A stretch of 26,793 nucleotides of DNA from Ilumatobacteraceae bacterium (lineage in GTDB: Bacteria > Actinomycetota > Acidimicrobiia > Acidimicrobiales > Ilumatobacteraceae), in assembly GCA_044358465.1 (NCBI GenBank), contig JBIKNT010000001.1, positions 1 through 26,793 on the forward strand. Reading direction: 5' to 3'. Positions 1-26,793 of the stretch are shown here, piece after piece. The first letter of the stretch is position 1. Every line of letters begins with the position of its first letter. The translations under genes were made by a program, and so were the position numbers. The notes under the pieces were generated by a model. That model worked only from the letters and a program-made list of their open reading frames with translations. It was not told the DNA's origin and searched no databases.

Positions 1-1
1 C

Positions 2-625
2 GGCCCCGGTTCTCAGAATCGCGACCTCACTGGTGCTCTCATCGGCGCTGCACCTCTAGCAGTTGGACTCATCATGGTTGTGGCCTTCGTACTGCTGCTC
101 GTTGTCTTCCGTAGCTTGACCATTGCTTTGGCATCCGTTGTGCTGAATCTCATTAGCGTGGGAGCAAGTTTCGGTTTCGCCACGCTGGTGTTTCAACATG
201 GGTTCGGTGCGGGTCTCATTGGAATTGAACATCAAGGATTCATCAACGCATGGGCACCACTCTTCTTCTTCGCTTTGCTCTTTGGGTTGTCGATGGACTA
301 CCAACTCTTTTTGCTTGCAGGAATTAAGGAGCAATACGAAAAGTCAGGAGACACACAAGTGGCTATTCGTGAAGGCATTGCACGCACTGGTCGCCCCATC
401 ACCAATGCAGCACTCATCATGATTGTTGTGTTCATCGCCTTTGGAGTGACCGGGCCCATTCCCCCCACTGAGCTTGGTATTACTTTGGCCGTGGCCATAT
501 TCCTCGACGCAACAGTCATTCGTATGATGCTGGTTCCGGCCCTCTTTGGGTTGCTGGGTGAAAAGACCTGGTGGCTGCCGAAGTGGCTCGGCAAGTTTCT
601 CCCCCACGTGAATTTCAGCCATTAA
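2..625 (+). CDS. MMPL/RND family membrane transporter, C-terminal part (5'-truncated by window edge)
   Basis: The frame is open from position 2 (GPGSQNRDLTGAL...) into ORF 74..625. Motifs LLFGLSMDYQLFLL, TGRPITNAALIMIVVF and DATVIRMMLVPA are typical of MMPL C-terminal TM domains. Confidence 0.9.
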   Translation, partial: GPGSQNRDLTGALIGAAPLAVGLIMVVAFVLLLVVFRSLTIALASVVLNLISVGASFGFATLVFQHGFGAGLIGIEHQGFINAWAPLFFFALLFGLSMDYQLFLLAGIKEQYEKSGDTQVAIREGIARTGRPITNAALIMIVVFIAFGVTGPIPPTELGITLAVAIFLDATVIRMMLVPALFGLLGEKTWWLPKWLGKFLPHVNFSH

Positions 626-633
626 ATTCCCAC

Positions 634-674
634 TTTTCCATAATCCCGACCTAGTTAGTCGGGATTATGGAAAA
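634..674. promoter_or_regulatory. Perfect 17-bp inverted repeat (TTTTCCATAATCCCGAC-N7-GTCGGGATTATGGAAAA); candidate Rrf2-type operator and/or terminator upstream of the peroxiredoxin
   Basis: Palindrome read directly. The core CCCGAC-N7-GTCGGG recurs at 10390..10420 upstream of metY. Confidence 0.6.
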
Positions 675-721
675 TGGCGTTATCGTGGACTATGAATTAG
701 TCACCTTTAAAGGAGAACACC

Positions 722-1357
722 ATGGCACTTCGACTCGGCGATACCGCCCCCGACTTCACCGCAGAAACCACACAAGGCACCATCAACTTTCATGAATGGC
801 TTGGCACCTCGTGGGGCGTACTTTTTAGTCACCCCAAAGACTTCACCCCAGTGTGCACCACTGAACTTGGGTACGTAGCAAAAATCAAACCAGAGTTCGA
901 CAAGCGCAATGTGAAAGTCATCGGCTTATCTGTTGACAATGTTGAATCGCACCTGAAGTGGGAAGGCGACATTGGCGAGACACAAGGAACACCTGTGAAC
1001 TTCCCCATGATCGGCGACCCAGAGCGCAAGGTCAGCGACCTGTACGACATGATTCACCCCAATGCAAGTGACACCATGACCGTGCGTTCAGTATTTGTTA
1101 TTGGACCCGACAAAAAGGTGAAGCTCACCATTACTTACCCAGCATCAACTGGCCGCAACTTCGACGAAGTGCTTCGCGTCATCGATTCATTGCAATTGAC
1201 TGCGCAATTCAAAGTGGCCACACCTGCCAACTGGAAAGATGGCGGCGACGTCATCATCGGTGCAGCTGTGTCTGACGATGAGGCAAAGACGCTGTTCCCA
1301 CAAGGCTGGACAACCGTCAAGCCTTACTTGCGCGTATTGCCACAACCTAAGAAATAA
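722..1357 (+). CDS. 1-Cys peroxiredoxin (Prx6 / LsfA-like)
   Basis: FSHPKDFTPVCTTE peroxidatic motif, YPASTGRNFDEVLR and ATPANW. AAGGAG Shine-Dalgarno upstream. Confidence 0.93.
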   Translation: MALRLGDTAPDFTAETTQGTINFHEWLGTSWGVLFSHPKDFTPVCTTELGYVAKIKPEFDKRNVKVIGLSVDNVESHLKWEGDIGETQGTPVNFPMIGDPERKVSDLYDMIHPNASDTMTVRSVFVIGPDKKVKLTITYPASTGRNFDEVLRVIDSLQLTAQFKVATPANWKDGGDVIIGAAVSDDEAKTLFPQGWTTVKPYLRVLPQPKK

Positions 1358-1368
1358 TTTTTACCGAC

Positions 1369-1878
1369 TCACCCCAGCAAGTTTTTCTCTACCCATTCGC
1401 GCACTTGTGGAGCAAGAAAGTGGAGAAACTGCTGGGGTGTTTCGCGTATTTGGGTGGCACTAATAGGAACATTGATGCGCTCTTCGTCGACCACTACTGC
1501 TTGTGCTTCTAGTCGACGTGCTAGCTCAGCAACATAAGAATCAGAAGAGAACACTGCATGCGGGCCGGCGTCATGCGGCCACTTGCTACGAAAAAGTGCA
1601 ATCCATTTCGCCCACAGTTCATTGTCGTTCCAGTTGGTGTCGAGTTCGTGAGCAACTTCCACCACGGTCACGTTGGCATGTAATTCAGCAAGCCAACCTG
1701 CGCGCAAGGAACCAGGCACTAGTTCCCCTGCACGAGTGTTGACGAAAACCACCAGTGCATCACACTGTGCTGCAGCGGCATCAATAAACCACGAATGCCC
1801 TAAATGTGGAGGGTGGAAACGACCCACAATAAGCCCAGTGGAGAATTGTTCGCGGGGTTGGTCGGTCCGATACGTCAT
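1369..1878 (-). CDS. NadR-like nicotinamide-nucleotide adenylyltransferase / cytidylyltransferase-fold protein (stand-alone NTase domain)
   Basis: GRFHPPHLGH (HIGH-type) motif, VFSSDSY and ISATQIRE. Start reassigned to ATG 1878, which has a GGAG upstream; the longer ORF from 2082 overlaps the nitroreductase. Confidence 0.8.
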   Translation of the reverse strand: MTYRTDQPREQFSTGLIVGRFHPPHLGHSWFIDAAAAQCDALVVFVNTRAGELVPGSLRAGWLAELHANVTVVEVAHELDTNWNDNELWAKWIALFRSKWPHDAGPHAVFSSDSYVAELARRLEAQAVVVDEERINVPISATQIRETPQQFLHFLAPQVREWVEKNLLG

Positions 1879-1908
1879 AGGTGTGCTCCACTTGAAACGA
1901 TAGAGCAC

Positions 1909-2502
1909 ATGGACGTCTTCGATGCAATGAACACCGCTCGTGCAATGCGCTTTTTTAAGCCCGACCCCGTGCCGAGTGAACTCATAGAAAAGGTGTTGTG
2001 GGCCGCCACCCGCGCCAGTAGCCCAAATAACACACAAGGCTGGGATTTCATTGTGGTCACCGACCCCGAAGTTCGCAAGCAACTCGGCGCACTCTTTTTG
2101 CCTTTTGCCGAACGTGTTTCCAAATTTCCCGACCCCGGCAACGACACCGACCGACGCACATTAAAAGGCGCGCAAAACCTCGGCGCCAACATGGGAAATT
2201 TCCCATGCATCATTTTTGTTTGTGGTCGCAACATTTACCCTGCCGACAACCCACGTGAACCGTTCATGTATTCAGCGGTGTACGCCGCAAGCCAAAACCT
2301 CATTGTTGCTGCGCGCGCACTGGGTTTGGGCGCAGCCTTCACCACTTTGCACGGAATGGTGGAAGCACAAATTCGTACCATCTTGAATATTCCCGATGAA
2401 ATGTACATCGGCACCACTATTCCCCTTGGCTATCCCGATGGTCCAGAAGGCCCCGTGTCGCGCAAAGATATTTCTGAGGTTGTGCACTACAACGGTTGGT
2501 AA
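1909..2502 (+). CDS. Nitroreductase family protein
   Basis: MDVFDAMNTARAMRFF...AATRASSPNNTQGWDFIVV and AASQNLIVAARALGLGA motifs. Start reassigned to ATG 1909. Confidence 0.9.
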   Translation: MDVFDAMNTARAMRFFKPDPVPSELIEKVLWAATRASSPNNTQGWDFIVVTDPEVRKQLGALFLPFAERVSKFPDPGNDTDRRTLKGAQNLGANMGNFPCIIFVCGRNIYPADNPREPFMYSAVYAASQNLIVAARALGLGAAFTTLHGMVEAQIRTILNIPDEMYIGTTIPLGYPDGPEGPVSRKDISEVVHYNGW

Positions 2503-2506
2503 ACCT

Positions 2507-3022
2507 TTAAGCGCCTGGCGCACTCAACACGGTGCGTTCCATTTCTTCTGGCTCACAGCCCGTCACAATGAGCAACTTGCTAAATCCGTGAAAGAGAGCC
2601 AGTCCAATTCCCATTTCGACAATTTGTTCTGTCGTGAACTCTTTTTTCATTTCTACTTGCACATCGGGCGCCGGTGCACCTTGCGCACCGAGGAATGCGT
2701 CGGCAAAAGCTAGAGCTAGTTTTGAGCGCTGTGGCAAGTCGGTGTCGTCGTAGCCATCGTCAACTTTTTCCACATCGTCTTCCACCATGTTTTCTTGCTT
2801 CACGACCGTGAAGCGCACATTGCGTCAATAACCACAATCGGTAATGCGGGCATTACGTAAGCGCGTGGTTTCTTTGGTGATGTGGTCAAGTTCGCCACGT
2901 TGCCAAAATTCGGCGTACAGAGTAGAGAATGCTTTGGCGAGTTGCGGTTGATGTCCGAGAATAGAACCAAACACTGAACGCGCAGTGGGGTCGACGGGGT
3001 CAAGGCGTGGAGTACTCGACAT
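2507..3022 (-). CDS. AhpD/carboxymuconolactone-decarboxylase-like protein with in-frame TGA (probable selenocysteine, CxxU motif), 171 aa
   Basis: ORFs 2825..3022 and 2507..2818 share a frame and are separated by one TGA (2825-2827), reading KETTRLRNARITDCGY-U-RNVRF. This is the AhpD-like CxxC position, and a SECIS-like hairpin follows. Confidence 0.8.
2797..2814 (-). other. Putative bacterial SECIS element (GCUUCAC-GGUC-GUGAAGC)
   Basis: 7-bp perfect stem with GGUC apical loop. The stem begins 11 nt after the UGA. The loop is the same as in the E. coli fdhF SECIS (GCA-GGUC-UGC). Confidence 0.72.
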
Positions 3023-3438
3023 CAGGCGACCTTTTCCAATTTTCCAAAGCCATCACACAGAGCAACATGGAACAACATCGCCAAAATATCGGGAGTAGAA
3101 AAATACTTTCTCAGCTTCTCAAATTGCTCGTCGGTGACGCTGTGTACGTCGAGTACGAACTGTTCAGTGATTTCTAAAATTGCTTTTTCGCCATCGGTAA
3201 ATTCTGGCGACGAGTACCAGTTCTTTAACTTCTCACTCAGTGCGCTCTCAGCGCGTTCTAAGCCGAGCAACTGAGCAACTTGCAGTTCAATGAGGCTCGC
3301 TGTGCGACCTGGTGCCGTGCTACTCGCTTGGCCTCGTAATTCGTCGATGAAGGGTGCCAAATGGGTTTGGGCGCTGGCAATATCGGACGCATTCCACGCA
3401 CCGCTGACCCATGAGTTGCGACCTTCAATATTTGCCAC
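3022..3438 (-). CDS. AhpD/CMD-like paralog lacking the CxxC motif
   Basis: W..SPEFTDGEKAILEITEQF..D...VTDEQFEKLRKYFS C-terminal CMD-like signature. Its stop overlaps the next start (TGATG). Leaderless TAGGCT-6nt-GTG start. Confidence 0.7.
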   Translation of the reverse strand: MANIEGRNSWVSGAWNASDIASAQTHLAPFIDELRGQASSTAPGRTASLIELQVAQLLGLERAESALSEKLKNWYSSPEFTDGEKAILEITEQFVLDVHSVTDEQFEKLRKYFSTPDILAMLFHVALCDGFGKLEKVA

Positions 3439-3451
3439 TAGACAAGCCTAG

Positions 3452-4198
3452 ATGACTTCCACCACCCCCACTCTCGTTGCGGCTGCTGCTGCGCTCAATG
3501 CCTCAAAAATCTACGGAAAAGACGACAGTGAGGTGCGCGCCCTCGACGACGTCACAGTCGACTTTGCCGAGGGCCAGTTCACTGCCATCATGGGCCCCAG
3601 CGGCTCAGGCAAGAGCACACTCATGCATTGCCTCGCAGGGCTCGACACCCTCACCTCGGGCAAAGTGTTCGTTGATGGCACCGACTTGTCGGGGCTTAGC
3701 GACCGTGAACTCACTGTTTTGCGCCGTGAGCAAGTTGGCTTCATCTTCCAGGCCTACAACCTCATCCCTACGCTCACCGCGCTCGAAAACATCACGTTGC
3801 CACTCGACCTCGGAGGTGTTGACGTCGACCAAGTGTGGCTGAACGATGTAGTGCGCGCGGTCAAATTGGAATCGCGTCTCACACATCGCCCCAGTGAACT
3901 CTCTGGCGGGCAGCAACAACGCGTTGCAGTTGCACGTGCACTAGCAAGTCGCCCCAAAATTATTTTTGCCGACGAACCCACAGGAAACCTCGACAGCAGG
4001 TCGGGCGCAGAAATTCTCGCCTTTATGCGTCACGCTGTGAGCGACCTTGGGCAAACCATTGTGATGGTGACCCACGACCCTGTTGCTGCTGCGTATGCCG
4101 ACCGTGTTGTTTTTCTTGCCGACGGAAAAGTTGTTGATGAAGTGACCTCACCAACAAGTGAGCAAGTGCTCGACCGCATGAAGAAACTCGGGTCGTAA
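3452..4198 (+). CDS. ABC transporter ATP-binding protein (LolD/MacB-like)
   Basis: Walker [25 protein letters not shown] signature, [12 protein letters not shown] and VTHD. Confidence 0.95.
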
Positions 4199-4200
4199 CA

Positions 4201-6765
4201 GTGTCTTCACCCGTCATACGCCTTACTTTGCGCGGCGTACTTGCCCGTAAGTTCCGCATTATTCTCACCGTGTTCGCCATTGTGAGTGGAGTTGCGTTTG
4301 TTTCTGGTGCCTTCATGCTCACCGACAGTGTGAAGACCGCAATCAACAGTCTTTTTGAAGAACTGCGCGGCGACATTGCTTTAGAAGTGCGTGCCCCTAT
4401 TGCTTTTGGCGATGAGGCCACTGCGCAGCGTGACCCTGTTCCCGCTGCACTTGTTTCTGGCATCGCTGCAGTTCCTGGCGTGAGTTCAGTGGAAGTCAAC
4501 ATCATTCGCGAGTCCACCATCGTGAAACCCGATGGTAAACCGCTGAGAACTTCTGGCCCCGCTTTTGGCATTTCCTGGTTGGGTCAAGACGGCCTAGACG
4601 GACGCACCATGCTTGAAGGACGCGAAGCTCGCGGCCCTGGTGAAGTTGCTATCGACAAGGCCTCTGCTGAGCGTGCAGATTATGTTCTGGGCGACACCGT
4701 CACCATTGTTGGGCCCACCGGCAAGGGCGAATTCACCCTTGTTGGACTCACCGGAACTGGCGACACTTCTGGCGGCGGAGGCGCAAGCGTGTGTGCATTC
4801 GACCCAGTAACGGCAAATACATTTCTCGGCGCAGAAGGTTTGGCCGACTCCATTTATGTTGGTCTTGAAAGCGGTGCTTCGCAAGCCACAGTTCAAGAGG
4901 CAATTGCATCCGTTATCACCACCAAATACGAGGTGATTCCAGGCGAACAGTCGGCGAAGGAAACTGCTGGTGCCATTAACGACATCATCGATATTTTTGG
5001 AAAACTCCTTTTAGGGTTTGCAGCTATCTCGCTTTTTGTGAGTGCATTTCTCATCTTTAATACTTTTGCCATCATCATTAGCCAACGCTTACGTGAACTT
5101 GCTTTGCTGCGTGCCATTGGAGCGAGTTCGCGTCAGATACGACTCATGATTTTGGGCGAAGCACTCATCATCGGAATCATTGCTACTGCCTTTGGTATCT
5201 TGGGCGGGGTTGGGGTGTCGAAAGGCATCACCGCACTCTTCAACGCCACTGGCGCCGCATTCCCGTCAGCCACCATCACTATTTCCACGCGCACCATCCT
5301 TGCGTCGCTCTTTGTTGGTATCGGCGTCACCGTCACGGCAGCAATGGTGCCTGCCTTGCGAGCCAGCAAAATTCCTCCAGTTGCCGCTATGCGCCCCGAG
5401 ATTGGTTTCACCGCCTTACAGCGCAGTAAACGCCTGTTTGCGGGCGCTGCGACGTTGGTTGCCGCTATCGCACTGCTATGTATTGGTCTCTTCGTTCAAC
5501 CAGGCGGAGCAATTGGCATCCTTGGCGCAAGCGGACTCGGAGCCATCTTGTTGTTCCTGGGCGTCGCAAGTTTGTCCACCTCATTTGCTGCCCCCATGAG
5601 CGCAGCAATTAGCCGCGTATTGCCCTTCCCGCTTCGGCCAATGACACGTTCCGTCGCTGGTCGACTCGCGAGTCGTAATGCTCAGCGCACTCCACGCCGC
5701 ACGGCAACCACAGCTTCAGCACTCATGATTGGTCTTGCAATGGTCAGCACCGTTGCTGTCATTGCGGCCTCAGTACAGAAGTCGTTCCGTGATCGTTTGC
5801 AAGGTTCCGTGACAGCCGACTACTTCGTCACAAGCGACGGCTTCCAAGGCTTGCCACCAGCGTTCGGAGAAAAACTCGCTGCTCTTCCCGAGCTTGGCGA
5901 AGTGTCGCCGTTTCGCGCATCTACTGCGCAAATCAACGGGGAGTCAAAGCAAATTGGTGCGGTGAACGTGGACATGGGCGACATCGTGAACGTCAAACTC
6001 ACCTCGGGAAATTTTGCAGCACTAGGCAAAGGCCAGATACTGGTGCACCGCGACCCCGCTCGCGACCTTGCTCTCTCTGTGGGAAGTTCGGTTGCAGTGA
6101 CATGGCAAAACGGCACCACCACTAATCTCACTGTTGGCGGTGTCTACGACGACTCGTCTATAGCTGGCAACTGGCTCGTCAGCCTCGATGTTCTGAGCAA
6201 AGCTTCTACCGCCCCGCCCGTTGACTTTTTCATCGGCGCAATCATTGCCGATGGAGTCAGCATTGAATCTGCTCGTGCTGCGGTCGACAAAGTCGCTGAA
6301 GAATTTCCAAGCGCCCTGGTTCAAGACCAAGCCGAGTTCCAAAAGAGCCAAGAAGACCAGCTCAACCAGCTGCTTTTCATTGTGTATTGCCTGCTCGTAT
6401 TCGCCATTGGCATTGCTGTCTTAGGCATTGCAAACACGATGGCGCTCTCGGTTTACGAGCGCACTCGCGAGTTCGGACTCTTACGTGCAGTTGGCATGAG
6501 CAAACGGCATCTCAAGCGCTCTGTGCGTTGGGAAGCCATCATCGTTTCTGTCTTTGGTGCAACATTGGGCATCGCTGTCGGAGTTCCGTTAGGTATTGCC
6601 GTTTCTATTGCGCTTCCTGAATCATTTGTGAATGGCATCAGCATTCCTTTTGACACCATTGTGGTTGTGCTTCTTGCATCCATTGTTGTTGGCATCATCG
6701 CCGCCATTGGGCCAGCGCGTCGTGCCGCAAAACTCAATGTCCTTGAAGCAATTTCTGCCATCTAA
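4201..6765 (+). CDS. FtsX/MacB-like ABC permease with duplicated domain architecture
   Basis: Two FtsX repeats (QRLRELALLRAIGA; ERTREFGLLRAVGM) with large extracytoplasmic loops, directly after the ATPase. Confidence 0.92.
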   Translation: MSSPVIRLTLRGVLARKFRIILTVFAIVSGVAFVSGAFMLTDSVKTAINSLFEELRGDIALEVRAPIAFGDEATAQRDPVPAALVSGIAAVPGVSSVEVNIIRESTIVKPDGKPLRTSGPAFGISWLGQDGLDGRTMLEGREARGPGEVAIDKASAERADYVLGDTVTIVGPTGKGEFTLVGLTGTGDTSGGGGASVCAFDPVTANTFLGAEGLADSIYVGLESGASQATVQEAIASVITTKYEVIPGEQSAKETAGAINDIIDIFGKLLLGFAAISLFVSAFLIFNTFAIIISQRLRELALLRAIGASSRQIRLMILGEALIIGIIATAFGILGGVGVSKGITALFNATGAAFPSATITISTRTILASLFVGIGVTVTAAMVPALRASKIPPVAAMRPEIGFTALQRSKRLFAGAATLVAAIALLCIGLFVQPGGAIGILGASGLGAILLFLGVASLSTSFAAPMSAAISRVLPFPLRPMTRSVAGRLASRNAQRTPRRTATTASALMIGLAMVSTVAVIAASVQKSFRDRLQGSVTADYFVTSDGFQGLPPAFGEKLAALPELGEVSPFRASTAQINGESKQIGAVNVDMGDIVNVKLTSGNFAALGKGQILVHRDPARDLALSVGSSVAVTWQNGTTTNLTVGGVYDDSSIAGNWLVSLDVLSKASTAPPVDFFIGAIIADGVSIESARAAVDKVAEEFPSALVQDQAEFQKSQEDQLNQLLFIVYCLLVFAIGIAVLGIANTMALSVYERTREFGLLRAVGMSKRHLKRSVRWEAIIVSVFGATLGIAVGVPLGIAVSIALPESFVNGISIPFDTIVVVLLASIVVGIIAAIGPARRAAKLNVLEAISAI

Positions 6766-7148
6766 TGTCTCCAGAAAACATCACCCCAGAAATCATTGCT
6801 TTCTTAACTGAGCGTCATTTAGCTTCGCTTACCACGCTTCGTAAAGACGGTTCACCACACGTTGTTCCTGTGGGCTTTAGTTTTGATGTATCTTCCAATG
6901 AAGTACGCATCATTACTTTTGCAGGTTCGCAAAAGGTGAAAAATGCCGAACGTGGCGGAAGAGCAGTTGTATCGCAGGTCGACAAAGGCCGCTGGCTTTC
7001 TCTTGAAGGAACCGTGCGCCTTGCTACCGATGAAGTTGCAGTTGCTCAGGCCGTTGCCGGTTATGCAGCGCGCTACCAAGCGCCAAAGGAACGCGTCGAC
7101 CGAGTGGCAATCATCATTGCGGTCGACAAAATACTGGGGCGCGCTTAA
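6765..7148 (+). CDS. Pyridoxamine 5'-phosphate oxidase-fold (PPOX-class, probably F420-dependent) oxidoreductase
   Basis: LASLTTLRKDGSPHVVPVGF, KVKNAER and WLSLEG motifs. Confidence 0.85.
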   Translation: MSPENITPEIIAFLTERHLASLTTLRKDGSPHVVPVGFSFDVSSNEVRIITFAGSQKVKNAERGGRAVVSQVDKGRWLSLEGTVRLATDEVAVAQAVAGYAARYQAPKERVDRVAIIIAVDKILGRA

Positions 7149-7152
7149 GCCT

Positions 7153-8052
7153 TTAGCTTGCCGCTTGATTGCCGTTATCGGTGAATAAACCTTTGTTTTG
7201 TACCATTTCAGAGATATACATTGAGCCCGCAGGATGTGAGTCGGTGAGCCTGGCGATGGGATCGGAATGGTCTGGCTCTGGTGCCGGCGCACAACCGAGC
7301 TGGCAACTGGGGCACCAATACAACAAGCGTTCAGGTGAACCGTGATATTGCACTGCAATGACTCCCCCGCAACGCTTACATGGTTGGCCATTGCGACCGT
7401 ATGCAAACAGGTCTGATGGCGACTCTGAGTTTTGTTGTTGCAACATTGCAGATGCAGTGCGCACAATTTCTACACATGTTGATTGCGGCAACAAACCAAC
7501 TGGTGCAAGTGGATGCACTTCACTTGACCACAAAACTTCACAGCGATACACATTGCCAATTCCTGTTGCAACGTGCTGATCGAGTAAAACATCGGCAATA
7601 GAGATTGTTGGATTCTCATATGTCATTAAACGTCGCACGCACTCATTGATGTTGGCATTGGCATCGTGCAGGTCGGGACCAAGGCGACCAAAGTTTGGAT
7701 GACGAACAAAACTGTCGGGGCGATACGTTTCCACATCGCGCGCATTGAAGCACACAGCAACCCAATCGATTGTTTCTACAACTACTCGCGCCATACGTTG
7801 CGGCTTACGCCACGTTTCACCACGGCGATACAGTTCCCAACTTCCGCGAAATCCGAGGTTGGTGCTCAACACGATGTCATCGTCCCAACAGATTTCTAGT
7901 TGGCGACCATGTGACACGACATCTTCAACTGTTCTTCCAAGTCGGGGCGTGGGCCCACTTAACTTTTCTGCTTCAAAACCAACGAGTTGTTTGCCTACCA
8001 GCGCAGTGCGCAACGCCGCAGCGGCACGATGCACGGCGTTCTTATCTGGCAT
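7153..8052 (-). CDS. Fpg/Nei family DNA glycosylase/AP lyase (Nei-like, divergent N-terminus)
   Basis: N-terminal Pro, H2TH motif LLDQHVATGIGNVYRCE, zinc finger CKRC...CPSC. Leaderless TATTGT-6nt-ATG start. Confidence 0.85.
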   Translation of the reverse strand: MPDKNAVHRAAAALRTALVGKQLVGFEAEKLSGPTPRLGRTVEDVVSHGRQLEICWDDDIVLSTNLGFRGSWELYRRGETWRKPQRMARVVVETIDWVAVCFNARDVETYRPDSFVRHPNFGRLGPDLHDANANINECVRRLMTYENPTISIADVLLDQHVATGIGNVYRCEVLWSSEVHPLAPVGLLPQSTCVEIVRTASAMLQQQNSESPSDLFAYGRNGQPCKRCGGVIAVQYHGSPERLLYWCPSCQLGCAPAPEPDHSDPIARLTDSHPAGSMYISEMVQNKGLFTDNGNQAAS

Positions 8053-8110
8053 AACTGAACAATAGACCTTGACAACGCACGCAATTCGCCATTCGCACTA
8101 CGCTTCAACA

Positions 8111-8428
8111 ATGAGCGAGAACAACGAGCCAAGCGAGGTCAACGACATCGCGCCCATTGATCCCTTGCCATCCGACCTCCAGCGCGTGCGACGTCAGCAC
8201 GGCATGGCTGGAGCAATGCTTGCAGGCGGTATGTTCGCCCTCGACCAAGTGTTGGGACGAAAGCCAAAAGAGCAGCCTGCTGCAGTGCAAGAAGTTGCCG
8301 GCGAGCCAGGCGACATCGACGCAAAGGGCATCACCATTGGTATCGACGAGCACACGTCGGTTGTTTCTCCCGCACCACACAATCGCCCTGGCGCACAACG
8401 CATTGTGCACAAACGCCGGCGCGGCTGA
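8111..8428 (+). CDS. Hypothetical protein (105 aa)
   Basis: Only sensible ORF between nei and DUF4916. The TACGCT-6nt-ATG leaderless signature supports the start at 8111. Confidence 0.65.
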   Translation: MSENNEPSEVNDIAPIDPLPSDLQRVRRQHGMAGAMLAGGMFALDQVLGRKPKEQPAAVQEVAGEPGDIDAKGITIGIDEHTSVVSPAPHNRPGAQRIVHKRRRG

Positions 8429-8435
8429 AATTCTC

Positions 8436-8972
8436 TTAAGGGAGTTGACCTACAGAAGCTAGGGCTAAACGAATAAGCCTGTCGTGGCCGAGCGTCATTT
8501 CGCGACGTACTTCTTGGCTGACTGCTTGTTCTGGAGTGAACCATGCCAAGTCGAGTGCTTGTTGTGTTGGGCTGCATTCGCCCGTGACCGGCACAACAAA
8601 GGCCAAGCTCACGGCATGATGCCGCGGGTCGTGGAAGCCACTGATGTTTGGGTCTTGGAAATATTCCACCACGGTAAATGGTGCTGGCTCAGGCGGAACA
8701 CGAGGAAAAGCCAATGGTCCAAGATCTTTTTCGAGGTGGCGCAACAACGCCTCACGAATACGTTCGTTCAAGAGCACGCGACCCGACACCACCATGCGGC
8801 TAATGGTTCCGTCGGCTGCTTGACGCAACAGCATGCCTACGTGCGTGACACGGCCTTCTTCATCAACGCGCACCGGCACTGCATCGACGTACACCAGGGG
8901 CACGCGATCGCGGATGTCGTTTAAGACGTCGGGCGAAACCCAACCTGTTCTGGTGTCAATTTGCTCGCTCAC
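8436..8972 (-). CDS. DUF4916 / NUDIX-fold hydrolase
   Basis: PLVYVDAVPVRVD, VSGRVLLNERIREALLRHLEKDLG and DPRHHAVSLAF. Start reassigned to GTG 8972 (CAGGAT-6nt-GTG); the ATG at 9017 lies inside a repeat. Confidence 0.8.
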   Translation of the reverse strand: MSEQIDTRTGWVSPDVLNDIRDRVPLVYVDAVPVRVDEEGRVTHVGMLLRQAADGTISRMVVSGRVLLNERIREALLRHLEKDLGPLAFPRVPPEPAPFTVVEYFQDPNISGFHDPRHHAVSLAFVVPVTGECSPTQQALDLAWFTPEQAVSQEVRREMTLGHDRLIRLALASVGQLP

Positions 8973-8996
8973 ACCACCATCCTGCCAAACCCAAGG

Positions 8997-9052
8997 GTTC
9001 TCGGCGCGGTATGTCACGCTTTTCGTGACGCTACGCGCCGAGAAAACTGATT
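8997..9052 (+). repeat. Palindromic intergenic repeat, copy A (REP-like)
   Basis: GTTCTCGGCGCGGTATGTCACGCTTTTCGTGACGCTACGCGCCGAGAAAACTGATT. Similar copies at 10589..10642 (-) and 18106..18166 (+). Confidence 0.8.
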
Positions 9053-9058
9053 GGAGGG

Positions 9059-10372
9059 TTATTTGATGGCTGCGAACCCGAGGTCGAGGTCGGCCAAGAT
9101 GTCGGCGATCGACTCAAGACCCACCGACAAACGAACGAGACCAGGCTGCACACCGCTCGAGAGTTGCTCAGCTTCGGTGAGTTGGCTGTGCGTGGTTGAC
9201 GCAGGGTGAATGACCAAGCTGCGCACATCGCCGATATTGGCAACATGGCTGTGCAACTGCAGCGCTTCAACAAACTTCTGACCTGCCTCACGACCACCCT
9301 TCACGTTGAACGCAATGATGGAACCAAAGCCACGGCCTTCGAAGTACTTCTTCGCACGTGCGTGCCATGGGCTTGAAGGCAAGCCTGCCCATGAAATACT
9401 CTCGACGCCTGCTTGCTTGCCGAGGTAGTCAGCAACTTTTGCTGCGTTTTCCCAGTGACGATCCATACGCAACGAAAGTGTTTCTACACCTTGCAAGATC
9501 GACCACGCATTGAATGGGCTCACCGCTGAACCAAGGTCGCGCAACATTTGTACACGAGCTTTGATGATGTAACTGCCTGCACCGAGTGCTGGCCAATAAG
9601 CAAGACCATGGTACGAAGGGTCTGGTTCGGTGAAGTTCGGGAAGCGTCCACTTGCCGAGAAGTCGAACTTTCCACCGTCAACAATTGCGCCAGCAATGCT
9701 GTTGCCGTGTCCACCTATGAACTTTGTGAGTGAGTGCACAACGATGTCGGCACCCCACTGCAACGGACGAATGCCGTATGGCGAAGGAACGGTGTTGTCA
9801 ACAATGAGGGGAACACCTACATCGTGTGCAACTTTTGAGACACCTTCAATATCGAACACATCGTTCTTTGGGTTCGCAAGAACTTCGCCGTAGAACGCTT
9901 TGGTGTTGGGGCGCACTGCGCTCTTCCACTGTTCCAAGTTGTCGGGGTCGTCTACAAATGTCACTTCAATACCCATCTTGGGAAGTGTGTAGTGCAACAA
10001 GTTGTACGTACCGCCGTAAAGCGATGGTGAAGCAACAATGTGGCTGCCTGCTTCAGCGAGGGTGAGAATGGCCAAAGTTTCTGCTGCTTGACCTGAGCTC
10101 ACGACCAACGCACCAGGCAAACCCACTGCAGTTGTTGTTGCACCTTCAAGGTCGGCAACGCGTGCTTCAAGAACACCTTGGGTGGGGTTCATAATGCGGG
10201 TGTAGATGTTGCCAATCTCCGCAAGAGCGAAGAGGTTCTGAGCGTGAGCCGAGTCGCGGAATTGGTACGACGTCGTTTGGTAAATAGGTACAGCACGTGA
10301 ACCCGTTGCAGGGTCTGGAGACTGGCCGGCGTGAATTTGGCGGGTATCGAAACCCCAAGATGCATTTGTCAT
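9059..10372 (-). CDS. metY: O-acetylhomoserine aminocarboxypropyltransferase / sulfhydrylase
   Basis: RAVPIYQTTSY, GNIYTRIMNPT, PLP lysine motif HSLTKFIGGHG and ANIGDVRSLVIHPASTTHSQL. Start reassigned to ATG 10372. Confidence 0.93.
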   Translation of the reverse strand: MTNASWGFDTRQIHAGQSPDPATGSRAVPIYQTTSYQFRDSAHAQNLFALAEIGNIYTRIMNPTQGVLEARVADLEGATTTAVGLPGALVVSSGQAAETLAILTLAEAGSHIVASPSLYGGTYNLLHYTLPKMGIEVTFVDDPDNLEQWKSAVRPNTKAFYGEVLANPKNDVFDIEGVSKVAHDVGVPLIVDNTVPSPYGIRPLQWGADIVVHSLTKFIGGHGNSIAGAIVDGGKFDFSASGRFPNFTEPDPSYHGLAYWPALGAGSYIIKARVQMLRDLGSAVSPFNAWSILQGVETLSLRMDRHWENAAKVADYLGKQAGVESISWAGLPSSPWHARAKKYFEGRGFGSIIAFNVKGGREAGQKFVEALQLHSHVANIGDVRSLVIHPASTTHSQLTEAEQLSSGVQPGLVRLSVGLESIADILADLDLGFAAIK

Positions 10373-10379
10373 GGGAAAT

Positions 10380-10420
10380 ACCCTACCGACCAATTCCCGA
10401 CCTGACAAGTCGGGAATTGG
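10380..10420 (-). promoter_or_regulatory. Leaderless metY promoter (TTGTCA-17-TAGGGT-7nt-ATG) with the -35 inside a 12-bp-arm palindrome
   Basis: -35 at 10403-10408, -10 at 10380-10385. Palindrome CCAATTCCCGAC-N7-GTCGGGAATTGG at 10390..10420. Confidence 0.72.
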
Positions 10421-10545
10421 CTCACGGAAAATATTTTCAGAATTTCGCCAAAAAAGTGTCCACTTTTGAGGGAGTCAAACATCTATATAGCGAAGGTTTC
10501 CTCATATCTGAAATCTTCATCCCGCCACCCCTAAAGGCGGGAAAC

Positions 10546-10577
10546 GAAAAGGCGCCACCTTGCGGTGGCGCCTTTTC
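10546..10577. terminator. Bidirectional intrinsic terminator downstream of ilvC
   Basis: GAAAAGGCGCCACC-(GCAA on minus strand)-GGTGGCGCCTTTTC: a 14-bp stem with T-rich tails on both strands. Confidence 0.85.
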
Positions 10578-10588
10578 ACTTTTCTTCT

Positions 10589-10639
10589 TTTTTCGGCGCG
10601 TAGCGTTGCAAAAAACGATACATACGGCGCCGAGAACAC

Positions 10640-10642
<3 letters not shown>
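10589..10642 (-). repeat. Palindromic intergenic repeat, copy B
   Basis: Minus strand TGAGTGTTCTCGGCGCCGTATGTATCGTTTTTTGCAACGCTACGCGCCGAAAAA, starting at the ilvC stop codon. Confidence 0.8.
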
Positions 10643-12203
<1,561 letters not shown>

Positions 12204-12207
<4 letters not shown>

Positions 12208-13952
12208 CGTAGATACTCCCGACGCTCGTTTTGTGAAGGCGGCAAGATGATGTCGTCATTGCTTGCACCTGCAGCAACCATTGGAAACACTTTTTCAAAT
12301 TCTTCAACACGGAAGTCAACAACTACTGGACGGTCGTTGATGCTGTTGGCTCGCTCAATTGCTGGCGCAACTTCTTCAGGTGAGTCGACACGAATACCAA
12401 CACAACCCATTGCTTCTGCCCACTTCACAAAGTCGGGGATGCCGCCGCCAAGATCAACTTCGCTATAGCGCTCGCCGTAGAACATCTCTTGCCACTGGCG
12501 CACCATGCCGAGGTATGAGTTGTTCAGAATTCCGACCTTGATAGGAATGTTGCTAATTGAAGCAGTGATGAGTTCTTGCGCGGTCATTTGGAAACAACCA
12601 TCGCCGTCAATTGCCCACACAGTTTTGTCGGGGCGACCAACTTTTGCACCAATTGCTGCTGGCACTGAGAAGCCCATTGTTCCGAGGCCACCTGAGTTCA
12701 CCCATGTATACGGTTCGTCGAAATGCCAATACTGGCTCGACCACATCTGGTGTTGACCAACACCAGAAACCAAAATGGTTCCTTCTGGTGCATGGTCACG
12801 AATTTGCTCGAGGCAAAACTGTGGCTTCAATGCTGCACCAGGTGCACTTGGCTCGTATGCCAATGGGAATTGTTCTTGCCATCCGCTGCAACGGCTACGC
12901 CATGGAGCAATGTCGGCCTGCACTTCGCCACCATCAAGAAGTTCGCGCAGTGCTTTCAAAATTTCAATGCTGACAAGTTTGCAATCGCCAACAATAGGAA
13001 CGTCGGGGCGACGTACTTTGCCTTGTTCTGCTGGGTCAATATCAACGTGAATGATTTTTGCTTCTTGCGCAAATGCAGAAACTTTGCCGGTTACACGGTC
13101 GTCAAAACGAGCACCTAACGCAATGAGCAAATCGCTTTTTTGCATTGCAGTAACTGCAGCAGCGGTTCCGTGCATACCTGGCATACCCAAGCACAACGGG
13201 TGACTGTCGGGGAATGCGCCACGTGCCATGAGTGTTGTAACAACAGGAATGTTCAACAACTCTGCAATTTCGCGAACAACTTCTGCTGCACGCGATTTCA
13301 AAACGCCGCCTCCTAAATACAAAACAGGTCGTTGTGCGGCAAGCATTAACTTCGCTGCTTCTTTGATCATCCGTGGATGACCTTTAGTGGTGGGGTGATA
13401 GCCGGGAAGACTTGCTTGCACTTCTTCATCGGTTGGCCAATGCCATGTCATGGAGTTTTGCAAAACGTCTTTAGGAACGTCGATGAGCACTGGGCCGGGT
13501 CGGCCGGTTGTTGCGATGTGGAATGCTTGACGAATAGCAAGAGGAAGATCTTCCGCACTCATCACCAATTCGTTGTGCTTGGTAATGCTGCGCGTAATAC
13601 CTACCGTGTCACATTCTTGAAAAGCATCGGTACCAATTGCGGTAGTGGACACTTGGCCAGTAATGGCAACCATCGGAATGGAGTCCATGTAGGCATCGCA
13701 TAGCGGAGTGACCAAGTTGGTAGCGGCAGGTCCGCTCGTCACCATGGCAACGCCGGGGCGGCCAGTAACGTGCGCATAACCTTCGGCCATGTGCCCGGCA
13801 CCTTGTTCGTGGCGCACCAAAATGTGGCGAATAGACGACTTCAAGAGAGGGTCGTAGGCGGGCAAAATGCAGCCACCCGGATAGCCGAACATGACGTCGA
13901 CGCTTTCCATCTCGAGCGCTTTAATGAGCGCTTCAGCTCCTGTGATTTTCAT
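12204..13952 (-). CDS. ilvB: Acetolactate synthase large subunit (biosynthetic)
   Basis: [28 protein letters not shown] and ThDP motif GDGCFQM...[12 protein letters not shown]. Start at ATG 13952 preceded by AGGAG. Confidence 0.96.
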
Positions 13953-14040
13953 TTGACTCTCCTGTATCACTCGTTCTTTTTGCATTCACTTCAAACCACT
14001 TATGACGTCTCATTTCGGCGTGTGTTGCGTTTTGAGCAAC

Positions 14041-14066
14041 AAAAAAGCCCCCCATCTGGGAGGCTT
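14041..14066 (-). terminator. Attenuator terminator of the ilvB leader
   Basis: AAGCCTCCC-AGAT-GGGGGGCTT-TTTT on the minus strand, ~30 nt after the leader-peptide stop and ~90 nt before ilvB. Confidence 0.85.
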
Positions 14067-14094
14067 GGCGGCACGCGTGATATGTGACGCGTGC

Positions 14095-14142
14095 CTACAC
14101 GACGACGACCACCACAAGAACGGAAGTTGACGAAATACGCAC
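14095..14142 (-). CDS. ilvB attenuator leader peptide MRISSTSVLVVVVVV (15 aa), not in the ORF track
   Basis: GTG CGT ATT TCG TCA ACT TCC GTT CTT GTG GTG GTC GTC GTC GTG TAG: six consecutive Val codons plus Val, Leu and Ile, followed by a hairpin and the terminator. Confidence 0.88.
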   Translation of the reverse strand: MRISSTSVLVVVVVV

Positions 14143-14148
14143 GGGCAA

Positions 14149-14177
14149 AGTCTGCCACGTTAAAGCCACCTTGACAA
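14149..14177 (-). promoter_or_regulatory. ilv leader promoter TTGTCA-17-CAGACT, 6 nt upstream of the leader GTG (leaderless)
   Basis: -35 at 14172-14177, -10 at 14149-14154, spacer exactly 17 nt. Confidence 0.7.
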
Positions 14178-14193
14178 CCCCCTGTTCAAGATC

Positions 14194-14227
14194 TTGACGG
14201 CGGAGGTATTTGCACTTAGAGTGCAAA
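14194..14227 (+). promoter_or_regulatory. Dehalogenase promoter TTGACG-17-TAGAGT overlapped by palindrome TTTGCACT-TAG-AGTGCAAA (putative TetR operator)
   Basis: -35 at 14194-14199, -10 at 14217-14222, inverted repeat 14209..14227. A TetR gene lies in the same operon. Confidence 0.7.
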
Positions 14228-14255
14228 AACATTCACCAATGCATTCAGGGGAAAT

Positions 14256-15185
14256 ATGGACATTATCCGCACGCCCGACGACCGCTTTTCCGGCCTCACA
14301 GAATGGCCATATGCACCGCGCTACACCGACATCGCTCGCGGCGACGGCACGGGCACATTACGCGTGCACCATATAGATGAGGGCGCCAGCGCAACTGACC
14401 CCGCCACCGAGACCATCTTGTGCATGCATGGCGAGCCCACCTGGAGCTACCTCTACCGCAAAATGATTCCCGTCTTCACAGCCGCTGGGCACCGCGTTGT
14501 TGCGCCCGACCTTGTGGGCTTTGGCCGCAGCGATAAGCCCACCGCAATGACCGACTACACCTACCAACGTCATGTTGACTGGATGGCTGAGTGGCTCACC
14601 ACAAACGAACTCAACAATCTCACCTTGGTTTGCCAAGACTGGGGCGGGCTCATCGGACTTCGACTCGTTGCACAATTCCCTGAGCGCTTTGCACGCGTCG
14701 TGACCGCAAATACTTTTCTTCCAACAGGTGACCGTGACCCTGGTGAAGCTTTTCGCGCATGGCGCACGTACAGCCAAACAACACCAGACTTCAATGTTGG
14801 AAAAATTGTGCAAGGTGGCTGCGCACAACGCCCCATCGGTGAAGAAAATGTTGCCGCATACGATGCTCCGTTTCCCGACGACTCATACAAAGCCGGAGCA
14901 CGCATCTTCCCGACTCTCGTGCCCGGAGAACCAAATGACCCATCGGCTCCCGCCAACCGCGCCGCATGGGAAGTGCTGAGCACTTGGACAAAACCGTTCC
15001 TCACCGCATTTGGTGATAGCGATGCCATTACTGGTGGATCAGAAAAGCATTTCAAGAAACTCATTCCTGGTTGCGAAGGTCAAGCTCATACAATCATCGC
15101 TGGTGGTGGACATTTCATTCAAGAAGATAAGGGTGAAGAACTCGCTACAATCGTCAACACTTTTATTGCGGCAAACCCGAGGTAG
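14256..15185 (+). CDS. Haloalkane dehalogenase (alpha/beta hydrolase, DhmA/DhlA-like subfamily)
   Basis: HGEPTWSYLYRKM, nucleophile motif CQDWGGLIG, YDAPFPD and catalytic His in GHFIQED. Confidence 0.9.
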   Translation: MDIIRTPDDRFSGLTEWPYAPRYTDIARGDGTGTLRVHHIDEGASATDPATETILCMHGEPTWSYLYRKMIPVFTAAGHRVVAPDLVGFGRSDKPTAMTDYTYQRHVDWMAEWLTTNELNNLTLVCQDWGGLIGLRLVAQFPERFARVVTANTFLPTGDRDPGEAFRAWRTYSQTTPDFNVGKIVQGGCAQRPIGEENVAAYDAPFPDDSYKAGARIFPTLVPGEPNDPSAPANRAAWEVLSTWTKPFLTAFGDSDAITGGSEKHFKKLIPGCEGQAHTIIAGGGHFIQEDKGEELATIVNTFIAANPR

Positions 15186-15187
15186 AA

Positions 15188-15787
15188 ATGTCTTCCACAG
15201 ATCACAATGCTGCTTCAAGCGATGGTCGTGTTGCACGTGGTGAACGCACACGCTCTTCCATTGCCGACGCTTTGTATGAACTGTTAGCCGAAGGCGTAGA
15301 AAACCCCAGCGGACGCGATATTGCTGAGCGCGCAAATGTGTCTTTACGCTCAGTATTTCAGCATTTCGACGACATTGAGGCGGTGTATGGCGAACTAGTC
15401 ACCCGCCAACACGAACGTGTTGCTCCGTTTCTTGAACCCATCAATCAAGAAATTCCCCTCAATGAGCGCGTCGAAAAATTCATAGAAAGTCGCGACTCGA
15501 TGTTTGCTCTTGCAGCACCATTACGGCGCAGCATGGGCACATACCGTGGTGTCAAAACTTCACACACCATTCGTCGCGCATTGACCTATTTGCACCGCGC
15601 TCAACGCGAGCAAATATTGCAGACGTTTGCACCAGAACTGAATGACAATGAACAATTGTTATTGCAGCTTGAAGTGTGTCTCTCGTTTGAAACGTGGAAT
15701 CAATACACAAGTCAACATGGTCTGTCGAGAGCGGCCACGCGCGGCCACCTACACAACTTGATAATGACGATGTTGGCAAATTCCTAA
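15188..15787 (+). CDS. TetR/AcrR family transcriptional regulator
   Basis: DGRVARGERTR...IAERANVSLRSVFQHFDD helix-turn-helix. Confidence 0.92.
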   Translation: MSSTDHNAASSDGRVARGERTRSSIADALYELLAEGVENPSGRDIAERANVSLRSVFQHFDDIEAVYGELVTRQHERVAPFLEPINQEIPLNERVEKFIESRDSMFALAAPLRRSMGTYRGVKTSHTIRRALTYLHRAQREQILQTFAPELNDNEQLLLQLEVCLSFETWNQYTSQHGLSRAATRGHLHNLIMTMLANS

Positions 15788-16684
15788 TTAGGAAATTTTT
15801 ACACCCTGTAGTGCTGCTGCAGTCAAAGTATTTTCCAACAAGCACGCAATAGTCATGGGGCCAGTTCCCCCAGGCATCGGTGTAATTGCACCAGCAATGT
15901 TTTGCACCGCTTCAAAATCAATATCGCCAACTATTCCTTTTTCAGTTCGTGAAATACCAACGTCAATGAGAGTTGCTCCGGGCTTGCAGTGATCTTTGCC
16001 AATCATTCCTGCCTGGCCACTTGCGCCAATCACAATGTCGGCCGAACGACACAGTTCAGCCAAGTTACTGGTGCGGCTATGCGCAATAGTTGCCGTTGCA
16101 TCAACACCTTTACGCGACAACAAAATAGCTAGTGGTGTTCCGACCAAAGTGCTGCGACCAACAATGACCGCATGCTTACCAGCAGTGGCAATGCCGTAGT
16201 GCTCAAGTAAGCGCAATACACCCAGTGGAGTGCATGGCACCAGACCAGGTTCACCACGTACTAAACGGCCCAGCGATTCTGCGGTGAGACCGTCAACGTC
16301 TTTGTTGGCCGGCAAGAGCGCCAACACCGCATCGTTGTTGAGATGGCCCGGCAGTGGTTGTTGCACCAAAATACCGTGCACCATCGGGTCGGCAGCTAGC
16401 GCCGCCACCAATGCTTCGGCCTCGGCTTGCGTGCAATTGGCGGGCAACGTTTCGTTACGGCTCACCAAGCCTGCCTTCGCAGCGAACTTGTGCTTGTTGC
16501 GAACATAGGTCTGGCTCGGGCCATCTTCACCAATGAGAACGGTGGCCAAGCAGATGTGCGGGCTTCCCGCGGCAGCTACACGGGCACCAATTTGCCCCAC
16601 AATGAGGTCACGCAAGGCGTTTCCATCCATTACGAGTGGTTTTTGGCTTTCTGGCTGGGGGGAGGTGCCAGGAACTGTTGTCAT
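15788..16684 (-). CDS. folD: Bifunctional methylenetetrahydrofolate dehydrogenase/cyclohydrolase
   Basis: YVRNK, VHGILVQQPLP, KDVDG, PCTP, VGRSTLVGTP and TPMPGGTGPMT. Leaderless TACCAT-6nt-ATG start. Confidence 0.95.
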   Translation of the reverse strand: MTTVPGTSPQPESQKPLVMDGNALRDLIVGQIGARVAAAGSPHICLATVLIGEDGPSQTYVRNKHKFAAKAGLVSRNETLPANCTQAEAEALVAALAADPMVHGILVQQPLPGHLNNDAVLALLPANKDVDGLTAESLGRLVRGEPGLVPCTPLGVLRLLEHYGIATAGKHAVIVGRSTLVGTPLAILLSRKGVDATATIAHSRTSNLAELCRSADIVIGASGQAGMIGKDHCKPGATLIDVGISRTEKGIVGDIDFEAVQNIAGAITPMPGGTGPMTIACLLENTLTAAALQGVKIS

Positions 16685-16769
16685 ATGAAGATGGTAGGCG
16701 ACCCTCGGAGGCTCTAGCCTTATCAGTCGCGGCTCTCGCCATGCCTATGAGCCCAAGGAGTACCCATTC

Positions 16770-18104
16770 ATGTCTAGCCCCACCCCTTCCCCCAAGAGCG
16801 TTGCGCCTGCCGAAGGCAAACTCGGTGTCCTCACCGTTGGCCTTGGCGCCGTTGCCTCCACCCTGATTGCTGGTGTCGAGCTCGCTAAGCGCGGCCAAGG
16901 AACCCCCATTGGCTCAATGACCCAAATGGGAACCATCCGCTTAGGCAAGCGCACCGATGGCCGCACGCCATTGGTCAAAGACTTCGTTCCACTGGCTCGT
17001 CTTGAAGACATCGTGTGGGGTGCCTGGGACGTCTTCCCCGACGACGCCTATGTTGCTGCATCGCGTGCTGGGGTTCTAGAGCAGGGCAAGCACATTGAAT
17101 CGATTTCTGAAGCACTGCGTGAGATTCGCCCAATGAAGGCAGCCTTTGAGCGCCGCTTTGCGCGCAACCTCGATGGCACACACACCATGGACACCATCGA
17201 CAAGCGTTCCATGCTGAACGGCATTCGTGCCGACATCAACCGCTTCCGCGATGAGAAAAAAGTAGATCGCGTTGTCATGATCTGGTGTGCAAGCACCGAG
17301 ATTTACATTGAGCCAGGTGCACAACACGCCACTATTGAAGCTTTTGAAAAAGCAATCGATGCCAACGACGAAATGATTGCTCCATCAATGCTCTATGCAT
17401 ATGCAGCATTGCTTGAAGGCGTTCCTTTCGCTAACGGTTCTCCAAACCTCGCAGTCGACATGCCGTGCTTGCGTCAATTCGCAACCGACAACAACATTCC
17501 CATTTCAGGAAAAGACTTCAAGACCGGTCAAACACTCATGAAGACCGTGCTTGCACCAATGTTGAAGGCTCGCCAGTTGGGCCTTGCTGGTTGGTACAGC
17601 ACCAACATCTTGGGCAACCGCGACGGCGAAGTTCTCGATGCTCCAGAAAACTTCAAAACCAAAGAAGAGTCAAAGCTTGGTGTACTTGAAGACATTCTCG
17701 ACCCTGCCAACAACCCCGAGTTGTACGGCAACGTATTCCACAAGGTAAGCATCAACTATTACCCACCCCGTGGAGACAACAAAGAAGGTTGGGACAACAT
17801 CGACATCGTTGGCTGGATGGGTTACCCCATGCAGATCAAGGTCGACTTCTTGTGCCGCGACTCCATTCTTGCTGCGCCTCTTGCACTCGACCTCATCTTG
17901 TACTCCGACCTTGCACAACGTGCAGGCCTTGGCGGTATTCAAGAGTGGTTGTCGTTCTACTACAAGAGCCCACAAACTGCGCCTGGCCTTCGCCCAGAGC
18001 ACGACTTGTTTGTACAACTAGAGAAGTTGCACAACACCTTGCGCTGGATCATGAACGAAGACCAAATTACGCATCTCGGCCGCGAGTATTACGACCAAGC
18101 CTAA
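16770..18104 (+). CDS. ino1: myo-Inositol-1-phosphate synthase
   Basis: GLGAVAST, NGSPN, GKDFKTGQT, NILGNRDG, GDNKEGWD and CRDSILAAPLALD. AAGGAG Shine-Dalgarno. Confidence 0.92.
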   Translation: MSSPTPSPKSVAPAEGKLGVLTVGLGAVASTLIAGVELAKRGQGTPIGSMTQMGTIRLGKRTDGRTPLVKDFVPLARLEDIVWGAWDVFPDDAYVAASRAGVLEQGKHIESISEALREIRPMKAAFERRFARNLDGTHTMDTIDKRSMLNGIRADINRFRDEKKVDRVVMIWCASTEIYIEPGAQHATIEAFEKAIDANDEMIAPSMLYAYAALLEGVPFANGSPNLAVDMPCLRQFATDNNIPISGKDFKTGQTLMKTVLAPMLKARQLGLAGWYSTNILGNRDGEVLDAPENFKTKEESKLGVLEDILDPANNPELYGNVFHKVSINYYPPRGDNKEGWDNIDIVGWMGYPMQIKVDFLCRDSILAAPLALDLILYSDLAQRAGLGGIQEWLSFYYKSPQTAPGLRPEHDLFVQLEKLHNTLRWIMNEDQITHLGREYYDQA

Positions 18105-18105
18105 T

Positions 18106-18166
18106 TGAGTGTTCTCGGCGCGGTATGTCCCGCTTTATGCAACGTTTCGCGCCGAGAAACCTGATT
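18106..18166 (+). repeat. Palindromic intergenic repeat, copy C
   Basis: TGAGTGTTCTCGGCGCGGTATGTCCCGCTTTATGCAACGTTTCGCGCCGAGAAACCTGATT, immediately after the ino1 stop and overlapping the MFS stop. Confidence 0.8.
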
Positions 18167-19478
18167 TTTCTGCAGCTGTTTCAACGCTGTCATCATTCGC
18201 CGCAAAATCTACTTTTTCGCTTCGAGGCATCAGCGCAAATATCGTGGTGCCACCTGCAAACGTGCACGCTGCCACAGAGAGAACTGTGTGTGAGGCAACG
18301 ATGGTTGAAGCTGCGAGACCCGTGACCAGGCCAATGAGAAAGCTCATGTTGTAGGCAAGGTCATAAGCGGCAAAAATTCGTCCACATGAGCCTTTTAATG
18401 CGTTGGCCTGAATGGTTGCATCGGAGCAGACGCGCAGGTTTTGAAAACTAAATGCCATCACTACAACTGCCCCGCAACAAACATAGAAGTTAGTCAAAGT
18501 AATTGCAGTTAAAGCAGCCACACTAGAAAAAGCAAAGGCAAGTAGTGTCACCGTTCTACGCGGAATTTTTTCGTTAATTCTTTCAGCGGTCACTGTTCCG
18601 ACAAATGCTCCAATTCCTGCAGAGCCCAAAGTGACTGCGTAACCAGAAGCTCCAATGTTGACCCGGTTGTCTAACAACAAAGCAATTGCGGAATAGCTCA
18701 CTCCCAAGAGATAGCGATGTGCACTGGTGGAAGCAATGGCGAAACGGGTCTTTGCCATACGCAGCTGTTGAAATGCTGCCTTCCAAGTGACTTTGTCGAC
18801 TTCGCTACCACCACCAAGCCAAGCGCGAACGGAATCGAACATATATGCAGCGATGAAGTGAAGAATCGCTCCAGCAAAAAATGCAGCAAAACCAACATAG
18901 CGATAGAGCAAAGCTCCACTGACAGCGCCAATGCTTCCTGCAATCATGCTGGCCATCAACATCACCGAGTCTGCGGCAACTAACTCATGTTGACGCACCA
19001 GGTGACGCACCGAAGCCGCCCGCGCTGTATACAAAATTCGAGTCACGCACATTGATAAGCCAAATAAAACGTAAAGCATCACTGATGACTGCATGTAGGC
19101 AGCAAAAATAGCGGCAAGCATAAGCAACGAGCGAACTCCTTGACCAGTTACCAAAATTTGGCGACGCTCAAATTTATCTGCAACAAAACCTGCCAGTGGA
19201 CCAGCAAGTACTAGCGGAAACGCTGATGCAATAACAGCTTGAATTAACAAACGCGGTGTGGGGCCATCTTCAGACGCGAACAGAAGTACTTGCGCAAACA
19301 CCAATGAGGCGAGAGCATCGGCAATTTGTGAAGTTACCTGACCGGTCACCGCGAGACGAAAGTCGGGATACTGGAAAAGTGTGCGGCGCGAAATATGCAA
19401 CTGAGCACGGCGACGAAAAAGCCTGATTCGTTTCTGGGGGGTAATGCTGATTGTGCTCACATATTTATCGTGACTCAT
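18135..19478 (-). CDS. Major facilitator superfamily transporter (start uncertain)
   Basis: About 12 hydrophobic segments, MFS motif A-like GFVADKFERRQIL and second-half AERINEKIPRR. Confidence 0.85.
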   Translation of the reverse strand: MSHDKYVSTISITPQKRIRLFRRRAQLHISRRTLFQYPDFRLAVTGQVTSQIADALASLVFAQVLLFASEDGPTPRLLIQAVIASAFPLVLAGPLAGFVADKFERRQILVTGQGVRSLLMLAAIFAAYMQSSVMLYVLFGLSMCVTRILYTARAASVRHLVRQHELVAADSVMLMASMIAGSIGAVSGALLYRYVGFAAFFAGAILHFIAAYMFDSVRAWLGGGSEVDKVTWKAAFQQLRMAKTRFAIASTSAHRYLLGVSYSAIALLLDNRVNIGASGYAVTLGSAGIGAFVGTVTAERINEKIPRRTVTLLAFAFSSVAALTAITLTNFYVCCGAVVVMAFSFQNLRVCSDATIQANALKGSCGRIFAAYDLAYNMSFLIGLVTGLAASTIVASHTVLSVAACTFAGGTTIFALMPRSEKVDFAANDDSVETAAEKSGFSARNVA

Positions 19479-19567
19479 TGGCTGTTGAACAATGAGCGAT
19501 TGTGGGAAACCTTTGGCGTACACAATATGACGAGCAGGTGAATGATGTTTGCCGCTACCGTGTACTT

Positions 19568-19963
19568 ATGTCGACCTCGCCCCTCACCCCAGCGCTACAG
19601 AAATCTCTCTACGCATTCGTTGCCGACGCAGCTTTTATTTTCCTATTCATATTTATAGGAACCCGCAATCACGACACCAACACCGACACTGCTGGTGTTC
19701 TATCAACTACTGCCCCATTCCTCATTGGCCTCATCGTAGGTTGGTGTGCGTTGCGGGCGTGGAAAGCGCCTCGCACAATTGCCAATGGTGTTGGACTGTG
19801 GCTCTTCACCATCGTCATCGGAATGTTGCTACGTCGCTTTGCATTTGACGATGGTGCAGCTGGCGCATTTATTGTGGTCGCAACTATTTTCAATGCTTTC
19901 ACTTTGGTGGGTTGGCGCTTCATTGCCGAACAACTAAGTGAACGCAAAGCATCACGAGGTTGA
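19568..19963 (+). CDS. DUF3054 family membrane protein
   Basis: D...FIFIG.RNH, TAPFLIGLIVGW, GMLLR and AFIVVA pattern, recognised from memory of the family. TACCGT-6nt-ATG supports the start at 19568. Confidence 0.8.
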   Translation: MSTSPLTPALQKSLYAFVADAAFIFLFIFIGTRNHDTNTDTAGVLSTTAPFLIGLIVGWCALRAWKAPRTIANGVGLWLFTIVIGMLLRRFAFDDGAAGAFIVVATIFNAFTLVGWRFIAEQLSERKASRG

Positions 19964-20068
19964 CCTCAAGTTAACTGTGACTTGTCACCACAGATCTTCA
20001 GACAAAGATTCTGTTTTGTTCACCTAAGCGAGGGGAATCTGTCATACGAGTTTCTTAACTTCACCTTC

Positions 20069-21274
20069 GTGACAAAACACCACCACATCCCAAAACTCCG
20101 CCTCCTAGCAGCGGCAACGGTTCTCGTAGCCGGTTCACTGCTCAGCGCATGCGGCAGCGATAGTTCCACATCCGACTCCGAGACAACAGTTGACACAGCA
20201 ACTATTGAGAGCACACTCGACACACTGGCTGAAGATTCGACAGAGGTTGCGGCCGATTGCCCAGCCGAAGACATCGTCTCTGCAGCTAATGCAGAGGCAA
20301 AAGTGAACCTCATTGCTCTTCCCGACAACTGGGCCAACTACAAAGGTATTTTGCAAGCATTCCGCGACAAGTACCCTGAAATTGAAAACCCAGTAGCAAA
20401 CCCAGATGCTTCTTCAGCAGACGAACTCACCGCTGTGAAAACACTTGCTGGACAAGACGATATGCCAGACAACCTCGACGTAAGCCCAGCAATTGCTCAA
20501 CAAGTAACTGAAGAAAACCTTTGGGAGCCATACAAGCCTTGCTTGTGGGATGAAATTCCAGAGACCCTCAAAGATCCAAATGGCAACTGGGTTGCGGCCT
20601 ACTACGGCATTATGGCAATTGGTTCGAACTCAAAAATTGTTACCGAGGCTCCAACTTCTTTTGCAGATCTGAAGGATCCAAAATTCAAGGGCCAAGTGTC
20701 ACTCAATGGTGACCCACGTGAAGCTGGTGCAGCATTTGCAGCAGTAATGGCCGCATCACTGGCCAATGGTGGTTCATTCGACGACATTCTTCCAGGCATT
20801 GAATACTTTGCCGAGTTGAAGAAGTCTGGCAACCTCACCGGTACCGACGTAACTGAAGCAACAGTCTTGTCTGGCGAAACGCCAATCTGGATTGACTGGA
20901 CCTACAACTACCCAGGTCTCGCTCCAAAACTCGCGGAGAACGGCATCGAAGCATCTATCAATGTTCCTACAGACGGTGTTTATGGTGGCTACTACGCACA
21001 AGGCGTGGTAAAAGCCAGCCCACACCAAAATGCAGCGAAATTGTGGATTGATCACATCATTTCTGATGAGGGTGCACTCGGCTACATCGAAGGTGGCGCT
21101 GTTCCAGCCCGCTACGACGCACTTGTGAAGGCCGGAAAAGTTTCTGAAGAGATGAAGAAGAATCTTCCCGCTCCAGAACTCATCGCATCCATTGCATTCC
21201 CAACTCAAGATCAAATTGCAAAGGCAAAAGATGTCTTGACAGCTCAATGGGGCACACTTGTCGCCAATGGCTGA
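20069..21274 (+). CDS. ABC importer substrate-binding lipoprotein (AfuA/PotD/PhnS-like class)
   Basis: Signal peptide with lipobox LSAC, acidic S/T linker, ALPDNWANY and GGYYAQGVVKASPHQNAAKLW. Start reassigned to GTG 20069 (TAACTT-7nt-GTG). Confidence 0.88.
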   Translation: MTKHHHIPKLRLLAAATVLVAGSLLSACGSDSSTSDSETTVDTATIESTLDTLAEDSTEVAADCPAEDIVSAANAEAKVNLIALPDNWANYKGILQAFRDKYPEIENPVANPDASSADELTAVKTLAGQDDMPDNLDVSPAIAQQVTEENLWEPYKPCLWDEIPETLKDPNGNWVAAYYGIMAIGSNSKIVTEAPTSFADLKDPKFKGQVSLNGDPREAGAAFAAVMAASLANGGSFDDILPGIEYFAELKKSGNLTGTDVTEATVLSGETPIWIDWTYNYPGLAPKLAENGIEASINVPTDGVYGGYYAQGVVKASPHQNAAKLWIDHIISDEGALGYIEGGAVPARYDALVKAGKVSEEMKKNLPAPELIASIAFPTQDQIAKAKDVLTAQWGTLVANG

Positions 21275-21290
21275 TAAGTAACTACAACTC

Positions 21291-22217
21291 ATGACCCTTA
21301 CAGAAAACATGAGTTTGGGTCACTCAGATCCGAGGGGGGGTTCGCATATGCGGACCCCCCTTCAACGTTTCCTGCCACTGAAAAAATTTAAACCGATCGC
21401 CTTGTTTCCTTTTTTTGGATTCGTCTTACTCTTTTTGGTTTGGCCTGCAATTTCTCTATTTCGACTTGCGATTCAACCCACAAAAGACTCCGATATCAGT
21501 GCAATGCGTGAAGCAATTACTGGCGACTACCTCGATTCATTCATTTACACCATCAAACTAAGCGTGTTAACCGCACTCCTTGGCGTTCTCTTGGGCTCAC
21601 TTCTTGCCGCGTCAGTAATGCGTATTGAACGACCAAAATGGTTTCGTAATTTCATGACTAGCTTTGCTGGAGTTGCGGCGAATCTTGGTGGCATTCCGCT
21701 TGCATTCGCCTTTATTGCCGCCCTCGGCACACAGGGTCTCATCACCAAAATGATTGACTATTTTGGAATCAACCTCGCAGATGCAGGATTTCGTATTTCA
21801 AACTTTGCTGGCATCACTATTGTCTATTTGTATTTTCAAATTCCGCTGATGTTTCTCATTATGGTTCCGGCATTCAACGGGCTTCGTGCTTCTTGGAGTG
21901 AAGCTGCAGCAAGCCTTGGTGCCGCTCCTTGGCAATACTGGCGCTACGTAGGGCTACCACTCCTCACTCCTGCATTGCTTGGAGGTTTTCTTTTGCTCTT
22001 TTCCAATGCATTCAGTGCCTATGCCACGGCATATGCGCTTTCATCTGGTGGAGCTCGCCTAGTACCAGTGCAAATTCGTTTCTTTCTACAAGGAAATACC
22101 ATCACTGGAAAAGACAATTTGGGTTACGCGCTTGCTGCGTGGATGATCATCATCATGCTCATCACCATGACGGGCTACTTGTTCATTCGACGCCGTGCAG
22201 AAAAATGGCAACAATGA
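21291..22217 (+). CDS. ABC importer permease (PotB-like)
   Basis: Six TM segments and EAA loop WSEAAASLGAAPWQYWRYV. Confidence 0.9.
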   Translation: MTLTENMSLGHSDPRGGSHMRTPLQRFLPLKKFKPIALFPFFGFVLLFLVWPAISLFRLAIQPTKDSDISAMREAITGDYLDSFIYTIKLSVLTALLGVLLGSLLAASVMRIERPKWFRNFMTSFAGVAANLGGIPLAFAFIAALGTQGLITKMIDYFGINLADAGFRISNFAGITIVYLYFQIPLMFLIMVPAFNGLRASWSEAAASLGAAPWQYWRYVGLPLLTPALLGGFLLLFSNAFSAYATAYALSSGGARLVPVQIRFFLQGNTITGKDNLGYALAAWMIIIMLITMTGYLFIRRRAEKWQQ

Positions 22218-23044
22218 AGTTCATTGGCAAAATATGGCCCCGACTCTACATCGCAATAGCGATTGTGTTTTTTGTTGCTCCGCTCTTGTCAATGGCTCGC
22301 TTTGCATTTCAACGCATACCCGTGATCTCTCTCGGGAGAGAAAACTTGTTCAAACGCTGGACCATCGACGGACTTCTCACAACATTGCGCGACCCTGAAT
22401 TTTCTCACTCTCTCTCGGTGAGCCTGAAGGTTGCATTCTTCACAGTAATTGTGTTGCTCTTCCTGATGGTTCCCACAACGTTGTGGGTGCATTTGTCGGC
22501 ACCACGCTGGCGTGGAGTTGTAGAAACTGTGACAATTCTCCCCTACGTTGTTCCACCAATTGCATTGGTTGTAGGCGTGAGTGGCACATACAGGTCTATT
22601 GCACCATGGTTTTTGGCAAGTAATTACTCGCTTGTCCCCTTCTACGCGATTCTTGCCATGCCATTTACATTCCGATCGCTCGATGTTGGCATTAAGGCAC
22701 TCGACTTGCGCACTTTGGTTGATGCCGCCAAGTCTCTTGGTGCTTCATCTTCTCGTGTGATGTGGAATGTTCTACTTCCCAACCTACGCACGAGCCTTAT
22801 CAATGCGGCATTTCTCACAATTACAGTAGTGCTCGGTGAATTCACCATCGCATCACTTCTTTTGAAGCGAACACTCCCGATGTACATGGCTCAAGCACAA
22901 GGCCGTGAGCCACAGGGAGCCTTAGGTCTTGGCCTCTTCATTCTCGTTCTCACAACAATCTTGTTCACATTGGTCAGCATCATTCGTAAAAAAGATTCAA
23001 AAAGTATCGACGTGAAAAACATTAATGTTGGGATGGTTCCATAA
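22214..23044 (+). CDS. ABC importer permease (PotC-like)
   Basis: Start at ATG 22214 (ATGA overlap with the previous stop). EAA loop LVDAAKSLGAS and LGEFTIA. Confidence 0.9.
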   Translation: MKFIGKIWPRLYIAIAIVFFVAPLLSMARFAFQRIPVISLGRENLFKRWTIDGLLTTLRDPEFSHSLSVSLKVAFFTVIVLLFLMVPTTLWVHLSAPRWRGVVETVTILPYVVPPIALVVGVSGTYRSIAPWFLASNYSLVPFYAILAMPFTFRSLDVGIKALDLRTLVDAAKSLGASSSRVMWNVLLPNLRTSLINAAFLTITVVLGEFTIASLLLKRTLPMYMAQAQGREPQGALGLGLFILVLTTILFTLVSIIRKKDSKSIDVKNINVGMVP

Positions 23045-24000
23045 TGAGTGCTCTTGATTTTGTCAAAGTCAGTAAATCTTTTGGCGAAGTGCAAGCGCTT
23101 GTCGATTTCTCCATTTCGTTAGAGCAAGGCGAGCTCGTCTCTCTACTCGGACCGAGTGGATGTGGAAAAACAACCGCTCTACGCATTGCAGCAGGATTCG
23201 AGATTGCAGACTCAGGATCCATTCATCTTGAATCAACGAACATCATCGGACTTCCAGCAAACGAACGCAAGATGGGCATGGTGTTTCAGAGCTACAGCCT
23301 GTTTCCCCACCTCAACATTAGAGACAACGTGGCTTTTGGGCTCAAGGTCCGCGGAGTGCGCAATGAAGAACGAAAAAAGCGAGCTGGGGAGATGCTAGAT
23401 CTCGTCCGTTTATCTGATTTAGGGCATCGCATGCCTCACCAGATCTCTGGAGGCCAGCAACAACGCGTCGCTCTGGCAAGGGCTCTTGCTACACAGCCCC
23501 ACGTATTACTTCTCGATGAGCCGCTCAGCGCTCTAGATGCAAAGATTCGTGTAGAAGTGCGTGATGAGATTCGTCGTCTGAACAGAGACCTCGGTGTCAC
23601 CACAGTCTTTGTTACACATGACCAAGATGAAGCAATGAGTATCTCCGATCGCATTTGTGTGATGAATAACGGAAAAATCGAGCAAATTGGTAGTCCGCGC
23701 GATGTTTACAACGCTCCTGCTACTCCATTTGTTGCCCATTTCGTGGGAAGCATCAATTCTCTTCCTGTTGGAGATACCCGTGTTCTCATTCGCCCAGAGA
23801 ACTTAGAATTAGTGAATCCCGATGCCAGCGCCCAATGGTGTGGGACCATTACAGACATCACGTTCGTGGGTGCATTCACGAAGATTTCAGTACTTTTGGA
23901 CGATCAAAAAATCACAATGTCGGTTCTTACAATCTCTGCACAATTTGAACATCATCTATCCATAGGAGCAAATGTGGGAATAATTGAGAGGAAATCATGA
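23044..24000 (+). CDS. ABC importer ATP-binding protein (PotA/AfuC-like)
   Basis: [43 protein letters not shown], short C-terminal TOBE-like region. Confidence 0.95.
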   Translation: MSALDFVKVSKSFGEVQALVDFSISLEQGELVSLLGPSGCGKTTALRIAAGFEIADSGSIHLESTNIIGLPANERKMGMVFQSYSLFPHLNIRDNVAFGLKVRGVRNEERKKRAGEMLDLVRLSDLGHRMPHQISGGQQQRVALARALATQPHVLLLDEPLSALDAKIRVEVRDEIRRLNRDLGVTTVFVTHDQDEAMSISDRICVMNNGKIEQIGSPRDVYNAPATPFVAHFVGSINSLPVGDTRVLIRPENLELVNPDASAQWCGTITDITFVGAFTKISVLLDDQKITMSVLTISAQFEHHLSIGANVGIIERKS

Positions 24001-24758
24001 GACTCTCCGCAGAACAACTCGAACATTTTAATTACAGAGGCTGGCTCCTCGTCGACACACTTTCCGCAGCCGAAACTTCTGAAGTCCAAAGTTGGGTAAC
24101 CGATATCGCCTCATGGGCTGACGACAACGGTGAATGGTTGCATTACAAGGAGCTCACTGAATACGGTCCAAAACTTTGCAGAACGGAAAACTTCACTCCG
24201 TTTCATGCCGGCATGCATCAGTTCCTTCGCAGTGGCCAAATGGTTGAGGTTGCTTCTGCGCTGCTCAACAGCGAAGCCGTTCTCTATAAAGAAAAGATCA
24301 ACTACAAACTTGCAGGTGGTGCCGGATACTCCCCGCATCAAGATGCGCCGGCTTACCGCTTTATTGAAACTCACATTTCATGCATGATTGCCGTTGACGA
24401 TGCCACCGAGGAGAATGGATGTCTTGAAGTCGTTTCTGGGCTCCACCACGAAATTCTTCCTATGGACGCCAAGGGTTGTATTGAACCCTCACTCGTAGCC
24501 ACTTTTCACTGGATGACCGTTCCTTTACGAGCTGGCCAAACCTTGTGGTTCCACTCGCGCACTCCACACCGCAGCGGGCCGAATAATTCGCAGAATGATC
24601 GACGCGCTCTATATCCCACCTATAACGCCCTCAGCGAAGGTGACCTACGTAGTCGCTACTACGAGCAAAAACTCAAAGAGTTCGCTGAAGCAAAAGACAA
24701 TAACGAATCTGTACGTGTATCACTTATTGGAGATTTTGAAGGGAAACCCGTTCAATGA
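23997..24758 (+). CDS. phnY: Phytanoyl-CoA dioxygenase family Fe(II)/2-oxoglutarate dioxygenase, PhnY-like
   Basis: KEKINYKLAGGAGYSPHQD (HxD), ENGCL and PHRSGPN. Adjacent to a PhnZ-like gene. Confidence 0.75.
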   Translation: MRLSAEQLEHFNYRGWLLVDTLSAAETSEVQSWVTDIASWADDNGEWLHYKELTEYGPKLCRTENFTPFHAGMHQFLRSGQMVEVASALLNSEAVLYKEKINYKLAGGAGYSPHQDAPAYRFIETHISCMIAVDDATEENGCLEVVSGLHHEILPMDAKGCIEPSLVATFHWMTVPLRAGQTLWFHSRTPHRSGPNNSQNDRRALYPTYNALSEGDLRSRYYEQKLKEFAEAKDNNESVRVSLIGDFEGKPVQ

Positions 24759-25306
24759 ATGAAATCATTCAACATATTCACCATCTATACAGCCAATTTG
24801 GCAATCAAAAATACGATGAGTTAATTACCCAAACTGAACATGCAACCCAGTGTGCAGCACTGGCAAAAGCGTCAGAGGCCAGCCCCGAGCTCACCATCGC
24901 CGCGCTCTTGCATGACGTTGGCCATCTCTTGGTTTTGGAGCAAAGCAATGGTTCAGTTGATTTCAGTACCGATGATGAACACGAAGCACTTGGAGCGCGA
25001 TACCTTGCAACACATTTCCCTAGCGGGGTTACCGCGCCAATTGCGTTACACGTTGCTGCAAAACGTTTCCTGTGCACTGCAGACGACACCTATTTTGATC
25101 AGCTTTCTATCGGATCTGTTCGCAGTCTAGAAAAGCAAGGCGGTCGTATGACTCATCAAGAAGTCATGCGCTTCGAGCGCTCTCCGCATTTTTCTAATTC
25201 GGTGCAACTACGTCGCTGGGACGAAGGGGCAAAAGATGAACACATCGTTGTTGATCCATTTGAGTCATACCTTGAAATGATGGAGCACATCGTTACTTCA
25301 AAGTGA
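24755..25306 (+). CDS. phnZ: HD-domain di-iron oxygenase, PhnZ-like (C-P bond cleavage)
   Basis: TQTEHATQCA, ALLHDVGHL, HEALGA, LHVAAKRFLC, SLEKQGG and LRRWDEGAK, all typical of PhnZ/TmpB. Confidence 0.85.
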   Translation: MNEIIQHIHHLYSQFGNQKYDELITQTEHATQCAALAKASEASPELTIAALLHDVGHLLVLEQSNGSVDFSTDDEHEALGARYLATHFPSGVTAPIALHVAAKRFLCTADDTYFDQLSIGSVRSLEKQGGRMTHQEVMRFERSPHFSNSVQLRRWDEGAKDEHIVVDPFESYLEMMEHIVTSK

Positions 25307-26015
25307 ACGCGGTGTAGTCGGGGAACTTCTCCACCCAGTCAATACCAGCATCGCCCAAGGCATAAGCAATGGTGGCAAACGCATCTGCCCACATGAGGTG
25401 TGGGCCAATAACTGTCATTGAAGAAAACTGAGAATTCGTTGGTTGGGAATCTTTGCCCCAAATATGTTGGCCGCGCTCTGCGACACCAGATGTAGCAATT
25501 GCCCAATTTTCTGGGATATCGACATAACTGTGAATACGCGTTGCGTCGTGCGGGTCAACTATTCCCACTCGCCATTTGTCTCCTGTTGCCTGCGTGCCAT
25601 GGGATTGAATATCGCCACCAATGCGCAAGTAGTAATTTTTCAGACCAGCCTCGGCCAGCAAACGTGCCGCTCGCTCTGCTGCCCAACCTTTAACAAACCC
25701 GGCAGGGTCAATTGAACCATCTGGTCGTCGTGCGTTGAATACCCCATCACTTAAGTGCTCCAGCCATGTGCATGCATCAAGCACCTCAACCACATCTGGT
25801 GAAGCATCAAGCACGTGCAATTCACCTTTGTTTATGCGCGAAATTTCACTTGTTGGCAAGAATGTGGAAAATCGATCTTCAATATCATGAAGAAATACTC
25901 CTACCGATTCCCACGCATCATCTGCGATTTCTTGAGGAACTACATCGTCAATATGTGCACTAACAGCGGTGCCCATGGCCTTCGCTGCAAATGTGAAACG
26001 TACTTCAGCACTCAT
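25293..26015 (-). CDS. apbE: FAD:protein FMN transferase (short, no evident signal peptide)
   Basis: AMGT, FSTF...SEISRIN, DPAGFVKGWAAE, GGDI, WRVGIVDP, AIATSG...ERGQHI and ADAFAT. Confidence 0.92.
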   Translation of the reverse strand: MSAEVRFTFAAKAMGTAVSAHIDDVVPQEIADDAWESVGVFLHDIEDRFSTFLPTSEISRINKGELHVLDASPDVVEVLDACTWLEHLSDGVFNARRPDGSIDPAGFVKGWAAERAARLLAEAGLKNYYLRIGGDIQSHGTQATGDKWRVGIVDPHDATRIHSYVDIPENWAIATSGVAERGQHIWGKDSQPTNSQFSSMTVIGPHLMWADAFATIAYALGDAGIDWVEKFPDYTAFTLK

Positions 26016-26560
26016 TACTCAGGGCGAGCGTCAAGAATTGCTTGGAGCCCGGCGGTGTATGCACGCCACGAATCGGTTGCACCAGAGACAACTGCAATTT
26101 GTGCACTTCCTATCTCAATTGCTTCTTGGTTATACACAGGAAGCGCAGACTGGTTAATACTCAATGACTTATCATCTTCATTGGGATACTTCACAACAGT
26201 TACATTGCACAGTACATTTTTTTGTGTGAATGTTGCTTGTAGTTGCAGGTCACCCCATTTAAACACTGCCGTTGGGCCAGTCACCACATCACCATCGCAG
26301 TTACCCGTTCCTTCCACTGTAGAAAGTGGGCTTGGTGCAAGGGTTGTAGTGACCTCACTGGGTACAACAACTGATGTCGCCGCAGTTGGTGCAAGCGTCG
26401 AAGTTGTTGCCGAGGCAGAGGGCGCCAATGTGCCTATCGCTCCTTCTAGGGCAACTACATCGCCACCTGGGTTATCGAGTTGTGAAATGAAGCCAACACC
26501 TACAACCGTGAGAGCCACTGCGGGAAAGATCTGACGACCCAAAGTTGGTTTTTGTGACAC
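26015..26560 (-). CDS. Membrane-anchored FMN-binding (flavinylation target) protein
   Basis: N-terminal hydrophobic anchor, S/T/A/P-rich linker, C-terminal FMN_bind domain with VVSGATDS ([S/T]GA[S/T]) motif. Probable start at GTG 26560. Confidence 0.88.
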   Translation of the reverse strand: MSQKPTLGRQIFPAVALTVVGVGFISQLDNPGGDVVALEGAIGTLAPSASATTSTLAPTAATSVVVPSEVTTTLAPSPLSTVEGTGNCDGDVVTGPTAVFKWGDLQLQATFTQKNVLCNVTVVKYPNEDDKSLSINQSALPVYNQEAIEIGSAQIAVVSGATDSWRAYTAGLQAILDARPE

Positions 26561-26562
26561 GT

Positions 26563-26793
26563 CTACCACCAAGCCCTTTCAGCATGAATATTTTCTACAG
26601 GCACGCCCGCTGCACGAGCACCTCGCTGCACAGCTTTCACCATTGATTCTGGCCCAGCAACAATGACCACACGTTGTGCGAGGTCGGGAACGGCTTTTAA
26701 AAGGACATCAGCGCTGAAGGGGTCGGCAACTTTGAGAGCTGCTCGATGCCCAACAAGAGCATGAACCTTGCCATTACGTGCTGTCGCGAGAGT
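26563..26793 (-). CDS. C-terminal NAD-binding domain of a ferric-reductase/FNR-like oxidoreductase (5'-truncated), not in the ORF track
   Basis: Open frame from the window end: ...VPDLAQRVVIVAGPESMVKAVQRGARAAGVPVENIHAERAWW*. This resembles the xGP..M...G.....IH.E.F terminus of FNR-family proteins. Confidence 0.78.
   Translation of the reverse strand, partial: TLATARNGKVHALVGHRAALKVADPFSADVLLKAVPDLAQRVVIVAGPESMVKAVQRGARAAGVPVENIHAERAWW

Follow-up and report, generated by a model that had tools for sequence, protein, structure and literature searches.

The window, a 26,793-nt stretch of contig JBIKNT010000001.1 from an Ilumatobacteraceae bacterium, contains a minus-strand gene that is interrupted by one in-frame TGA and is predicted to encode an AhpD-like selenoprotein. 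The gene lies directly downstream of a second AhpD-like gene and within reach of a peroxiredoxin. The features are as follows.

2507..3022, minus strand: predicted AhpD-like selenoprotein gene of 171 aa including Sec66, with ATG at 3022..3020 and TAA at 2509..2507; identified from its single-TGA frame, its fold and its orthologues.
2825..2827, minus strand: UGA codon 66, predicted to be read as Sec within a CxxU motif (CGY-U); TGA in orthologues, Cys in homologues, aligned with Cys51 of PA0269.
2797..2814, minus strand: SECIS-type hairpin GCUUCAC-GGUC-GUGAAGC; identified from folding, conserved pairing and frozen synonymous sites.
3022..3438, minus strand: Cys-less AhpD-like partner gene of 138 aa, whose stop overlaps the start of the selenoprotein gene (TGATG).
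722..1357, plus strand: 1-Cys peroxiredoxin (Prx), a candidate redox partner; identified from Pfam AhpC-TSA and 1-cysPrx_C and from its linkage.
1369..1875, minus strand: cytidylyltransferase-like (NMN adenylyltransferase-like) gene, the downstream neighbour; identified from Pfam CTP_transf_like.

In the list of open reading frames, the gene appears as two minus-strand entries: a 65-codon frame at 3022..2825 that ends in ...RNARITDCGY before the TGA, and a 103-codon frame at 2818..2507 that begins with GTG and shares its reading frame. The initial annotation had joined the two across the TGA at 2825-2827 as their sole break; the sequence, the frame list and the translation with TGA read as U all agree with it, showing that TGA 2827..2825 (codon 66) is the only stop between ATG 3022..3020 and TAA 2509..2507. 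The joined translation has 171 residues and reads ...RLRNARITD-C-G-Y-U-R-N-V-R-F-T-V-V-K..., with the motif C63-G-Y-U66-R-N-V-R70. As anticipated, public records split such genes into two hypothetical proteins; database homologues are mostly "hypothetical protein" entries, either C-terminal halves of 94-108 aa or N-terminal pieces of 65 aa, and the downstream starts chosen by gene callers vary between records. The claim that the downstream half lacks its own ribosome binding site is roughly true, as no GGAGG-like run precedes GTG 2818, though this is of little weight as evidence.

To follow the TGA across relatives, the joined protein was searched in six frames against 61 related genomes. Full-length matches with exactly one internal TGA were found in 21 genomes at 37-95% protein identity, comprising the source genome, 17 other species of the genus (65-95%) and three other genera (37-47%). 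A regular expression and a codon alignment place the TGA at the identical aligned codon in 21 of 21, inside the near-invariant motif RNAR[IV]TDCG[YF]-TGA-[RK]N[VI]RF. Moreover, the same TGA and the same split reading frames occur in three more metagenome contigs (L069-L071), which were reached through matches to 98-106-aa "hypothetical proteins" and whose products are 50-57% identical to the window protein. In total, 24 loci share the TGA at codon 66 (21 genomes and 3 contigs), a recurrence of the putative recoded codon that is far beyond chance. The presence of this TGA at the same codon across genomes rules out an error of sequencing and a nonsense mutation confined to one strain.

Both sides of the TGA are under constraint. 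Against close species, Nei-Gojobori dN/dS ratios are 0.007-0.04 upstream of the TGA and 0.06-0.10 downstream, and these low values on either side indicate that both halves are coding and under purifying selection. Among 77 homologues in the database, all 9 full-length proteins (155-182 aa) carry Cys at column 66, within an invariant TDCG[YF]C-RNVRF; the remainder are mostly C-terminal halves of 94-108 aa, which are predicted Sec forms cut by gene callers. When the family profile was searched exhaustively, 3385 cluster representatives reached E<=1e-3, of which 637 reached E<=1e-10. Within the best 150 representatives, 94 contain CxxCxxxR, 6 stop exactly at ...DCG[YF] and are N-terminal pieces, and about 30 begin at [MV]RF, just past the position of the TGA. 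The Cys forms, together with the pieces that end or start at the TGA, indicate that exchange between Sec and Cys at this site is common in the family. Overall, homologues were expected to show either Cys or TGA at codon 66 and to be conserved to either side of it; the 9 full-length Cys proteins, the 24 TGA loci and the low dN/dS ratios bear this out.

Folding of the mRNA places a perfect 7-bp stem, GCUUCAC-GGUC-GUGAAGC (2814..2797), so that it begins 10 nt past the UGA. Across 19 orthologues with 15 distinct sequences, 105 of 105 pair cells are paired, and no orthologue that carries this hairpin departs from the GGUC loop. One pair alternates between U-A and the wobble U-G; in another, both bases differ between orthologues, A-U being replaced by G-C, and this compensatory change costs the protein two substitutions, Thr to Ala and Val to Ala. 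The G-C variant of the pair also occurs in the three metagenome contigs. The covariation is modest, with one compensatory pair in a hairpin that lies inside coding sequence, and the observed score was reached by 27 of 500 shuffles. The freezing of synonymous sites is the stronger test of the predicted RNA constraint. In the 19 genomes, 55 columns have an invariant degenerate amino acid, and the codon itself is invariant in 5 of them, at positions -1, +1, +4, +5 and +7 from the UGA; only 6 of the 55 columns fall between -1 and +7, giving a hypergeometric chance of about 2e-6. Synonymous sites elsewhere in the gene are saturated.

The 7-bp stem is absent from all 4 Cys-form genes examined, and the two most distant Sec forms (L030 and L031) have different hairpins downstream of the UGA. 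A scan of 2450..3500 at E values up to 10 gave no relevant Rfam match, which is expected because Rfam is not known to include a bacterial SECIS family that would cover such a hairpin. In the SECIS element of E. coli fdhF, the minimal upper stem-loop lies about 11 nt from the UGA, and SelB contacts the GGUC apical loop. The window hairpin resembles it in its distance, with a stem that starts 10 nt after the UGA, and in its invariant GGUC loop; unlike the fdhF element, it shows the 7-bp stem only, without a bulged U. Conserved guanosines in the apical loops of bacterial SECIS elements have been described (PMC1088965).

The source assembly is a metagenome-assembled genome of 1.74 Mb in 278 contigs, 83% complete. 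The genes selA, selB, selD and selC (tRNA-Sec) were sought in it and all four were found. In particular, selA lies on contig C26 at 8109-9182 (345 bits); selB follows directly downstream as a 579-aa frame (290 bits, plus a further match in its C-terminal part); selD lies on contig C35 without an internal stop (316 bits); all three score over their curated cut-offs. One tRNA-Sec with anticodon TCA was identified on contig C97 by ARAGORN and by Rfam RF01852 (65.8 bits versus a gathering score of 47). Further, of 61 genomes sampled across the order, 47 have a SelA match above the Pfam cut-off, among them 24 of 24 other species of the genus. Selenocysteine use had been described as sparse, which does not hold in this lineage; on these SelA matches, the predicted Sec trait is common in Acidimicrobiales, not rare. 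According to a 2026 preprint, the Sec machinery is universal in the sister order Actinomarinales (10.64898/2026.04.03.716425).

Searches of these small genomes found no Sec-FdhA or Sec-SelD. A crude genome-wide scan of the source assembly for a TGA with a redox motif and a hairpin gave 197 candidates, most of them noise outside coding frames, so that the scan is unusable as a selenoprotein census; the only convincing candidates in it were the window gene and a paralogue on contig C18. This paralogue belongs to a second partner and CxxU module elsewhere in the source genome.

The joined product had been called AhpD/CMD-like, and its fold matches and family profile support the name, although the Pfam CMD family (PF02627) is sub-threshold at 20 bits against a gathering score of 23. 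The miss is marginal, as precomputed matches on the full-length Cys homologues carry PF02627. The window protein also lies below every NCBIfam cut-off: TIGR01926 gives 22.2 bits versus 81.8, and NF053654 (YciW-related), NF041238 (AhpD_rel_CFYUT, 357 positions) and NF041047 (GSU3128 family) give 17-19 bits versus cut-offs of 110-310, which its relatives also fail to reach (at most 65 bits). When compared with PDB sequences, the family profile matches PA0269 (2ijc/2o4d/7xw1) with an E value of 1.5e-12 and Atu0492 with 3e-11. The AlphaFold2 model of the window protein (pLDDT 87.9, pTM 0.84) has Atu0492 (2gmy) and PA0269 (2ijc, 7xw1) as its top Foldseek matches, with target-normalised TM scores of 0.79-0.82. 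Bmp8, a debrominase of the CMD family, is among both the fold and the sequence matches.

An HMM alignment to PA0269, using the published numbering (PMC3141380), pairs the active-site residues as follows.

E51: PA0269 Glu36
C63: PA0269 Cys48
Y65: PA0269 Tyr50
U66: PA0269 Cys51
R70: PA0269 His55

The predicted Sec66 thereby takes the place that the second catalytic Cys has in AhpD-type enzymes (Cys51 in PA0269, Cys133 in M. tuberculosis AhpD), and the proton relay retains four of its five positions. The exception is the relay His, four residues past the second Cys (His55 or His137), which has been called invariant and essential (PMC3141380); it is replaced by Arg70 in the window protein, and likewise by Arg in all Cys homologues aligned, in 94 of the best 150 representatives and in the C18 paralogue. 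Arg at this position throughout sets these proteins apart as a CxxC/UxxxR clade within the AhpD-like superfamily, whose chemistry may differ from that of AhpD. The initial annotation had taken a conserved Arg after the CxxC to be a general feature of AhpD-like proteins; it is true of this subfamily only, as canonical AhpD has His at +4 (PMC3141380).

The upstream partner gene (3438..3022) ends in a TGA at 3024..3022 that overlaps the ATG of the selenoprotein gene, and the TGATG overlap is kept across the genus. A homologous small gene lies upstream of the Cys form in locus L050 and of the Sec forms in L069-L071. Compared with the catalytic family, the partner family proves homologous except that it lacks the 16-residue CxxC segment (hhalign 95.4%, E value 1.7e-8), and the AlphaFold2 model of the partner (pLDDT 82.5) matches the same AhpD-like structures with TM scores of 0.63-0.71. 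The partner profile has no match among PDB sequences; its AhpD-like nature is visible only by profile-profile and fold comparison. Moreover, 32 of the best 150 representatives of the catalytic family are proteins of 280-376 aa; the profile matches most of them in two stretches, and in many the better-scoring stretch lies in the C-terminal half. In one such fusion protein (P0080), the N-terminal half shows homology to the partner (hhalign 96.6%, E value 5.7e-10). These natural fusions support a physical complex of partner and catalytic subunit. In some relatives, long frames without stops ahead of the gene had also suggested a fusion; these are merely stop-free alternative frames, and the partner lies in another frame with the same TGATG overlap.

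Gene order around the pair is fixed genus-wide: an ABC ATPase, the partner, the Sec-AhpD gene, a nitroreductase (opposite strand), the cytidylyltransferase-like gene and the 1-Cys Prx (opposite strand). Contigs L069 and L070, which carry Sec forms, have the order partner, Sec-AhpD, cytidylyltransferase-like gene and 1-Cys Prx; their Prx proteins are 86-88% identical to the window Prx, and their Sec-AhpD proteins are 50-52% identical to the window protein. In both contigs the AhpD-like gene is followed directly by the cytidylyltransferase-like gene, as it also is in L050 (Cys form), which keeps the partner too. No Prx was found in the 1.5-kb flanks of the more distant Sec-form loci L029-L031. 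The linkage of the candidate Prx partner is recurrent, not universal, and among species of the genus it amounts to plain synteny. In the interval 2300..3600, no promoter-like site was found, and terminator-like sites are no more frequent than in shuffled sequences.

Taken together, the conserved TGA, the Cys homologues, the purifying selection, the constrained hairpin and the Sec machinery strongly support the Sec reading. With a probability of roughly 0.9, judged from sequence comparison, positions 3022..2507 of the minus strand are predicted to encode a real Sec-containing AhpD-like oxidoreductase. The proposal of a thiol/selenol oxidoreductase with selenocysteine in its CxxU motif is upheld by the same conservation, selection, hairpin and machinery. 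UGA codon 66 would be decoded as selenocysteine by machinery derived from the genome's selA, selB, selD and tRNA-Sec, and, by analogy with E. coli fdhF, the GGUC-loop hairpin 10 nt downstream would recruit the SelB-GTP-Sec-tRNA(Sec) complex. In the proposed catalytic cycle, the Sec66 selenolate would be the nucleophile that attacks the oxidised substrate, Cys63 would resolve the adduct to yield an intramolecular selenenylsulfide, and a reductant would then reset the active site. The equivalent residue in M. tuberculosis AhpD, Cys133, is reportedly the nucleophile in that enzyme (Koshkin and coworkers, 2003). The conserved translational coupling and the natural fusions of both domains suggest that the enzyme probably works as a hetero-oligomer with its coupled Cys-less partner.

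The substrate rated likeliest is the linked 1-Cys peroxiredoxin (722..1357) in its sulfenic acid form, a tentative assignment whose odds are somewhat below even; direct hydroperoxide reduction is the main alternative. More broadly, there is about an even chance that the gene encodes a real selenoprotein with a job other than recycling Prx, acting as a stand-alone hydroperoxidase or on another substrate, as the debrominase Bmp8 does within the CMD family. Such a role is consistent with the weak direct peroxidase activity of PA0269 (PMC3141380), with the presence of Bmp8 among the fold and sequence matches, with the change from His to Arg at +4, with the lack of a Prx in the 1.5-kb flanks of L029-L031 and with the second partner and CxxU module elsewhere in the genome; against it, the Prx linkage recurs in L069 and L070, whose Sec-AhpD proteins have diverged to 50-52% identity, and M. 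tuberculosis AhpD is itself a peroxiredoxin reductant (PMC3141380). A further proposal is that in freshwater Acidimicrobiia the linked Prx6-type 1-Cys Prx would have a dedicated reductant of its own, a heteromeric selenoenzyme made up of the coupled pair, with the Cys-less AhpD-like protein as scaffold and the CxxU protein, which has Arg where canonical AhpD has the relay His, as catalytic subunit; this combination is speculative and, on balance, unlikely. If true, it would give bacterial 1-Cys peroxiredoxins a named physiological partner for their recycling, and would help to explain why small genomes without a detected Sec-FdhA or Sec-SelD hold a whole Sec machinery.

Two other readings would remove selenium from the protein. 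In one, which is very improbable, the UGA is read through without selenium, with Cys or Trp inserted by near-cognate or SelB-independent suppression, or TGA is a sense codon throughout the organism. Cys at this site does work in homologues; yet TGA is an ordinary stop in the partner gene (3024..3022, kept in relatives) and in the C18 paralogue, long conserved genes have no internal TGA, and the hairpin with frozen synonymous sites and the set of selA, selB, selD and selC point specifically to Sec. An alternative genetic code is rejected as unlikely, as TGA terminates neighbouring genes. The remaining reading is the least probable of all: the TGA as a true stop that separates a 65-aa peptide from a 103-aa protein started at GTG 2818, in a naturally split AhpD-like gene or a decaying one, agrees with the annotation of two genes in every public record seen and with a GTG only 2 codons past the TGA, but it leaves both pieces without the second catalytic Cys and the conserved hairpin and full Sec machinery without a role, and it is at odds with a TGA that does not vary among 24 loci whereas synonymous sites elsewhere have reached saturation, with downstream starts that vary between gene callers (94-108 aa) and with Cys-form orthologues that are single chains.

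Returning to the preferred reading, the gene is an unannotated member of the AhpD-like CxxU selenoproteins that were catalogued in 2005-2008; the assignment of selenocysteine is sound and not surprising. The new details are modest: a clade with Arg in place of the relay His, a coupled Cys-less partner that is fused elsewhere, and a recurrent linkage to a 1-Cys Prx. The gain for annotation is practical, as the gene is recorded as two hypothetical proteins throughout a genus of abundant freshwater Acidimicrobiia and likewise in many further lineages from metagenomes; none of the curated NCBIfam models attains its cut-off, and a family model with U or C at the CxxU site would correct many records. 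Further, in the large CxxC/UxxxR clade of AhpD-like proteins, a relay His described as "essential" is Arg, and the recurrent linkage offers a testable candidate for the reductant of a 1-Cys peroxiredoxin.

Among known systems, three NCBIfam models (NF053654, NF041238 and NF041047) show weak similarity to the window protein over its catalytic domain, with scores far under their cut-offs. In particular, NF041238 is a two-domain model of which the window protein matches the C-terminal half (positions 216-338), parallel to the architecture of partner and catalytic subunit. M. tuberculosis AhpD (1gu9), the reductant of AhpC, shares a CxxC-type site, an all-helical CMD fold and a genomic association with a peroxiredoxin; it is a weak structural match (TM score of 0.49) with a permuted topology (PMC3141380), and, unlike its same-operon AhpC, the neighbour in the window is a 1-Cys (Prx6-type) Prx on the opposite strand. 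By both structure and sequence, the window protein matches PA0269 (2ijc, 2o4d, 7xw1) and Atu0492 (2gmy) best, with a TM score of 0.80 on the target; the relay Glu, the first Cys, the Tyr and the second Cys align. The differences are that the second Cys is Sec and the relay His55 is Arg70 in the window protein, and that PA0269 and Atu0492 are homo-oligomers with one type of chain, whereas the window locus has a dedicated Cys-less paralogue.

Also among the closest known systems are the AhpD-like selenoproteins of metagenomes, whose CxxU forms from marine samples the initial annotation had noted correctly; they have been known since 2005 (PMC1088965, PMC2398784). The Sargasso Sea study of 2005 reported 27 AhpD-like CxxU selenoprotein sequences, assigned to COG2128, alongside families with a CMD domain and a "hypothetical protein 1" family (PMC1088965). 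The Global Ocean Sampling (GOS) study of 2008 reported 299 "AhpD-like 1" and 70 "AhpD-like 2" sequences; both families occurred in marine and non-marine samples, and AhpD-like 2 was more abundant in the non-marine ones (PMC2398784). Alkaliphilus has been reported with one AhpD-like selenoprotein (PMC1794560), and the group is listed again in a 2026 review (PMC13188914). The window gene is like these metagenome selenoproteins in having its predicted Sec at the second position of CxxU, widespread Cys homologues, a SECIS hairpin just downstream with a G in its apical loop, and a reading frame that is split by gene callers. It is unlike them in that its score against TIGR01926 is sub-threshold, its clade has Arg and not His at +4, and its catalytic subunit is accompanied by a Cys-less partner.

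The source assembly contains a second copy of the arrangement in which a Cys-less partner gene precedes an AhpD-like gene with an in-frame UGA:

Contig C18, 2037-2989 (locus L068, 238-1190): paralogous two-gene module, a Cys-less partner-like gene followed by an AhpD-like gene.

The partner-like gene of this module has 34% identity to the partner in the window over 100 residues, and its AhpD-like gene reads C-K-T-UGA-L-S-V-R, a CxxUxxxR motif, with a hairpin of 7 bp located 10 nt 3′ of the UGA. The TGA-bearing paralogue was found again in many other species of the genus.

In lineages outside the genus, namely in a contig with the Cys form (L050) and in three metagenome contigs with Sec forms (L069, L070 and L071), the gene directly 5′ of the partner and AhpD-like genes lies on the same strand and encodes a protein of about 1150 aa that combines guanylate-cyclase, AAA_16 and TPR domains; this gene and the partner gene share a 4-nt overlap, suggesting that it is co-transcribed with the pair. 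Another Cys-form contig, L052, has a 368-aa gene (898-2004) with an annotated ABC_tran domain and a partner-similar stretch at its C-terminal end (33% identity over 52 residues), and could thus encode an ABC ATPase fused to a partner domain. Further, P0103 (219 aa) and P0160 (236 aa), both database proteins of more than 200 aa, have last residues that are exactly DCG[YF], and look like two-domain fusions of partner and catalytic protein that are themselves cut at a Sec UGA.

Downstream of the selenoprotein gene, the listed window ORFs 1369..2082 (-) and 1804..2502 (+) overlap, and the true starts are probably later than listed: the cytidylyltransferase-like gene would begin near 1875 and the nitroreductase gene near 1909. 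The selenoprotein gene, which is convergent with the nitroreductase gene, has its stop 4 nt away from the end of the latter.

Within the Acidimicrobiales, the Sec trait is widespread: of 61 genomes sampled, 47 had a SelA match above the Pfam cut-off, among them all 24 from other species of the genus (24/24). Thiol-oxidoreductase-type selenoproteins seem to be the only ones for which the source genome uses its Sec machinery. Across the whole assembly, which is 83% complete, molybdopterin-oxidoreductase matches contained no internal TGA, selD likewise had none, and SelW/Rdx had no match. Two further candidate selenoproteins, both Prx/Trx-like AhpC-TSA matches with a single in-frame TGA, are:

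Contig C201, 8859-9173, + strand: context WASW-U-GC.
Contig C128, 30-275, - strand: context APY-U-GTC, alongside a lipoprotein-type signal peptide.

Both resemble the 'Prx-like (UGC-containing)' and UxxC Prx-like families of the 2008 GOS survey (PMC2398784). Under a rule from 2006, every selenoproteome contains FdhA or SelD (PMC1794560); the apparent restriction to thiol-oxidoreductase-type selenoproteins in the source assembly differs from it.

Follow-up and report, generated by a model that had tools for sequence, protein, structure and literature searches.

The window, which is the whole 26,793-nt stretch of an Ilumatobacteraceae genome that was analyzed, carries on its minus strand a gene of the AhpD/CMD type with one in-frame UGA codon and a hairpin directly after it. 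The genes and the UGA codon discussed here are as follows.

2507..3022, minus strand: AhpD/CMD-like selenoprotein gene of 171 codons, obtained by reading two same-frame ORFs through TGA
2825..2827, minus strand: in-frame UGA, codon 66, predicted as Sec within the motif C-G-Y-U from Cys alignment and TGA conservation
722-1357, plus strand: 1-Cys peroxiredoxin gene, an adjoining redox gene
1804-2502, plus strand: nitroreductase-family gene, an adjoining redox gene
1369-2082, minus strand: neighboring cytidylyltransferase-like gene

Standard gene calling splits the AhpD-like gene into two ORFs, 2825..3022 and 2507..2818, which lie in the same frame with the TGA as their sole separator, and reading through the TGA yields a product of 171 aa that contains a CGYU motif. 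The two halves are each scored as coding, in one shared frame. Full-length database homologs carry CG[YF]C-RNVRF at the CGYU position, so the UGA is aligned to the second redox Cys and the predicted Sec stands in the last place of the CxxC redox motif. A search of 60 related genomes found 22 full-length orthologs with 40 to 99% identity, all of which have a single TGA at this same position, and TGA at the codon-66 position also occurs in further loci of the genome collection, including those of Chloroflexota and of two proteobacterial-type MAGs. Most of the other matching database proteins (P0003-P0077) are C-terminal fragments of 94 to 115 aa, mostly 98 to 103 aa, labeled "hypothetical protein," which indicates a systematic truncation of the gene at its Sec codon TGA. 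The names attached to the database matches point to an origin among freshwater Acidimicrobiia, in Ilumatobacteraceae-like Actinomycetota.

The family profile matches solved CMD/AhpD-core structures with an E value of 1.5e-12, indicating CMD/AhpD-core homology, and the Cys homologs bear precomputed PF02627 assignments. Against Pfam CMD, the sequence alone reaches 20 bits, under the cut-off of 23 bits, and none of the curated NCBIfam AhpD-related models is above its cut-off, the best being TIGR01926 (22.2 versus 81.8 bits), with NF041238 at 17.3 bits against a cut-off of 175 and NF053654 at 18.4 bits against a cut-off of 310. On these profile scores, the CGYU-RNVRF proteins are assigned to the AhpD/CMD superfamily, outside the subfamilies modeled by TIGR01926, NF041238, and NF053654.

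The gene upstream on the minus strand (3022-3438) ends in a TGATG that overlaps the start of the selenoprotein gene. It has no Pfam match, and hhalign aligns the C-terminal halves of its product and of the AhpD-like family (probability, 87.6%; E value, 3.5e-6). The upstream gene may be a paralog that is devoid of the redox motif and whose translation is coupled to that of the selenoprotein gene. On the other side of the locus, the gene calls at 1369-2082 and 1804-2502 overlap and thus are not both full-length genes.

Structure and RNA-level conservation of the hairpin

The hairpin lies on the minus strand, within the coding sequence of the AhpD-like gene, and consists of the following parts.

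2815..2824, minus strand: 10-nt spacer CGCAAUGUGC from the UGA to the stem, of constant length in 30 aligned sequences
2808..2814, minus strand: 5' arm GCUUCAC, within the Arg-Phe-Thr codons
2804..2807, minus strand: apical loop GGUC, with an invariant central GU and covarying outer bases
2797..2803, minus strand: 3' arm GUGAAGC, with 100% of the cells pairing in 30 sequences

The perfect 7-bp stem that the earlier note had described, beginning 11 nt after the UGA with its loop at +18..+21, can be read directly from the minus strand at 2814..2797, and RNAfold, one of the programs that the note had proposed as a check, predicts it in the MFE structure as well as in the centroid. The predicted energy is -17 kcal/mol for stretches of 60 to 66 nt, with a z score of about -2.3, and 3 to 5 of 200 dinucleotide shuffles are as stable; the hairpin by itself has -9.0 kcal/mol and a 48-nt stretch has -14.3 kcal/mol. 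Among random sites of the genome, 1.2% have a hairpin of -9 kcal/mol or lower starting at +8..+22, and a start at +10..+12 with a 4-nt NGUN loop is found at a fraction of 7.5e-5 of the sites. A chance hairpin at one prespecified UGA is unlikely, and folding by itself is not decisive. Rfam gave no SECIS match, either for the whole window at gathering thresholds or for 2650..2950 at E values up to 10. The possible lower stem of the earlier note, AUGU (2820..2817) with ACAU (2790..2787), is present as pairs in the sequence, yet it was rejected as a conserved element, with 68% of the cells pairing and one pair broken in 23 of 30 sequences.

Selection on synonymous sites was assessed in a codon alignment of 17 gap-free orthologs of the same genus with 65 to 99% amino acid identity, in which the mean pairwise synonymous difference is 0.46. 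Just 10 of the 162 informative codons show no synonymous variation, and 6 of these 10 are consecutive and coincide with the hairpin codons 70 to 75 (CGC UUC ACG GUC GUG A/GAG), a frozen run that did not occur once in 100,000 permutations. In the same alignment, synonymous sites are free to vary in the spacer codons 68 and 69. Codons 65 and 67, which flank the UGA, are also frozen among the 17 orthologs; on the minus strand, these are UAU at 2828-2830 and CGC at 2822-2824, and their conservation in the alignment is a hint that the immediate context of the UGA is under selection.

Covariation among TGA orthologs, which the earlier note had named as a check of the structure, was found in an alignment of 30 distinct sequences comprising the TGA and 42 nt. 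One stem pair is A-U in 14 sequences and G-C in 16 and is never broken, and two other stem pairs change from U-A to U-G. Loop positions 1 and 4 are G..C in 26 sequences and A..U in 4, with no mismatch, and the central GU is invariant. Both outer loop bases fall on the third position of a codon (GCG GUC versus GCA GUU), so their covariation is purely at the RNA level. Part of the sequence conservation is at the protein level, because most of the 5' arm falls in the codons of Arg-Phe, two residues that do not vary in either the Sec or the Cys forms.

Sec and Cys forms of the gene and selenoprotein genes of the genome

The Sec and Cys forms were compared in a pool of the related genomes and 80 loci of the genome collection. 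The earlier note had expected the hairpin to be kept in TGA orthologs and lost in Cys orthologs, and this pattern is what the pool shows. A hairpin of at least 6 bp and at most -7 kcal/mol starting at +10..+19 is present in 41 of 43 distinct TGA sequences versus 1 of 35 distinct TGC/TGT sequences, and by tree rows 52 of 54 TGA orthologs have the hairpin or its displaced counterpart, versus 1 of 35 Cys orthologs; these raw counts describe the association, since independent Sec/Cys switches (about four changes on the best tree, one of them forced by well-supported branches) are too few to give a paired sign test any power. The two TGA orthologs in which the detector used here found no clean hairpin are L031 and L070.

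The form of the hairpin varies across lineages. The Chloroflexota TGA form has an 8-bp stem with a CGUGGC loop, and the TGA form in one MAG labeled Deltaproteobacteria (Myxococcota) has GGUUCGC-CGGGGC-GCGAACC. Six TGA orthologs (L030, L071, L072, L078, L087, and L091), from some Acidimicrobiales and one Pseudomonadales MAG, have no hairpin at +11 and carry a different hairpin of 6 to 7 bp at +18/+19 with a CGUGA or CGUGC loop. These displaced hairpins suggest that the SECIS was replaced within one gene family while the TGA was retained. The sole Cys-form ortholog with a strong hairpin, in an Acidimicrobiales MAG (L055:1696-1740), has an 8-bp stem with a 7-nt loop, beginning at +13 after the TGC, which may have been left over from a SECIS that was lost or may have arisen by chance.

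The assembly of 1.74 Mb, which is 83% complete, contains selA, selB, selC, and selD. Contig C26 carries selA and selB side by side, and selD lies on C35; these three genes score above the curated cut-offs, and a tRNA-Sec with the anticodon tca is encoded on C97. The SelB protein bears the C-terminal winged helix PF09107 (SelB-wing_3), the part of SelB that binds the SECIS.

The earlier note had offered the hairpin as a template for finding the other selenoproteins of the lineage. The exact template (TGA, N10-12, a stem of at least 6 bp, and an RGUY loop in an ORF-compatible frame) gave three matches in the genome, two of which (C211 and C18) are real, and the match on C278 was rejected as not gene-like. 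The template thus served for the two AhpD-like genes and missed the UGSC and WAxxUGC genes, which needed a looser scan based on an in-frame TGA, a hairpin, and a coding score on both sides. The looser scan recovered three selenoprotein genes besides the AhpD-like CGYU gene, each with a hairpin after the UGA; it was limited to perfect stems with 25 or more codons on either side of the TGA, and selenoproteins whose Sec is near a terminus could thus be missed in this 83%-complete assembly. Most of the in-frame TGAs with good flanking coding sequence were rejected as adjacent genes in the same frame. The three additional genes are as follows.

C18:2453-2983 (L121): second AhpD/CMD-like gene, motif DCKTU, with the hairpin GUUUGGC-AGUU-GCCAAAC from +11
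C109:4269-4790 (L122): UGSC-family gene, NF041046 at 150 bits, above the cut-off, with a 7-bp stem at +12 and an AGUGU loop
C201:8529-9443 (L123): ResA-like WAxxUGC gene, NF041054 at 371 bits, with a short stem and a CGGGU loop

Orthologs of the C18 gene show a compensatory change from U-A to C-G and a GGUC variant of the loop, so that the loop variants of this paralog family match the two of the CGYU family. Taken together, the C18 and CGYU hairpins indicate that a 7-bp stem at +11 with an RGUY loop recurs on unrelated stem sequences.

Comparison with known SECIS elements and proposed mechanism

The consensus model for bacterial SECIS elements (bSECISearch, Zhang and Gladyshev 2005), as summarized in PMC13188914, describes an apical loop of 3 to 9 nt on an upper stem of 4 to 16 bp, a distance of 16 to 37 nt from the UGA to the loop, a G at loop position 1 or 2 that is usually followed by G or U, and an energy of at most -7.5 kcal/mol (PMC13188914). 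The stem-loop here lies directly 3' of the in-frame UGA, inside the coding sequence, and has a 4-nt loop on a 7-bp stem. Its loop is GGUC, with the GU invariant in 30 distinct sequences, the UGA-to-loop distance is 17 nt (the 10-nt spacer plus the 7-nt arm), and its energy of -9.0 kcal/mol is below the limit of -7.5. The two remaining properties of the model, the presence of selA, selB, selC, and selD and the alignment of the UGA with Cys in homologs, are likewise found. There is no essential difference between the model and this hairpin, which stands at the short-spacing, minimal end.

The E. coli fdhF SECIS consists of the UGA, 11 nt, and GGUUGCA-GGUC-UGCACC (100% match inside fdhF; 5,413 E. 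coli records). The earlier note had pointed to the same GGUC loop and a near-identical spacing, and both are confirmed by these records, with the identical loop, a C after the UGA in both elements, and a spacer of 10 nt here versus 11 nt in fdhF. In E. coli fdhF, the upper stem-loop has 17 nt and is separated from the UGA by 11 nt; its critical bases are U17, G23, and U24, of which G23 and U24 are known as determinants for SelB (PMC8659212). Counted from the U of the UGA, the GU occupies positions 22-23 here and 23-24 in E. coli. The two elements differ in that the essential bulged U (U17) of fdhF is absent here, where the 7-bp stem is perfect in 30 of 30 aligned sequences, and in that a conserved lower helix next to the UGA is absent. 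The host genes are unrelated, being AhpD-like here and a formate dehydrogenase in E. coli.

In the Sargasso Sea and GOS surveys, the AhpD-like CxxU proteins and the UGSC proteins rank with the selenoprotein families of highest abundance, and a bacterial SECIS was predicted for each of the two (PMC1088965, PMC2398784). The gene in the window resembles the AhpD-like CxxU selenoproteins of these surveys in its CMD/AhpD-core fold, in Sec taking the place of the second Cys of CxxC, in having Cys homologs and a predicted SECIS, and in the co-occurrence of UGSC-type selenoproteins. An AhpD-type selenoprotein gene with a SECIS is of a kind known since 2005. The CGYU-RNVRF subfamily differs from the survey proteins in falling under every curated NCBIfam (seleno)protein cut-off and in being represented in databases mostly by fragments.

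The hairpin is very probably a bacterial SECIS, which is predicted to direct Sec insertion at UGA codon 66. As the earlier note had proposed, it appears to provide structural support for Sec insertion, judging from the frozen synonymous sites, the compensatory changes, and the complete Sec machinery. In the proposed mechanism, a ribosome at UGA codon 66 would have the 7-bp stem, 10 nt downstream, still outside the mRNA channel, and the stem would extend to 8 bp if the outer loop bases pair. The exposed G-U dinucleotide would then be bound by the C-terminal winged-helix domain of SelB carrying Sec-tRNA(Sec) and GTP, and this complex would be tethered at the A site, so that the UGA would be decoded as selenocysteine and its reading by RF2 avoided. 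The product would have a CGYU active site replacing CG[YF]C, with a presumed redox function.

Three other explanations of the hairpin were weighed. The one that survives best, which is nevertheless very unlikely, holds that the hairpin works mainly by another route, such as ribosome slowing or RF2 occlusion, or has a second regulatory role, such as in selenium-dependent mRNA stability, so that specific recognition of the GU by SelB would not be the main mechanism; the bulged U of E. coli is indeed absent from the stem, and stable hairpins near stop codons can promote readthrough in general. However, the invariant GU, the covarying closing pair, and the fixed spacing are characteristic of sequence-specific recognition, as opposed to stability alone, and the SelB of this genome keeps its SECIS-binding winged helix. 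Furthermore, G followed by U appears in the predicted loops of the four selenoprotein genes of the genome on unrelated stems, with the exception of the WAxxUGC gene, in which GGGU has the GU at the loop end only. That the hairpin is a by-product of the conserved peptide R-F-T-V-V-K with no RNA function, any recoding of the UGA being achieved via something else, has a very low probability. The RNVRF residues are invariant in Sec and Cys forms, and the protein fixes part of the 5' arm, but the Cys forms have RNVRF without the 3' arm, the third positions in the hairpin are frozen whereas those of equally conserved residues elsewhere vary (mean, 0.46), the amino acids of the 3' arm change (T/A, V/A, and K/E/R) with the pairing always kept, and in the loop two third positions covary synonymously; the data on synonymous sites and covariation have already largely refuted this explanation. 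Least probable of all, and hardly tenable, is a true stop in two genes or a pseudogene, with the hairpin as an intergenic stability or attenuation element, which accords with public gene calls that split the gene into mostly C-terminal fragments but not with one TGA kept at the exact Cys-aligned position in 22 related genomes (99% to 40% identity) and in orthologs of Chloroflexota and two proteobacterial-type MAGs, two halves that are coding in one frame, full-length Cys homologs, and complete Sec machinery in the genome.

Beyond the reading of the hairpin as a SECIS, we offer tentatively, as a possibility that is less probable than its opposite, that the SelB of this Acidimicrobiia group recognizes a minimal SECIS without a bulge, consisting of an 8-bp helix with a flipped-out GU, 17 to 18 nt from the UGA. 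Its 5' arm comes mostly from the codons of Arg-Phe, which is invariant even in Cys forms; if the proposal is true, the element could arise through a few changes in three downstream codons, which would account for the repeated Sec/Cys switching and the displaced +18 hairpins in the CGYU family, and such an element would be a very compact, portable tag for Sec insertion.

The hairpin leaves the existing knowledge of selenocysteine decoding unchanged, and it adds a well-supported SECIS with an unusually clean signal of frozen synonymous sites and covariation. The annotation of the family is corrected, in that most of the matching database entries are shortened pieces of an AhpD-like selenoprotein gene, and a freshwater actinobacterial genus is found to carry at least four selenoprotein genes.

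What the first reader, a model, noticed from the sequence alone, without database searches (positions are those of the whole stretch)
20069..25306. AfuA/PotD-class ABC importer in one coupled operon with phnY-phnZ: phosphonate scavenging without PhnCDE or C-P lyase
Seen: SBP, two permeases, ATPase, PhyH-type dioxygenase and HD oxygenase are co-oriented, with ATGA/TAATG overlaps at 22214, 23044, 23997 and 24755. The block looks more AT-rich than the core genes. Known: PhnY hydroxylates 2-aminoethylphosphonate (or methylphosphonate for PhnY*), and PhnZ cleaves the product to Pi plus glycine (or formate) without releasing methane. 2-AEP importers of the PhnSTUV/AepXVW type belong to this transporter class. 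Inference: a transporter likely to be annotated as polyamine/iron is really a phosphonate importer, possibly a new actinobacterial SBP clade. The substrate is not determinable from sequence by eye.
Basis: partly seen in the sequence, partly recalled or inferred. Interest (0 to 1): 0.62.

Follow-up and report, generated by a model that had tools for sequence, protein, structure and literature searches.

The report
Phosphate-starvation operon: ABC importer plus PhnY/PhnZ
A freshwater actinobacterium (Ilumatobacteraceae) carries a six-gene operon, apparently switched on by phosphate starvation, that joins a common but uncharacterised ABC importer to the known PhnY/PhnZ enzymes that oxidatively cut carbon-phosphorus bonds; the pathway is known, and the join is specific to this genus.

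Summary
Six co-oriented genes at 20069-25306 encode a lipoprotein SBP (PF13343), two permeases, an ATPase, a PhyH-type dioxygenase and an HD oxygenase, with ATGA/TAATG overlaps exactly where stated.

The two enzymes are credible PhnY/PhnZ-type C-P oxygenases with all metal ligands present. The operon has a PHO-box-like promoter like the one at this genome's own pstS. The C-P lyase/phnD island of sister species is cleanly missing at its syntenic site.

Of the 80 closest SBP loci (53-96% identity), only the four from this genus carry phnYZ. The rest are stand-alone four-gene importers, some in complete genomes with no PhnZ, PhnJ or PhnX. Elsewhere in the order phnYZ stands alone. One sister genome has deleted the ABC genes but kept the promoter and phnYZ.

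More distant SBP relatives (35-46%) sit beside PbfD-type oxidase, PhnX-like hydrolase and a metallophosphoesterase.

Best reading: a Pho-regulated organophosphorus importer family that this genus fused to phnYZ. The ligand is unproven; an aminophosphonate such as 2-AEP is favoured. This is a new variant of a known kind, of moderate interest.

The parts
20018..20050 (+). PHO-box-like operator: three 11-nt units, GTTCACCTAAG / CGAGGGGAATC (degenerate) / TGTCATACGAG, lying where a -35 element would be
   Evidence: Sequence. This genome's pstS carries GTTCACCTGAT GTTCATCTGCT GTTCGTTCATC. TTCAC...GTTCAC at the same 22-nt spacing and the same distance from the start codon is kept in the diverged genus subclade, where the surrounding sequence no longer aligns. 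Tandem GTTCAY repeats occur upstream of SBP orthologues in 9 of 69 loci, against 0 of 3858 background windows.
20056..20061 (+). -10-like hexamer TAACTT, 7 nt before the GTG start; implies a leaderless or near-leaderless mRNA
   Evidence: a TAnnnT hexamer is kept at the same place in relatives (TATTTT, TACTTT, TACCTT). No Shine-Dalgarno sequence lies next to the start. Metatranscriptome contigs of three runs begin at 20090/20091 and none extends upstream; this is only a weak hint.
20069..21274 (+). Lipoprotein substrate-binding protein, 401 aa, PF13343 (SBP_bac_6), in an uncharacterised 5T1P-like clade
   Evidence: The AF2 model has pLDDT 86.6. The best solved match is C. jejuni 5T1P (TM 0.91, 31% identity), followed by binders of G6P, PLP and fructose-6-P and by STM0429.
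21291..22217 (+). ABC permease 1 (BPD_transp_1)
   Evidence: conserved next to the SBP in about 70 loci.
22214..23044 (+). ABC permease 2 (BPD_transp_1); its start overlaps the permease 1 stop (ATGA)
23044..24000 (+). ABC ATPase with C-terminal TOBE_2 domain; best NCBIfam model is PhnT2 (376 bits, below the 458 cut-off)
23997..24758 (+). PhnY-type Fe(II)/2-oxoglutarate dioxygenase (PhyH family), 253 aa; H114-x-D116...H191 triad, R202/R203
24755..25306 (+). PhnZ-type HD-domain diiron oxygenase, 183 aa; ligands H29, H53, D54, H76, H99, D156; H57; loop Y20-D21-E22
   Evidence: PMC8177086.

Best explanation
This is a single phosphate-starvation (Pho) operon of a small-genome freshwater Ilumatobacteraceae bacterium. 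A PhoP-type regulator is inferred to bind the GTTCACC-type box at 20018-50 and to drive a leaderless transcript from about 20069. The lipoprotein SBP captures a small organophosphorus compound outside the cell, and the two permeases and the ATPase import it. PhnY, an Fe(II)/2-oxoglutarate dioxygenase, hydroxylates the carbon bound to phosphorus. PhnZ, a mixed-valent diiron HD oxygenase, then cleaves the C-P bond to release phosphate without methane. The most likely substrate is 2-aminoethylphosphonate or a close aminophosphonate, which would give glycine plus Pi; methylphosphonate, giving formate plus Pi, is the main alternative. In evolutionary terms the operon is a genus-specific fusion of two modules that are independent elsewhere: an Acidimicrobiia-wide, PHO-box-controlled four-gene ABC importer of unknown ligand, and the two-gene phnYZ pair. 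Shown here: gene content, coupling, conservation, metal-ligand residues, the motif and its recurrence, and the modular distribution. Inferred: regulation by PhoP, the ligand of the SBP, and the substrate of PhnY/PhnZ.
For: Enzymes. PhnY hits PF05721 and the only PhnY-type NCBIfam model (278 bits). PhnZ scores 203 bits on TIGR03276, 11 bits under the cut-off, and matches TmpB (6NPA) and PhnZ (4MLM) at 1e-29 and 1e-24 with every iron ligand present.

Coupling and conservation. Overlapping stop/start codons; the same six genes at the same site in 11 further same-genus genomes or contigs.

Pho control. The box resembles the one at this genome's pstS and is conserved in position across the genus. 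GTTCAC occurs in 32 of 69 orthologue upstream regions against 6.5 expected. Tandem 11-nt repeats occur in 9 of 69 against 0 of 3858 background windows. In G018 a deletion removed the four ABC genes but kept this promoter fused to phnYZ.

Family context. SBP relatives at 35-46% identity are followed by a TIGR03767-like metallophosphoesterase (11 of 24 loci) and by a TIGR03364 (PbfD-type AEP/N-methyl-AEP oxidase, PMC10590968) plus a TIGR03351 PhnX-like hydrolase or a PhnZ-like HD protein.

Fold. After 5T1P, the nearest solved structures bind glucose-6-P, fructose-6-P or PLP, or are STM0429.

Glutamate. The loop Glu that contacts the substrate's amino group in PhnZ and TmpB is kept as E22.

In situ. 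Contigs from lake and river metatranscriptome libraries cover the SBP gene and phnY/phnZ at 95-100% identity, but not the flanking MFS, DUF3054 and ApbE genes.
Against: The closest orthologous transporters are overwhelmingly unlinked to phnYZ: about 70 of 80 loci.

SBP and PhnZ do not co-occur above background in the order. 11 of 36 SBP-positive genomes have PhnZ, against 91 of 351 overall. 25 of the 36 have neither PhnZ nor PhnJ.

G041 (100% complete, SBP 67-72% identical) has no PhnZ, PhnJ or PhnX.

phnYZ-linked SBPs are not resolved as one clade. They differ from unlinked orthologues at only about three folded-domain positions, so nothing points to a specialised pocket.

G018 keeps phnYZ without the importer.

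Homologues in other phyla sit in unrelated contexts, for example next to an RpiR/MurR regulator in S. meliloti.

No characterised PhnY, PhnY*, PhnS or AepX sequence could be brought into a tree, so the substrate is not assigned.

The window's own box is a 22-nt-spaced variant with a degenerate middle unit. Regulator binding is untested.
Confidence: 0.58

Rival explanations
1. Regulatory hitch-hiking. The importer's real ligand is a phosphoester or another organophosphate, for example phosphoethanolamine, a glycerophosphodiester or a sugar phosphate. phnYZ was inserted behind it only to borrow its Pho-controlled promoter, and the phosphonate enters the cell by another route.
For: Orthologous importers are almost always stand-alone and occur in genomes with no known C-P cleaving enzyme. 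Some are followed by a metallophosphoesterase. G018 kept the promoter and phnYZ after deleting the importer. There is no pocket signature specific to phnYZ-linked SBPs. The nearest characterised folds bind sugar phosphates or PLP. Stand-alone phnYZ pairs elsewhere in the order show no obvious PHO box, so joining this operon would supply Pho control.
Against: Family members at 35-46% identity sit directly beside aminophosphonate-specific genes: PbfD-type oxidase, PhnX-like hydrolase and a PhnZ-like HD protein. This genome has no PhnD-type or other recognisable phosphonate importer. The operon is kept intact in most genus members that have it.
Confidence: 0.25
2. Same operon logic, but the substrate is methylphosphonate (PhnY*-type hydroxylation to hydroxymethylphosphonate, then formate plus Pi), as in Gimesia maris and Prochlorococcus MIT9301.
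For: The only NCBIfam model that recognises the dioxygenase is the G. maris methylphosphonate hydroxylase (278 bits). The habitat is lake water, where methylphosphonate turnover is discussed. Sister species also carry C-P lyase, so methylphosphonate is plausibly available to this lineage.
Against: 278 bits is far below the 500-bit equivalog cut-off, and every family member tested scores 190-260 bits, so the hit is family-wide rather than specific. The Glu that binds the substrate's amino group in PhnZ and TmpB is retained. The phosphonate neighbours of the SBP family are aminophosphonate enzymes.
Confidence: 0.15
3. The transporter is what automatic annotation calls it, a spermidine/putrescine or ferric-iron importer, and its adjacency to phnYZ has no functional meaning.
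For: JGI names it 'putative spermidine/putrescine transport system substrate-binding protein'. PotD and FbpA-type structures appear among the fold matches.
Against: The PotD model scores 17 bits against a 582 cut-off. PHO boxes at the promoters of many orthologues fit phosphorus acquisition, not polyamine or iron uptake. Stop/start overlaps join it to phnYZ. PotD and FbpA rank below the organophosphate binders in the fold search.
Confidence: 0.03

Closest known systems
PhnY*/PhnZ oxidative 2-AEP pathway of marine fosmid HF130_AEPn_1 (McSorley 2012; PhnZ structures 4MLM, 4N6W)
   Same: A PhyH-family 2OG dioxygenase is immediately followed by an HD diiron oxygenase. The H...HD...H...H...D ligands, the H62 equivalent (H57) and the substrate-contacting Glu are all present.
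   Different: The phmmer match to PhnZ is only 89 bits. The Tyr of the gating loop lies 2 residues, not 3, before the Glu (Y-x-E rather than Y-x-x-E), a trait shared by all Acidimicrobiales homologues examined. The substrate is untested.
GmPhnY*/GmPhnZ1 (Gimesia maris) and Prochlorococcus MIT9301 PhnYZ with PtxABC: methylphosphonate oxidation (PMC6581173, PMC10574752)
   Same: The same two-enzyme chemistry, co-located with an ABC importer and linked to phosphate limitation.
   Different: NF052437 scores 278 against a 500 cut-off and NF052439 scores 170 against 300, so these are not equivalogs. The transporter here is a PF13343 SBP system, not a PhnD/PtxB-type one.
TmpA/TmpB (Leisingera caerulea; 6NPA)
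   Same: TmpB is the best solved sequence match of the HD protein (105 bits).
   Different: From memory, TmpA is not a PhyH-family enzyme, whereas the partner here is PhyH/PhnY-type. The TmpB model scores 150 against a 300 cut-off.
2-AEP ABC importers with PF13343 SBPs: PhnSTUV, PhnS2T2U2 (TIGR03261/2/5, named beside Phn-HD TIGR03276), AepXVW and AepSTU (PMC8316502)
   Same: The same Pfam family, the same ABC architecture, and adjacency to C-P cleaving genes. The ATPase is closest to PhnT2.
   Different: The SBP scores only 39-56 bits on the PhnS/PhnS2 models (cut-offs 310-395). It has two separate permeases rather than the 546-position PhnU2 model. It is a Gram-positive lipoprotein. Its relationship to AepX and AepS could not be tested because no reference sequences were available.
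Campylobacter jejuni putative periplasmic SBP, PDB 5T1P (uncharacterised)
   Same: The closest solved relative by sequence (148 bits) and by fold (TM 0.91).
   Different: 31% identity, and no ligand or function is on record in what I could read. It therefore does not inform specificity.
PbfD-PhnX aminophosphonate clusters (PMC10590968)
   Same: The sister subfamily of this transporter in Acidimicrobiales is followed by TIGR03364 (PbfD-type) and TIGR03351 (PhnX-like) genes.
   Different: Those clusters use the hydrolytic route through phosphonoacetaldehyde. The window uses the oxidative PhnY/PhnZ route, and its SBP is only 35-46% identical to theirs.

Membership tests
PhnY/PhnY* (PhyH-type phosphonate alpha-hydroxylase) | PhyH (PF05721) fold with the H-x-D...H iron triad and an Arg that binds 2-oxoglutarate | tested here: met
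   PF05721 scores 86 bits against a cut-off of 22. H114, D116, H191 and R202/R203 were located. The HxD stretch aligns to the iron site of solved PhyH-type enzymes.
PhnY/PhnY* (PhyH-type phosphonate alpha-hydroxylase) | Encoded immediately upstream of a PhnZ-type HD oxygenase | tested here: met
   ATGA overlap at 24755. The pair is conserved across the order.
GmPhnY* methylphosphonate hydroxylase equivalog (NF052437) | Score above the curated cut-off of 500 bits | tested here: not met
   278 bits. Five other family members score 190-260 bits, so the hit is family-level only.
PhnZ (HD-domain mixed-valent diiron oxygenase; TIGR03276) | H...HD...H...H...D diiron ligands plus the catalytic His after the HD dyad | tested here: met
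   H29, H53-D54, H57, H76, H99 and D156.
PhnZ (HD-domain mixed-valent diiron oxygenase; TIGR03276) | Score above the TIGR03276 cut-off (214.6 bits) | tested here: not met
   202.9 bits. Only 2 of 91 hits in the order pass the cut-off, so the model is narrow for this lineage.
PhnZ (HD-domain mixed-valent diiron oxygenase; TIGR03276) | Y-x-x-E gating loop (Y24/E27 in PhnZ, Y30/E33 in TmpB; PMC8177086) | tested here: inconclusive
   The Glu is in register (E22, 7 residues before the first His). The Tyr is one residue closer, giving Y20-D21-E22. The same holds in 10 other Acidimicrobiales homologues.
PhnZ (HD-domain mixed-valent diiron oxygenase; TIGR03276) | Releases Pi from an (R)-1-hydroxyalkylphosphonate | not testable with these tools
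   Needs an enzyme assay.
PhnS / PhnS2 2-AEP binding proteins | Score above the equivalog cut-offs (NF011620 310; TIGR03227 395; TIGR03261 393) | tested here: not met
   55.7, 52.7 and 39.4 bits.
PF13343 (SBP_bac_6) class of SBPs | Pfam domain and type-II periplasmic binding fold | tested here: met
   77 bits against a cut-off of 24.6. AF2 model pLDDT 86.6; TM 0.72-0.91 to solved members.
AepX / AepS 2-AEP binding proteins (Murphy 2021) | Clusters with characterised AepX or AepS in a phylogeny; nanomolar 2-AEP binding | not tested
   No AepX or AepS sequence could be obtained by reference. The S. meliloti homologue found (about 40% identity) sits next to an RpiR/MurR regulator and no phn genes appear in the 8-kb flanks.
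Actinobacterial Pho regulon | PHO box (11-nt direct repeats of GTTCACC type) overlapping the -35 region | tested here: inconclusive
   The motif is present and positionally conserved. It matches the box at this genome's pstS and is enriched upstream of orthologues. However, the window's copy has a degenerate middle unit, and binding and induction are untested.
PotD / FbpA (the automatic annotation) | Equivalog score | tested here: not met
   PotD NF007048 scores 17 bits against a cut-off of 582.

The most novel reading that the evidence does not exclude
The 5T1P-like SBP clade defines a previously unrecognised, Pho-regulated (amino)phosphonate or phosphonoester uptake family, distinct from PhnD, PhnS and AepX/AepS, that is widespread in freshwater and soil Acidimicrobiia. 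Different lineages have plugged it into three alternative C-P cleaving modules: PhnY-PhnZ; PbfD plus a PhnX-like hydrolase, with or without a possibly secreted metallophosphoesterase; and an HD oxygenase alone. On this reading, abundant acIV-type lake Actinobacteria would be substantial phosphonate consumers that do not produce methane.
Probability: 0.3. Interest if true: 0.6.

Novelty: new variant of a known kind. Interest (0 to 1): 0.4.

Why it matters
Oxidative C-P cleavage by PhnY/PhnZ and 2-AEP uptake through PF13343 transporters are both established, so the pathway logic is not new. Three things are added here.

(1) A large, uncharacterised SBP family, routinely mislabelled as polyamine transport, carries PHO boxes across Acidimicrobiia. 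It is repeatedly found next to phosphonate or phosphoester enzymes, which makes it a concrete candidate for a new organophosphorus importer in abundant lake bacteria.

(2) There is a clear natural experiment within one genus. The same chromosomal site is empty, holds phnYZ only, or holds importer plus phnYZ, and a C-P lyase island is present or absent elsewhere. Lake time-series data could exploit this to ask which phosphorus-scavenging kit pays off under which conditions.

(3) Phosphonate use in this organism should yield no methane, which bears on freshwater methane-paradox budgets.

None of this is surprising to a specialist until the ligand is measured.

Tried and rejected
(a) Substrate assignment by phylogeny against characterised PhnY, GmPhnY*, MIT9301 PhnY, PhnS and AepX. 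No reference sequences were reachable. The Gama 2019 paper and PMC3986159 are not held. Cluster names for 10 PhnY-family representatives were all generic 'phytanoyl-CoA dioxygenase'.

(b) Using the 278-bit NF052437 hit as evidence for methylphosphonate. Rejected, because five other family members tested score 190-260 bits.

(c) Low GC as evidence of horizontal acquisition of the block. Rejected, because the flanking genes are equally AT-rich and PhnY's nearest relatives are in the same order (60-64% identity).

(d) Identity and function of 5T1P and STM0429 from the literature. No paper found. My recollections that STM0429 is PhnS and that the C. jejuni protein may be a Pho-regulated gene are untested leads only.

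(e) PHO boxes upstream of stand-alone phnYZ pairs in eight other Acidimicrobiales genomes. None was evident by eye.

(f) Internal promoters or terminators in the block. Nothing above chance.

(g) A residue signature separating phnYZ-linked SBPs from unlinked ones. Only about three folded-domain positions (E104, K205, I340), so no case for a changed pocket.

(h) Monophyly of phnYZ-linked SBPs. Unresolved in a quick tree; the careful search did not finish.

(i) Parts of the operon without metatranscriptome contigs (permeases, ATPase). These say nothing about expression.

(j) Earlier notes of this scan. None concerns this locus.

Full report
**1. What is there**

The window is a whole 26.8-kb contig (C211) of a 1.74-Mb metagenome-assembled genome that is 83% complete. 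Source names of near-identical proteins and of related contigs place it in Ilumatobacteraceae (Acidimicrobiia). At least sixteen lake-water metagenome runs hold the stretch almost completely.

Between 20069 and 25306 lie six co-oriented genes:
- a 401-aa lipoprotein SBP (GTG start; lipobox LLSAC, with the Cys invariant in 41 homologues; PF13343);
- two BPD_transp_1 permeases;
- an ABC ATPase with a TOBE_2 tail;
- a 253-aa PhyH-family dioxygenase;
- a 183-aa HD-domain protein.

Consensus scans find no internal promoter or terminator above chance.

The block is AT-rich: 48.2% GC against 52.4 +/- 1.3% genome-wide, in the lowest 0.5% of windows. The neighbouring MFS, DUF3054, ApbE and FMN-binding genes are equally AT-rich, so composition does not delimit an island.

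**2. The enzymes**

The dioxygenase carries the H114-x-D116...H191 triad and R202/R203. It hits only one phosphonate-related NCBIfam model, the G. maris methylphosphonate hydroxylase, at 278 bits against a 500-bit cut-off. Five other members of the same family score 190-260 bits on that model. The hit therefore shows family membership, not substrate. A full-library search finds only 158 clusters (at 50% identity) with E <= 1e-30, so the family is compact.

The HD protein scores as follows:

| Model or structure | Score (bits) | Cut-off |
|---|---|---|
| TIGR03276 'phosphonate degradation HD-domain oxygenase' | 203 | 214.6 |
| GmPhnZ1 model | 170 | 300 |
| TmpB model | 150 | 300 |
| TmpB structure (6NPA) | 105 | n/a |
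| PhnZ structure (4MLM) | 89 | n/a |

All diiron ligands (H29, H53, D54, H76, H99, D156) and the His after the HD dyad (H57) are present.

In PhnZ and TmpB a Y-x-x-E loop gates the active site, and its Glu hydrogen-bonds the substrate's amino group (PMC8177086). Here the Glu is in register (E22), but the Tyr is one residue closer (Y20-D21-E22). Ten other Acidimicrobiales homologues share this Y-x-E form. I read the pair as genuine PhnY/PhnZ-type C-P oxygenases of a separate clade (confidence about 0.85). The retained Glu leans towards an amino-bearing substrate.

**3. The promoter**

Upstream of the SBP start lie GTTCACCTAAG-CGAGGGGAATC-TGTCATACGAG (20018-20050), then TAACTT (20056-61), then 7 nt, then the GTG.

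The pstS gene of the same genome is preceded by GTTCACCTGAT-GTTCATCTGCT-GTTCGTTCATC. From memory, this is the classic actinobacterial PHO-box form of 11-nt direct repeats.

In the diverged half of the genus (SBP about 73% identical) the flanking sequence no longer aligns. Even so, TTCAC and GTTCAC remain 22 nt apart, at the same distance from a TAnnnT hexamer and from an ATG that aligns with the window's GTG.

Across the upstream regions of 69 orthologous SBP genes:
- GTTCAC occurs in 32, against 6.5 expected.
- Canonical tandem repeats such as GTTCACCGTCC-GTTCACCTGAT occur in 9 on the coding strand (13 on either strand), against 0 of 3858 background windows of the same loci.

These loci are related, so the counts overstate independence, but the pattern is clear. 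This transporter family is typically preceded by PHO boxes. The hexamer position implies a leaderless transcript. Contigs from three metatranscriptome runs begin at 20090/20091 and none reaches upstream, which is only a weak hint.

**4. Is the transporter tied to phnYZ?**

The answer is 'only in this genus'.

The best 80 are 53-96% identical and nearly all Acidimicrobiia. Only the four same-genus loci have phnY-phnZ after the ATPase, one of them (L060) inferred because its contig ends inside permease 2. About 70 others are stand-alone SBP-permease-permease-ATPase operons with no conserved neighbour.
- In an even sample of 351 genomes of the order, 36 have the SBP and 91 have a PhnZ-like gene. 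PhnZ occurs in 11 of the 36 (31%), against 26% overall. The two are adjacent only in this genome and in two genomes with a 38%-identical SBP.
- PhnJ occurs in 13 of the 351. 25 of the 36 SBP-positive genomes have neither PhnZ nor PhnJ.
- G041 is a 100%-complete genome of the same family with a 67-72% identical SBP. It also lacks phosphonatase.
- Conversely, phnYZ pairs in eight other genomes of the order stand alone, with unrelated neighbours and no nearby transporter of this type.
- A quick tree does not resolve the phnYZ-linked SBPs as one clade. They differ from unlinked orthologues at only about three positions in the folded domain.

**5. Polymorphism within the genus**

At the same chromosomal site (between DUF3054 and ApbE), G013 has nothing and G018 has phnY-phnZ only. 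Seven close relatives and five to six more distant ones have all six genes.

In G018 the PHO-box promoter is retained and is joined to the last ~15 nt of the ATPase gene (the phnY ribosome-binding site). G018 is therefore a deletion derivative of the six-gene operon that kept Pho-controlled phnYZ.

Four sister genomes that carry the operon also carry PhnJ (390-400 bits; split across two contig ends in G007, 346 and 76 bits), with PhnD a few kb away on the same contig. In the window's genome the two flanks of that 12.5-kb island lie 57 bp apart on contig C68. The absence of C-P lyase and PhnD here is therefore real for this strain, but it is not a lineage trait.

**6. What the wider family suggests about the ligand**

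The SBP is not a PhnS or PhnS2 equivalog (39-56 bits). Its nearest solved relative is the uncharacterised C. jejuni protein 5T1P (148 bits; TM 0.91). The next structural neighbours are V. cholerae VcA0625 (glucose-6-P), Salmonella STM0429, AfuA (hexose phosphates) and P5PA (pyridoxal phosphate). Polyamine, iron and citrate binders rank after these.

In the basal branch of the window-type clade, 8 loci have a TIGR03767-like metallophosphoesterase directly after the ATPase.

In the sister subfamily (35-46% identical), I examined 24 loci:
- 11 have that phosphoesterase close to the transporter (in 10 directly after the ATPase);
- 5 have a TIGR03364 FAD oxidase;
- 4 of those 5 also have a TIGR03351 PhnX-like hydrolase;
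- 2 also have a divergent PhnZ-like HD gene.

TIGR03364 is the family of PbfD, shown to oxidise N-methyl-AEP and AEP to phosphonoacetaldehyde (PMC10590968). Within Acidimicrobiales the family therefore keeps company with aminophosphonate and phosphoester enzymes.

In other phyla the contexts differ, for example an RpiR/MurR regulator in S. meliloti, and transposases or sugar genes in Deinococcota.

**7. Synthesis**

The best-supported picture is as follows. A Pho-regulated organophosphorus ABC importer, ancient and common in Acidimicrobiia, acquired the phnYZ pair at its 3' end in this genus. The result is a single phosphate-starvation transcript that imports a compound and oxidatively releases its phosphate.

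That the imported compound is the PhnY substrate is plausible. It rests on operon logic, on the absence of any other recognisable phosphonate importer in this genome, and on the aminophosphonate neighbours within the family. It is not demonstrated. The serious rival is that phnYZ merely borrowed the Pho promoter.

I put about 0.58 on the main reading, 0.25 on hitch-hiking, and very little on the polyamine/iron annotation. Within the main reading I favour 2-AEP or a close aminophosphonate (about 55%) over methylphosphonate (about 15-20%) or something else.

**8. Expression**

Contigs of three lake metatranscriptome libraries and one river library match the SBP gene (20090-21325) and parts of phnY and phnZ (23980-24152, 24410-24997, 25070-25215) at 95-100% identity. 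None covers the MFS, DUF3054 or ApbE genes. Contigs cannot show strand, level or ends, and RNA libraries can contain DNA. This is supportive, not conclusive.

**9. Novelty**

The chemistry and the general arrangement (ABC importer plus PhnY/PhnZ, used under phosphate limitation) are known (PMC10574752, PMC8316502, PMC6581173). New here are:
- the transporter partner, an uncharacterised and mislabelled SBP clade;
- its Pho-box signature across a class;
- its alternative catabolic partners;
- the three-state locus polymorphism.

I rate it a new variant of a known kind, with interest 0.4.

**Caveats**

- The genome is an incomplete MAG.
- Relatives are not independent.
- Motif matches do not demonstrate binding.
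- No characterised reference sequences could be included.
- The SBP tree is a quick search only.

Noticed in passing
G000 contig C68 about 2618-2675, compared with L137/L138 (G011:C21:16704-29205): A 12.5-kb island holding phnD and phnJ (C-P lyase) in a sister species is precisely absent in this genome. The two flanks lie 57 bp apart, so this is a clean presence/absence polymorphism.
   Followed up: partly
L139 (G013:C260) 2255-3438; L140 (G018:C60) 3215-5137: The site occupied by the operon is empty in G013 (DUF3054 abuts ApbE). In G018 it holds only phnY-phnZ behind the retained PHO-box promoter, with a remnant of the ATPase gene's 3' end. This is evidence for a deletion of about 3.9 kb that removed the ABC genes.
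   Followed up: yes
L161 8554-16000; L157 2264-10000; L122 12952-14508: Related transporters are followed by a TIGR03767-like metallophosphoesterase and, in some loci, by a PbfD-type FAD oxidase (TIGR03364) plus a PhnX-like hydrolase (TIGR03351). In L161 all seven genes lie on one strand. This looks like an undescribed importer-esterase-oxidase-hydrolase phosphonate cluster.
   Followed up: partly
window 24812-24820 (Y20-D21-E22 of the HD protein); alignment: All Acidimicrobiales PhnZ homologues examined have a Y-x-E loop instead of the Y-x-x-E loop of PhnZ and TmpB. The G352/G233-type HD proteins have F-G-E and lack the His after the HD dyad (HDLGW / HDVSW).
   Followed up: partly
L033 (G000:C273:3800-6240) 410-1910: The second-best tandem PHO box in the genome (GTTCACCAGAA-GTTCACCCAGG) precedes a fasciclin-domain lipoprotein, which is followed by a small 2OG-Fe(II) oxygenase. 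These are possibly further Pho-regulon members of unknown role.
   Followed up: partly
Proteins P0121, P0123, P0128, P0136, P0138, P0140 and others: Many PhnY-family representatives are 420-700 aa long, with the PhnY part at one end. This suggests natural fusions, possibly PhnY-PhnZ as in fungal PhoF. The other halves were not examined.
   Followed up: no
window 25293-25306: phnZ and the convergent ApbE gene overlap by 14 bp at their 3' ends, which leaves no room for an intrinsic terminator between them.
   Followed up: no
L057, L063, L066, L068, L059, L067 (record titles): Several public MAG records that carry this Ilumatobacteraceae-type locus are titled Bifidobacterium breve, Limnohabitans sp. 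or Acidobacteria bacterium. These look like mislabelled submissions.
   Followed up: no
L026 7185-9953 (G028:C99): In one soil-type Acidimicrobiales genome the orthologous transporter (61% identical SBP) is followed by a Rieske oxygenase and a PLP-dependent decarboxylase. This is a fourth and unexplained neighbourhood.
   Followed up: no
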